A DNA stretch of 64,000 bases, taken from Candidatus Omnitrophota bacterium (GTDB taxonomy: Bacteria > Omnitrophota > Gorgyraeia > Zapsychrales > Zapsychraceae). Position 1 is the first letter of the stretch. Each line of letters opens with the position of its first letter. This document shows, piece after piece, positions 1-64,000 of the stretch. The stretch spans positions 77,547-141,546 of the forward strand of contig JBFWOS010000002.1 of the NCBI GenBank assembly GCA_050250375.1, given 5' to 3'. A model generated the notes under the pieces. It made no database searches. It had not been told where the DNA came from and worked only from the letters and a program-made list of their open reading frames with translations. Both the position numbers and the translations under genes were made by a program.

Positions 1-1
1 G

Positions 2-442
2 GTGACTGCGATTACCCCCAATCTTAAAGAAACGGAGAATGCGATCCGGAATATAAAAATTAATTCTCCGGAGTTGTCCCATAAATTGGGAGTTGATTCA
101 GACCGGTTGAAGACGGATGAACAAATCGATTTGGCCGGCGCTGAACTTTTAAAATGCCTGGATCTTGAATCTTTGCTGGTTACTCTAAGCGAGCGTGGGA
201 TGAGGATGTTTACCCGGGACAAAAAACCGATTTATATCAAGACGATCGCTAAGGATGTGTTTGATGTCACCGGTGCCGGGGACACGGTCATTTCAGTATT
301 TACGCTGGCGTTGGCTGCGGGTGCGACTAAACATCAGGCCGCTGATCTGTCCAATTTTGGTGCCGGGGTTGTTGTCGGAAAACTTGGAGCTGTGGCATTG
401 ACTAAAGAAGAATTGACGGCTGCGGTCAAAGGGCGGGATTGA
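2..442 (+). CDS. PfkB-family sugar kinase, C-terminal part (D-beta-D-heptose 7-phosphate kinase, HldE domain-I-like); 5' end lies outside the window
   Basis: Carries the 'DVTGAGDTV' ribokinase/PfkB signature followed by 'GAGVVVGKLG'. The C-terminus resembles the kinase domain of HldE/RfaE and then stops, so it is monofunctional. It sits directly upstream of the kds genes. Confidence 0.6.
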   Translation: MTAITPNLKETENAIRNIKINSPELSHKLGVDSDRLKTDEQIDLAGAELLKCLDLESLLVTLSERGMRMFTRDKKPIYIKTIAKDVFDVTGAGDTVISVFTLALAAGATKHQAADLSNFGAGVVVGKLGAVALTKEELTAAVKGRD

Positions 443-1173
443 TGACTGTCATTGGCGTGATCCCGGCGAGGTTTGCATCAACTCGATTGGCGGGAAAAGT
501 CCTTGCGCCAATCGATGGAAAACCAATGATTCAGCACGTTTATGAACGAACTTGCCTGAGCCGTTTGCTGGATGAAGTGATCATTGCTTGTGACGATGTG
601 CGAGTCAAACAAGCAGCAGATGCGTTCGGGGCACGAACTGTCATGACGGATCCGCGCCACACATGTGGAACAGACAGAATTGTGGAGGTGGTGAAAGGTT
701 TGGATGTACAGGTTATCGTGAACGTCCAGGGGGATGAGCCGTTGATTGACCCGTCTGTTATAGATAGTTTGGTTGAAGCCATTACAGAAGATCCGGATGT
801 TCCCATGGCCACGGTGATCAAAAAGGTCAGCGATCCCATTGATCTGGACAATCCGAATATTGTAAAAGTAGTTATAGACCAAAAACAAATGGCGATTTAT
901 TTTTCCCGGTCGAGAATTCCGTATAACCGTGGTTCGGACGAACATCTGTATTTCAAACATTTGGGTCTTTATGCGTATACTAAAGAGTTTTTACTTAAAT
1001 TTGCTTCTTTGCCAAAAGCAAAATTAGAGATCACCGAATCCCTGGAACAGCTGCGTGCGATCGAAAACGGATTTAGAATTAAAACAGTTCTTACCGAAAT
1101 TGAGACAATTGGGGTTGACACCTCGGAAGATTTGATTAAAGTTGAGAAACTGATTAAAGAAAGAACGGCATGA
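439..1173 (+). CDS. kdsB: 3-deoxy-manno-octulosonate cytidylyltransferase (CMP-KDO synthetase)
   Basis: N-terminus 'VIGVIPARFASTRLAGKVL' and the overall family pattern. The start is an overlapping TTG. It lies inside a KDO gene cluster. Confidence 0.85.
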   Translation: MMTVIGVIPARFASTRLAGKVLAPIDGKPMIQHVYERTCLSRLLDEVIIACDDVRVKQAADAFGARTVMTDPRHTCGTDRIVEVVKGLDVQVIVNVQGDEPLIDPSVIDSLVEAITEDPDVPMATVIKKVSDPIDLDNPNIVKVVIDQKQMAIYFSRSRIPYNRGSDEHLYFKHLGLYAYTKEFLLKFASLPKAKLEITESLEQLRAIENGFRIKTVLTEIETIGVDTSEDLIKVEKLIKERTA

Positions 1174-1994
1174 TTAAATCAATCAAGATAGGAAAAATTG
1201 AATTTGGCGGCCATTCGCCGTTTGTGTTGATTGCTGGCCCGTGTGTCATCGAAAGCAAACAAACGACGATAAAGATCGCCGAAAGCATAAAGAAAATCAC
1301 GGATAAACTTAAAGTCCCGTTTATTTTTAAAGCCAGTTATGACAAAGCCAACCGGACGTCGATTGACTCATACCGGGGGCCGGGCATCAAGGAAGGGTTG
1401 GGCATTCTTCAACAGATCAAATCAAAATTTGAAGTGCCTGTCATTAGTGATGTGCACAACGTAACTGAAGTGGACGAAGCCGCAAAGGTTTTGGATATTT
1501 TGCAGATCCCGGCGTTTTTATGCCGGCAAACAGATTTATTGGTCAGTGCCGGTAAAGCAGGAAAAGTCGTAAATATTAAAAAGGGACAGTTTGTTTCGCC
1601 TGAGAACATCCAACAGGCTGTTAAGAAAGTGGAAAGCACGGGAAACAAACGGATCCTGTTGACGGAACGGGGTTCCAGTTTCGGGTATAATACATTGGTT
1701 ACGGATTTCCGGGCGTTGGCGATCATGCGTGAAAGCGGTTATCCGGTTATCCTTGATGCTTCCCATAGTGTTCAACAGCCCGGCGGTTTGGGGAACGCCT
1801 CAGGCGGACGGAGTGAGTTTATTCCGTTAATGGCTAGATGTGGTGTGGCTGCCGGTTGTGACGGCATTTTCATGGAAGTTCACACAAATCCTCAAAAAGC
1901 CTTGTCTGATGGTCCGAACATGCTTCCTTTGAACAAACTTGAACAGTTGCTCAACCAATTAATCGCGATCGATAAAATTGTTAAAAGTAAATAA
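1170..1994 (+). CDS. kdsA: 2-dehydro-3-deoxyphosphooctonate aldolase (KDO-8-phosphate synthase)
   Basis: 'FVLIAGPCVIES' and 'ILQIPAFLCRQTDLL' are DAHP/KDO8P synthase family motifs. Confidence 0.9.
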   Translation: MIKSIKIGKIEFGGHSPFVLIAGPCVIESKQTTIKIAESIKKITDKLKVPFIFKASYDKANRTSIDSYRGPGIKEGLGILQQIKSKFEVPVISDVHNVTEVDEAAKVLDILQIPAFLCRQTDLLVSAGKAGKVVNIKKGQFVSPENIQQAVKKVESTGNKRILLTERGSSFGYNTLVTDFRALAIMRESGYPVILDASHSVQQPGGLGNASGGRSEFIPLMARCGVAAGCDGIFMEVHTNPQKALSDGPNMLPLNKLEQLLNQLIAIDKIVKSK

Positions 1995-2955
1995 AATGTC
2001 TCTAAAAAAGGCCAAAGAAGTTATCCTGATTGAATCCGAAGAACTCGTTTCTTTGGCTAAACGACTCGACAAGAATTTTCTGAAAGCCGTTGATTTCATC
2101 CTCAAATGTAAGGGGCGCGTTATTATTTCAGGGATCGGAAAGGCGGGTATTGTAGGATCAAAGATTGCCGCAACATTTTCTTCAACCGGGACCCCCAGCA
2201 TATCGATGCATAGTGCGGACGCGGTCCACGGTGATTTAGGTCAGGTTACGAAACATGATATCCTGATCTTGATTTCGAACAGCGGAGAAACAGAAGAGAC
2301 TAAACGGCTTATTCCAATTATCAAAAAAATTGGAGCAAAGATTATCGGCATGACAGGAAATTTAAAATCAAATCTGGCCAAATACAGCGATGTCGTGCTT
2401 GATATTTCTGTTAAAAAAGAGGGGTGCCCTTTAGGGTTGGCCCCGATGGCCTCAACTACCGCCATGATGGCCTGCGGAGACGCTTTAGCGGCCTGCCTGA
2501 TTGAACGGCGTGGCTTTAAAAAAGAAGAATTTGCGTTATACCATCCGGCCGGTACGTTAGGAAGGAAATTGTTACTCAAAGTCGAAGATATTATGCGTAA
2601 AGGCGGCCAATTCCCTAAGGTCAAACAGAAAACTTCCGTCAAGAATGTTTTATTGACGATTACTAAAGCCCGGTGCGGTTCTGCCTGTGTCTTAAATGAA
2701 CAGGGACGGTTTATCGGCATATTTACGGATGGGGATCTCCGGCGTCATATTGAAAGTGATCCAAAATTATTAGACCGTAAGGTTTTTGATGTTATGACCA
2801 AAAACCCAACGACAATCCATAAAGATAAACTTGCGGTTGAGGCGTTACAATTATTAAAAGATAAAAAGATCGATGAAATCCCGGTGATTGATAGCAAAAA
2901 TAAGCTGGTTGGTTTGCTGGATATTCAGGATCTCTTAAAAGTGGGTTTACTATGA
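1978..2955 (+). CDS. kdsD: Arabinose-5-phosphate isomerase (SIS domain plus tandem CBS domains)
   Basis: SIS domain 'VIISGIGKAGIVGSKIAATFSSTGTPS' and C-terminal CBS pair; KpsF/GutQ family in kds context. Confidence 0.85.
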   Translation: MLKVNKMSLKKAKEVILIESEELVSLAKRLDKNFLKAVDFILKCKGRVIISGIGKAGIVGSKIAATFSSTGTPSISMHSADAVHGDLGQVTKHDILILISNSGETEETKRLIPIIKKIGAKIIGMTGNLKSNLAKYSDVVLDISVKKEGCPLGLAPMASTTAMMACGDALAACLIERRGFKKEEFALYHPAGTLGRKLLLKVEDIMRKGGQFPKVKQKTSVKNVLLTITKARCGSACVLNEQGRFIGIFTDGDLRRHIESDPKLLDRKVFDVMTKNPTTIHKDKLAVEALQLLKDKKIDEIPVIDSKNKLVGLLDIQDLLKVGLL

Positions 2956-3482
2956 AGAAATCATTGAAAGATAAGATCAAAAAGGTTAAACTGCTAGTTC
3001 TCGATGTCGATGGAATTCTGACCGATAGCCGGATTATTGTTGATGACCATGGCCGGGAATTAAAAAATTTTAATGTGCAGGATGGTTTTGGAATCGTTTT
3101 ATTTCAGCGGCTCGGATTTAAGACAGCCATTATATCGGCCAGGGGATCAGAAGCCGTTAAGGCCAGGGCTAAAGACCTAAAAATCAGTCATGTCTTCCTG
3201 AATGCCCGCAATAAACTCAAGGTATATAAACAACTGATCAAGGATTTAAATATTTCTGATCAGGAAGTATGTTTTATGGGGGATGACCTGCCTGATTTGG
3301 CCGTTGCCCAGACTGTCGGTGTGATGTTCACTGTTCCCGATGCTTGCCGGGAAATCAAAAAAGGGGCACTGGTTGTGACGGAAAAACAAGGGGGGCATGG
3401 AGCGGTCCGGGAAGCGATTGAATTGATCCTGGAATCCAAGGGGCTGTGGGCTGGTGTCGTCAAGGAGTATTCACGTGAGTAA
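2952..3482 (+). CDS. kdsC: KDO 8-phosphate phosphatase (HAD superfamily)
   Basis: HAD motif I 'LLVLDVDGILTD' and 'GDDLPD'; position after kdsD. Confidence 0.85.
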   Translation: MKKSLKDKIKKVKLLVLDVDGILTDSRIIVDDHGRELKNFNVQDGFGIVLFQRLGFKTAIISARGSEAVKARAKDLKISHVFLNARNKLKVYKQLIKDLNISDQEVCFMGDDLPDLAVAQTVGVMFTVPDACREIKKGALVVTEKQGGHGAVREAIELILESKGLWAGVVKEYSRE

Positions 3483-4305
3483 ACGGAAGGTATTTTTTAT
3501 TGTCCTCACTTTTTTGGTTTTTCGAGGTGTAGCCTACTCCCAGGAAAATTCGGATCAGAAATTCCAGGGTTTTAATTTGCAGGGGTATACCGATGAGGGA
3601 GAAAAATCCTGGGATGTGGAAGGAGATACCGCGGATATATTAGGGTCAGAAATTAAGTTGAGGAATGTCGTGGCGAACAGTTATGGTGAACGGCCGATGA
3701 ATGTGACGGCGGATATCGGGGTTGTGGATCAGATGACGGGAAAAATGACGTTAGAAGACGACGTGGTCATTACCAGTGATGACGGATCAAAATTAATGAC
3801 GGATTTTGTCGAATGGGATAAAGAAAAAGATTTGGTCAGTTCGGAAAAAGAAGTTTATATAAAGAATGAAACTTTTTCCGCGACCGGTACGGGGATGAGA
3901 GCTCAGCCAGGTCTAAAGAACGCTCAATTAAACAAGGATGTGACCGTACGGGTTGATACAGCCGAATCAGAAACGAAACCCCCGAAGCTTTTGACTGTGA
4001 CAAGCGACGGACCGATGGTTCTTGACCAACTTTTGTTAAAGGCAAGATTTGAGATCAATGTGACGGCTGAACAGGATGATCAAACATTGAAGGCAGATGT
4101 TATAGAGATTTATTTTAAAGAAGGAATGAAGGATATCAAGGAAATGATTTGTCTGGGCAATGTCGAGATCATTCAGGGTGAAAACAAAACTTATGCGGAG
4201 AAAGCGACCTATAATGCCGAAGACCAAAAGTTGACCTTATCAGGACGGCCTAAATTAATCTTGGAAACAGGAGGAGAAAATGGCATTACACCTCTTGGAA
4301 ACTAA
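3454..4305 (+). CDS. LptC/LptA-like (OstA-N family) periplasmic LPS-transport protein, possibly a fused LptC-LptA
   Basis: It has an N-terminal hydrophobic anchor or signal, 'VFFIVLTFLVFRGVAYS'. The C-terminal part, 'NVEIIQGENKTYAEKATYNAEDQKLTLSGRPKLI', is a typical OstA/LptA beta-jellyroll signature. It is the only ORF between kdsC and lptB, and at 283 aa is longer than either LptC or LptA alone. Confidence 0.6.
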   Translation: MSSRSIHVSKRKVFFIVLTFLVFRGVAYSQENSDQKFQGFNLQGYTDEGEKSWDVEGDTADILGSEIKLRNVVANSYGERPMNVTADIGVVDQMTGKMTLEDDVVITSDDGSKLMTDFVEWDKEKDLVSSEKEVYIKNETFSATGTGMRAQPGLKNAQLNKDVTVRVDTAESETKPPKLLTVTSDGPMVLDQLLLKARFEINVTAEQDDQTLKADVIEIYFKEGMKDIKEMICLGNVEIIQGENKTYAEKATYNAEDQKLTLSGRPKLILETGGENGITPLGN

Positions 4306-5008
4306 GAATTTGATCAAATCGTACGGCGGCCGCCGGGTCGTGGATGGATTGAGTATTTCAGTCGGACGTTCTGAAATTGTCGGATTGCTCGGTCCCAATG
4401 GTGCCGGCAAGACGACCACGTTCTATATGGCGGTCGGGATTATCCAGCCGAATGACGGACAGATTTTGTTTGATAATGATGATATTACAAAAAAGTCAAT
4501 CCATCAGCGCAGCCGGTTGGGTATGGGCTATTTAGCCCAGGAACCGTCCATATTCAGGAAATTGACTGTAGAGCAAAACATTATGGCGATCCTGGAAACG
4601 TTAAATATCAGCCCGCGGGAAAGACGTAAGCGGCTGGAGTCGCTCCTGGAAGAATTGAATATTGCACATTTGGCCAAGAGTAAGGCCTACACCTTGTCCG
4701 GTGGTGAACGACGTCGGCTTGAAATTACCCGGGCGCTGGTCACGAATCCGTCATTTTTGCTGCTGGATGAACCGTTTTCCGGGATTGATCCGATTGTTGT
4801 CGCCGAAGCCCAGGAAATTATCAAGGAATTAAGGAACAGGGGGCTCGGCATTTTATTAACGGACCACAATGTCCGCGAAACGCTTTCCATTACCGACCGG
4901 GCATATTTGGTTGCCGAAGGAAGGATACTGATTTCAGGAACGGCTGAAGAACTGATTAACGATCCTGACGCACGCAAGATATATTTAGGTGAAAAATTCA
5001 GAATGTAA
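4280..5008 (+). CDS. lptB: LPS export ABC transporter ATP-binding protein
   Basis: Walker A 'GPNGAGKTT', ABC signature 'LSGGERRRLEI' and Walker B 'LLLDEP'. It follows the Lpt periplasmic component. Confidence 0.9.
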   Translation: MALHLLETKNLIKSYGGRRVVDGLSISVGRSEIVGLLGPNGAGKTTTFYMAVGIIQPNDGQILFDNDDITKKSIHQRSRLGMGYLAQEPSIFRKLTVEQNIMAILETLNISPRERRKRLESLLEELNIAHLAKSKAYTLSGGERRRLEITRALVTNPSFLLLDEPFSGIDPIVVAEAQEIIKELRNRGLGILLTDHNVRETLSITDRAYLVAEGRILISGTAEELINDPDARKIYLGEKFRM

Positions 5009-5118
5009 ACCGCGGATAAAATGTATGAATGTAACGAACTAAACCTGTGTTTGAGATTCAGGATAAAATTTGAAGCATGCATAATTAGATCGCCGATTTA
5101 AGGAGGATAAAAAAAGAA

Positions 5119-6006
5119 ATGAAAGTCGATGTTAAGAAAGTCAGCAGCATATCACGAGAGTTAAAGTTTGAAGTTCCGAAGGAAATGGTTGCTCCGAAAT
5201 TTGATGAAGTCTATAAAGACCTGGCTAAGGTCGTTAAAGTAAAAGGGTTCCGTCCGGGGAAGATACCGCGCAATGTCCTTGAAACCCATCACCGCAAAGA
5301 AGCGGAGCAGGAAGTTATTCGTAAAGTCGTCACGGAAGCTTATGAAGAGGCGATTAAGAAAGAAAATTTAGCGCCGATTGATATGCCTGAAATTCATGAC
5401 GTTAGCCTCAAGGACGGTGTTGTCAAGTTTACCGCGAAACTGGAGATAAAGCCGGATATAAAAATTAAAGACTATAAGGCCTTAAAGGTTAAACGCAAGT
5501 CTTCACAGGTCACCGATGAAGAGCTTAATAAAACGATTGATGTTTTTAAACAAGGACAAGGTAAGGATAAGGATGTCAGCATTGATGACGCCTTTGCGAA
5601 AGGCTTGGGATTTCCTAGCTTGGATGAATTTAAGAAATCCTTGTCCCGTCAGTTAGAAATTGAAAAGGACCGTCAAAGCAAATTAGATGTGGAGAACCAG
5701 ATCATTGAGCAGCTTCTAAAATCAACGAAAGTCGACACACCTCAATCATTGGTCGAAAGGCAAATGCATAGACGGCTGCATGAATATGAGCATCAACTCC
5801 AGTCACAGGGGATCAAGAAGGATGATATAAAGAAGAAGATTGATGAAGCCCAAAAGGACCTGCGTGAGGCTGTTGTGAGAGATATCCAGGTCTATTTGAT
5901 TCTGGATAAAATCGCAGAATTAGAAGGTATGGAAATTAAACAGGGAGAAAATCTCCCCGGTAGAGTCATTGAATTCCTGCTCAAAGAAGCCAAGTGGGAA
6001 TCTTAA
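5119..6006 (+). CDS. tig: Trigger factor, short form (N-terminal ribosome-binding domain plus C-terminal domain; the PPIase domain appears absent)
   Basis: Carries the TF signature 'GFRPGKIP' and sits immediately upstream of clpP with an AAGGAGG RBS. At 295 aa it is far shorter than the ~430 aa typical TF. The sequence runs from the N-domain linker directly into C-domain-like helices with no FKBP-like block. Confidence 0.75.
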   Translation: MKVDVKKVSSISRELKFEVPKEMVAPKFDEVYKDLAKVVKVKGFRPGKIPRNVLETHHRKEAEQEVIRKVVTEAYEEAIKKENLAPIDMPEIHDVSLKDGVVKFTAKLEIKPDIKIKDYKALKVKRKSSQVTDEELNKTIDVFKQGQGKDKDVSIDDAFAKGLGFPSLDEFKKSLSRQLEIEKDRQSKLDVENQIIEQLLKSTKVDTPQSLVERQMHRRLHEYEHQLQSQGIKKDDIKKKIDEAQKDLREAVVRDIQVYLILDKIAELEGMEIKQGENLPGRVIEFLLKEAKWES

Positions 6007-6045
6007 TTGGCCAATCCAAACTTAAATAAAGGGAGGCGAAGTATT

Positions 6046-6660
6046 ATGGAAGTCAATAATTCTGTTCTTGTTCCGATGGTCGTTGAGAAATCTTCTCACG
6101 GCGAGCGAGCTTATGATATTTATTCCAGGCTGCTTAAAGAACGAATCATTTTTATTGGTACAGCGATTGATGATAATGTTGCCAACCTGATTATTGCCCA
6201 GCTTTTGTTTTTGCAAAGTGAAGACGCCGCAAAAGACATTCATGTGTATGTTAACTCGCCGGGCGGTTCGGTTACGGCCGGTTTGGGAATTTATGATACA
6301 ATGCAGTTTGTCAAACCGGATGTGCGGACCTATTGTATGGGGCAGGCCGCCAGCATGGGGTCTTTGCTTTTAACCGCTGGGACCAAAGGAAAAAGATTTG
6401 CCCTTCCCAATGCCAGAATAATGATCCACCAGCCTTGGGGCGGCGCACAGGGAACAGCCAGTGATATCCACATTCAGGCCAAAGAAATTCTCCGGATGAA
6501 AGAAGAGTTGACGAAGATTCTTGCGCATCATTCCGGGCAGCCCTTTGAGAAAGTGGAAAAAGATTGCGACCGGGATTATTTTATGTCGGCCCAGGAGGCC
6601 AAAGAATACGGTCTAGTCGATGAAGTTCTGGCTCCTTCTGAGAAGGGGAAGAAGAAATAA
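6046..6660 (+). CDS. clpP: ATP-dependent Clp protease proteolytic subunit
   Basis: Catalytic Ser in 'GQAASMGS', His in 'IMIHQP' and Asp in 'RDYF'. The likely start is the ATG at 6046, behind a GGGAGG RBS; the track ORF begins at 6007. Confidence 0.92.
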
Positions 6661-6697
6661 TTTTAGGCATAAATATTCTTAAGAAAGGTAGTAAGCA

Positions 6698-7852
6698 ATG
6701 GACACCAATTTGTTATTAACACCCGGCCCGACCATCATCCTTGATGCAGCCCGTGAAGCGCTGGGCCGTCCGATTATTCATCATCGGACTCCCCAGTTTC
6801 AGGAAAACATAAAAGAATGTGTTGAAGGACTCAGATACGTTTTTCAAACCAAGAATGAAGTCTACATGTTGACATGTTCCGGAACGGGGGCGATGGAAGC
6901 GGCTGTTTGTAATCTCCTGTCTCCAGGGGATAAGGCCATTACGGTTGAAGGCGGTAAATTCGGTGAACGCTGGACTGAATTGTGCCATGCGTTTAAAGCC
7001 AATCCGCTGGTCATTGAAGTTGAATGGGGTCAAGCGGTTGAACCGTCCAAGATTAAGAAATTGCTCGAGGATAATCCGGATGTAAAAGCCGTCTTCGTTA
7101 CTTTGAATGAGACTTCAACGGGTGTTGTGTCAGATATTAAAGCGATCGGTGAAGTCGTAAAGAAAACAAATGCAGTTCTGGTTGTTGACGCGATCAGCGG
7201 CTTGGGCGTCGTCGATTGTCAGATGGACAACTGGAATGTTGATGTGCTGGTGTCAGCTTCACACAAAGGGTTTATGCTCCCTCCTGGACTAGCTTATGTT
7301 GCCGTCTCTAATAAAGCTTATAAGCTTGTGGAGATATCGACGAATTGCCGGTATTATTTTGATTTGCGCGAATCTAAAAAAGCCTTTGCGGGAACGGACA
7401 CACCCTATACACCGGCGATTGGTATTGTTATAGGCCTGGTAGAAAGTTTGAAATGGATACGTGCCAAAGGCATCGAAAATCTGTTTAACCATTTTGCCAA
7501 ACTGGCCGAAGGCACCCGTGCCGCGGCCAAGGCGTTAGGGTTAAAATTATTGGCAGACGATTCTTGTATCTCGAACGTGTTGACAGCGATTTATCTTCCG
7601 GACAATATCGATGCAGGAAAGCTGGTTAAGAAAATGCGGGATACTTACGGGGTTACCTGTGCTGCCGGTCAGGGGAAGCTTAATGTCAAGATTATCCGAA
7701 TTGCGCACATGGGATGTGTTGAAGAAAAGGACATCATTAAAGGTCTTGAGATCTTTGAAAAAGTCCTTGCGGAAATGGGATATCAATTTAAACCGAATGC
7801 CGGTGTCAATGCGGCCAAAGAGGTTTTTAATTATAGAGAGGTGGATGTTTAA
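6698..7852 (+). CDS. Class V aminotransferase (serine-pyruvate / phosphoserine aminotransferase-like, PLP-dependent)
   Basis: 'LLTPGPT' N-terminus and a PLP-lysine context 'SASHKG'. It is directly upstream of serA, which suggests a SerC-equivalent role. Confidence 0.7.
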   Translation: MDTNLLLTPGPTIILDAAREALGRPIIHHRTPQFQENIKECVEGLRYVFQTKNEVYMLTCSGTGAMEAAVCNLLSPGDKAITVEGGKFGERWTELCHAFKANPLVIEVEWGQAVEPSKIKKLLEDNPDVKAVFVTLNETSTGVVSDIKAIGEVVKKTNAVLVVDAISGLGVVDCQMDNWNVDVLVSASHKGFMLPPGLAYVAVSNKAYKLVEISTNCRYYFDLRESKKAFAGTDTPYTPAIGIVIGLVESLKWIRAKGIENLFNHFAKLAEGTRAAAKALGLKLLADDSCISNVLTAIYLPDNIDAGKLVKKMRDTYGVTCAAGQGKLNVKIIRIAHMGCVEEKDIIKGLEIFEKVLAEMGYQFKPNAGVNAAKEVFNYREVDV

Positions 7853-9436
7853 ATGAAGATACTGGTTAGTGACAAATTGGCCCAGGAAGGGCTGGATATC
7901 CTTAAGGCTGAAAAAGAATTTCAAGTGGATGTCAAGACAGACCTTAAACCGGAAGAATTAAAAAAGATTATAGGGGATTACGACGCGATCATTATTCGGT
8001 CAGCGACAACCTTAACGGGTGATATCATTGAGGCGGCTGAAAATCTTAAGGTCATCGGACGAGCCGGAGTAGGCCTGGACAACGTGGATCTCAAAGCGGC
8101 TACCAAAAAAGGTGTCGTGGCTATGAACACTCCGGCCGGAAATACGACGGCAACGGCGGAACATACCATGAGCATGATATTATCTTTATCCCGTAATATT
8201 CCTCAGGCTAATGCTTCGATGAAGTCCGGTAAATGGGACCGAAATAAATTTAACGGCGTAGAATTGTATGGTAAGACGATCGGAATCATCGGGCTTGGAC
8301 GAATCGGCTCGACTGTAGCCAAATTCGCCAAAGGCTTCGGAATGCACATCGTGGCATATGATCCGTATCTTTCCATGGAAGCGGTGCAGCAACGGGGTGT
8401 TGATTCTGTAACACTTGACGAATTGTATCGCAAAGCTGATTACATCACTATCCATATTCCTAAAACGTCTGAAACAAAGAATTTGATTTCAACTGCTGAA
8501 ATTGCCAAAATGAAGAAATCGGTACGCATCATCAATTGTGCCCGTGGAGGCATTGTTGATGAGAGTGCCTTGGCCAAGGCCTTGGAAGAGGGAAAAATCG
8601 CTGGATGCGCGTTGGACGTTTTCGATGAAGAACCGTTGTCACAGGAATCTCCACTTAGGAAATTCGATCAGTGCATTTTGACACCACACTTGGGGGCGTC
8701 GACATCCGAAGCCCAGATCAATGTCGCTATCGAGATTGCCGAATGTGTCCGCGATGCGCTAAAAGGCAGAGGAATCATTAATGCCGCGAATTTTCCTTCG
8801 GTTGACGGCGAGAGTTACAAAGTGCTCGAACCATATATTAATCTTGCGTCCCGGATGGGTAAATTTTCAGGCCAGTTGATTCATGGTCGGATCAATGAAG
8901 TTAAGATAACTTTCAGCGGTATTTTGACCCAATACAAAACTGCGCCTGTTACACTATCATTCGTTAATGGTCTGCTAAAACCGATCCTCGGTGAAACGGT
9001 GAATTTTATCAATGCCCTTGAAATTGCCAAAGACAGAGCGATCAATGTTCAGGAGATCATTTCGACGAAAGATGAGGAGTTTGTTAATTGCATGAAAGTG
9101 GAAATCCGAACGGATAAGTCGCCTTTTTCACTGATGGGAACGCTTTCCAGCAATCAAAAACCAAGAATCGTGAAGATTAATCAAATCTACATGGAGGCCA
9201 TACCAGAAGGCAATTTGTTATTCATCAATAACAACGATAAGCCTGGTCTTGTCGGCGCCGTCGGGACTATTTTGGCGGAAGATAAGATTAATATTGCCGG
9301 GATCACTTTGGGGCGGGAAACAGAAGGCGGGACAGCGATCAGCGTTGTTAATGTCGACAACGAAGTCCCTGAAAGTACTATTCAGAGATTAAAAAGTACA
9401 GCTGACATTATATTTGTGAAGTCATTAAAAGTATGA
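7853..9436 (+). CDS. serA: D-3-phosphoglycerate dehydrogenase (long form with ASB and ACT domains)
   Basis: NAD motif 'GIIGLGRIGSTVA', the 2-hydroxyacid dehydrogenase catalytic region and a 527-aa length with a C-terminal ACT-like domain. Confidence 0.88.
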   Translation: MKILVSDKLAQEGLDILKAEKEFQVDVKTDLKPEELKKIIGDYDAIIIRSATTLTGDIIEAAENLKVIGRAGVGLDNVDLKAATKKGVVAMNTPAGNTTATAEHTMSMILSLSRNIPQANASMKSGKWDRNKFNGVELYGKTIGIIGLGRIGSTVAKFAKGFGMHIVAYDPYLSMEAVQQRGVDSVTLDELYRKADYITIHIPKTSETKNLISTAEIAKMKKSVRIINCARGGIVDESALAKALEEGKIAGCALDVFDEEPLSQESPLRKFDQCILTPHLGASTSEAQINVAIEIAECVRDALKGRGIINAANFPSVDGESYKVLEPYINLASRMGKFSGQLIHGRINEVKITFSGILTQYKTAPVTLSFVNGLLKPILGETVNFINALEIAKDRAINVQEIISTKDEEFVNCMKVEIRTDKSPFSLMGTLSSNQKPRIVKINQIYMEAIPEGNLLFINNNDKPGLVGAVGTILAEDKINIAGITLGRETEGGTAISVVNVDNEVPESTIQRLKSTADIIFVKSLKV

Positions 9437-10218
9437 TAATACCACAACCTGAACATCAGAAGTCCTGGCTGAACCGTGTTAATTCGACGTGGGGCTTTGG
9501 TCTGGCTTTTTCATTGGGTGTAGAGGACGGTTTTAATATTAATTCGTTGTCGGTAGCTATGCTTTTTTTCATTTTTCTGGTCTACGTGGTCCGGTCACCC
9601 AAGAATATTATTTTCTCCGGCCTGTTATGTATGACGCTGCAATTGATGGTGTTGACCTCGATGGTTCATGGAAATTTCGACATCCTGCTTAGCCGGGAAA
9701 GTGTATATCAATATGTTAAAATCCTTTGCGGGTTACTGGGGCTGATTTTTCTTATGATCGGGTTTTTCTATTTTCGCGATTGGTGGCAGCTTCGTATAGG
9801 GGGAGGCCGTCAAAAACAATGGATTCATCTTCCAACGCCATTAGAAACGAACGAAAAATCGGAAGGGTTGTTGATCGTTAAGTTTTTTATCAGCCTTTTT
9901 TACTGGGTGCTGGCCATGCTATTTGGCGCAGTTATCGTCCTCATTAGTTCTTATGCGGTACAGGATTACACAATGTTTATTATGTTGCTGGATTCTGTCT
10001 CTCAAGAAAAAATCAATTTTGGGGAACAGGCGGTTATGATATACGGACTAGCGTATTTAATTCCAACATCTGTTCTATGTATTATGGCGGGGTTATATAG
10101 TTTTAATGGAGGATTTCGGAAATATGTTGAACGGTCTCTATCCATAGTTAAGATTATTCTATCAGCCGTTTTTTTTTCATTTGGTATCGGTTTGATGATC
10201 ACATTTTATGCGATGTAA
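9433..10218 (+). CDS. Hypothetical polytopic membrane protein
   Basis: Several long hydrophobic segments. It is translationally coupled to serA by a 4-nt overlap. No family was recognised. Confidence 0.45.
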   Translation: MIIPQPEHQKSWLNRVNSTWGFGLAFSLGVEDGFNINSLSVAMLFFIFLVYVVRSPKNIIFSGLLCMTLQLMVLTSMVHGNFDILLSRESVYQYVKILCGLLGLIFLMIGFFYFRDWWQLRIGGGRQKQWIHLPTPLETNEKSEGLLIVKFFISLFYWVLAMLFGAVIVLISSYAVQDYTMFIMLLDSVSQEKINFGEQAVMIYGLAYLIPTSVLCIMAGLYSFNGGFRKYVERSLSIVKIILSAVFFSFGIGLMITFYAM

Positions 10219-10242
10219 ATTTTAATACCATCAATTATCTAA

Positions 10243-11529
<1,287 letters not shown>

Positions 11530-11570
11530 TATCGTATCTCATTGCAATAGCTTAAGTTGTTTTAATTTTC

Positions 11571-11599
11571 TTGACTTTAAATTATACTCATGATAATGT
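11571..11599 (+). promoter_or_regulatory. Candidate sigma70 promoter for the OmpA-family gene
   Basis: -35 TTGACT (11571-11576), a 17-nt spacer, and an extended -10 TGaTAATGT (11591-11599). AAAGGAGG RBS lies upstream of ATG 11624. Confidence 0.4.
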
Positions 11600-11623
11600 G
11601 GGGTACAGTCAAAGGAGGAAGGC

Positions 11624-12259
11624 ATGCGTTATTTTTTAAATAGAGTATTTACTCTAATTATCTTGATTATCAGTGGAATTTCTTTAAGTGGTTGTACGGT
11701 AATATTTCAAAAAGGAAGACGTGTCGATGTTGAGAAGATTTCCACTTTAAAAAACGAATTAACAAATCTAGAACGAGAAAAATCTGACCTCGAAAGAGCG
11801 AAAAGTGAACTTGAAAAACGTTTGTCGACTGAGATTGATGATCAAGAAGTCAAAGTGGAGATGCTCGAACGCGGCCTGGTCATCACATTTGTAGCGGAAG
11901 TATTATTTGATTCGGGCAAAGCCGACCTTCGTAAAGGATCAAACGAGAAGTTGGATAAAGTGGCCCGAGTTCTGAATACAACGGTTAAAGATTTAAATGT
12001 CGGTATTGAAGGGCATACAGATAATGTGCCCATCAAACATTCAGGCTGGAAATCAAACTGGGAGTTATCCTCAGCCCGGGCTTTAAGTGTATTACATATG
12101 CTGGTCAATGATTTTAAAGTGATACCTACAAGGCTGTCCGCTACGGGCTTTGGAGAATATAAACCGGTTGCTCCCAATACAACCAGTGAAGGCCGTCAGA
12201 AAAACCGTCGGGTTGAGATTGTTATATTGCCTGAAACGACGATAGAAGGCCGGAAGTAA
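11624..12259 (+). CDS. OmpA/MotB-family peptidoglycan-binding lipoprotein with a coiled-coil spacer
   Basis: Lipobox 'ISLSGC' and a heptad-rich segment 'LKNELTNLEREKSDLERAKSELEKRL'. OmpA_C motifs: 'IEGHTDNVP', 'NWELSSARA' and 'NRRVEIV'. Confidence 0.8.
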   Translation: MRYFLNRVFTLIILIISGISLSGCTVIFQKGRRVDVEKISTLKNELTNLEREKSDLERAKSELEKRLSTEIDDQEVKVEMLERGLVITFVAEVLFDSGKADLRKGSNEKLDKVARVLNTTVKDLNVGIEGHTDNVPIKHSGWKSNWELSSARALSVLHMLVNDFKVIPTRLSATGFGEYKPVAPNTTSEGRQKNRRVEIVILPETTIEGRK

Positions 12260-12264
12260 ACCCC

Positions 12265-12609
12265 ATGAAAATGTTTATTACAATACTTGCGATTGTTTTA
12301 GCCGCAGCTGGCGTCGGCTTATCCTACCGGTATTACAAGAATGCCGGCAAAGCGATCAATGAATTAAACCAGGAGCGGTACCTTCGCATGGTGGCTGAAG
12401 AAAATTTGCAAAATTCCAAATTAGAGGTCAAGGGTCTTGATAGCCAATTGAAGAAATCCGATCAAAAAGTTATTAATCTTGAGAATAAAATAGAAAAGAT
12501 TACGGCGATCAATGAAGATTTGAAACTGCGGTTGGATAAAGCGGCTGAAATTCACAAGCGCTTGGAACAAAAGATTCTGGAATTTGAACAAATTTCGCAG
12601 CAATTGTAG
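12265..12609 (+). CDS. Small membrane-anchored coiled-coil protein (FtsB/DivIC-like architecture; function unknown)
   Basis: N-terminal TM segment 'ITILAIVLAAAGVGL' followed by ~90 aa of heptad-rich sequence. It is 5 nt downstream of the OmpA-like gene and is followed by an intrinsic terminator. Confidence 0.45.
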   Translation: MKMFITILAIVLAAAGVGLSYRYYKNAGKAINELNQERYLRMVAEENLQNSKLEVKGLDSQLKKSDQKVINLENKIEKITAINEDLKLRLDKAAEIHKRLEQKILEFEQISQQL

Positions 12610-12650
12610 CCGTGTAATCAAAAAAGCTTTAACGATATGAAGCTTTGTGA

Positions 12651-12680
12651 TGGGGGATTAGATATCCCCCATTTTATTTG
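12651..12680 (+). terminator. Rho-independent terminator
   Basis: Stem 'TGGGGGAT'/'ATCCCCCA' with a short loop, then 'TTTTATTT'. Confidence 0.6.
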
Positions 12681-12688
12681 TAAAGAAA

Positions 12689-13429
12689 ATGAATAGTAAA
12701 ATTGACCCTTTAAGAATACCGAATCATGTCGCCATTATCATGGATGGAAATGGTCGCTGGGCAGAACAGCAAAATCTTTCCAGGACGCAGGGACATATTG
12801 CGGGTGTCAAACGAGTCGAAGAAATTATTGATTACGCTGGTGAAATAGGAATCAAGGTTGTTACACTCTATACGTTTTCATCCGAAAACTGGAATAGACC
12901 GAGTAATGAAGTTTCGACGATTATGAATATTGTGACAGCGGTTCTGAATCGAAAGATCAAGAAATTGAAGCAGAACAACATGAAGTTTGGGATGATCGGT
13001 CGGGAAGATGGATTGCCGGAAACAGCCTTGGATGCCATTAAGATGGTCGTTGAAGAAACCAAGGATAACACCGGTATAATCATTAATCTTGCATTTAATT
13101 ACGGGGCGCGGATAGAAATTGTTGATGCGATAAAGCAGATATCAGAATCCGTTAAAAAAGGCTCTTTAAATGTCGAAGAAATCGACGAAAAGACGGTCAG
13201 CCAGTCACTATACACTCGTGAATTACCTGACCCGGATTTGTTGATCCGAACTTCCGGAGAAAAAAGGATCAGTAATTTTTTATTATGGCAATTGTCTTAT
13301 GCTGAATTTTATTTTACGGAAAGATATTGGCCTGATTTTGATATTGCAGCATTTGAAGAAGCGCTGATTGATTATCAGAACCGACAACGGCGTTTTGGAA
13401 ACCTTTCGTCCCAAGCGAAAACAGAATGA
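12689..13429 (+). CDS. uppS: Undecaprenyl pyrophosphate synthase (cis-isoprenyl transferase)
   Basis: 'HVAIIMDGNGRWA' and the family-typical 'RTSGE.R.SNFLLWQ' region. Confidence 0.93.
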   Translation: MNSKIDPLRIPNHVAIIMDGNGRWAEQQNLSRTQGHIAGVKRVEEIIDYAGEIGIKVVTLYTFSSENWNRPSNEVSTIMNIVTAVLNRKIKKLKQNNMKFGMIGREDGLPETALDAIKMVVEETKDNTGIIINLAFNYGARIEIVDAIKQISESVKKGSLNVEEIDEKTVSQSLYTRELPDPDLLIRTSGEKRISNFLLWQLSYAEFYFTERYWPDFDIAAFEEALIDYQNRQRRFGNLSSQAKTE

Positions 13430-14244
13430 ATAAAGACCGATGGTTTAGTTCGATAGTCATGATTTCCCTGACCGTTGTTGCAATTTTGAATCAATGGGTT
13501 TTTCTTTTTGTTTTATTGGCGCTAACGATTGGAGGTATGTACGAATTCTTTTATCTTATCAAGAAGAAAGGAATTCCTATATACAGTTATACAGGAATAG
13601 CGATCGGTACAGTTATTCCGTTATTCGCCTTCTTTCAGGTCGAACCCACCCGTAAGTGGGAAGTGTTGTTTATTGTCATTGCTCTTTTGACAATTTTTAT
13701 TTTGCAATTAAGCCGGAATGATAATCACAATGCGATTGTCGGTATATCAACGACTCTTTTTGGAGTCCTATATGTATCTTGGTTTTTCAGCTATTTAGTT
13801 AAAATACGTTATCTTATGCCCGACGTACCGATGGCCGGGATGAAACTTTTGGCATTTTTATTATTAGTTACTAAATGCGGAGATATAGGCGCCCTGCTGA
13901 TTGGTTCGAAGTATGGAAAAAAGCTTTTGGTTCCGAAAATCAGTCCGAAAAAGACAGTCGAGGGGGCATTGGGCAGCACACTGTTCAGTGTGTTGGCTGC
14001 CGTCCTTGGCTGCTCGTTGATACCGGCAGAATTGAATCTTTCGATTTTTCATATTGCTGTCATGGGTGCCGTTTTCGGGGGGTTAGGTCAGTTGGGGGAC
14101 ATGTCTGAATCGATGATTAAGCGGGATTGCGGTGTTAAAGATTCCGGAAAAATGTTACCAGGATTGGGGGGAGCGTTAGACGCCATTGACAGCTTGTTGT
14201 TTTCGGCCCCTGTTTATTATTTTTATTTAATTTCTTTGATTTAG
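13426..14244 (+). CDS. cdsA: Phosphatidate cytidylyltransferase
   Basis: Polytopic membrane protein with the C-terminal CTP-transferase signature 'KRDCGVKDSGKMLPGLGGALD..DS'. It is in the uppS-cdsA-dxr-rseP order. Confidence 0.85.
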   Translation: MNKDRWFSSIVMISLTVVAILNQWVFLFVLLALTIGGMYEFFYLIKKKGIPIYSYTGIAIGTVIPLFAFFQVEPTRKWEVLFIVIALLTIFILQLSRNDNHNAIVGISTTLFGVLYVSWFFSYLVKIRYLMPDVPMAGMKLLAFLLLVTKCGDIGALLIGSKYGKKLLVPKISPKKTVEGALGSTLFSVLAAVLGCSLIPAELNLSIFHIAVMGAVFGGLGQLGDMSESMIKRDCGVKDSGKMLPGLGGALDAIDSLLFSAPVYYFYLISLI

Positions 14245-14255
14245 AATGGCATCAA

Positions 14256-15410
14256 ATGGGTTTTAAAAATGTCGTCATATTGGGGTCAACCGGTTCAATC
14301 GGGATCAATACTCTAAAAGTTGTAGAAAGGTATCCTGATCAGTTTAAAGTCTACGCTCTAAGCGCGTATAATAATATTAAGCTCCTTGAAAAACAGATAA
14401 AGAAATTTTCGCCTAAATATGTGGCGGTCAGCGACAAGGGATTTGAATATTTTAAGGGACGGAATTTTGAGGGGATCAAATTTCTGAAGGTCGACAGAGA
14501 TCTGGATTTTTTGGTCGCGGAAAGAGCAGTGACCAATGTTGTTATTGGTATGCGGGGTAGCGCGGCGTTAGGGCCTTTCCTAAGTGCGGTACGCAGCGGA
14601 AAAATGGTCGCTCCGGCAAATAAGGAAGCTTTGGTGATTGCCGGGGATTTGATCATGCGAGAAGCCCGTCAAAATAAAGCTGTTATTGTCCCTGTTGACA
14701 GTGAACAAAGCGCGATTTTTCAGTGTTTGCAAGGACAGAACCGTGGTGAATTAAAGAAGGTCTGGCTGACTGCATCGGGGGGAACGCTTCGCGAAGTTGA
14801 TCGGGTTCAATTTGACCGATTGACCGTTCGCGAAATCCTGGAGCACCCGCGCTGGAAAATGGGGAGAAAGATCACGATTGATTCAGCGACTTTGATGAAT
14901 AAGGGATTTGAAGTCATTGAAGCCATGCGGCTGTTTGATTTGACTGTCGAGCAGGTTGAAGTGATTGTACACCCTGAAGCTATTATTCATTCAATGGTTG
15001 AATTTATGGATGGCTCAATCATGGCTCAATTGGGTGTCACCGATATGCGGTTGCCCATTCAATATGCTCTAACCTATCCGAGAAGACTGGATGTCGGGCT
15101 GAAGAGCATGGATTTTTATAAATTAAAATCTTTGAATTTTGAAAAACCGGATTACAAAAAATTTCCGGCGTTATCGTTGGCCATTTATGTAGCCAAAATT
15201 GGAGGGACATTGCCAAGTGTGTTGAATGCCGCGGATGAAGAAGTGGTCGAGGCTTTTTTGGAGGAGAGAATAAAATTTACGGAAATATTTAAGATTGTTG
15301 AGAAGATTATAACAAGACATAAAACGATTCTAAAACCCACTCTTAACCAGATATTGGAGGCCGACCGTTGGGCCCGAGATGAAACAAGAAAGGTTATGAA
15401 TAAAAAATGA
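14256..15410 (+). CDS. dxr: 1-deoxy-D-xylulose 5-phosphate reductoisomerase
   Basis: 'ILGSTGSIG' NADPH motif, plus length and context. Confidence 0.92.
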   Translation: MGFKNVVILGSTGSIGINTLKVVERYPDQFKVYALSAYNNIKLLEKQIKKFSPKYVAVSDKGFEYFKGRNFEGIKFLKVDRDLDFLVAERAVTNVVIGMRGSAALGPFLSAVRSGKMVAPANKEALVIAGDLIMREARQNKAVIVPVDSEQSAIFQCLQGQNRGELKKVWLTASGGTLREVDRVQFDRLTVREILEHPRWKMGRKITIDSATLMNKGFEVIEAMRLFDLTVEQVEVIVHPEAIIHSMVEFMDGSIMAQLGVTDMRLPIQYALTYPRRLDVGLKSMDFYKLKSLNFEKPDYKKFPALSLAIYVAKIGGTLPSVLNAADEEVVEAFLEERIKFTEIFKIVEKIITRHKTILKPTLNQILEADRWARDETRKVMNKK

Positions 15411-16801
15411 TAGCATTTGATGGAATTCTAGGGGGAGTTCAAAGCACGGCAGTGTTTATTGCCGTCTTAAGTATTTTAATCGTTGTTCATGAATGGGGTC
15501 ATTTTATTACCGCCAAACTATTGGGGATCAGGGTAGATGAATTCGCCTTGGGATTCGGACCGACGTTATGGGCTAAGAAATACAATGGAACAAACTATAT
15601 GCTTAAATTATATCCTTTGGGCGGATATGTCCGGATGGCCGGAGATGAACGATCCAAATGTACTGGCGCTCCCGATGAATATTACTCTAAATCTCCGGGA
15701 CGAAGAGCGCTGGTTGTTTTTAACGGTCCCTTGGTCAATTTTTTCCTGGCGTATTTCAGTCTGATTTTTGTTTTTATGCTTGGATATCCTGGTTTGGCAA
15801 CGACAGTTACGGAAGTAGTCCCTGACGGACCAGCCAAATTAACACAGATAAGACAATCGGATGAGGTAGTTGCCATTAATGGTAAGAAAATATACGGCTG
15901 GCTGCATTTGGAGCGTATTCTGGAAGGAAAAACAGTTGAGCCGATCAAGGTTACAGTCAATCGGAACGGTACATTAATTGAATCAACGATTCAGCCAAAG
16001 ATTGAAACGAGACCAAATTTACTAGGTATCCCGACTTCCTTCAGAGATATAGGACTAGGCTTTTTACCCAATAAAGTCGGAGGTGTTGGAGAAGGCAGCC
16101 CGGCAGAGCGGGCCGGTTTGCAGATGGACGATATTGTGATTGAGATTGATTCCAAGACCATTACAAATTGGACATCCCTTCAGGAAGCGGTTGCTTCATC
16201 AAAGAACGAGACGATCAATTTAAAATTTATGCGTGGTGATAAAATATATGAAAAGGATGTCATTCCGGATTTGGTGGAAGTTGAAGACGAAGACGGCCAG
16301 AAAAAAACGGTCCGCCGTTTAGGGGTAGGCCCGATGCAGGATTTCGGTACATTTAAATTTAATTTTATTGATGCGTGTTATTACAGTTTTGACGAATTAT
16401 GGTATATAACCACATTAACTTATGAATCGTTGTACCGTATGGTGACCGGCAGTGTGAAGGCTAAAGACTCGGTAACAGGTCCGGTCGGAATATTTTATAT
16501 TGTTAAAGGAGCCGCTGAAGCCGGTTTATCACATTTGTTGTTTATTCTTGGGGTCATCAGTGCAAGCTTAGCGATATTTAATCTCCTTCCGATGCTACCA
16601 TTAGATGGAGGCCATTTGACTTTACTCGCCATAGAGAAGGTCAGGGGGAAACCGTTACCAGAAAAAATCGATGAATTTGTAGCCCGGCTGGGTTTCAGTT
16701 TGATTATCTTATTGGCTTTGTACGTATTTTATAGTGATTTTTCAAGATTCGGATGGATTGAAGGCGTAAAAGATTTTTTTATTAAACTGTTTAATAATTA
16801 A
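15407..16801 (+). CDS. rseP: RIP site-2 zinc metalloprotease (M50)
   Basis: 'HEWGHF' HExxH, a PDZ region and the 'NLLPMLPLDGGH' LDG motif. Confidence 0.9.
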   Translation: MIAFDGILGGVQSTAVFIAVLSILIVVHEWGHFITAKLLGIRVDEFALGFGPTLWAKKYNGTNYMLKLYPLGGYVRMAGDERSKCTGAPDEYYSKSPGRRALVVFNGPLVNFFLAYFSLIFVFMLGYPGLATTVTEVVPDGPAKLTQIRQSDEVVAINGKKIYGWLHLERILEGKTVEPIKVTVNRNGTLIESTIQPKIETRPNLLGIPTSFRDIGLGFLPNKVGGVGEGSPAERAGLQMDDIVIEIDSKTITNWTSLQEAVASSKNETINLKFMRGDKIYEKDVIPDLVEVEDEDGQKKTVRRLGVGPMQDFGTFKFNFIDACYYSFDELWYITTLTYESLYRMVTGSVKAKDSVTGPVGIFYIVKGAAEAGLSHLLFILGVISASLAIFNLLPMLPLDGGHLTLLAIEKVRGKPLPEKIDEFVARLGFSLIILLALYVFYSDFSRFGWIEGVKDFFIKLFNN

Positions 16802-16821
16802 CATGCAAACGAGGTGGAACA

Positions 16822-18090
16822 ATGGGACAAGACCTTAGAGATAAAGTTAACCGCTATTTGATCAACAGTACGGAATTTCTTAAGGTTAAAGACCAAATGA
16901 CGGAAGACCAGTTACGCACTTTTGTAAACCGGTCAATTGATGAAATGATCAATGAGCAGGATTTGGAGATTAGTATGACGGAACGAGGAGCGCTCATTAA
17001 ATCTCTGGTTAGCGCCGTTTTGAGTCTTGGGCCGCTTCGTCCGTTGATGGAAGATCCGACAATAACGGAAGTCATGGTGAATGGATTCGATACAGTTTAT
17101 ATTCAGCGGTATGGAAAAATCGTAAAAGCCGATGTTAAGTTTGACAGCAATGCGGAATTAGCCCACACGGTGCAAAAGATTCTGCAAACGTCCGAGTCTA
17201 ATAAGCGTTGTGATGAATCCTCACCGTATGTTGACTTCTCCTTGAGGGATGGTTCCCGGGTAAACGTGATCCTTCCGCCTTGTTCAACGATGGGGCCAAT
17301 TTTGACAATTCGTAAATTTAAAGAAGACATTACGTCGGTCGATCATCTTTTAAAAATTAAAGAATTGAACCAGGATATGGCCACGCTCTTGATAGCGGCC
17401 ATGGAAGCCAAGTTTAACGTTATTTTTTGCGGGGCAACAGGGGCTGGGAAAACGACCTGTATGAACTGTTTTTCGACTTATATTCCTGAACATGAACGGA
17501 TTATTACAATCGAGGATACTCCTGAATTAAATCTTACACAAGACCATGTCGTCAGTCTTCAATCTAAACCGCCGAACATTGAAGGAAAAGGTGAGATTAC
17601 GATGGCGGATCTCTTCACCAATTCATTGCGTATGCGGCCTGACCGAATTATTATCGGAGAAATTCGTGGGCGGGAAATGTTGGATTTGATCCAATCGATC
17701 AGTTCAGGCCACAGCGGTTCATTGGCGATCGTCCACGCCGAGTCACCGGAAGACTGTTTCAGTCGCATGGTCACGATGATGTTGATGACCGGGATAAGAT
17801 TAAGCAATGATGAAATCCAGAAACAGGTGGCCCGAGCCATTGATTTGATCGTTCACGTCGAATTATATAACGACGGGATCAGACGCGTTTCAAATATTAC
17901 CGATGTCATTTGGGACGATGAAAAGAAGAAAGTTTATTTGAATGATATCTTTTTATTCAAGCAAACAGGACGGATGATTGATAAGGTTTTGGAAGGAGAC
18001 TGGTATCATGATAAAAGACGACCGTCCTTCATGGCTAAATTTGCAAAACGCAGAGTTGAACTGCCGAAAGGCTTTTTTAACGAGGCATAA
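16822..18090 (+). CDS. cpaF: CpaF/TadA/VirB11-family secretion ATPase (orphan)
   Basis: Walker A 'GATGAGKTT', Walker B/Asp box 'DRIIIGEIRG' and His box 'GHSGSLAIVHAESPED'. The N-domain is typical of CpaF. No tadB/tadC/cpaE neighbours are present. Confidence 0.75.
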   Translation: MGQDLRDKVNRYLINSTEFLKVKDQMTEDQLRTFVNRSIDEMINEQDLEISMTERGALIKSLVSAVLSLGPLRPLMEDPTITEVMVNGFDTVYIQRYGKIVKADVKFDSNAELAHTVQKILQTSESNKRCDESSPYVDFSLRDGSRVNVILPPCSTMGPILTIRKFKEDITSVDHLLKIKELNQDMATLLIAAMEAKFNVIFCGATGAGKTTCMNCFSTYIPEHERIITIEDTPELNLTQDHVVSLQSKPPNIEGKGEITMADLFTNSLRMRPDRIIIGEIRGREMLDLIQSISSGHSGSLAIVHAESPEDCFSRMVTMMLMTGIRLSNDEIQKQVARAIDLIVHVELYNDGIRRVSNITDVIWDDEKKKVYLNDIFLFKQTGRMIDKVLEGDWYHDKRRPSFMAKFAKRRVELPKGFFNEA

Positions 18091-18092
18091 GA

Positions 18093-19286
18093 ATGTACTG
18101 GTCTAAATATTTTATTCCCACATTAAAAGAAATCCCGGTTGGAACAGAGGCCATCAGTCATCAATATTTGCTTCGCGCTGGGTTAGTCCAAATGTTGACG
18201 TCGGGGGTTTACACTTATCTGCCTTTGGGTTTAAAAGTTCTTTCAAATATCGAAAATATTATAAGAGAAGAAATGAACGCAGCCGGGGCCAATGAACTAT
18301 TTATGCCCTGTCTTCACCCACTCGATATTTGGAAACAAACAGGCAGAGATAAAACTCTTCAAGACGTCATGATTACATTTAAAGATGGCAAGGGCCGAGA
18401 TATGTGTCTAGGGCCGACCCATGAAGAAATCATTACAGATGTTGTTCGTAACCATGTCCGGTCGTATCGTCAGCTTCCGTTGACTTTGTATCAGATACAG
18501 ACGAAGTTCCGTGATGAAATGAGGCCGCGTTTCGGGATTGTCCGCGCTTGTGAGTTTATCATGAAGGATGCCTATAGTTTTGATCGTGACAAAGAAGGAC
18601 TTGATATTAACTATCAAAAAATGTATGAGGCCTATAAGCGGATTTTTAAACGGTTGGGCTTGGAGGTTGTCATCACCGAAGCTGATTCAGGAGCCATGGG
18701 AGGCGACCTCTCCCATGAATTTATGGTTCCGGCTAAGATTGGTGAAGATGAAGTGGAAGTCAACGGGGTAAAACAAGTGGCTATTGAGTTAGGCCATATT
18801 TTTCAGTTGGGCACAAAATATAGCCAGGCCCTCGGCGCGAATTTTTTAGATGAAGACGGAAAGTCTAAACCGGTTATTATGGGCTGTTACGGAATCGGTG
18901 TCAGCCGTGTTATCGCAGCCATCATCGAAGTGCATCATGACGACAAAGGAATTATCTGGCCTAAAGAGGTCGCCCCGTTTGATATCGAAATTTTACCGAT
19001 TTTTAAATCGGCCGGGGATGAAACGATGGTATTAGCAAAAGAATATTATGAAGAACTTTCCCGTTTGGGATTAAAAGTTTTATGTGATGACCGTGACGAT
19101 ACGGCCGGCAGAAAGTTTAATGATGCGGATTTGATCGGAATACCGCTTAGGCTGACCATTGGGCAGAGAAACCTGGCTGAGGGGAAAGTCGAATTGAAGA
19201 TCCGCCGGACGAATGAAGTCATATTGGAAAATAAAGACCGGGTTATTTCCCGGATAAAGGAGTTGTTAAGTCCGTCTGAATCATGA
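18093..19286 (+). CDS. proS: Prolyl-tRNA synthetase, compact bacterial type lacking the INS editing domain
   Basis: Class II motif 2 'FRDEMRPRFGIVRACEFIMKDAYSF' and motif 3 'GCYGIGVSRVIAAIIE', followed by an anticodon-binding domain. It is 397 aa, with only ~70 aa between motifs 2 and 3. Confidence 0.85.
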   Translation: MYWSKYFIPTLKEIPVGTEAISHQYLLRAGLVQMLTSGVYTYLPLGLKVLSNIENIIREEMNAAGANELFMPCLHPLDIWKQTGRDKTLQDVMITFKDGKGRDMCLGPTHEEIITDVVRNHVRSYRQLPLTLYQIQTKFRDEMRPRFGIVRACEFIMKDAYSFDRDKEGLDINYQKMYEAYKRIFKRLGLEVVITEADSGAMGGDLSHEFMVPAKIGEDEVEVNGVKQVAIELGHIFQLGTKYSQALGANFLDEDGKSKPVIMGCYGIGVSRVIAAIIEVHHDDKGIIWPKEVAPFDIEILPIFKSAGDETMVLAKEYYEELSRLGLKVLCDDRDDTAGRKFNDADLIGIPLRLTIGQRNLAEGKVELKIRRTNEVILENKDRVISRIKELLSPSES

Positions 19287-19738
19287 ACAGCGATTTTTAC
19301 AATCAGGTGAATTTGATTATTGAGCCACTTTTCGAGGAGTTCGGCGTTGACCTGGTGGATTTATCAATTAAGCATCAAAGTCGGACGATTCATGTGGATA
19401 TCCTGGCCGATAAACCCCAGGGGGGGATCACACTCGATATTTGTGCAAGATTAAATCAGCGAATATCGGCCCAGTTGGAAGAAAAAGATATTTTTGACTT
19501 GCCGTATATCGTCGGTGTTTCTTCTCCTGGTTTAGACCGTCCGTTAAAAGCAATCAAAGATTTTAAAAGAGTCATTGGCCGGGCTGTAAGGTTTTATCTG
19601 TCGGAGAGAGTCAACGATAAACTGGAACAAGTCGGGATCATACAGGAAGCCAATGAACATGAAATTATAATTAGTCAAAATAAAGAAATAATAAACATAC
19701 CTATTGAGATAATCAATAAAGCCATTCAGGAAATATAG
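19283..19738 (+). CDS. rimP: Ribosome maturation factor RimP
   Basis: DUF150-type N-terminus 'IEPLFEEFGVDLVDL'. It sits immediately upstream of nusA-infB. Confidence 0.85.
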   Translation: MNSDFYNQVNLIIEPLFEEFGVDLVDLSIKHQSRTIHVDILADKPQGGITLDICARLNQRISAQLEEKDIFDLPYIVGVSSPGLDRPLKAIKDFKRVIGRAVRFYLSERVNDKLEQVGIIQEANEHEIIISQNKEIINIPIEIINKAIQEI

Positions 19739-19758
19739 AATGAGAGGAAGGATGAACG

Positions 19759-21024
19759 ATGGAGAGTAGCGAACTATTAGTCATTTTAGAACAACTTGAG
19801 CGTGATAAAGGGATCGACAAAGAAGTGCTAATTGAGGCCGTTGAAGCGGCTGTTGCTTCTGCCGCAAAAAAATTATGGACCGTTGATAAAGATCAGGAAG
19901 TCCGGGTCGTCCTTGATAAAGTGACCGGAAAGTTGACAGCTTACGCAGGGAATGAAGAAATCCGTTCTGGAGAATTTGGACGAATTGCGGCCCAGACTGC
20001 CAAACAGGTTGTCATTCAAAAGATACGTGAGGCGGAAAAGGATGTTGTATTTGATGAATACAAAAGTCGTATTGGAGAGATTATCAGCGGCAGCGTTTAC
20101 CGGTTTGAGAAAGGAAATATTGTTATTGATCTTGGAAAAACAGAGGCCATTATTCCCAAACGGGAACAATCGTCTAAGGAAGAATTTAAACAGGGCGACA
20201 GGATCAGGGCCTATGTTCTGGATGTTAAGCGCGAAAACCGGGGGCCTCAGATTATTCTTTCGAGAGCGCATCCGCAGTTCGTCAAACGTTTGTTTGAATT
20301 GGAAGTTCCCGAAATATTAGAAGGAATTGTGGAAATTAAGTCCATCTCAAGGGATGTCAGCGAACGGACAAAGATTTCAGTGAATTCTAAGGATGAAAAA
20401 GTAGATTCTGTCGGTGCTTGTGTAGGGATGAGAGGGTCCCGGGTTAAAAATATAGTGTCGGAACTTCAGGGCGAAAAAATCGATATCGTCCGGTTTTCAT
20501 CGGATATCAAGGAATATATCCAGGCCGCACTTTCACCGGCTGAAATATCCCAGATTCAGTTGAGTTTTCATGAGAAGAAGGCCAATATTATTGTGGCTGA
20601 CGATCAATTATCCTTGGCCATTGGAAGGCACGGTCAGAACGTCCGTCTGGCCAGCCAGTTGGTTGGGTGGGAATTGGATTTGTTTTCTTTTGATCAATGG
20701 AAGGAACATCAGGAGAAAATAGAGGCAGAAAATCAGGAAGAAGCGACAAAAACCACCAAAACCGAGAAAAACAAGGAAAAAAAGCAATCTGAAGAGACCG
20801 AAGAAGACGAGGAATCGGTTATTGAGGAGGTATCAATTGCCGATCTTACCGGGGTTGGTGAGAAATTAATTGAAGAATTGGAAGAAAAAGGGTTTGGCAC
20901 ATTAGATAAGATTGCAGAAGCCTCTGTTGATGATTTGACACCGATAAAGGGATTAGGTAAAATCAAAGCTCAGAAGTTGATTGATGAAGCCAAAAAACTA
21001 CTCGAAGAATGTGAAGAGGAATAG
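19759..21024 (+). CDS. nusA: Transcription termination/antitermination factor NusA
   Basis: S1 and KH domains ('GSRVKNIVSELQGEKIDIV') and an acidic C-terminal HhH region; rimP-nusA-infB order. Confidence 0.93.
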   Translation: MESSELLVILEQLERDKGIDKEVLIEAVEAAVASAAKKLWTVDKDQEVRVVLDKVTGKLTAYAGNEEIRSGEFGRIAAQTAKQVVIQKIREAEKDVVFDEYKSRIGEIISGSVYRFEKGNIVIDLGKTEAIIPKREQSSKEEFKQGDRIRAYVLDVKRENRGPQIILSRAHPQFVKRLFELEVPEILEGIVEIKSISRDVSERTKISVNSKDEKVDSVGACVGMRGSRVKNIVSELQGEKIDIVRFSSDIKEYIQAALSPAEISQIQLSFHEKKANIIVADDQLSLAIGRHGQNVRLASQLVGWELDLFSFDQWKEHQEKIEAENQEEATKTTKTEKNKEKKQSEETEEDEESVIEEVSIADLTGVGEKLIEELEEKGFGTLDKIAEASVDDLTPIKGLGKIKAQKLIDEAKKLLEECEEE

Positions 21025-21035
21025 AGACTAATTAT

Positions 21036-23432
21036 ATGAAAGTATCTGATCTAGCTAAAGAATTGAACACGAACAGCGAAACTATCTTGGCTGCGCTGAA
21101 GAAGTTAAAACTAAAAGCAAAGGACAGCAAGCAAGATTTAAATGTTGCGGTCGTTTCTGTTGTGAAAAGCGCTTTTAAAAAAGGGGACATCCCTAAAGTT
21201 GAACCTAAAAAGAATGTTGAGAACGTTGATGCGGCTCCTACAACAGTCAAGAAGAAGGCTGTAAAAGTTCCGGCTAAAATAAGTTCAGAGGAGAAGAAGC
21301 CCGTACCGAAAACTAAAGTCGTTGCCAAGAAAGTAAAAAAGGTAGTGAAAAAATCGGTCAAGGTAAGAAAAAAAACGGATGAATCCGCCCAAGATGTTTT
21401 AGCCGCGGATGAAACGTCTGCAAATAATGTCGAGGTTCAAGTCAAAAAGGAAAGGATCGTTGAAGAACCTGTTGCGCCGAAGAAAAAAATTAGTCAAGAA
21501 CCGGTTATTACATTGAAACCGCTGTCGCGCAAGCGACGTAAACCGCATAAGGACGATCGAAAAGACCAATCGGCTGATAACGCAAGGGAATTCGATCAAG
21601 GGCCAACCGTTAGTTCTGATCAAACCGTCGGGATGGAAGCAGCAACCCAGCCGGAGATTTTATCGGATGATCATCTGCCGGAAATAGAAGTCAAAGTGCC
21701 GATAACCGTAAAAGATTTCTCGACAGCCGTACAACAAAAACCGAGTATCGTTTTGACTAAATTAATGAAAATGGGCATATTTGCCCATATTAACCAAAGC
21801 CTGGGTGAGGAATTAGTTACACGTCTAACCAGGGAATTCGGTTTTCGATTGTCTAAACTCAAGACACAAGAAGAACAAATTATTGATGATCATAAGTTAG
21901 AGGAAGACGATGAAAAAGAACTGTTGGCCCGGGCCCCCGTTATAACTTTTATGGGGCACGTAGACCACGGTAAGACGTCTTTATTGGACAGGATTCGTAA
22001 ATCAAAAGTTGCCGATAGAGAGCATGGCGGGATTACCCAGCATATCGGCGCCTATTCTGTCGAAATGCCCAAGGGGCGCATTACTTTTCTGGATACACCG
22101 GGTCACGAGGCCTTTACAGCGATGCGGGCCAGAGGTGCGCATATCACAGATATTGTTGTACTGGTCGTAGCGGCGGATGAAGGGCTTATGCCTCAAACGA
22201 TTGAGGCGATCGATCATGCCCGGGCTGCGGAAGTCCCGATTGTCGTAGCCCTTAATAAAATGGATCGTCCAGGTGCGAACCCCGACAAGGTGAAGAAACA
22301 ATTAGCTGAACGCGGATTGGCCTCAGAAGATTGGGGCGGTAAGACGGTCGTCGTTGGGGTTTCCGCATTGACCGGACAAGGTATTGATGAAATGCTGGAA
22401 ATGATCCTTCTTGAATCTGAAATGCTGGAACTGAGGGCTAATCCGAATAAAAAGGCTTCGGGGCTGGTTGTTGAGGCGCATTTGAGTCAAGGGAAAGGAA
22501 CGGTGACGACCTTGATTGTACAAAGCGGCACTTTAAAAGAAGGGGACTTTTTAATTATGGGGCCTTATTATGGAAAAGTGAAGGCGATGTTTGACGATCA
22601 CGGGCGGGCCATTAAGAGCGCGGGGCCATCAATGCCGGTTGAGATTTTGGGATTATCCAACGTTCCGGGGGCTGGCGAGATGTTTTATGTGGTTGATGAT
22701 GAAAGAAAAGCCAAGGAGATATCGTTTGCGAAATTGGAAAAGATCAAGAATAAACGCATGCAGACTTCTTCAGCTATTTCACTGGATGATCTGTATGCCC
22801 AGATTCAAAAAGGCGCAATCAAAGAGTTAAATGTTGTGTTGAAAGCGGATGTTCAGGGATCTCTGGAAGCATTGAAAGATTCATTAGAGAAAATTCCGAG
22901 TGATAGAGTCAAGATCAAATTTATTCATACCGGAGTGGGAGAAGTCAACACCTCAGACGTCTTGTTAGCGTTCGCTTCCAAAGCGATCATCATTGCCTTC
23001 CATGTCGGCCTCGATACAAAGGCCAAACAAACTTTAGAAAAGGACCCCGTAGAAGTCCGCGAATACCGGATTATTTATGATGCCGTGGATGACATGCGTA
23101 AAGCGCTGGAAGGGCTTCTTGAAGCGAAAACAAAGAAAAATTATTACGCCAAGGTGGAAATCCGGCAGGTCTTTAAATTATCGAAGAAAGGGGTAGTCGC
23201 CGGTTGTTATGTGACCAAGGGCAGGGTTCACCGTAAGGCGAATATTGATGTTGTGCGTGGTGAAGATGTTATTCATACGGGTAAAATCAGCTCCCTGAAA
23301 CGGTTTAAGGAAGATGTCAGAGAAGTGACGGAAGGGATGGAATGCGGTATCGTACTCGAGGGATTTGAAAAGTATGAAGCCGGTGACATGCTGGAAGTTT
23401 ATGATATTGAAATTATCTCCCAGAAGTTATAA
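21036..23432 (+). CDS. infB: Translation initiation factor IF-2
   Basis: Lys-rich N-terminal region and G-domain motifs 'GHVDHGKTS', 'DTPGH' and 'NKMD'. Length is 798 aa. Confidence 0.95.
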   Translation: MKVSDLAKELNTNSETILAALKKLKLKAKDSKQDLNVAVVSVVKSAFKKGDIPKVEPKKNVENVDAAPTTVKKKAVKVPAKISSEEKKPVPKTKVVAKKVKKVVKKSVKVRKKTDESAQDVLAADETSANNVEVQVKKERIVEEPVAPKKKISQEPVITLKPLSRKRRKPHKDDRKDQSADNAREFDQGPTVSSDQTVGMEAATQPEILSDDHLPEIEVKVPITVKDFSTAVQQKPSIVLTKLMKMGIFAHINQSLGEELVTRLTREFGFRLSKLKTQEEQIIDDHKLEEDDEKELLARAPVITFMGHVDHGKTSLLDRIRKSKVADREHGGITQHIGAYSVEMPKGRITFLDTPGHEAFTAMRARGAHITDIVVLVVAADEGLMPQTIEAIDHARAAEVPIVVALNKMDRPGANPDKVKKQLAERGLASEDWGGKTVVVGVSALTGQGIDEMLEMILLESEMLELRANPNKKASGLVVEAHLSQGKGTVTTLIVQSGTLKEGDFLIMGPYYGKVKAMFDDHGRAIKSAGPSMPVEILGLSNVPGAGEMFYVVDDERKAKEISFAKLEKIKNKRMQTSSAISLDDLYAQIQKGAIKELNVVLKADVQGSLEALKDSLEKIPSDRVKIKFIHTGVGEVNTSDVLLAFASKAIIIAFHVGLDTKAKQTLEKDPVEVREYRIIYDAVDDMRKALEGLLEAKTKKNYYAKVEIRQVFKLSKKGVVAGCYVTKGRVHRKANIDVVRGEDVIHTGKISSLKRFKEDVREVTEGMECGIVLEGFEKYEAGDMLEVYDIEIISQKL

Positions 23433-23462
23433 TTTTGATCCAATCACCCTAATTGATCAATC

Positions 23463-24443
23463 ATGAAAAAAACAGTCTTCAGCGCGATGCGTCCGACAGG
23501 GAAATTACACCTCGGCCATTTAGTCGGCGCATTGCATAATTGGATTGAATTACAGAAAAATCACCAATGTATTTTCAGTATTGTTGACTGGCATGCCCTG
23601 ATGGGGGAATACGAACAGAGCCGGGATATCAGGCCAAATATGATTGATATGGCCATCGACTGGCTGGCCTGCGGTATAGACCCTGATAAATCGATTATTT
23701 TTATCCAGTCCGACGTTCCGGAACATCTGGAGTTGCAGATGATTTTTTCCTGCATTACGCCCCTGGGATGGTTGGAACGAAACCCTACCTATAAAGAACA
23801 GCTTCGTGAAATTACGACCCGAGATTTGCAGACTTATGGTTTTCTTGGTTACCCGGTCCTTCAGGCCGCGGACATTTTGCTTTACCGGGCTAATGCCGTC
23901 CCGATTGGTGAAGACCAGTTACCCCATCTGGAATTAACCAGGGAAATATCACGGCGATTCAATCATATTTTTAAAACGGAATATTTTTCAGACTGTGAGG
24001 CGATTTTAACACAGACACCCCGCCTTCTTGGCCTGGATGGGCGAAAGATGAGTAAAAGTTATAACAATGCCATTAGTTTGTCAGATACGCCGGAAGAAAT
24101 TCAGAAGAAAGTGAAGACCATGTTTACGGACCCAAAACGGTTAAGGCTAAAAGACCCCGGCCATCCGGATGAGTGCAATGTGTATAGTTATTATGAAGTT
24201 TTTGCCCCACAATTAAAAAAAGATGTATATAATTGGTGTACAGGAGCAGAAAAAGGTTGTACGGATTGTAAAATGATCCTTGCTCAACATTTGACCCAGG
24301 CTTTGTCCGGTATCAGCGAACGACGGCAATCGTTCAGCAAGGACAGGGACAAAATTGTCGATATATTAAAAGATGGCCGCAATAAGGCCAGAAAAATTGC
24401 CCAGGAAACCCTTCTTCAAGTTAAAGGTATCGTCTTCCCATGA
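23463..24443 (+). CDS. trpS: Tryptophanyl-tRNA synthetase
   Basis: Class I 'HLGH' (in 'GKLHLGHLVGAL') and 'KMSKS'. Confidence 0.93.
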   Translation: MKKTVFSAMRPTGKLHLGHLVGALHNWIELQKNHQCIFSIVDWHALMGEYEQSRDIRPNMIDMAIDWLACGIDPDKSIIFIQSDVPEHLELQMIFSCITPLGWLERNPTYKEQLREITTRDLQTYGFLGYPVLQAADILLYRANAVPIGEDQLPHLELTREISRRFNHIFKTEYFSDCEAILTQTPRLLGLDGRKMSKSYNNAISLSDTPEEIQKKVKTMFTDPKRLRLKDPGHPDECNVYSYYEVFAPQLKKDVYNWCTGAEKGCTDCKMILAQHLTQALSGISERRQSFSKDRDKIVDILKDGRNKARKIAQETLLQVKGIVFP

Positions 24444-25213
24444 GTTACAGATTACGATTGGAAATTTTTGAGGGCCCGCTGGATCTGTTATTGTATCTGA
24501 TCAAAAAAAACGACATTGATATCAAAGATATCCCGATCGTTAAAGTGACAGAACAGTACATGGAATATATCGACATGATGAAGTTGCTGGATTTAGACAT
24601 TGTCGGAGATTTTCTGGTCATGGCGGCGACGTTGATTCAAATCAAATCCAGGATGCTGTTGCCTCCTGATCCGGTGGAAGAGGGTGAAGAAGAACTTGAT
24701 CCCAGAGATGAACTGGCCCGCCGTCTTTTAGAGTACCAACGATTCAAAGAAATCGCGGAAACGCTCGAAGACCATGAGATTTTGCGTAAAGATTTTTATC
24801 CCCGGGGAATGGATGAGGAGTCAAAACAACAGCTTCTGGATGAATCAAAGGAAGTCTTTTTTGAAGCTAATCTTTTCGACCTGATCAATGCCTTTACCGA
24901 AGCCTTAAAGAAAACGCCGGAAGAAATTATCCATGAGATTATTAAGGAAGAATACACGGTGGAAGACAAAATTCATTATATCCTGCATGAATTACTGAAT
25001 AAGGAAAGGATTTCTGTCGTCGCCATGTTCCGAGCGTGTAATTCAAAACCGGAAATCATCATTTCGTTTATTGCCATTCTGGAGTTAATCCGTTTAAAAG
25101 AGATCAAGGCTTTTCAGTACGAGAATTTCGGTGATATAGAAATCCAGCGAAATAAAGATAATGTTGTCCCGGAAGACCAAATGCCCCAGGCCGAGCAAGA
25201 AGAGGAATTATAA
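24440..25213 (+). CDS. scpA: Segregation and condensation protein A
   Basis: N-terminus 'FEGPLDLLLYLIKKNDIDIKDIPI' is typical of ScpA, with an acidic C-terminus. Confidence 0.85.
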   Translation: MSYRLRLEIFEGPLDLLLYLIKKNDIDIKDIPIVKVTEQYMEYIDMMKLLDLDIVGDFLVMAATLIQIKSRMLLPPDPVEEGEEELDPRDELARRLLEYQRFKEIAETLEDHEILRKDFYPRGMDEESKQQLLDESKEVFFEANLFDLINAFTEALKKTPEEIIHEIIKEEYTVEDKIHYILHELLNKERISVVAMFRACNSKPEIIISFIAILELIRLKEIKAFQYENFGDIEIQRNKDNVVPEDQMPQAEQEEEL

Positions 25214-25221
25214 CGATTGAT

Positions 25222-26253
25222 ATGGATGAACACCGCAAGATTATATTCAGCCAGGAAACAGAAGAAGACCAGGTTTACAGTCTATCCCTCCGCCCAAAAC
25301 TCTTGAGTGATTTTGTCGGACAAAAAGATCTAGTGGACAATCTGAAAATATCTATTCAGGCGGCTAAGTTAAGAAGCGAACCTCTTGAGCATCTGCTTTT
25401 TTCAGGCCCCCCTGGGCTTGGAAAAACTTCCTTGGCCAATATTGTGGCCAATGAAATGAATTCGCGCATTACCGTGACTTCCGGACCGGCCATTGACCGG
25501 GCCGGAGATCTCATCGGAATTCTTACAAATCTGGAAAAAGGGGATATTCTCTTTATTGATGAAATACACCGGCTGTCCAAAACGGTAGAGGAATTTCTAT
25601 ATCCCGCGATGGAAGGTTTTAAGATTGATTTTATTGTCGATAAAGGCCCCTATGCGAAAACCATTAATTTTAATTTAAAGCCTTTTACTTTAATCGGAGC
25701 TACGACACGAAGCGGACTGCTGGCTTCACCATTAAGAGATCGATTCGGTATTTTTCATCATCTGGATTTCTATACACCCGAGGAATTGGGCGATATTGTC
25801 AAACAATCGTCACAGAAGTTAAATTTGAATTTGGAAAACGCGGCCGCTGTGGAACTGGCCAAACGTTCCCGCGGAACCCCGAGAATCGCGAACCGTTTAT
25901 TGCGAAGGGTCAGAGATTTTTCGCAGGTAAAGAAACAGTCCGAGACCATTACGGCTGATGTTGTTGCCGAAGCCATGCAGACACTCGGTATTGATCAGAA
26001 AGGTTTGGACGATTCGGACCGAAGATTGTTGAACGTAATGAGCCTGCATTATAAGGGCGGACCTGTTGGTGTTGAGACTCTGGCCGCTACCCTGAACGAA
26101 GAAGTTGACACTATTGTGGATGTCATCGAACCGTACTTGCTAAAGATCGGGTTCTTAAACCGCACCCCGCGCGGCAGGGAATTGACAGATTCTTCCAGAA
26201 AGCACATCAATCTTATTATTTCAGATCGAACAAAACAAAAAGAACTCTATTGA
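25222..26253 (+). CDS. ruvB: Holliday junction branch-migration ATPase RuvB
   Basis: AAA+ Walker A 'GPPGLGKTS', Walker B 'ILFIDEIHR', sensor/arginine finger and a C-terminal winged helix. Confidence 0.95.
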   Translation: MDEHRKIIFSQETEEDQVYSLSLRPKLLSDFVGQKDLVDNLKISIQAAKLRSEPLEHLLFSGPPGLGKTSLANIVANEMNSRITVTSGPAIDRAGDLIGILTNLEKGDILFIDEIHRLSKTVEEFLYPAMEGFKIDFIVDKGPYAKTINFNLKPFTLIGATTRSGLLASPLRDRFGIFHHLDFYTPEELGDIVKQSSQKLNLNLENAAAVELAKRSRGTPRIANRLLRRVRDFSQVKKQSETITADVVAEAMQTLGIDQKGLDDSDRRLLNVMSLHYKGGPVGVETLAATLNEEVDTIVDVIEPYLLKIGFLNRTPRGRELTDSSRKHINLIISDRTKQKELY

Positions 26254-26477
26254 GAATTTTTTTCACCGTTATGGCCAGGACATTCTTTCTGATCGGTTTA
26301 GGTTTTATTGTGATGAGTATTATTGTATTTTTGATTAGCCGAATTTCCGGACCGGTCAGACTTCCCGGCGATATATTGATCAAAAGGGAAAATTTTACTT
26401 TCTATTTTCCTTTGGCCACATGTCTGTTGACGAGTCTTGTGATCAGTCTGATCATTTATTTAATTAATAACAGGTAA
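26250..26477 (+). CDS. DUF2905-family small membrane protein
   Basis: 75 aa with two TM helices flanking a 'PGDI' motif, in the position often seen after ruvB. Confidence 0.6.
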   Translation: MRIFFTVMARTFFLIGLGFIVMSIIVFLISRISGPVRLPGDILIKRENFTFYFPLATCLLTSLVISLIIYLINNR

Positions 26478-26478
26478 T

Positions 26479-27624
26479 ATGAAAACTCTAAGATTGTTGC
26501 TGACCGGTTTTTTGTTCATTTTACTTCCGGCCTCGACCGATGCCCGGGAACCTGAAATCAGGGTCGAAGTCTTGAAAAATGTTGATTCGTTTATTGTTTC
26601 CGCCAGCGGAGTTTACGAAATGATCGACTTAACGGATCAAAGCCTATTAATAAAAGGTAGAAAACTCAAACGGTCCAGGGTGGGCTCATTCAATGGTGGG
26701 ATTACTGTTGGGGAAAAACTTCTAGAAACGAAGAAATTGCGGATTGTTTCCTCTAACGATATTACGATTTATGCTGAAACAAAAAAGGGTCGTTTTCGGG
26801 GAGCCGTTGATATTCTTGTTGAGAAAGATGGCCGTTTTCTTGTCATAAACCGTCTGGGACTAGAGTCGTATGTTAAAGGTGTGCTTTTTCACGAAATTTC
26901 CGACAAATGGCCGATTGAAGCAACAAAAGCCCAGGCCATTGCAACCAGGACATACGCTCTTTACAAAATGAATGAAAACATTAAAAAGAACTTTGATGTC
27001 ACGAGTGATATTTTCTCACAGGTATACGGTGGGAAAACAGCTGAACGTTTCCGTACGGATATGGCCTCCAATTATACACAAGGGCAGGTCATGGTTTATG
27101 ACGGTAAGATTGTACCCGCCTTTTTTCATTCAAACAGCGGTGGTTTTACCGAAGACGCTAACCAGGTCTGGGGCATTGATATTCCTCCTTTAAAGGGGGT
27201 TGAGTCCCCTTATAGCCATGGCATGCCGCATTACCAATGGAGACGGAACTTCCAATCGAGTGAAGTACAGAAAGTCTTAGAGAAAAATGGGATTCATACC
27301 GGTACCATCAAGAATATATCTGTGGCGGAACGAAATAAAAGTGGAAGAGTCAAGGAATTAATCATTGAAGCGCGTGACGGTAAGAAGACTAAGATCTCAG
27401 GGATAAAATTTAGAAACACCCTCGGCCCTAATTTAATTTTAAGTAACAAATATGAGATTGAGATGAAAGGATATTATTTTGATTTGATCGGGAACGGTTG
27501 GGGGCATGGGGTGGGTATGTGCCAGTGGGGAGCGTATAATATGGCCAAGGAACGGCACTCTTATGAGGAGATATTACAGTTTTATTATCCAGGTGTCGAA
27601 ATTAAGAAGATTGAAACGAAATAA
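26479..27624 (+). CDS. SpoIID/LytB-domain protein (peptidoglycan lytic transglycosylase family), secreted
   Basis: Signal peptide and the 'FHSNSGGFTED' SpoIID signature. Confidence 0.8.
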   Translation: MKTLRLLLTGFLFILLPASTDAREPEIRVEVLKNVDSFIVSASGVYEMIDLTDQSLLIKGRKLKRSRVGSFNGGITVGEKLLETKKLRIVSSNDITIYAETKKGRFRGAVDILVEKDGRFLVINRLGLESYVKGVLFHEISDKWPIEATKAQAIATRTYALYKMNENIKKNFDVTSDIFSQVYGGKTAERFRTDMASNYTQGQVMVYDGKIVPAFFHSNSGGFTEDANQVWGIDIPPLKGVESPYSHGMPHYQWRRNFQSSEVQKVLEKNGIHTGTIKNISVAERNKSGRVKELIIEARDGKKTKISGIKFRNTLGPNLILSNKYEIEMKGYYFDLIGNGWGHGVGMCQWGAYNMAKERHSYEEILQFYYPGVEIKKIETK

Positions 27625-28634
27625 TGAGATTAAGTGATTTTTCATATGAGCTTCCGGATGAGCTTATCGCCCAATATCCCGTTCAAAATCGTGAAGAAGC
27701 AAGATTATTGGTGGTTGACCGCAAGACGAATACCGTTTATCATGACATTTTCAAAAATATTGATCAGTATCTGCCTGTTCCGGCCATGATCGTATTAAAC
27801 AACAGCAAAGTAGTCCATGCGCGCTTACTGGGTCAAAAAGAATCAACCGGGGCAAAAGTCGAAGTTTTTCTGTTAAATAAATGTCATGATGACTATCATT
27901 ATGAAGTTCTTATGAAACCGATGAAGCGGCTGAAGAATGGTGATTTGATCCGATTTGGAAAGGAAAAGATCTTCGCGGAAATTATTGACCGTGAAAAAAG
28001 AGTCGTCCGGTTCAACCGGAAAAACATCAGCCGTTATCTGGAAAAGCATGGGCATATCCCGCTCCCACCGTATATCAAACGTAAAGACGAGGATATCGAC
28101 CGCACACATTATCAAACGGTTTATGCGCAAAAACTTGGTTCTGTCGCTGCCCCTACGGCGGGATTGCACTTCAGCAAATCGATATTAGACAGACTAAAAA
28201 AGAAAGGGCATCAGATAAAAGAAGTAACCCTGCATATCAATTACGGGACCTTTAAGCCCGTCGAAGCAAGTGATATAAAGAAACATAAAATGCATAGTGA
28301 ACATTATCAGGTGACCAAGCCGGTTTACCAAAGTCTGGCCAGAGCCAAACAAACCAATGTTCCGGTTGTGGCCGTTGGGACGACCAGCGCAAGGGTTCTT
28401 GAATCATTGGCCAGACATAAACCGCTGTCGGGTGAAACCGACATTTTTATTTATCCAGGGGTGAAATTTAAATGGGTTGAAATTTTGTTAACGAATTTTC
28501 ATCTCCCTTACAGTACACTGTTGATGTTAGTGTATGCCTTTGGTGGGACTGAATTAATTAAGAAGGCTTATTCTGAAGCCATTAAAAATAAATACCGTTT
28601 TTATAGTTACGGTGATGCGATGTTGATCATTTAA
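27624..28634 (+). CDS. queA: S-adenosylmethionine:tRNA ribosyltransferase-isomerase
   Basis: 'LSDFSYELPDELIAQYP' N-terminus and 'TAGLHF'. Confidence 0.93.
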   Translation: MRLSDFSYELPDELIAQYPVQNREEARLLVVDRKTNTVYHDIFKNIDQYLPVPAMIVLNNSKVVHARLLGQKESTGAKVEVFLLNKCHDDYHYEVLMKPMKRLKNGDLIRFGKEKIFAEIIDREKRVVRFNRKNISRYLEKHGHIPLPPYIKRKDEDIDRTHYQTVYAQKLGSVAAPTAGLHFSKSILDRLKKKGHQIKEVTLHINYGTFKPVEASDIKKHKMHSEHYQVTKPVYQSLARAKQTNVPVVAVGTTSARVLESLARHKPLSGETDIFIYPGVKFKWVEILLTNFHLPYSTLLMLVYAFGGTELIKKAYSEAIKNKYRFYSYGDAMLII

Positions 28635-28639
28635 AAAAA

Positions 28640-29770
28640 ATGTTTGAATTGATAAAGACAGATAAGAAGACTAAGGCCCGTCTGGGAATCGTGAAAACGG
28701 CTCACGGTGATATTGAATCTCCGTTTTTTATGCCCGTTGGAACGAATGGCACGGTCAAATCGTTGACCTTTGAAAATTTGCGTGAGTTAGGCGCGCAATT
28801 GATGCTTTCAAATACCTACCACTTGAATATTCGTCCCGGTTTGGAAATTATTCGAAGCGCAGGCGGTTTGCACAAATTTACCGGTTGGGATAAACCAATC
28901 CTGACCGACAGCGGCGGTTACCAGGTGTTCAGTTTGTCCAAACTTAGGAAAATTTCTGATGACGGTGTTGAATTCCGTTCACACCTAGACGGCGCGGCTC
29001 ATTATTTTGATCCGGAAAAAGTAATGGAAATTCAACAGGTATTCGGATCGGACATTGTCATGCCGCTGGACGAATGTGCGCCTTACCCGTGTGAACGTAA
29101 ACAGGCCGAGGGATCGGTCAGACGGACAACGTACTGGGCAAAAAGATCTAAGGAATACTTTACGAAGAAAGGGATGGGCAAGAATCAAAATCTTTTCGGT
29201 ATTATCCAGGGATCAACCTATCAGGATTTAAGGGAACAGTCGGCGAAAGAAATTCTAGACGTCGGGTTCGATGGATATGCGATCGGCGGGGTCAGTGTAG
29301 GCGAACCTGTCAAAGACATGTTTGAAGCGTTGGAATGGGTGGAGCCGATGTTGCCCCAAAACAAACTCCGATACTTTATGGGGATCGGATATCCAGACCA
29401 GATTGTCAAAGCGGTTGGCGAAGGCATTGATATGTTTGACACTGTTTTGCCAACCCGGTTTGGCCGGCATACCACTGCGTTTACCCGCCGGGGAAGGATG
29501 GTCATGCGCAATGCCGTCTACGCCGACGATTTCAGACCGCTTGATGCCGACCGGGATATCCCTTATTGCACCCAGTACCCTCGGAGTTATATCCGGCATT
29601 TGGCCAATCAAAATGAAATTACGGCTCTGCATATACTTTCTTACTGTAATGTACACTTCTATGTTAATTTAATGAAAGAAATTAGACAAGCCATCAAAGA
29701 AGACCGGTACGCAGAATTTCAGGACGAATTTTTAAAAGAATTTAAATCGGAGTTGGCCCATGAGATTTGA
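28640..29770 (+). CDS. tgt: Queuine tRNA-ribosyltransferase (zinc site degenerate)
   Basis: 'MPVGTNGTVK', 'LTDSGGYQVFSL' and 'GIGYPD'. Where other Tgt carry the CxCxxC..H zinc motif, only one Cys remains here ('DIPYCTQYPRSYIRHL'). Confidence 0.9.
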   Translation: MFELIKTDKKTKARLGIVKTAHGDIESPFFMPVGTNGTVKSLTFENLRELGAQLMLSNTYHLNIRPGLEIIRSAGGLHKFTGWDKPILTDSGGYQVFSLSKLRKISDDGVEFRSHLDGAAHYFDPEKVMEIQQVFGSDIVMPLDECAPYPCERKQAEGSVRRTTYWAKRSKEYFTKKGMGKNQNLFGIIQGSTYQDLREQSAKEILDVGFDGYAIGGVSVGEPVKDMFEALEWVEPMLPQNKLRYFMGIGYPDQIVKAVGEGIDMFDTVLPTRFGRHTTAFTRRGRMVMRNAVYADDFRPLDADRDIPYCTQYPRSYIRHLANQNEITALHILSYCNVHFYVNLMKEIRQAIKEDRYAEFQDEFLKEFKSELAHEI

Positions 29771-30434
29771 TATCATCACTATTTTTCCTGACATGTTCAA
29801 GCCGATAATCAATGAATCGATCTTGAAAAGGGCCCAAGCAAAGAAGAAAGTGACGATTAACATCCATGATTTACGTGAGTATACCGCGGATAAACACCAT
29901 AAAGTCGATGACCGGCCTTTTGGCGGCGGCCCCGGAATGGTCATGACCTGCCAGCCTATTTTTGATGCGGTGCGAAAAATCAAAGGCCGCAGAAAAGCCA
30001 GGGTTATTATGACATGCCCGCGCGGCATTCCCCTCAACCAGAAGAATGTAAAAAAGTTGACAAAATATAAAAATATTATTATTATATGCGGTCATTATGA
30101 AGGGGTTGACGAACGGGTCAACAAAATGTTGGTGGATGAATGCATATCCATCGGTGATTATATCCTTACCGGAGGCGAATTACCGGCGTTAGTGATTATG
30201 GATAGTATAACTCGTTTGATTCCAGGCGTTTTAGGAAGAGAGGAGTCATTGGTCAACGAATCGTTCGAATCGAATTTGCTGGATTTTCCGCATTACACCC
30301 GGCCGGCAAATTTTCGTGGTAAAAAAGTTCCTTCTGTGTTATTATCTGGAAATCATAAAGATATAGAAAAATGGCGTAATTCACAGGCTGTTGAATTAAC
30401 GAAGAAAAATCGTCCTGATTTACTGAAGGATTAA
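29760..30434 (+). CDS. trmD: tRNA (guanine37-N1)-methyltransferase
   Basis: 'MRFDIITIFPDMF' and a SPOUT-fold pattern; it precedes rplS. Confidence 0.93.
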   Translation: MRFDIITIFPDMFKPIINESILKRAQAKKKVTINIHDLREYTADKHHKVDDRPFGGGPGMVMTCQPIFDAVRKIKGRRKARVIMTCPRGIPLNQKNVKKLTKYKNIIIICGHYEGVDERVNKMLVDECISIGDYILTGGELPALVIMDSITRLIPGVLGREESLVNESFESNLLDFPHYTRPANFRGKKVPSVLLSGNHKDIEKWRNSQAVELTKKNRPDLLKD

Positions 30435-30462
30435 AAATAGCTAATGGTTATGGAGGTAAACA

Positions 30463-30825
30463 ATGGTCACAAATGCTGGAGCTACATTAAGAAAAATTGA
30501 AGAAAAATATTTAAAACAAGATCTGCCGGATTTCCATGTGGGTGATACCGTAAAAATGAAGATCAAGGTTCAGGAGGCCGATAAGATTCGTACTCATCCG
30601 TTTGAGGGAACCATTATCCGAAAGACCGGCCGCGGGTTAAAAGGTTCATTTACTGTCCGTAAGGTTTCTTTTGGAGAAGGCGTGGAAAAAAGTTTTCCGT
30701 TACATTCACCGGTGATTGAAAGCATGTCTGTAGTCAGTAAAGGGATCGTAAAACGATCTAAGCTTTACTATCTGAGAGACCGTGTAGGTAAAAAGGCACG
30801 TGTTCAGCGTGAACAAACGCAATAG
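30463..30825 (+). CDS. rplS: 50S ribosomal protein L19
   Basis: Conserved bL19 sequence, 120 aa, downstream of trmD. Confidence 0.95.
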   Translation: MVTNAGATLRKIEEKYLKQDLPDFHVGDTVKMKIKVQEADKIRTHPFEGTIIRKTGRGLKGSFTVRKVSFGEGVEKSFPLHSPVIESMSVVSKGIVKRSKLYYLRDRVGKKARVQREQTQ

Positions 30826-30904
30826 ATTTGGTTGTACGCACGAAAATTAGGTTGAACAGTTTCCCCTAAATCCTTTCTGTGGTTTATGACCCCTGGTCCG
30901 GCTG

Positions 30905-31522
30905 ATGCTTGATTTTGAACAATCCGTTAAAAATGAAGGATATCGTTTTATTATCGGTATTGATGAGGCCGGGCGAGGTCCTCTCGCAGGGCCGGTAGTC
31001 GCCAGCGCCGTTGCTGTCCGGCACTATGATTTTTCATCCAAAATCGCTGATTCAAAAACAATCTCATCCTTGCAGAGAGAGGTAGCGTTTCAAGAAATAC
31101 TTGAGAAATCATATGTCGGCGTAGGCATTATTAATGAAACGGTTATTGATGACGTTAACATCCTGCAGGCAACATATATCGCCATGAACAATGCCGTATT
31201 GCAGTTAATGAATTCTTTGGAAAAGGAAAAGGGGATTCAGGATGACCGGTCCGGGACTTGTCTTCTAGTTGACGGGAATCGTTTTAAGACAGATTTGCCT
31301 TATACATACAAGACAGTTATCAAAGGGGATAGCAAGGTTTTCAGCATAGCCTGCGCTTCCATTGTTTCCAAGGTTATCAGAGACAGGATCCTTATGGCGT
31401 ATGACCGGATTTTTCCAGATTACGGATTTAAGAAACATAAAGGTTATCCGACGTCAGATCACAAAAAGGCCATTGTCCGGCACGGGTTATCCATGATTCA
31501 TCGAAAAACATTCATTCATTGA
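30905..31522 (+). CDS. rnhB: Ribonuclease HII
   Basis: 'IIGIDEAGRGPLAGPVV' active-site motif. Confidence 0.92.
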   Translation: MLDFEQSVKNEGYRFIIGIDEAGRGPLAGPVVASAVAVRHYDFSSKIADSKTISSLQREVAFQEILEKSYVGVGIINETVIDDVNILQATYIAMNNAVLQLMNSLEKEKGIQDDRSGTCLLVDGNRFKTDLPYTYKTVIKGDSKVFSIACASIVSKVIRDRILMAYDRIFPDYGFKKHKGYPTSDHKKAIVRHGLSMIHRKTFIH

Positions 31523-31899
31523 TGAGCAAAGAGTACACACATATTGACCTGGGAGTTGAGGGGGAACGGTTAGCCGCCGAACATCTGGTTAAAAACGGTT
31601 ATGAGATTATTGAATGTAACTACCGGTGTAAGATTGGTGAAATCGATATTGTTGCCAGGCAGAAAAATGTGCTTTGTTTTGTTGAAGTTAAAACACGGAC
31701 ATCACCTGACCAGGGCCACCCGTTGGAATCCATCACTCTTTTAAAACAACGGAAAATAAGTTTATCGGCGTTATCCTATTTACAGGAACACGAAATTCTT
31801 TATCTTCAGGATTCCCGGTTTGATGTGGTGTCTATTCTGGATGATGGTGGGGAAGTTCAAATCGAGATTATTCCAAATGCCTTCGATAGTTGTGTTTAA
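31519..31899 (+). CDS. YraN-family (UPF0102) endonuclease-like protein
   Basis: 'GEIDIVA' and 'FVEVKTR' motifs. It follows rnhB, the conserved rnhB-yraN pairing. Confidence 0.8.
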   Translation: MMSKEYTHIDLGVEGERLAAEHLVKNGYEIIECNYRCKIGEIDIVARQKNVLCFVEVKTRTSPDQGHPLESITLLKQRKISLSALSYLQEHEILYLQDSRFDVVSILDDGGEVQIEIIPNAFDSCV

Positions 31900-32015
31900 A
31901 TTTTAGATGAAATCGTTGAAATGGTCCCGCCTTTAAGTTATGATAAGGCAGTTAATTGCACTTAAATTCATATCATAAGATTTCATATCCCTGCTTTATT
32001 TATATTCATTAATTC

Positions 32016-32501
32016 ATGGCGAAGCTTTTTAAAAACCATACTCTAGATCAATATCTTGACATATTGTCTAAAAAACAACCTGTTCCCGGCGGCGGATCTG
32101 CGGCTGCGTTGACAGCTGCCTGCGGGTTAGCCCTCTTGTCCATGGTTACGAACTATTCGATTGGAAAGACAGGTTCGAAGTCAGACGATAAGAAAATGCT
32201 TAACCAGCTAAAAAAGTCGGAAAGTTTAAGGAAGAGATTAACGGAATTGATTGATTTGGACGCCCAGGCATACCTGCAGGTGGTGAAAACCAGGGGACAA
32301 TCACCGAGCGTGCGCAAAAAAGCTCAGAAAAATGCGGAAAAGATTCCATTGGAAGTCGGAAAATTATGTTATAAAGGCGTGCTGCTGGCCCCGTTTTTAG
32401 TCGAAAAAGGGAATAAATATTTAATCTCAGATATTGAAGTAGCGGTGGAAATGCTTAAAGCCGCATATAATTCCGCACTCGCATTACAAAATCATAATTA
32501 G
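32016..32501 (+). CDS. Cyclodeaminase/cyclohydrolase-family protein (FTCD C-terminal-domain-like; probable methenyl-THF cyclohydrolase-type)
   Basis: 'LSKKQPVPGGGSAAALTAACGLAL' matches the FTCD_C / FchA fold signature. It is adjacent to folD. Confidence 0.7.
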   Translation: MAKLFKNHTLDQYLDILSKKQPVPGGGSAAALTAACGLALLSMVTNYSIGKTGSKSDDKKMLNQLKKSESLRKRLTELIDLDAQAYLQVVKTRGQSPSVRKKAQKNAEKIPLEVGKLCYKGVLLAPFLVEKGNKYLISDIEVAVEMLKAAYNSALALQNHN

Positions 32502-32507
32502 GATAAG

Positions 32508-33377
32508 ATGAAGACAATGGCACAATTATTAGACGGGAAAATATTAGCCCAGGATTTAAAAAATCAGTTGAAAAGTGAAGTTGCTGATTTGGGCAAGAAA
32601 TTCGGACGTGTTCCCCGTTTGATTAATATCATGATTGGTGAAGATAAAGGTTCCTGTGCTTATGCCAATTCGCAACGAAAAGTAGCGGAATACATCGGTA
32701 TTGAATATGAATTAATCAGTTTCCCGACGCGTATTACACAGGCAGAATTCGGTAAAAGAATTATTGAGTTTAACCACGATCCGACCGTAAACGGGATCAT
32801 GCTTCATAAGCCTGTGCCTGAGCATATTGACTATAACACCATTGCGAACCTTGTCGGGATGGAAAAAGATCTGGAAGGAATTAATGTCGCCAATATCGGG
32901 AAAATGCTGCTGGGAGAGACTAATATTATTCCCTGCACCCCTCAAGCGGTTATGGAACATATCAAGTCCACCAATGTCAATATCCGGGGAAAAGAAGCTG
33001 TCATCGTTGGGGCCAGTGGAATTGTAGGGAAGCCGTTGAGTATCCTCCTGATCGAGAAGTACGCGACGGTAACAGTCTGTCATGTAGCGACCAGTGAGGC
33101 GGGAAAATTGATTGACCACGTATCCAGGGCTGATATTCTGATCGTAGCGGTGGGTAAACCCGAATTGATAAAAGGGAGCTGGATTAAAGAGGGCGCGATG
33201 GTTATTGATGTCGGGATAAACCTGGTGGGGGCAAAGATCGTTGGTGATGTTGAATTTGATTCGGCGCAGGAAAAAGCGTCGTTTATTACGCCCGTTCCGG
33301 GAGGGGTAGGGCCTGTCACGGTAGTCATGCTGATGAAAAACGGCGTTGAGGCGTTTAAAATGCAAAATCATGAATGA
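32508..33377 (+). CDS. folD: Bifunctional 5,10-methylene-THF dehydrogenase / methenyl-THF cyclohydrolase
   Basis: 'GASGIVGKPL' NADP motif and 'PVPGGVGPVTVVML'. Confidence 0.93.
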   Translation: MKTMAQLLDGKILAQDLKNQLKSEVADLGKKFGRVPRLINIMIGEDKGSCAYANSQRKVAEYIGIEYELISFPTRITQAEFGKRIIEFNHDPTVNGIMLHKPVPEHIDYNTIANLVGMEKDLEGINVANIGKMLLGETNIIPCTPQAVMEHIKSTNVNIRGKEAVIVGASGIVGKPLSILLIEKYATVTVCHVATSEAGKLIDHVSRADILIVAVGKPELIKGSWIKEGAMVIDVGINLVGAKIVGDVEFDSAQEKASFITPVPGGVGPVTVVMLMKNGVEAFKMQNHE

Positions 33378-33386
33378 GGAAAAGGG

Positions 33387-34682
33387 ATGAAAAAAGTAGT
33401 CATATTAGGGAATTCAATGGCAGCGATTAAAACTGTGGAACTGATTAAACCGCAGATAGAAGATTGTCAGATTTTTTTGGCGCCTTTAAGCGATCATTTA
33501 AGCGTCGAAAAGCAACGTTATATTGATATGATTGATCATCAGCTTAAATCAAAACAAATTTATTACAAAACAAAAGAGTTTTATGAAAAGAACAACATCA
33601 AAATTATCAATGAAAAAAAGGTCACCCGGGTCAATGTTAGCCGTAAGAAGATCCATTTCGAGGATCGAACCCAATTAGATTTTGACATACTAATCCTGTG
33701 TGATACTCCTGACCATCGATACGGGGATTTGAAGGGGACGAATAAGGTTGGTGTTTTCGGATTTAGGAACATCAAAGATATCGAGCAGATCAGTACATTA
33801 GCGGCATTGAACGACACTATTGCCATTGAGGCGGATCAATGGTGGGGGCTTGAACTGTCCATGCTTTTTTCTACTAAGAAAAAAGAAGTGATTCTATCTA
33901 TTTCGGCCAATCATCCGTTGCTTCAAGGTGCTCCGGAGGAGTATAAGGAATGGGTGACGGCAAAATTAAAGAGCAAAGGGATAAGTCTGCTCATCAATAA
34001 CCCGATTAATGAAATATTAGGTGAGGGTGATCTGAAAGCTATAAAGACACGTTCGGGGAAAGTATATGCTACTGATTTAGTCATTCTGGAGAATACCCAC
34101 CTTGATACGCGGGTTTTTAACGAGGCTCTTGAAATAAGTCAAGAGTCAATCGTTGTTGATGACCAATATAAGACCAACATTGAGGACGTCTATGCCGTAG
34201 ATGTTGCCGCTCAACGCAGCCGGGAATTATGGAGCAGTTATGGACCGAGAAATGAATTTCTTGAATATCAGGCTAAGGTATTGACTGCGGCTTTATTGAA
34301 GAAAGAGGAAAGTGTTGAATTGCCAATTCCGGTGTTTCATATCAAAAAGGAAGATTTTTTACTGTTTGCCGTTGGGCAGGTAACGGAGCGCAGGGGTGTG
34401 AAATCGGTTTTCAAGTTTGATGCCCAGGAAGGACGATTTGTACGTTTGTTTGAAAAGGAAGGGCGATTGATAGGTGTTATTACGCTGAACGTTGCGGTGG
34501 ATCCGGAACAAGTGGTGGGCCGAATAAGGGATAATGCATCAGTTAATTCTTTTCAGGAATGGTTGCTTCCATCAACGGCTGCAGAGGTTATTTCCTCACA
34601 AGATGTTCTTATCAATGAGGTTGCGGATCATTCGGCTGTCGAAGATGCCGGAAATGCATTGGAACAGACAAATTCAGCCTGA
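33387..34682 (+). CDS. Pyridine-nucleotide-disulfide oxidoreductase (Pyr_redox_2) homolog with degenerate FAD and NAD binding motifs; probable pseudoenzyme
   Basis: Architecture resembles NADH oxidase / CoA-disulfide reductase. The first GxGxxG is 'GNSMAA' and the second Rossmann motif reads 'EADQWWGLELS'. The 'yAiGD' position reads 'YAVDVAA'. Confidence 0.55.
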   Translation: MKKVVILGNSMAAIKTVELIKPQIEDCQIFLAPLSDHLSVEKQRYIDMIDHQLKSKQIYYKTKEFYEKNNIKIINEKKVTRVNVSRKKIHFEDRTQLDFDILILCDTPDHRYGDLKGTNKVGVFGFRNIKDIEQISTLAALNDTIAIEADQWWGLELSMLFSTKKKEVILSISANHPLLQGAPEEYKEWVTAKLKSKGISLLINNPINEILGEGDLKAIKTRSGKVYATDLVILENTHLDTRVFNEALEISQESIVVDDQYKTNIEDVYAVDVAAQRSRELWSSYGPRNEFLEYQAKVLTAALLKKEESVELPIPVFHIKKEDFLLFAVGQVTERRGVKSVFKFDAQEGRFVRLFEKEGRLIGVITLNVAVDPEQVVGRIRDNASVNSFQEWLLPSTAAEVISSQDVLINEVADHSAVEDAGNALEQTNSA

Positions 34683-34728
34683 CTTTTAAAAGAATGAAAT
34701 TAACTTGTCAAACGGTTGATAATATATT

Positions 34729-35574
34729 ATGCTTATCACAAAGAACATCATAAAAAAAACCGTTCTTAAATTTGTAACTCTTCTGATTTTCATATCCATT
34801 ATTACCTTTCATACGGATACCTTAGCTGCTTCAAACAAGAAATTGTACGATCAATACCGAGAACTCGGAATTATAGAACAGCAAAAAGGTAATTATAATG
34901 AGGCGTTAACCTATTTTTCCAAGGCCGCTTTATTGGGAAGTGATGATCCGAAAATCTTTAACGATATGGGTGTTATTTACGAACAGATGGGTTTTTTGGG
35001 AAAGGCAGAAAAGCATTATTCCACCGCCATTAAAAAGGACCGTAATTATCTTCCCTCTTATAGCAACATGGCGATGATGTATCTTAATAACGGCTATCCG
35101 GACAAGGCCTTTCCTTATTTCAAGAAACGATATGAATTGTCTAAACCAGGAGATGAATGGGGGCAAAAGGCTAAAGAAGAAATGTTGAAGATTAAACCCG
35201 AATACTTTTCTTGGATTGTACAGCTTGAAGCCGAAAAATTGAATAAACAGATTGTAGAGAAAAACCACCAAGACTTTATTGACCGAGTCAAGAGAGCCAA
35301 TGAGCATTATTTGAAAGGAGTAAAACACGTCAACAACCAAGAGTTAGAACAGGCCTTAAACGAATTTGATCAGGCGTTGCATATAACGCCCGATAACCCG
35401 AAAATAATAAATGCACGAAAAGATGTTATCAAGATTAGATCAAAAAAACAAGTTAGGGAGCGGTTAGACATAGCGACAAAACAATTCGATGCGGGCGATT
35501 CGTATGCGGCAAAACGTGAACTTCAAAAAATACTCGCCAATTTTCCTGATGAATCTCAAAAAAATTCAAAATAA
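34729..35574 (+). CDS. Secreted TPR-repeat protein
   Basis: N-terminal signal peptide followed by several 34-aa TPR-like repeats, for example 'YNEALTYFSKAALLGSDDPKIFNDMGVIYEQMG'. Confidence 0.6.
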   Translation: MLITKNIIKKTVLKFVTLLIFISIITFHTDTLAASNKKLYDQYRELGIIEQQKGNYNEALTYFSKAALLGSDDPKIFNDMGVIYEQMGFLGKAEKHYSTAIKKDRNYLPSYSNMAMMYLNNGYPDKAFPYFKKRYELSKPGDEWGQKAKEEMLKIKPEYFSWIVQLEAEKLNKQIVEKNHQDFIDRVKRANEHYLKGVKHVNNQELEQALNEFDQALHITPDNPKIINARKDVIKIRSKKQVRERLDIATKQFDAGDSYAAKRELQKILANFPDESQKNSK

Positions 35575-35637
35575 ATTGTGATCATGAAACCCACATTATT
35601 TCTGTGATACGCATAAGTTCATAAAAAATATTAAAAA

Positions 35638-38193
35638 TTGATGGATAAATTGTTCTTAATTGATGGGCATGCTTTATGTTACCGGTCGTTTTTTGGTTTG
35701 GAACTGAGTTCTAGTACCGGGCAGGCGACCAATGCGATTTTCGGGTTTGTCACCAGTCTTCGAAAGATTTTACGGGAATTTGACCCGAAGTATTTAGCCG
35801 TTTGTTTTGACTCAAAAGAGAGAACCCGCCGGGCAGAGAAATTTGTTGATTATAAGATCCAGCGGCAAAAGATGCCTGAACAGCTCATTGAGCAAATTCC
35901 CATTATTAAAGAGATCCTCAATGCGTACCACCTTCCCATATTCGAAGTGGGGGGATATGAGGCGGATGACATCATTGCGACGTTAACGCATTTGGCCAAT
36001 GAGAATAAACTTGAAGTGACGATTGTCAGCGAAGACAAGGATATGTACCAGCTAAGCAATGATCAGACAAATTTCTTGAGTCTGCGGAAAGATCAAATTT
36101 TAAAAACGGAGGATATCCGGCTTAAACTCGGTTTTGATCCTGTCCACATTATCGATTTTATTGCCCTGGCAGGTGATGTTTCAGACAACATACCGGGCGT
36201 CACTGGAATTGGGGAAGTGACGGCAAGAAAATTAATAAATAATTTCGGAAATCTCGAGGAAATCTACAAAAATATGGCCAGTATCGACAAAGAAAAGATA
36301 AAAGAGAAATTAATCAATCAAAAGGATATGGCCTTTTTAAGCAAAGAACTGGCGGTGTTAGAAAAGAATGTTCCGTTAAATTTTGACCTCGAAGAATTAA
36401 AAGTGGGCAAGCCAGATAAGAATCGTTTACATGATTTATTCAAACAACTGGAATTCAAACGCTTTGTTCAAGAGTATGCGGATGGGCAGGTCCAGGAGTA
36501 TAACGTTAATATTAAAGAATTGACAAGTGAGCAAGACATCGGAGCGGTGCTAAAAGAGATCCAGAAAACAAAACGGTTTGCTTTTTTAAATGACAGCCAG
36601 GAGGGCGTATTGTTTGGCCAGGTCTATTTGGCAGCGGGAGATAAGATTTACAGCCTGTCCAGTGATCGGGTGCCCCGACTTAAAAAAATATGGGAAGATG
36701 AATCTATCATCAAAGTAACGTACAATTGTAAAGAAATGTTTAAGTTCTTGTCCGGTTTTAAGATTGAACCATCGGGGGAGATTTTTGATGTGCTTTTGGC
36801 CGGCTACCTTTTATCAGCGAATGTTTCGACCTATTCGCCGGGTGAGTTTGCCTGGACGTATCTTAATGTCACAATTGGAGAGGAACACCTGAAGGCAAAA
36901 GAAACGGATATTATTTATAAATTATATGATGTCTTGAAGCCGAAATTGAAGGAATCAACGCTTGATGAATTGTATGAAAGGATTGAAAGGCCTTTGGCAT
37001 ACGTCCTTTATAAAATGGAAAGCTGCGGCGTTAAATTGGACGAATCTCATTTAAAGAAGTTGTCACAGACGTGTCAAAGCAAAATGGACGAATTGACAAA
37101 GAAATTATATGAGTTGGCGGGTGAAGAATTTAACATTAATTCACCAAAGCAATTGGGAGTTATATTGTTTGAGAAGCTGTCGCTGCCGTCTATAAAGCGT
37201 ACAAAGACGGGACATTCAACGGACGAAGAAGTCCTTACAAAATTAAGCGGGTTACATGAATTCCCGTCCATGATTTTAGAGTTCCGTCAATTGGCGAAAC
37301 TTAAGTCGACCTACATTGATGCGTTTCCCAAATTGATCAATCCGCAGACGGGCAGGATTCATGCTGAATTCAACCAAATCGGCGCAGAAACGGGACGTTT
37401 AAGCTCAAGACATCCCAATTTGCAGAATATTCCCATTCGAACCGAGCTCGGTAAGCAGGTCAGAAAAGCGATTATTCCGTCGGATGGTAAGCTGATGTTA
37501 TCGGCGGACTACTCCCAAATCGAATTAAGAATACTTGCGCATCTGTCGGCCGATGCCTCATTGCTGGAGGCCTTCAATCGGGACCAGGACATCCATAATT
37601 ATACAGCGTCCTTGATTTTTGATATTGACCAGTCAAAAGTCGATTACGCCATGCGGGACACGGCAAAGAGAGTCAATTTCGGTATAGTGTATGGGATGAG
37701 CGGATTTGGATTGTCCAAAGACTTGGGCATCAGTCAAAAAGAGGCCCAGGATTTTATTGACCGGTATTTTCGCCGCTATCCGCAGGTTAAGGTTTTTATG
37801 GATCAGCAGATTGAACATTGCAAGAAAAATGGCTACGTGCTGACACTGTTAAACCGACGGCGGTATATCCCTGATATTAACAGCAAGAATAATTCCGTCC
37901 GGCAATTTGCCGAACGCCAGGCGATTAACACACCCGTCCAAGGTTCGGCCGCTGATTTGATGAAATTGGCCATGATCAATGTGTATAACGAAATGGTTAA
38001 AGAAAAACTGAAGTCCCAGATGTTAATTACCGTCCATGACGAATTGGTTTTTGATCTTCTTCCTGATGAACGGGAAACAATGCTTTCGTTGGTGAAGAAT
38101 ATTATGGAAAGCACTATTGAATTAAGCGTGCCGGTGAAGGTCGATCTGAAAATCGGTAAAAATTGGATGGAAATGGAAAAGGTTAAGGTTTAG
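35638..38193 (+). CDS. polA: DNA polymerase I (5'-3' exonuclease, 3'-5' exonuclease-like and polymerase domains)
   Basis: 5' nuclease N-terminus 'LIDGHALCYRSFF', polymerase motif A 'LSADYSQIELRILAH', motif B 'RRYIPDINS..R..AERQAINTPVQGSAAD' and motif C 'VHDELVF'. Confidence 0.95.
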   Translation: MMDKLFLIDGHALCYRSFFGLELSSSTGQATNAIFGFVTSLRKILREFDPKYLAVCFDSKERTRRAEKFVDYKIQRQKMPEQLIEQIPIIKEILNAYHLPIFEVGGYEADDIIATLTHLANENKLEVTIVSEDKDMYQLSNDQTNFLSLRKDQILKTEDIRLKLGFDPVHIIDFIALAGDVSDNIPGVTGIGEVTARKLINNFGNLEEIYKNMASIDKEKIKEKLINQKDMAFLSKELAVLEKNVPLNFDLEELKVGKPDKNRLHDLFKQLEFKRFVQEYADGQVQEYNVNIKELTSEQDIGAVLKEIQKTKRFAFLNDSQEGVLFGQVYLAAGDKIYSLSSDRVPRLKKIWEDESIIKVTYNCKEMFKFLSGFKIEPSGEIFDVLLAGYLLSANVSTYSPGEFAWTYLNVTIGEEHLKAKETDIIYKLYDVLKPKLKESTLDELYERIERPLAYVLYKMESCGVKLDESHLKKLSQTCQSKMDELTKKLYELAGEEFNINSPKQLGVILFEKLSLPSIKRTKTGHSTDEEVLTKLSGLHEFPSMILEFRQLAKLKSTYIDAFPKLINPQTGRIHAEFNQIGAETGRLSSRHPNLQNIPIRTELGKQVRKAIIPSDGKLMLSADYSQIELRILAHLSADASLLEAFNRDQDIHNYTASLIFDIDQSKVDYAMRDTAKRVNFGIVYGMSGFGLSKDLGISQKEAQDFIDRYFRRYPQVKVFMDQQIEHCKKNGYVLTLLNRRRYIPDINSKNNSVRQFAERQAINTPVQGSAADLMKLAMINVYNEMVKEKLKSQMLITVHDELVFDLLPDERETMLSLVKNIMESTIELSVPVKVDLKIGKNWMEMEKVKV

Positions 38194-38196
38194 AAA

Positions 38197-39624
38197 ATGT
38201 TGAAGGTTTTATTTTGTTCTTCAGAAGTTGTACCTTTTGCCAAGACAGGCGGCCTGGCTGATGTATGCGGGACATTACCGGTCGTTCTGGCGGAATTAGG
38301 GGTGGACGTAAAAGTCGTGATGCCGAAATATCGGTCAATCAATGAAGACGAATTTGATATTTCCAGAATCAATGCCGAATTCTCAAAAGCCAAGCTCCAT
38401 AAGAATGTTGAGATCTATTTTATAGAGAATGAAACATATTACAACCGTGAAGGACTTTATGGGAACCAGGCAGGGGACTTCCCGGATAATCTTGAACGAT
38501 TTAAATTTTTCAATTTGCAATCATTAAAACTTCTCAAAATGATCAATTGGCCTTGCGATATTATCCATTGTCATGACTGGCACGCCGCGTTGATCCCGGT
38601 TTACCTCAAAACAATCTTTCAGGATGATGATTTTTTTAAATCGACTAAAACAGTGCTGACAATCCACAATCTGGCTTTTCAAGGGGTTTTCCATAAAGAC
38701 GAATACGGGAAGTTAGAACTCCCGAATGAATTATTCGCCGAGAACGGCTTTTATTTTTACGATAAAATCAATTTTCTTAAAGCCGGAATTATTTTTAGCG
38801 ATGAAGTTTCTACGGTATCCCCTCAGTACGCAACCGATATTCAAACGGACGAATATGGTTGCGGATTAAATAATACCCTGCGTCAATATAAAGACGGCGT
38901 GGTCGGTATTTTAAACGGTTTGGATTATGCTTATTGGAATCCGGAAAGAGATGAATTTATTTCAAAAAGATACACTCTTGATTCCTTTATCGAAGGAAAA
39001 TTGGAAAATAAAATCGAATTGCAGAAGCAGATGAACTTGCCGGTCAATATTGATATGCCTGTTTTTGGATTTGTCGGAAGATTGTCCCACCAAAAGGGAA
39101 TGGACGCAATCATTCAAGCTGTAAATGAAATGGAATCAGATCATTTGCAGATTATAATTCAGGGATTGGGGGAAGAACGTTACCAAAATGAATTGAGTGA
39201 TCTTCAGCGAAATCAAAAGGAAAAACTCTCTTTGTCATTTGAATATAATGAACGGTTAGCCCATATGATCTATGCCGGAAGCGATTGGTTTTTGATGCCA
39301 TCCCAGTTTGAACCGTGCGGATTAACCCAGATGATCAGCATGTGTTACGGAGCGCCGCCTTTAGTCAATCGTACGGGAGGATTGGTCGATACGGTCAAAT
39401 CGTTTAATCCGATAAAATTTAGCGGCAACGGATTAGTTTGTCATGAAAATAACCCTGCCGTCTTTATCAGTACAATCAGGCGGGCGATCGATTTGTTTCA
39501 TGACAAGAAGGTGTACTTTAAATTGGTCGCCAATGCGATGCAGTCGAAATTTCCGTGGAAAGAATCAGCCAAAAAATATAAAGAGTTCTATCTATGTTTA
39601 TTATCGGAATCACAGGAGGGATAG
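38197..39624 (+). CDS. glgA: Glycogen synthase (ADP-glucose type, GT5)
   Basis: 'KTGGLADV' N-terminal signature and a GT-B C-terminal region 'FLMPSQFEPCGLTQ'. Confidence 0.9.
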   Translation: MLKVLFCSSEVVPFAKTGGLADVCGTLPVVLAELGVDVKVVMPKYRSINEDEFDISRINAEFSKAKLHKNVEIYFIENETYYNREGLYGNQAGDFPDNLERFKFFNLQSLKLLKMINWPCDIIHCHDWHAALIPVYLKTIFQDDDFFKSTKTVLTIHNLAFQGVFHKDEYGKLELPNELFAENGFYFYDKINFLKAGIIFSDEVSTVSPQYATDIQTDEYGCGLNNTLRQYKDGVVGILNGLDYAYWNPERDEFISKRYTLDSFIEGKLENKIELQKQMNLPVNIDMPVFGFVGRLSHQKGMDAIIQAVNEMESDHLQIIIQGLGEERYQNELSDLQRNQKEKLSLSFEYNERLAHMIYAGSDWFLMPSQFEPCGLTQMISMCYGAPPLVNRTGGLVDTVKSFNPIKFSGNGLVCHENNPAVFISTIRRAIDLFHDKKVYFKLVANAMQSKFPWKESAKKYKEFYLCLLSESQEG

Positions 39625-40199
39625 CGACAGGTAAGTCAACCGTATCGAGAATGTTTGCCCAGCTGGGGGCAAAAGTGGTGGATGCGGATCGGATTGTCCA
39701 TGCTTTGCTCAAACCCAAAGGCAAATGTGTGGCGAGAATCAAAAAAATATTTGGGCCGGATGTTATTTTGGGCGGCGGAGTAAACCGCAGGGCGTTGGCA
39801 GAAATTGTTTTTAATGACGCCGTTAAGCTAAGAAAATTAGAATCTATCCTGCATCCGTTGGTCCGGTCCATGATTAAGATGCAGTTGAAAGGGTTAAGGA
39901 ATAAGGGATACAAAGGGGTTGTGGTGCTTGATGTCCCCCTATTGTTTGAATCTGAAATGGATCGTGATGTTGATATGACGATTGTGGTCAAAACTTCCCG
40001 AGATATTCAGATTCAAAGAGCTATTAAAAATTTAAATTTAACAAAGAAGGAAGTTTTATCAAGGATAAAATTGCAGATGCCGGTTAAAGAAAAGATTCGA
40101 TTGGCAGACGTGGTGATTGATAATTCAAAGAGTAAAATCGAAACGAATAAAAAGGTGAAACAAATATGGCTAAAAGTGCAACGAAAACCAATACGGTAA
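39594..40199 (+). CDS. coaE: Dephospho-CoA kinase
   Basis: '[16 protein letters not shown]' P-loop; position after polA/glgA. Confidence 0.9.
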
Positions 40200-40216
40200 A
40201 AGAGAGGGAAAAAGAG

Positions 40217-41569
40217 ATGGCGAAAACGGCACAAAATAAAGATAAAATAACGCCGGTAAAAAAGACAGTCAAGGCTAAAGAAGATGAGGTTATTTCGGGT
40301 GAGGGGCAAGAGGTGCACATTGATATTACCAGCCTGAAAAATATGAAAATGTCCGAACTCAATAAGATTGCAAAAGACATGGACATTTCCGGTGTCAGCA
40401 GTTTGAAGAAACAGGACCTGATTTTTAAGGTTCTTCAGGCCCAAGCCGAGAAAGAAGGACAGATGTTCGGCGGCGGGACACTGGAAATATTATCGGAAGG
40501 GTTTGGTTTTTTGCGTAGCGCAAATTACAATTATTTACCTTGTCCGGATGATATCTACATTTCACCCTCTCAAATCAGAAGATTTGACCTTAAGACCGGT
40601 GACAGCGTTAATGGGCATATTCGACCTCCCAAGGAAGGCGAGAAATATTTCGCGTTGTTAAAGGTTGAGGCCGTCAATTTTGAGAATCCGGAAAAATGCA
40701 AAGATAAAATATTCTTTGATAATTTAACTCCGCTATATCCCAAAGACAGGATTATCCTTGAGACCGAACAAAAAGAATTATCAACGCGAATCATGGATAT
40801 GTTGACTCCATTGGGCAAAGGACAACGGGCTCTGATCGTTGCCCCGCCATTCAGCGGGAAGACGGTTCTTTTGCAGAAGGTAGCAAATTCAATTATGCAA
40901 AATCAGCCGGATGTTATTCTCATGGTCTTGCTGATTGATGAGCGTCCTGAGGAAGTCACGGATATGCAACGTAATGTTAAAGGGGAAGTTATTGCGTCAA
41001 CGTTTGATGAACCGGCTGAACGCCATGTTCAGGTTGCCGAGATGGTCCTGGAAAAGGCGAAGAGACTGGTCGAGCATCAACGAGACGTTATTATTCTGTT
41101 GGACAGTATCACCAGGCTCGCTCGTGCGTACAATACGGTGGTTCCGCACAGCGGGAAGATTCTTTCCGGCGGGGTTGACTCCAATGCCTTACACAAACCA
41201 AAACGGTTTTTTGGTGCGGCCAGGGCGGTTGAAGAAGGTGGTAGTTTAACTGTAATCGCGACTTCATTGGTTGAAACCGGAAGCCGGATGGATGAAGTTA
41301 TCTTTGAAGAATTCAAAGGTACCGGTAATATGGAACTGCAACTGGACCGAAATTTATTCCAGCGCAGGATTTATCCGGCGATTGATATTAAGCGGTCAAA
41401 TACCCGTCACGAAGAATATCTGATTCCGGATAACGACCTTCAGCGGATTTGGTTGTTACGTAAGGCCATCAATGACTTGAACTCTGCCGAAGCGATGGAA
41501 TTGCTGATTGACCGCATCGGGAAGTATAAGACAAACAGGGATTTCCTTGATAATCTGAATAATATGTGA
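40217..41569 (+). CDS. rho: Transcription termination factor Rho with a Lys-rich N-terminal extension
   Basis: Rho_N '[11 protein letters not shown]', the CSD-like '[14 protein letters not shown]' and ATPase motifs 'APPFSGKT' and '[10 protein letters not shown]'. The likely start is the ATG at 40217, behind a GAGGG RBS; the track ORF begins at 40166 and overlaps coaE. Confidence 0.92.
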
Positions 41570-41630
41570 GGCTATGGTATAAGTTTATATTTTACAATAT
41601 GTTACGATTCTGTTGTTGGTGTTAGAAAAA

Positions 41631-41658
41631 TTGTACATTTTTAAATTTATGCTATAAT
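41631..41658 (+). promoter_or_regulatory. Candidate sigma70 promoter for rpmE
   Basis: -35 TTGTAC (41631-41636), a 16-nt spacer and -10 TATAAT (41653-41658), in an AT-rich 150-nt intergenic region. Confidence 0.45.
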
Positions 41659-41720
41659 TGACATTCTTAAATTAAATATATATATTGATTTAATATTATT
41701 AATAAACGAGGAGTATATTG

Positions 41721-41921
41721 ATGAAAGCTGACATTCATCCAGAGTATGTTGACACGACCATTTCATGTGTGTGCGGGAATGTTGTTAAAACACGGTCAAC
41801 TGTTCAAAGCATCCGGGTAGAAATTTGTTCAAGTTGCCATCCTTTCTTTACCGGTGAGAAGAAGTTGGTCGACACCGCCGGTCGTATTGACCGATTCAAG
41901 AAACGATACAAAAATAAATAA
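41721..41921 (+). CDS. rpmE: 50S ribosomal protein L31 (zinc-ribbon form)
   Basis: 'ADIHPEY' with CxxC...CxxC; GAGGAG RBS. The track ORF starts at TTG 41718. Confidence 0.93.
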
Positions 41922-41930
41922 CATTTTATT

Positions 41931-41962
41931 GGGCCGCAAATTTTGCGGCCCAAAGTGTTTTT
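41931..41962 (+). terminator. Rho-independent terminator after rpmE
   Basis: Perfect palindrome 'GGGCCGCAAATTTTGCGGCCC' followed by 'AAAGTGTTTTT'. Confidence 0.75.
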
Positions 41963-41967
41963 ACTAA

Positions 41968-43038
41968 ATGAACCTAAACAAATTTGAGAAAATAGAAGTA
42001 CGGTTTAGAGAACTTGAATCGTTGCTGGCAGACCCGAAAATCATTTCAGATCAAAACCAATATCAAAAACTGGCGAAAGAGTATTCTGATCTAACTGAAA
42101 TCGTGACGGTTTTCAATGATTACAAAAATCTTGGAAGCCAGATTGCTGAATTGAAGACTCTTTTGACTGAAAAGCATGATCATGAATTTGAGGCGTTAGC
42201 CAAGGCTGAACTGAAAGAAAATTTGGCGCGTCAGACAGAACTCGCCGATAAGCTCGAAGACCTGAGTAATCCTAAGAAACAAGAGCAAAACAGAGCGCTT
42301 ATTATTGAAATACGGGCTGGTACCGGTGGGGAAGAGGCGAGTTTGTTTGCTGCTGATCTTTATCGGATGTACTCAAGGTATGCTGATAAGAAAGGCTGGA
42401 AGGTTGAACCCATCAACTCTCATCCTTCGGAAACAGGCGGATTCAAAGAAGTCATTTTTAGTATCAGCGGAAATGGCGCTGAGAAACACCTTAAGTGGGA
42501 AAGCGGAGCGCACCGGGTCCAACGTGTTCCAACGACAGAAGCCTCAGGCCGTATTCACACCTCAGCGGCTACGGTGGCTGTGTTGTTTGAAGCGGAAGAC
42601 ATTGAACTGGTGATCGACCCAAACGATTTGAAGATTGATATTTACCGTTCATCCGGACCGGGAGGGCAAAGTGTAAATACGACGGACTCAGCTGTTCGCA
42701 TTACCCATTTACCTTCGGGAACAATTGTTGTTTGTCAGGATGAACGATCTCAGCTAAAAAATAAACAAAAAGCCATGCGGGTGTTGCGGGCCCGTATATT
42801 GGATAAGATGAAAAGTGACAGTCAGGAACAGGAATCGCAGGACCGCAAACTGAAGGTTGGCAGCGGCGACCGGAGTGAGAAAATCAGGACGTATAATTAT
42901 CCTGACCGGCGAGTGACTGATCACCGGATCGGTTTTACAACGCACAAATTACAATTTGTTATGGATGGGGAACTCGATGAGATTACCGGCGCATTAATAA
43001 ACGCAGAAAATGAGGACATGATTAATGAACGAGAATGA
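41968..43038 (+). CDS. prfA: Peptide chain release factor 1
   Basis: '[16 protein letters not shown]' GGQ motif and a PxT-type recognition region. Confidence 0.95.
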
Positions 43039-43843
43039 GCAAATTTTAACGTCGGTCTTAAATTGCCGCCGGATAGACTTGTATGTCGACAGCAAGGAGC
43101 TAACGGCTGACCAGAAAGAACAATATTCCAAAATGCTTGCGCGAAGAGCCCAGGGGGAACCGCTGCAATACATTATTGGTCATTGCGAATTTCTGAACAC
43201 AAAATTGTTTGTCAATGAGCATGTGCTGGTCCCGCGGCCGGAGACAGAATTATTGGTTGAGATGGCCGTACAGAAATTAAGAATGTTGAAAAGCCGTCCC
43301 TTGCGGATTCTGGATTTGGGGACCGGTTCGGGTAATATAGCGATCGCTTTAGCCAAAAGGGTTTATGATTGCCATGTTACGGCTTTGGATATTTCTCGTG
43401 AGGCTATTATGGTCGCCCGGAATAATGCCAGAAAGAATTTCGTTGAGAATAAAACAACATTTGTTTGGTGTGATATGTTTAAGTTTCTGGAAATTGATGA
43501 AGAGTTAACCCATAAATTTGATATGGTCATCTCCAACCCGCCGTATATCAAATCAGGGGATATCGCTACCCTTCCCAAAGATGTGCAGCGAGAACCGCAC
43601 ATTGCCCTGGACGGGGGAAAAGACGGATTGGCCTTTTATCGGGGCATTGTTGACCGGGCTGGAAAATTCCTTAACGAGGATGGTCTTTTGATGTTTGAAA
43701 TCGGGGAGCATCAGGCAAAGTCCATAGAACGAATAATCCAGCATTTTCCTTATTTTCAAAATACGTTTATTTTTCGGGATTATACCGACACCGATCGTTT
43801 TTTATGTTCACAGTATAAATTTACGGGAGCCATCATTAATTAA
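43025..43843 (+). CDS. prmC: Release factor glutamine N5-methyltransferase
   Basis: '[15 protein letters not shown]' SAM motif I and the 'NPPY' motif in 'ISNPPYI'. It follows prfA. Confidence 0.9.
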
Positions 43844-43864
43844 CCTACAATCAAAGAGCCTTCT

Positions 43865-45127
43865 ATGGAGAAATTAATACTTGAAGGTGGATATCCGCTG
43901 CATGGGGTTGTGGAGATTAGCGGTTCCAAAAACGCCGCTCTGCCGATTCTGGCTGCGACTCTCCTAACGGATGAGCCCTGCCGTCTGCGGAATATTCCCA
44001 AATTGCGTGACACCTTGACCATGATTAAACTTCTCAAGTCCCTTGGGAAAAAGGTCGAATTTCAAGATAACAAATTAAATATCACATCAAATGGAAAATC
44101 CAATCATGTTGCGGACTATAAACTTGTTTCAACCATGCGGGGTTCATTTTGTGTCCTTGGTCCGTTATTGGCTAAATTAAGTAAAGCAAAGGTCTCGATG
44201 CCGGGTGGGTGTGTCATTGGTGTCCGTCCGGTTGACCTTCATTTGAAGGGGCTTAAAGCGCTAGGGGCCAAAATTGATATCGACGGCGGATATATTTATG
44301 CGAGGTCAAAGCAGCTTAAAGGCAGCCACATTTATTTGGGCGGAGTCTTTGGATCCTCGGTTTTAGCCACTGCGAATGTCCTCATGGCCGCGGTATTGGC
44401 TAAAGGCGAGACTATTATTGAGTCGGCGGCCTGCGAACCAGAGGTTGAAGACTTAAGCCGAATGCTGAATGCCATGGGAGCCAAGATAAAAGGCGTCGGT
44501 TCTCCAAGGCTGACGATTACCGGAGTAAAAAAATTGAGTGGTGTTAACTATAAAGTGATCTCCGACCGGATTGAAGCTGGAACTTATATTCTTCTCGGCG
44601 CGGCTACAAAAAGTGATATCAGTTTAAAAGGGGTTGAGTATTCTCACCTACTGGCGCTCATTGATGTATTAAATGATGTCGGCGTCCATGTATATCAGGA
44701 TGGGGCATTATTAAAAATTAAATACAGTCAGAATTATAAACCCGTCAGCATAAATACATATCCTTTTCCAGGTTTTCCAACGGATCTGCAAGCCCAATTT
44801 ATGGCGCTCATGGCTATGGTCGAGGGAGTCAGCGTAATTACCGATAAGGTTTATCCCGACCGGTTTATTCATATTGCCGAACTAAACCGGATGGGGGCCA
44901 ATATCCGGCGGGAAGGACTTACAGCGATTGTCCAGGGAGTTAAAACTTTACGCGGGGCGCCGGTTATGGCCTCAGACCTGCGGGCGTCTGCCGCGTTGGT
45001 TATTGCAGGGTTAGCGGCTAAGGGCAGGACGGAAATACACCGCATATACCATCTTGAAAGAGGTTACGAACGTCTGGATGAAAAGTTAATCAAACTCGGA
45101 GCAAAGGTTTATCGAGAAAAGGAATAA
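43865..45127 (+). CDS. murA: UDP-N-acetylglucosamine 1-carboxyvinyltransferase
   Basis: N-terminus 'LILEGGYPLHGVVEISGSKNAALPILAA' and a catalytic Cys in 'MPGGCVIG'. Confidence 0.93.
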   Translation: MEKLILEGGYPLHGVVEISGSKNAALPILAATLLTDEPCRLRNIPKLRDTLTMIKLLKSLGKKVEFQDNKLNITSNGKSNHVADYKLVSTMRGSFCVLGPLLAKLSKAKVSMPGGCVIGVRPVDLHLKGLKALGAKIDIDGGYIYARSKQLKGSHIYLGGVFGSSVLATANVLMAAVLAKGETIIESAACEPEVEDLSRMLNAMGAKIKGVGSPRLTITGVKKLSGVNYKVISDRIEAGTYILLGAATKSDISLKGVEYSHLLALIDVLNDVGVHVYQDGALLKIKYSQNYKPVSINTYPFPGFPTDLQAQFMALMAMVEGVSVITDKVYPDRFIHIAELNRMGANIRREGLTAIVQGVKTLRGAPVMASDLRASAALVIAGLAAKGRTEIHRIYHLERGYERLDEKLIKLGAKVYREKE

Positions 45128-45129
45128 AC

Positions 45130-45693
45130 ATGATCTTGATGCTGGATAATTATGATTCGTTCACTTATAACCTTGTGCAATATTTGGGTGAACTCGGGGC
45201 CGACCTGAAGGTTTACAGAAATGATGTTATTTCAACCGAAGACATCCAGCGTATGCGGCCTGAAAAAATAGTAATTTCTCCTGGGCCAAGCAATCCCGAT
45301 CATGCGGGAATATCCTTGGAAGTCATTCAGGCCTTTAAAAATAAAGTTCCGATCTTTGGGGTATGTCTCGGGCACCAATGTCTGGGGCAGGCATTCGGCG
45401 GCCGCATTATCCGCGCCCAAAAATTAATGCATGGAAAGACTTCATCAATCCGTCATAACGGAAAAGACATCTTCCAGGATGTACAAAATCCATTTAATGC
45501 GACCCGCTATCATTCCCTTGTTATAGAACGAAAATCCATGCCGAAATGTTTTGAAATCACGGCCGAAAGCGAAGATAATGAAATTATGGGGATCCGCCAT
45601 AAAGAGCTGCCGTTATGGGGCGTTCAATTTCATCCGGAATCAATTCTGACGACGGAAGGCAAAAAGTTGTTGGATAATTTTCTGAAACTCTAG
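45130..45693 (+). CDS. trpG: Anthranilate synthase component II / aminodeoxychorismate synthase glutamine amidotransferase
   Basis: Class I GATase with catalytic 'GVCLGHQ' and 'HPES'. It lies directly upstream of trpD-C-F. Confidence 0.85.
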   Translation: MILMLDNYDSFTYNLVQYLGELGADLKVYRNDVISTEDIQRMRPEKIVISPGPSNPDHAGISLEVIQAFKNKVPIFGVCLGHQCLGQAFGGRIIRAQKLMHGKTSSIRHNGKDIFQDVQNPFNATRYHSLVIERKSMPKCFEITAESEDNEIMGIRHKELPLWGVQFHPESILTTEGKKLLDNFLKL

Positions 45694-45703
45694 CCTTTAA
45701 ATA

Positions 45704-46714
45704 ATGCGAAAATACGTCGATAAACTGCACAATAAAGAAAATCTTACCCAAAGTGAAATCGAAATTGTGATGGATTCGATCATGTCTGGCGAAGCCATGA
45801 AAGAAGATGTAGCGAGCTTCCTTCTTGCCTTACGGGATAAAGGGCCGACGGTTGAGGAGATTACCGGGGCTGCCAGGATCATGCGCAAGTTTGTCATCGG
45901 GATAAGGTCTTCCCATCCTGATTTGCTGGATACATGCGGGACAGGCGGAGACAAGACAAATACATTTAACATTTCAACCGTTACAGCCTTGGTAGTCGCC
46001 GGAGCGGGTGTTCCGGTTGCGAAACACGGTAACCGGTCTGTATCCAGTAAATGTGGTTCCGCTGATATACTTGAAGCTTTGGGAGTTAATCTCGATGTAG
46101 AGGAAGGCCGGTTAAAAGATTGTCTGGACCAAGTCGGTATCGCGTTTCTATTTGCTCAGAAATTTCATCCGGCCATGAAAAATGTCGCGCCGATTAGGAA
46201 AGAACTCGGCGTAGAAACTATATTTAACATATTGGGTCCGTTGACGAATCCGGCCAATGCGACCCATCAAATGATCGGCGTTTATTCCAGGGATTTGGTT
46301 GAACCGATGGCCCAGGTGCTTAAGAATTTAGGTCTAAAGAAAGCGCTCGTTGTTCACGGGAGTGATGGATTGGACGAAATTACAACGACGGGGAAGACAT
46401 TTATCAGTGAATATAACGGGAATGAAGTCATGTCGTACGATATTGATCCATCGGAATTGGGGATAATCCAGGCCAAACCAGCGGACCTTAAAGGGGGAGA
46501 CCTAAACGAAAATGTGCGGATTGTAACAAGCATACTTTCGGGAGACAAAGGGCCCCGACGGGATATTGTATTGCTCAACGCGGCGTATGCGCTATACATC
46601 AGCGACCAGGTCAGCAGTATTGAGAAGGGAATGGAATTGGCCAAGGATTCTATTGATTCAAAGAGGGCCCAGCAAAAATTGAATGCCTTGAAAGAGTTTA
46701 CGCATGCCAAATAA
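45704..46714 (+). CDS. trpD: Anthranilate phosphoribosyltransferase
   Basis: 'DTCGTGGD' and 'KHGNRSVSSKCGSADILEALG'. Confidence 0.93.
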   Translation: MRKYVDKLHNKENLTQSEIEIVMDSIMSGEAMKEDVASFLLALRDKGPTVEEITGAARIMRKFVIGIRSSHPDLLDTCGTGGDKTNTFNISTVTALVVAGAGVPVAKHGNRSVSSKCGSADILEALGVNLDVEEGRLKDCLDQVGIAFLFAQKFHPAMKNVAPIRKELGVETIFNILGPLTNPANATHQMIGVYSRDLVEPMAQVLKNLGLKKALVVHGSDGLDEITTTGKTFISEYNGNEVMSYDIDPSELGIIQAKPADLKGGDLNENVRIVTSILSGDKGPRRDIVLLNAAYALYISDQVSSIEKGMELAKDSIDSKRAQQKLNALKEFTHAK

Positions 46715-47495
46715 TTTTCTGGAGAATATAGTTGCATGTAAGAAGGAGCTTAATGCGTCGAAAAAGGAATATTTCCGGATGATACGGGAGAAGCTCGAGA
46801 AATCACAATATAACCGTTATCATTTGTTTCGAAATGCGATTCGTGGCCGGGATGAATTAAGCCTAATTGCAGAAATTAAAAAAGCATCCCCTTCCAAAGG
46901 GATCATCCGGGAAGATTTTGATGTTGTCCAGATTGCCAAAGAATATAGCGATCATCATGCCGCAGCGCTTTCTATTCTGACAGAAGAAAAATTTTTTCTT
47001 GGAAAGCCCGGTTATGTCAAAACAGTCAGTGAGCAATTTCAGTTGCCCATTTTAATGAAAGATTTTTTTATCGAAGAGAGCCAAATATATGAAGCCCTCG
47101 TCAACGGAGCTAGTGCGATATTGTTGATTGTCGCTATTCTGAATGACAATGAATTGCAACGAATGATGACGACAGCCAGTTCTCTTGATCTTGATTGTTT
47201 AGTTGAAGTGCATACCAAACAAGAATTAGACCGGGCGCTCAATTTAGGCGCGCAGATTATTGGAATCAATAACCGGGATCTGCATACGTTTGAGGTCTCC
47301 CTGGAGACCAGCCGGACGTTGATTCCAAAAATACCTTCTCATAAAATTGTTGTGGCCGAGAGCGGCATAACGACGAACGCCGATATTAAAGAAATGAAAA
47401 TACTTGGAGCAGATGCTGTCCTTATTGGAGAAACATTTATGCGGGAAAGTAAAATTGGTTCTAAAATTGATGAAGTGATGGGGAAGAAAAGATGA
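46704..47495 (+). CDS. trpC: Indole-3-glycerol phosphate synthase
   Basis: 'LIAEIKKASPSKG', 'ILLIVAIL' and 'IGINNRDL'. Confidence 0.92.
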   Translation: MPNNFLENIVACKKELNASKKEYFRMIREKLEKSQYNRYHLFRNAIRGRDELSLIAEIKKASPSKGIIREDFDVVQIAKEYSDHHAAALSILTEEKFFLGKPGYVKTVSEQFQLPILMKDFFIEESQIYEALVNGASAILLIVAILNDNELQRMMTTASSLDLDCLVEVHTKQELDRALNLGAQIIGINNRDLHTFEVSLETSRTLIPKIPSHKIVVAESGITTNADIKEMKILGADAVLIGETFMRESKIGSKIDEVMGKKR

Positions 47496-48106
47496 CAAGA
47501 GTCAAGATATGCGGGATTACGAATCAAGACGATGCGTTAAAGGCTGCTTATTATGGGGCCTATGCGGTCGGATTTATATTCTATAAAAAAAGTCCTCGAT
47601 ATATTAGTCCGAGTAAGGCCAGGAAAATTATCGAAACTTTACCTCCGTTTATTATCCCCGTTGGCGTTTTCGTTGATTTAAAAGAGAATGCTGTTCGTGA
47701 AATTTGTAAATTTACCCGCATAAAAACAGTCCAGTTCCATGGAGAAGAGAAACCTGTCTATTGCAAACGTTTTGCTGATTATAAAATTATTAAGGCATTT
47801 CGAGTCAATGACGTATTTGATTTTACTTCCGTTTTAAAGTATAAGGTTGACGCCTATTTGTTTGATACCTATCAAGAAAATGTTTTGGGTGGGACCGGAA
47901 AAACGTTTAATTGGGGTTTGTTAAAATCACAAAAGTTTGATAAACCGGTTATTTTATCCGGAGGCCTTACGGCCGAGAACGTAAAAGCTGGAATAAATGA
48001 AGTCCAGCCGTATGCGGTTGATATTTCCAGCGGTCTTGAGGAATCCCCCGGAATTAAAGATTCCACTAAAATTAGGGAATTTATGAATACCCTCCGGGAA
48101 ACCTAG
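47492..48106 (+). CDS. trpF: N-(5'-phosphoribosyl)anthranilate isomerase
   Basis: 'VKICGIT' N-terminus and 'ILSGGLT'; it follows trpC. Confidence 0.9.
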   Translation: MTRVKICGITNQDDALKAAYYGAYAVGFIFYKKSPRYISPSKARKIIETLPPFIIPVGVFVDLKENAVREICKFTRIKTVQFHGEEKPVYCKRFADYKIIKAFRVNDVFDFTSVLKYKVDAYLFDTYQENVLGGTGKTFNWGLLKSQKFDKPVILSGGLTAENVKAGINEVQPYAVDISSGLEESPGIKDSTKIREFMNTLRET

Positions 48107-48184
48107 TTTTCAATCCAAAACTTCCGACTAAGATAAATTTTAGCGGTAAATACAAAAGATATTGATAAATAAAGGCTTATAGAA

Positions 48185-48213
48185 TTGAAGGCTGTGGAAA
48201 ACTATGGTATATT
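48185..48213 (+). promoter_or_regulatory. Candidate sigma70 promoter driving the structured RNA
   Basis: -35 TTGAAG (48185-48190), a 17-nt spacer and -10 TATATT (48208-48213). The predicted TSS at ~48220 coincides with the 5' arm of the RNA's closing helix. Confidence 0.45.
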
Positions 48214-48220
48214 TAGACTG

Positions 48221-48457
48221 AGCCGATAAAGGTAAACCCGGGGAAACCCGGGGACACAAAACCGACAGACCTAAAATGTTTAAGGCCAAAGAGGCCCGAA
48301 CAGGCAAAAGAGCCGGGGCAATTTAAGACGAAGATCAGGTCAAGAACAGAATGGTGGCTGGGTTGCCGAAGTGCGATGAGGGAGACATCCTCATCTTTAT
48401 CGGCTTATCTTTCAAACGATAAGCATAAACCCCTTAGACATTAAGGGGTTTTTTTAT
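48221..48457 (+). ncRNA. Candidate structured RNA (~237 nt): either an independent sRNA or an attenuator-type 5' leader of the giant gene. The family is not recognised.
   Basis: A 9-bp closing helix pairs 48223-48231 'CCGATAAAG' with 48395-48403 'CTTTATCGG'. It encloses four elements:
- a 6-bp GC stem with GAAA tetraloop (48237-48252, 'CCCGGGGAAACCCGGG');
- a 'GGCCaaagaGGCC' hairpin;
- a 7-bp hairpin 48375-48395, 'GATGAGG.......CCTCATC';
- a 7-bp hairpin 48403-48424, 'GCTTATC........GATAAGC', whose 5' arm competes with the closing helix.
It ends in an intrinsic terminator. There is no ORF of 60 aa or more in the region. Confidence 0.5.
48428..48457 (+). terminator. Rho-independent terminator (3' end of the RNA candidate / attenuator)
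   Basis: 'AACCCCTTAgacaTTAAGGGGTT' followed by a T7 run. Confidence 0.7.
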
Positions 48458-48466
48458 TGGATTCTT

Positions 48467-48494
48467 TTGATTGCAATAAATAGTACTATATTAT
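48467..48494 (+). promoter_or_regulatory. Candidate sigma70 promoter for the giant gene
   Basis: -35 TTGATT (48467-48472), a 16-nt spacer and -10 TATTAT (48489-48494), ~55 nt upstream of ATG 48549. Confidence 0.35.
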
Positions 48495-48548
48495 ATACTA
48501 ATATCAATTCCAATTCCCCACCGTAGTAGGATAAATCCTAAATTACCT

Positions 48549-56954: not shown

Positions 56955-57115
56955 GGGTTCTTTCGTGTGCTGAAAACACGATGCCGTAAATCTAATCAAT
57001 TGATTGACTGTCCGCGGTGAAGAAATCCAAACCGATAAATTTGAATGATTCAATCTACAATTTGATTTTTGAAGGCGTTTGTGCTTCAATAGATGATTCT
57101 TGATGAGGAGAAATT

Positions 57116-58294
57116 ATGGCTTTACCTGATAAATATGGACATTTTGGTGAATTCGGCGGACGCTTTATGCCCGAGACATTGATTGCCCTGCACGAAGAAT
57201 TATCTGACGTTTTTAACCAGATTAGAAAAGATTCCAAATTTAAGAAAGAATTTCATCATTATCTCACTGAATACGCTGGACGGCCGACCAATTTATATTA
57301 TGCCCGACGATTGAGCGAAAAGCTTAAAACGTTGAAGGTCTATCTTAAACGTGAAGATCTTTTACATACAGGGGCACATAAGATCAATAATACGCTGGGT
57401 CAGGTTTTAGTGGCCCAGAGGATGGGAAAGAGCCGGATCATTGCCGAAACCGGAGCCGGACAGCACGGAGTGGCAACCGCCACGGCCGCCGCCTTGATGG
57501 GATTAAAATGCGTTATTTATATGGGGGAAGAAGACACCAAACGTCAGGCATTGAATGTATATAGGATGAAATTGCTCGGGGCTGAAGTGATTCCTGTGAC
57601 CAGCGGTTCAAAAACCCTCAAAGACGCGATGAACGAGGCCATCCGGGACTGGGTGACCAATGTGGCCAATACATTCTATATTATCGGATCAGTTGCCGGT
57701 GCGCATCCTTATCCGGTCATGGTGCGGGAATTTCAGTCGATTATTGGTAAAGAAGCAAGGCGGCAGTTTTTGGTCAAGGAAAAGAAACTTCCGGATTATG
57801 TGCTGGCGTGTGTTGGAGGGGGAAGCAACGCGATGGGTTTGTTCCATGCCTTTTTCAACGATAAAAAAGTCAAAATGATTGGTGTTGAGGCCGCTGGGGA
57901 AGGCCTTCAGTCCGGTCAGCATTCTGCCCCATTGAATGCCGGTGCGATCGGGGTTTTGCACGGGAGCAAAAGTAACTTGATGCAGACAGATGACGGGCAG
58001 ATCCAGGTTGCGCATTCGATCGCGGCTGGACTCGATTATCCCGGGGTCGGCCCGGAACATGCTTATTATCAAAAAATTGGCCGGGCTGAATATGTAGCCA
58101 TAGAAGATAATGAAGCCATTGAAGGCTTAAAGTTATTATCCCGGACGGAAGGTATTATTCCGGCCCTTGAAACATCCCATGCTATTGCATATCTCTCAAA
58201 ATTGGCTAAGAAAGTCAAAGGTAGAAAATCTGTTATCGTTTGCCTCTCGGGTCGAGGCGATAAGGATGTCAATTCGATTAAGGACTTGTTATGA
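57116..58294 (+). CDS. trpB: Tryptophan synthase beta chain
   Basis: PLP-lysine region '[11 protein letters not shown]' and 'GGGSNAMG'; GAGGAG RBS. Confidence 0.95.
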
Positions 58295-59085
58295 ACAGAA
58301 TAGAAGCAAAGTTTAGTCAATTAAAGGAACGCCATAAAAAAGCATTTATAGCTTTTATTACAGCAGGCGATCCTGATTTACAAACGACCGAAGATTTAGT
58401 GCTTGGTTTTGAGAAGGCCGGCGTTGATATCGTCGAACTTGGAGTGCCATTTTCTGACCCCTTAGCTGATGGGAAAACGATTCAGGCCGCATCCCAGAGG
58501 GCTTTAGCCAATGGAGTCACATCAGAAAAAGTGTTTGATCTGGTTCAAAATTTGCGAAAAAAAACAAACATGCCAATCGCCTTGATGATGTATTACAATC
58601 CGGTATTTCATTATGGAGATGCAAAGTTTGTTGTGAAGGCCAAGGCCTGCGGGGTTGACGGACTAATCATTCCTGATTTGCCTCCGGAAGAAGCCAAAAT
58701 GTTAAAACAAGCCGCTGTCGAAAACGAAATGGCTACAGTATTTTTTATGGCTCCGACAACGACCCCACAACGAATGAAACTGATTGCTGAGCATTCAACA
58801 GGATTCATTTATTTTGTTTCCTTGACAGGAGTGACCGGGGCTCGAACGGTTTTACCATCCGCAGTTACGAAACAACTGAAAATGGCAAAGAAAACCACGG
58901 ATAAACCGATTTGTATCGGATTTGGGATTTCTAACCCGGAACAGGTCAAAGATATGGCAGAGATTGCCGATGGGGTGATTGTAGGGAGCGCAATAATTAA
59001 CGAAATTCTAAAAAATAAAGGAAAGCCGGATCTAGTACAGAATGTCTGCCGGTTTGTCAAACAATTAACCAGCTCAATTGAATAG
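58291..59085 (+). CDS. trpA: Tryptophan synthase alpha chain
   Basis: '[11 protein letters not shown]' and '[14 protein letters not shown]'. It overlaps the trpB stop. Confidence 0.93.
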
Positions 59086-59093
59086 AAAACACT

Positions 59094-60362
59094 ATGTATA
59101 AAACAGATCAATTAAAAAACGGATTAAGGATCATTACACAGGAAATGAAAGACCGGGACAGCGTTTCCATTGGGATTTGGGTCGGTGTCGGAGGACGTTA
59201 CGAAGAAGACCGTGTCAGGGGGGCGACCCATTTTGTAGAACACATATTGTTTAAGGGAAGCCAGAAATATAGTTGTGAGCAGATTAAAGAAAGAATTGAA
59301 GGGGTGGGAGGATCCTTGAACGCCTTTACATCCGAGGAGCAGACCTGTTTTTATGCGAAGATCCCGGCTAAGCATCTGAATCAAACATTTGGGGTCCTGG
59401 CTGATATGGTGTTTTACCCGAAGATAAGGCAGGCCGATGTCACAAAAGAAAAGGCCGTCATTATTGAAGAGATTAAAATGTATCATGATTTGCCTCAATA
59501 TTTTGTTTTGGAATTGCTGGACGGCTTGTTATGGCCGGATCACCCTTTGGGAAAACAACTGGCGGGTACAATTGATTCGGTTTCAGGTTTAAAAGCCAAA
59601 GATTTAAAGAAATTTCATGAAACATATTACCTGCCGGGAAATGTGGTCATCTCCGCCTGTGGAAAGCTCAATCATTTATTGTTTGTCGAACACGTGAAGA
59701 AAACATTATCGGCTTTAAAAGGTCAGGGGACATGGACGTTTCAGCCGTTCGCAGGAAACCAGAATAAAGCGAGAACCCGGTTCTTTAAAAAAGATATCGA
59801 ACAAATGCATTTGGCGATCGGTATGCCCGGCTACTATGAAGATCACCCGGATAAATATGTAATGGCCTTGCTCAGCATAATAATGGGTGGGAATATGTCT
59901 TCGCGATTGTTTGTTGAAGTTCGTGAAAAAAAAGGACTGGCGTATTCTATCGGCAGTTTTCATAAAACCATGCGGGACACGGGTGTTTTTATGGTTCGGG
60001 CCGGAGTCGATAACCAGAAAATTGTTGATACAGTGGATTTGATCTTAAAAGAATTCCGGAAAATCAAAACAAAAGGCGTAATGCCTGATGAATTTAAGCG
60101 GGCAAAAGAATATCTGATCGGACAGACCCAGTTAGGTCTGGAAGATACGATGGAGCATATGTTGTGGATCGGCGAATCAATGCTCACAAGAAATAAGGGC
60201 AGGACCATTGAGCATATAACATCTGAACTAAGCAAGATAAAAAGTGCCGATCTAAACCGTGTCGCTGGGGACATTCTGAATGACACAAAATATAACTTAG
60301 CGATTGTCGGGCCCATTTCGGATGATCAATCAAAGAAAATTGAGAATTTGCTTAAAGTATAG
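59094..60362 (+). CDS. M16-family zinc peptidase (insulinase/pitrilysin-like), active half
   Basis: Inverted zincin 'HFVEHILFKGS' (HxxEH) and a downstream Glu region. Confidence 0.8.
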   Translation: MYKTDQLKNGLRIITQEMKDRDSVSIGIWVGVGGRYEEDRVRGATHFVEHILFKGSQKYSCEQIKERIEGVGGSLNAFTSEEQTCFYAKIPAKHLNQTFGVLADMVFYPKIRQADVTKEKAVIIEEIKMYHDLPQYFVLELLDGLLWPDHPLGKQLAGTIDSVSGLKAKDLKKFHETYYLPGNVVISACGKLNHLLFVEHVKKTLSALKGQGTWTFQPFAGNQNKARTRFFKKDIEQMHLAIGMPGYYEDHPDKYVMALLSIIMGGNMSSRLFVEVREKKGLAYSIGSFHKTMRDTGVFMVRAGVDNQKIVDTVDLILKEFRKIKTKGVMPDEFKRAKEYLIGQTQLGLEDTMEHMLWIGESMLTRNKGRTIEHITSELSKIKSADLNRVAGDILNDTKYNLAIVGPISDDQSKKIENLLKV

Positions 60363-60382
60363 GCTGAATAGCGAATTTTAAA

Positions 60383-60411
60383 TTGACAATAGAATATTTA
60401 TCCGCTAGACT
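60383..60411 (+). promoter_or_regulatory. Candidate promoter for the small ORF at 60451
   Basis: -35 TTGACA (60383-60388), a 17-nt spacer and -10 TAGACT (60406-60411). Confidence 0.3.
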
Positions 60412-60450
60412 CTAGTTAACTTTAATTTTTAAGAACCAGAAGGAGCAAAA

Positions 60451-60624
60451 ATGGCAGAAGAATTATCCTTTTATGATGTGAAAACAAAGTCAAAATTCAA
60501 TACTTCAGATTATGAAGTCAGGGAAAAAAGCGGTCGTTTTTTCGCTGTATCAAAATCTCCTAAAGGGACCCATGAATGTTGGCGAGTTCTTAGTAAAGAT
60601 CAAGCTGCAAAGATGAAAAAATAG
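60451..60624 (+). CDS. Small hypothetical protein (57 aa), below the ORF-track length cut-off
   Basis: ATG at 60451 is preceded by AGGAGC, 6 nt upstream. Translation: 'MAEELSFYDVKTKSKFNTSDYEVREKSGRFFAVSKSPKGTHECWRVLSKDQAAKMKK', then TAG. Confidence 0.4.
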   Translation: MAEELSFYDVKTKSKFNTSDYEVREKSGRFFAVSKSPKGTHECWRVLSKDQAAKMKK

Positions 60625-60799
60625 TCATAGAGCTTGAAACGAATAAATACGAAAAAGAGTTCAGATTTTTAGTTTTATTGGTCTGAAACTGCCATTCTGA
60701 AATAGAAGGACATCTGCTATAAGAAAAGCTTCATTATCTTCACGAATATTAGCTAAAAAAGTCGCAGAAATTGCTGATGAAAAAAAGGCAACCGGAATT

Positions 60800-61081
60800 G
60801 TGATTCTGGACATGCGTAAGCTCGTCAATTTCTGCGACTACTTCGTTTTATGTTCCGGAAACACTGATCGTCACGCCAAAGCTGTGGCCGATGCGATTGA
60901 TGAAGGTCTGCAGGAGTTAGGAATTAAGCCCGGTTTGAAAGACTCAATAAAGAATTCCCATTGGATTGTATTTGATGCGGGCGACGTAGTTGTTCATGTT
61001 TTTGAAAAACAGATGCGTGAATTCTATAATCTTGAATATTTGTGGCAGGAAGCCAAAGAAGTAAAGTGGGAAAGTAAGTAA
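60800..61081 (+). CDS. rsfS: Ribosomal silencing factor RsfS (Iojap-like); the true start is probably upstream and non-canonical
   Basis: 'DYFVLCSGNTDRHAKAVADAI' and 'HWIVFDAGDVVVHVF' match RsfS. Conserved N-terminal residues ('..LAKKVAEIADEKKATGIVILD') continue in frame upstream of the track's GTG start. Confidence 0.8.
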   Translation: MILDMRKLVNFCDYFVLCSGNTDRHAKAVADAIDEGLQELGIKPGLKDSIKNSHWIVFDAGDVVVHVFEKQMREFYNLEYLWQEAKEVKWESK

Positions 61082-61169
61082 GATTTGAACCATACGGGAG
61101 TCACAAGGCACAGCATCACAGCCGTAACATTATAAAACATTCTGTGATATGTGAATTGTGATTTTTTTT

Positions 61170-62843
61170 ATGTTAAACACGATAAAAGAACAAATCGAAG
61201 CGTTTTTTACCGAGACGCTGACATCCGCATATTCTGATATCAAAGAATGGCCGAAGATTGAATTGGATGTGCCGGCCGACAAAAAGCATGGGCATTATTC
61301 ATGTAATGTAGCGATGCGAACGGCGAAGTCATTTAAACAGCCGCCCATAGCCACGGCCGAACGATTTAAAGAAACAATTAATCAATCCTTGGCCGGATCC
61401 AAGATTAAGGACTATATTGATCAGGTTGAGGTTAAACATCCGGGGTTTATCAATATATTTCTCAAACCACAGTCAATCGTATCGGTACTGACAGAAATTT
61501 ATCAAAAGAGAGATAGTTACGGCGCAATGTCCGTGGGGTTGGGGGAAAAGGTGTGCATTGAGTTTGTCAGCGCTAACCCAACCGGCCCTTTAAGTATTGC
61601 GCATGCCCGCCAGGCAGCCGTGGGAGATGCCTTAGGAAACATTCTGCAATTTATAGGGTATGACGTTACAAAAGAATATTATGTTAACGACGGTGGAAAT
61701 CAGATTAACATTCTGGGGCAATCCATACAGTTAAGGGCCAAGGAGATATTGGGAGAGAAAATTGACTTTCCTGAAGATGGATATCAGGGAGACTATATAA
61801 AAGATATGGCCCGGTTGTATATGGAACGGAATCTAATCAAAGACCTCAAGACTTTAAACCAGGTTGAACCGGGGAAATTCAAAGCATTCGGTGTGCAATA
61901 TTTAATGGGGGTTATTAAAAAGGACCTGGAGGATTTTCATGTCCGTTTTGATGTTTGGTCTCATGAATCTGAAGTGGCCAGCCGGGACAAAATTGAAGAG
62001 ATGTTAAGTTATCTTGGCGAAAAAGGATTCTTATATGAGAAAGACGGTGCGTTATGGTTTCGATCGACCGATTTTGATGACGACAAAGACCGTGTGTTGG
62101 AAAAGAGTGATGGAAGTTATACATACGTAACGCCGGATATTGTTTATCACAAAAATAAATTTGATAGGGGTTTTGGCAAGGTTATTGATATATTAGGGCC
62201 GGATCATCATGGTTACATATCCAGGTTAAAGGCGGCGGCAGAGGCGATGGGACGGGATCGGGATGATTTGGAGGTTTTGATTGTACAGTTAGCGACAATA
62301 TTTCGTGATGGACAGGCTATTTCCATGTCGACAAGGCGCGGCCAATTTATAAGTTTAAGAGAAGTTTTGGATGAGGTCGGGGCGGATGTGGCCCGTTATT
62401 TTTTCTTAATGCGTCATATTAAGGCTCACCTTGAATTTGATCTTGAACTCGCCAAGAAAGAATCTTCGGAAAATCCGGTTTATTATATCCAATATGCGTA
62501 TGCACGGATTAACAGTATTAATAAAAAAGCCCAGGAGCTTTCGATTGCAGCCCAGAATGAAGAATTTGGTTTGTTAACTCTTGAAGAGGAACTCGATTTG
62601 GTTAAACATCTCGGTGTGTTCAGCGACGCTTTATTGTTCTGCAAAGATCAATTGGATCCGTATCCTCTGGTCAATTATCTATTTGAATTAGCCACATGTT
62701 TTCATAAGTTTTATGACCGCCACCGTGTGATTGATGAAAACAAAGATTTGTCCCAACAACGTCTTGGTTTAGTTCAGGCGACACAAATGGTCCTTGCCAA
62801 AGGATTAAGTCTTTTAGGAATCAGCCGTCCGGAATCAATGTAG
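61170..62843 (+). CDS. argS: Arginyl-tRNA synthetase
   Basis: Class I 'HIGH'-equivalent 'SANPTGPLSIAHAR', 'KMSTR' in 'ISMSTRRGQFI', and a DALR anticodon-binding C-terminus. The track ORF starts at GTG 61158; ATG 61170 is more likely. Confidence 0.92.
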   Translation: MLNTIKEQIEAFFTETLTSAYSDIKEWPKIELDVPADKKHGHYSCNVAMRTAKSFKQPPIATAERFKETINQSLAGSKIKDYIDQVEVKHPGFINIFLKPQSIVSVLTEIYQKRDSYGAMSVGLGEKVCIEFVSANPTGPLSIAHARQAAVGDALGNILQFIGYDVTKEYYVNDGGNQINILGQSIQLRAKEILGEKIDFPEDGYQGDYIKDMARLYMERNLIKDLKTLNQVEPGKFKAFGVQYLMGVIKKDLEDFHVRFDVWSHESEVASRDKIEEMLSYLGEKGFLYEKDGALWFRSTDFDDDKDRVLEKSDGSYTYVTPDIVYHKNKFDRGFGKVIDILGPDHHGYISRLKAAAEAMGRDRDDLEVLIVQLATIFRDGQAISMSTRRGQFISLREVLDEVGADVARYFFLMRHIKAHLEFDLELAKKESSENPVYYIQYAYARINSINKKAQELSIAAQNEEFGLLTLEEELDLVKHLGVFSDALLFCKDQLDPYPLVNYLFELATCFHKFYDRHRVIDENKDLSQQRLGLVQATQMVLAKGLSLLGISRPESM

Positions 62844-62864
62844 AACCGAACAAAAGATTATTTT

Positions 62865-64000
62865 ATGTCCAAAATCTGGAATATCAAGACACTCAATCCA
62901 AAACTCCAAATTAAACTGAGTGATGCCTTGGGAATTCATCCCATCATTTCTCAGCTTTTAGTGAACAGATCCATTGATGATATTGAAGAGGCAGCCAATT
63001 TTTTGAATCCGGAATTGAAAAGTCTCCATGATCCGTTTTTATTCAAAGGCATGGACAAAGCGGTGGAACGTATTCTTCAGGCGGCGAAAAACAGTGAGCG
63101 GGTGCTTATCTTCGGAGATTATGACGTCGATGGGGTGACTTCTTCCTATATTCTAAACAGTACGTTGAGCCGATTAGGCCTTGATTTGATTCACCACATT
63201 CCTCATCGTATGAATGATGGTTACGGATTGAATCACGAAATCGCAGAAATTGCGTTCCAACAGAAAGTTAATTTGCTTATTACAATTGACTGCGGGATTA
63301 CCGCCTATGATGAGGTGGAGTCGATTCGGAATAAAGGAATAGATGTTATTATAATCGATCACCATGAACCTTCAGACAGCCGCTTGCCCAATGCGTTAGC
63401 GATCATTGATCCCAAACAAAAAGACTGTCCGTATCCTTTCAAGGAACTGGCTTCCGCCGGTTTGGCCCTAAAAGTTTCAGAAGCATTGACGAAAAAAACT
63501 TCTGAAGATCTGCTGGGATTTGCCGCTCTTGGAACTGTCGCCGATGTGGTCCCATTAAAAGGGGAAAACAGGATTATTGTCAAACATGGCCTTAAACTGA
63601 TTCACAAAACAAAAAATAAGGGGTTAAAGGCGCTGTTAAAATCTTCCAAAATAGATAAGGGGCCGCTGACTCCGTTTCATATCGGATTTATTTTAGGTCC
63701 GCGTATAAACGCAGCCGGGCGTATGGGGACAGCGCATACGTCTTTAGATTTATTTTTATGTGATGATGAGGAGCAAGCCGAACATTTAACCGGCGAGCTG
63801 GAAAGTTATAATTTAGAAAGACAAAAAATGCAAAATGATACGATAACAGAAGCTATGGCTATCGTTGAAGGGCAGATAAACTTTAAAGAGCAAAAGGTTA
63901 TTGTCTTAAACAAGGAAGGCTGGCATAAGGGGATCCTGGGCATCGTCGCGTCAAGGTTGACAGACAAATACTACCGTCCGGCCATTGTTATTTCAACTCA
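62865..64000 (+). CDS. recJ: Single-stranded-DNA-specific exonuclease RecJ, N-terminal part; it continues beyond the window end
   Basis: DHH motifs 'LIFGDYDVDGVTS', 'ITIDCG', 'DVIIIDHH' and 'GVGLK'-like. The frame is open to the window end, so it is absent from the ORF track. Confidence 0.88.
   Translation, partial: MSKIWNIKTLNPKLQIKLSDALGIHPIISQLLVNRSIDDIEEAANFLNPELKSLHDPFLFKGMDKAVERILQAAKNSERVLIFGDYDVDGVTSSYILNSTLSRLGLDLIHHIPHRMNDGYGLNHEIAEIAFQQKVNLLITIDCGITAYDEVESIRNKGIDVIIIDHHEPSDSRLPNALAIIDPKQKDCPYPFKELASAGLALKVSEALTKKTSEDLLGFAALGTVADVVPLKGENRIIVKHGLKLIHKTKNKGLKALLKSSKIDKGPLTPFHIGFILGPRINAAGRMGTAHTSLDLFLCDDEEQAEHLTGELESYNLERQKMQNDTITEAMAIVEGQINFKEQKVIVLNKEGWHKGILGIVASRLTDKYYRPAIVIST

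Follow-up and report, generated by a model that had tools for sequence, protein, structure and literature searches.

Introduction

In the Bc1 riboswitch of Bacillus thuringiensis, SHAPE-MaP analysis has shown that the first of two terminators, T1, unfolds with c-di-GMP and that the second, T2, stays folded and masks the response (PMC11218506). In Sinorhizobium meliloti, the SAM-II riboswitches RZ and RA1/RA2 are followed by a validated Rho-independent terminator, and each gives a discrete sRNA together with a read-through mRNA (PMC9373788). The prototype of the c-di-GMP-I class is Vc2, in which G20 and C92 have ligand-contact roles according to the literature. The class is represented in Rfam by RF01051, in the same clan as the c-di-GMP-I-GGC variant (RF03167).

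Omnitrophota are uncultured, ultra-small bacteria, and their giant proteins have been proposed to serve for attachment to, or attack on, other cells. No report of characterised riboswitches in Omnitrophota was found in the searchable literature, in which the work containing both terms is that on c-di-NMP receptor proteins, and the giant-gene preprint mentions neither c-di-GMP nor riboswitches.

In the present study, we analysed an RNA encoded between trpF and a giant gene in a 64-kb stretch of Candidatus Omnitrophota DNA (the window, meaning the whole stretch analysed), in which all features described below lie on the plus strand unless stated otherwise. A preliminary description had proposed that this region encodes a discrete structured RNA running from a promoter to a terminator, which would be a novel sRNA or a riboswitch-like attenuator. 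Such an RNA was indeed recognised, its elements being conserved and its 243-nt stretch folding with a z-score of -5.6 relative to 200 shuffled sequences. It is a riboswitch as had been suggested, but it is not novel, belonging to a family, RF01051, that was absent from those checked in the preliminary description.

Results

The locus and the giant gene

The RNA is encoded downstream of trpD, trpC and trpF and upstream of the giant gene (48549..54350), which starts with an ATG at 48549 and encodes a secreted-type protein of 1933 aa that belongs to a large family in Candidatus Omnitrophota and has a hydrophobic segment at its N-terminus. The position of this ATG and the lack of any ORF of 60 aa or longer over the RNA region were as previously described, and the minus strand has a 55-aa ORF there. 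The giant protein matched no family in Pfam. Its homologues number more than 3,700, nearly all of the named ones being from Candidatus Omnitrophota, and they have in common an N-terminal module of ~390 aa and a C-terminal module of ~80 aa, between which lie enzyme-like and highly varied middles. For the N-terminal module, AlphaFold gave a structure of mediocre quality (pLDDT, 63; pTM, 0.64), and comparison of this structure with the PDB gave no meaningful match (best E = 0.13; TM, ~0.1).

Assignment to the c-di-GMP-I class

An Rfam scan, which the preliminary description had suggested as a check, was performed for the whole 64-kb window and matched positions 48221-48370 to the c-di-GMP-I riboswitch aptamer (RF01051), the alignment spanning model positions 1-87 of 87 and scoring 59.9 bits (gathering score, 35), with an E-value of 3.3e-9. 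This was the sole match at or above the gathering score in the 64 kb. It is nearly certain that the RNA at 48221-48371 belongs to the c-di-GMP-I (GEMM-I; RF01051) class. The aptamer itself is ordinary and would be annotated by any Rfam scan; the RNA class is not new, and what is unusual is the expression platform. A weak, sub-threshold match to RSV_RNA in a permissive Rfam scan was dismissed.

Membership in the c-di-GMP-I-GGC variant was also considered and rejected. In the permissive scan, the window sequence scored 52.4 bits with RF03167, which is below the gathering score of 59, and it has an A (A48258), as in RF01051, at the one junction position after P2 where the two consensus sequences differ (GACGC-A-AA in RF01051 versus GACGC-G-AA in RF03167). 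Five related loci (L020, L109, L179, L190, and L196) scored 60-62 bits with RF03167 (threshold, 59), and they too have the A of RF01051 at this position. Another type considered was GEMM-Ib sensing 3',3'-cGAMP, in which the G20 position is reportedly occupied by A and not by G. The window has G48231 there and is not of this type, and this G argues for c-di-GMP over cGAMP as the predicted ligand. An A at the G20 position was seen in some unrelated loci of a metagenome scan (CCGATAATAGC types).

Distribution among related loci

Syntenic loci with the gene order trpD-trpC-trpF-giant gene, L003 and L005, carry the same aptamer, with a match to RF01051 in both, and orthologous and paralogous loci alike retain the promoter, the long-range helix described below and the terminator. 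A genome scan using the N-terminal module of the giant protein gave 80 paralogous loci, at 2 of which the riboswitch was found by a strict regular expression and at 3 of which (L007, L020, and L036) it was found upstream by a family-specific covariance model. Only a minority of the giant-protein family thus has the riboswitch, and the idea that it could be a general feature was rejected. At L007, there is an extra insertion of ~47 nt beside the P2 hairpin, where the Rfam model fails.

For a wider set of relatives, a metagenome scan was conducted with an invariant word in the 3' part of the aptamer (exact match of 19 nt), which yielded 115 loci, part of them being chance matches in coding sequences or other GEMM-I types; because they were found by this exact word, the relatives sample one lineage. 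The architecture of promoter, aptamer and long-range helix was present in 52 distinct sequences. Among 18 diverse loci, 17 matched RF01051 or RF03167 at or above the threshold, and none had tandem aptamers. The genes upstream of the relatives are unrelated, and the recurrent ones downstream encode a GH1 glycosidase, a 100-aa Cys-rich protein, a 91-aa CxxC protein, an M20 peptidase and giant proteins.

Architecture of the aptamer

The aptamer (48221..48371) was delineated by the RF01051 match and, for helix P1, by the RF03167 alignment. Helix P1 is short, consisting of C48224-G48368 and G48225-C48367, plus C48223-G48371 across an AA bulge. In Vc2, A47 is reportedly a ligand-contact nucleotide. 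According to the model alignment, the equivalents of G20, A47 and C92 of Vc2 are G48231, A48258 and C48366, respectively.

The P2 hairpin (48232..48257; P1b in the Vc2 nomenclature), as identified by model alignment and covariation, is capped by a GAAA tetraloop (48243-48246), and its pairs covary in 20 relatives, with the apical pair, for example, changing from GC to AU or UG. The GNRA-capped hairpin CCCGGG-GAAA-CCCGGG (48237-48252) noted in the preliminary description is this element. P3 (48260..48364; P2 in the Vc2 nomenclature), identified likewise, carries a tetraloop-receptor-like pair of segments, CCUAAA (48270-48275) and AAUGG (48350-48354), which are aligned to the receptor columns of the model, and relatives carry UAUGG at the latter. 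P3 is extended by the pairing of UGU (48276-48278) with ACA (48346-48348), in register with a covarying 4-bp UGUC/GACA helix of the family, the fourth pair being U-A here (U48279-A48345). At the apex of P3, there is an insertion of ~65 nt (about 48280-48345), where the RF01051 model has 3 nt, and a GGCC-AAAGA-GGCC hairpin (48285-48297), which had likewise been noted, sits inside it. The length of the aptamer ranges from 79 to 180 nt in the relatives, and the apex of P3 is therefore a variable site. Of the 20 predicted aptamer pairs, 8 stay paired through two-sided changes, which are located in P2 and the P3 extension.

A long-range helix that competes with the aptamer

The 5'-terminal strand of the RNA (strand A, 48220..48231), which includes the 5' strand of helix P1, J1/2 and G48231, is complementary to a distal strand (strand B, CUUUAUCGGCUU, 48395..48406), both being supported by covariation, strand A also by the fold and family conservation and strand B by the alignments. 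A 9-bp helix had been described between CCGATAAAG at 48223-48231 and CTTTATCGG at 48395-48403. These segments are indeed complementary, but the helix (A:B helix) is longer, having 12 bp between 48220-48231 and 48395-48406 with a duplex energy of -18.8 kcal/mol, and it appears in the minimum-free-energy fold.

The A:B helix takes up the 5' strand of helix P1, the G20 equivalent and the junction, so that its formation is incompatible with the ligand-bound aptamer and excludes ligand binding; on these predicted pairings, the aptamer fold and the A:B helix are mutually exclusive. The preliminary description had also proposed mutually exclusive pairings, between the long-range helix and a second 7-bp hairpin (H2, see below). 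The alternatives are real, but the helix competes with the aptamer, and with H2 in this orthologue group only. Overlapping the aptamer in this manner, the A:B helix has the property of a competing-fold expression platform, through which the giant gene may be controlled.

The preliminary description had left the conservation of this pairing to be compared in related genomes, and the comparison bore it out. An A:B helix of 11-16 bp is kept in about 50 distinct metagenomic relatives, in which the 5' strand is AGCCGAUAAAGG or variants of it and the distal strand lies mostly 20-30 nt past the aptamer. The core of strand B, TTTATCGGCTT, is invariant in the giant-gene group, and elsewhere strand B changes in step with strand A, as in L149 (AGACCGAAAGG/CTTTTCGGTCT), L165 (GTGAGCCGAAAGGG/CTTTTTCGGCTCAT), L122 (TGCC/GGCA), L178 (AAGTGCCGATAAGGG/CCCTTGTCGGCGTTT) and others, with GTGAGCC/GGCTCAT being among the compensatory changes. 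In an alignment of 44 sequences, each of the 12 core pairs was paired in 82-100% of the sequences, and the cells of the A:B helix were paired in 82% overall compared with 37-54% for slid partners. The covariation score was 0.140 compared with 0.117 for shuffled alignments, and 6 of 500 shuffles reached it; the aptamer also constrains strand A, which limits the covariation.

For 39 members folded without constraints, the A:B helix had a pairing probability of ~0.9 in the ensemble. The aptamer-like fold was 12.3 kcal/mol above the A:B fold before the energies of ligand binding and tertiary contacts are taken into account. The affinities of Vc2 for c-di-GMP are in the picomolar-to-nanomolar range, and such tight binding could plausibly offset this gap.

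The promoter of the riboswitch

The promoter previously described as TTGAAG, a 17-nt spacer and TATATT was confirmed at 48185..48213 (promoter P1), and it has a TG extension of the -10 box (TGgTATATT). The start of the transcript is predicted at about G48220. Scanning of the window for promoters gave 5 sites compared with 2.1 +/- 1.5 expected, which is not significant alone, and the support for promoter P1 comes from the fact that its architecture is kept family-wide. The -35/17/-10 arrangement is common to about 60 relatives, with a TTGAAA- or TTGCCA-like -35 box, a spacer of 16-18 nt (mostly 17) and a TATAYT -10 box, and the TG extension is present in 25 of the 62 family promoters scored. 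In the relatives, the CCG of the 5' strand lies 8-10 nt past the -10 box, and the predicted start falls family-wide on the first nucleotides of strand A.

A putative conditional terminator at the base of the long-range helix

Between the aptamer and strand B, there is a hairpin (H1, GAUGAGG-GAGACAU-CCUCAUC, 48375..48395; -10.4 kcal/mol), which corresponds to the first of two 7-bp hairpins (GATGAGG/CCTCATC) in the preliminary description and abuts strand B, so that H1 and the A:B helix make a near-continuous helix of about 20 bp. The relatives have a hairpin at this place, and its stem covaries, as exemplified by GCGG...CCGC in L140 and L182. The base of the A:B helix is G+C-rich and is directly followed by a U-rich run, UUAUCUUUC (48405..48413). 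In 52 relatives, U accounts for 60-75% at positions 2-8 past the helix compared with a background of 20-29%, and G is almost absent from the run. The window has an interrupted run, which ranks with the weaker examples of the family. The simplest reading of these features is that the A:B helix and the U-rich run would constitute a conditional intrinsic terminator, designated here as T0, with the pre-folded aptamer domain as its loop. A 150-nt aptamer domain is unusual as the loop of a terminator, and such a terminator may be too slow to fold.

The second of the 7-bp hairpins (H2, GCUUAUC/GAUAAGC, 48403..48424; -8.5 kcal/mol) is also present and forms in the aptamer-constrained fold. The 3' end of strand B and the U-rich run can pair in H2 instead, and G48403 is shared with the A:B helix. 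In the alignments of relatives, H2 was found only in the window, L003 (11 bp), L005 and L126, and it was absent from L020 and L036. It is hence lineage-specific, and its role as a general switch element of the family was rejected.

The second terminator, the second promoter and the leader

An intrinsic terminator (T), which had also been described, follows at 48427..48457, with a hairpin of AAACCCCUUAG-ACA-UUAAGGGGUUU (48427-48451) and a T7 tail, in which the RNA is U-rich (UUUUAU). About 45 of 52 relatives have a T of differing stem sequence, indicating that its structure is conserved. About 7 of the 52 are without this second terminator before the next promoter, so that transcripts from promoter P1 can enter the gene there. 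By partition-function folding of 39 members, the pairing probability of T was ~0.9 both in the full-length transcript and in the post-aptamer segment alone, and T therefore looks constitutive; it is predicted to form regardless of the state of the aptamer or the ligand, a model-based result that removes the hairpin terminator from the role of switch output assigned to it in the preliminary description. In a comparison of H1, strand B and the spacer with the two arms of T, made for about 40 sequences, no conserved antiterminator overlapping T was found, the matches being weak and non-conserved, such as UGAGGG/CCCUUA in the window. Classical competition between the aptamer and T was rejected, as there is no conserved antiterminator and as the probability of T is ~0.9 with or without the aptamer 5' strand. 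No terminator-like site was found between the stop codon of trpF and promoter P1, so that T may also end the transcripts of the trp operon. T probably insulates the promoter that follows from the transcription of the trp operon and from promoter P1.

This following promoter-like element of the giant gene (promoter P2, 48471..48499, TTGCAA-17-TATACT), identified by scan and conservation, is nearly invariant in four orthologues, with TTGAAA in L004, and the same block is present in L007. A leader block containing TCCAATTCCCCACCGTA (48506..48526) is conserved in the orthologues and L007; being present only in these, it was rejected as a family-wide leader element. Conservation is higher over the ~90 nt that separate T from the ATG than in the P3 insertion. 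In most copies, the distance from T to the elements of promoter P2 does not exceed about 15-40 bp. An extended -10 box (TGnTATAAT) is located 5-10 nt before the downstream ATG in most of the metagenomic relatives, and a -10 box so near the ATG suggests leaderless-type transcripts.

Discussion

The elements of the locus are arranged in the order of promoter P1, aptamer, T0, T, promoter P2 and gene, and the explanation that we prefer, with a probability of roughly 0.6, is that of a c-di-GMP-I riboswitch that has its own promoter and acts as an ON switch through T0, ahead of T and promoter P2. In the proposed mechanism, the transcript would begin at about 48220 from promoter P1. Without c-di-GMP, the A:B helix would close around the pre-folded P2/P3/H1 domain and act together with the U-rich run as T0, giving an RNA of roughly 190 nt. 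With c-di-GMP bound, the aptamer would retain strand A; strand B and the U-rich run would form H2 or remain single-stranded, and the polymerase would pass T0. Most of the polymerases past T0 would then halt at T, giving an RNA of roughly 235 nt, and a small, ligand-dependent fraction would read into the giant gene on top of the transcription from promoter P2. For the T0 step in particular, namely that c-di-GMP would suppress termination with ON logic, we regard the chances as even.

As T would fold in both states and promoter P2 is independent, the ligand may have little effect on the giant gene, as in the case of Bc1. A constitutive T scales down the regulation by T0 without cancelling it, and promoter P2 adds a ligand-independent baseline.

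Another role of the unit, which we consider unlikely, is that of a stand-alone c-di-GMP-sensing sRNA, in which the unit from promoter P1 to T would give a product of ~235 nt that never enters the giant gene, and the ligand would expose strand B or H1 for pairing with RNA or protein, alter the stability of the RNA or let it buffer c-di-GMP. This would fit with the conserved promoter that starts the RNA at strand A, with the strong and predictedly ligand-insensitive T and with the presence of separate promoters for the downstream genes, whose leaderless-type mRNAs would not be mimicked by read-through. The co-orientation with the giant gene does not speak against it, being uninformative because nearly all genes in the 64-kb window are on the plus strand, and sRNAs derived from SAM-II riboswitches at ligand-independent terminators are documented (PMC9373788). 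However, the same few families (GH1, the 100-aa Cys-rich protein and giant proteins) recur downstream in divergent copies, which points to a relationship in cis, and transcripts from promoter P1 would reach the gene in the T-less copies. In addition, no trans target was found by inspecting the downstream leaders by eye, and pairing with strand A suffices to explain why strand B is invariant, with no need for a target.

Still less probable, in our estimation, is that the riboswitch is real but has another output, the A:B helix being only a lock against the aptamer and not a terminator. The sequestration of the 5' end of the RNA by this helix and the stacking of H1 on it would then be relevant to decay depending on the 5' end or RNases or to the cleavage of the near-continuous duplex by RNase III, and the short distance from T to promoter P2 in most copies would allow the polymerases that reach T to affect this promoter by occlusion or recycling. 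The lack of an antiterminator overlapping T is also in line with such outputs. Termination at T0 is nevertheless the simplest explanation for the enrichment of U past the helix and for the copies without T. Finally, a novel class, an attenuator or terminator of the trp operon, or a chance structure, each unrelated to c-di-GMP, is effectively excluded in spite of the position of the RNA directly after trpF and a weak match of 48375-48460 to the trpB motif (RF04312; 25.2 bits; gathering score, 59; E = 0.37), which was dismissed as it is far below the threshold and covers H1 and the terminator hairpin with its U tail only, since the full-length RF01051 match is far above the threshold, the upstream genes of the relatives are unrelated, and the structure is supported by its folding z-score and covariation.

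On the whole, c-di-GMP is a likely input near the gene of a giant secreted-type protein in Candidatus Omnitrophota, and in related genomes the same type of riboswitch is found ahead of genes for GH1 glycosidases and for small Cys-rich proteins. The layout also offers a natural setting in which to see whether certain riboswitch units act as ligand-sensing sRNAs. A more far-reaching and doubtful proposal is that Omnitrophota have a lineage of c-di-GMP-I riboswitches in which the 5' end of the RNA closes round the whole aptamer as a conditional terminator, and in which T and the separate, often leaderless-type promoter isolate the unit from the gene behind it. If this were true, the unit would be a c-di-GMP-dependent sRNA with two 3' isoforms or, alternatively, would influence the neighbouring promoter by way of the polymerases that terminate at it, in place of a classical read-through switch.

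With regard to known systems, the aptamer has the complete consensus architecture of the Vc2 type, with a short P1, a P2 with a GAAA tetraloop, a P3 with receptor-like CCUAA/AUGG, conserved junctions, and the nucleotides G, A and C at the three places where the ligand is contacted in Vc2. It differs from the Vc2 type of Vibrio cholerae in its structured P3 apex insertion of ~65 nt and very weak helix P1, in its host, which is Candidatus Omnitrophota, and in its platform, which would use the 5'-terminal strand and not the 3' part of the aptamer. The SAM-II sRNA riboswitches of S. meliloti are similar in that a riboswitch is followed by a terminator, which is a predicted one here, and they are different in the class of aptamer and ligand, in having no long-range helix with a 5' strand, and in the regulation of translation and stability. 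The closest precedent for the platform is Bc1, which has the same class of aptamer and two terminators in series, as T0 and T would be here. The terminators of Bc1 are local hairpins 28 bp apart, with no separate promoter after T2, whereas at the present locus the first terminator would consist of a long-range helix with the whole aptamer inside it, and the second is followed by a promoter. Thus, the combination of a long-range terminator formed with the 5' strand, a constitutive second terminator and a promoter may extend the puzzling case of the dual terminators of Bc1.

P3 apex insertion and the L007 copy

The ~65-nt insertion at the apex of P3 (48280-48345) in the c-di-GMP-I (RF01051) aptamer is, from sequence comparison, not random filler. 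The motifs GACC..GAAGGCCC..GGGGCA..GGUY in this insertion were common to the relatives (alignment A5), and the GCCC/GGGC hairpin in the insertions of the relatives exhibited compensatory stem changes, such as GCCCAUUA/UAAUGGGC in L020, a locus with a giant-protein paralogue, and GCUCGC/GCGGGC in L197, a locus from the metagenome scan. Taken together, the shared motifs and the compensatory stem suggest that the P3 apex may be elaborated as a three-way junction. The riboswitch of L007 (1002-1197), another locus with a giant-protein paralogue, was found to have an additional insertion of ~47 nt, made up of two hairpins, that separates the bulge of P2 from the pairs closing it; this copy scored 86 bits with the family-specific model and was under the gathering score of Rfam. 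A 55-aa ORF with a TTG start on the minus strand (48140-48307), which runs across both the promoter and the aptamer's 5' half, is probably spurious, because the conservation pattern matches RNA structure and not coding.

Leader and giant protein

The leader between the riboswitch terminator and the ATG of the giant gene (48463-48530) showed almost no variation among the four orthologues and L007, and it contains a promoter-like TTGCAA-17-TATACT followed by TCCAATTCCCCACCGTA. The 1933-aa protein encoded downstream (48549-54350) belongs to a family of >3,700 proteins, mostly from Candidatus Omnitrophota, the members of which have in common two modules, one N-terminal (~390 aa) and one C-terminal (~80 aa), that flank enzyme-like and very diverse middles (PGM, PGK, His-phosphatase, methyltransferase, NUDIX, and HEAT). 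A Pfam search of the 1933-aa protein gave no match, and no PDB structure matched its N-terminal module as modelled by AlphaFold (pLDDT 63). Part of the translated sequence is also duplicated internally (YLWGLVAMLDPMVYHPHF / YLWGLIVMLDPLVHNPDF). Throughout the window (1-64000), nearly all ORFs of at least 150 aa are on the plus strand, many starts overlap or abut, and Shine-Dalgarno-like motifs precede only some genes.

Downstream genes of metagenomic relatives

Among the metagenomic loci (L086-L200), this riboswitch type was also found upstream of GH1 glycosidase genes (~20 loci), genes for a 100-aa Cys-rich zinc-ribbon-like protein (~12 loci), and those for a 91-aa CxxCxxCC protein (3 loci), examples of such recurrent pairs being L090, L098, L103, L106, L160, and L092. 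In most of these riboswitch loci, an extended -10 box (TGnTATAAT) lies just 5-10 nt upstream of the ATG of the following gene, which suggests that the mRNAs may be leaderless.

Relation to other GEMM-I types

The RF01051 and RF03167 models cross-react on the riboswitch lineage of the window. The score for RF03167, the GGC-variant model, was at least the gathering score in L020, L109, L179, L190, and L196, even though all five have A rather than G at the junction position by which its consensus differs from that of RF01051. The 19-nt aptamer word of the metagenome scan also caught unrelated GEMM-I copies (L102, L117, L119, L138, L148, L169, L174, and L187), from which the long-range helix involving the 5' strand is absent and which have A at the G20 position, as CCGATAATAGC/CCGATAATGGC, which we take to be the signature associated with cGAMP-sensing GEMM-Ib riboswitches.
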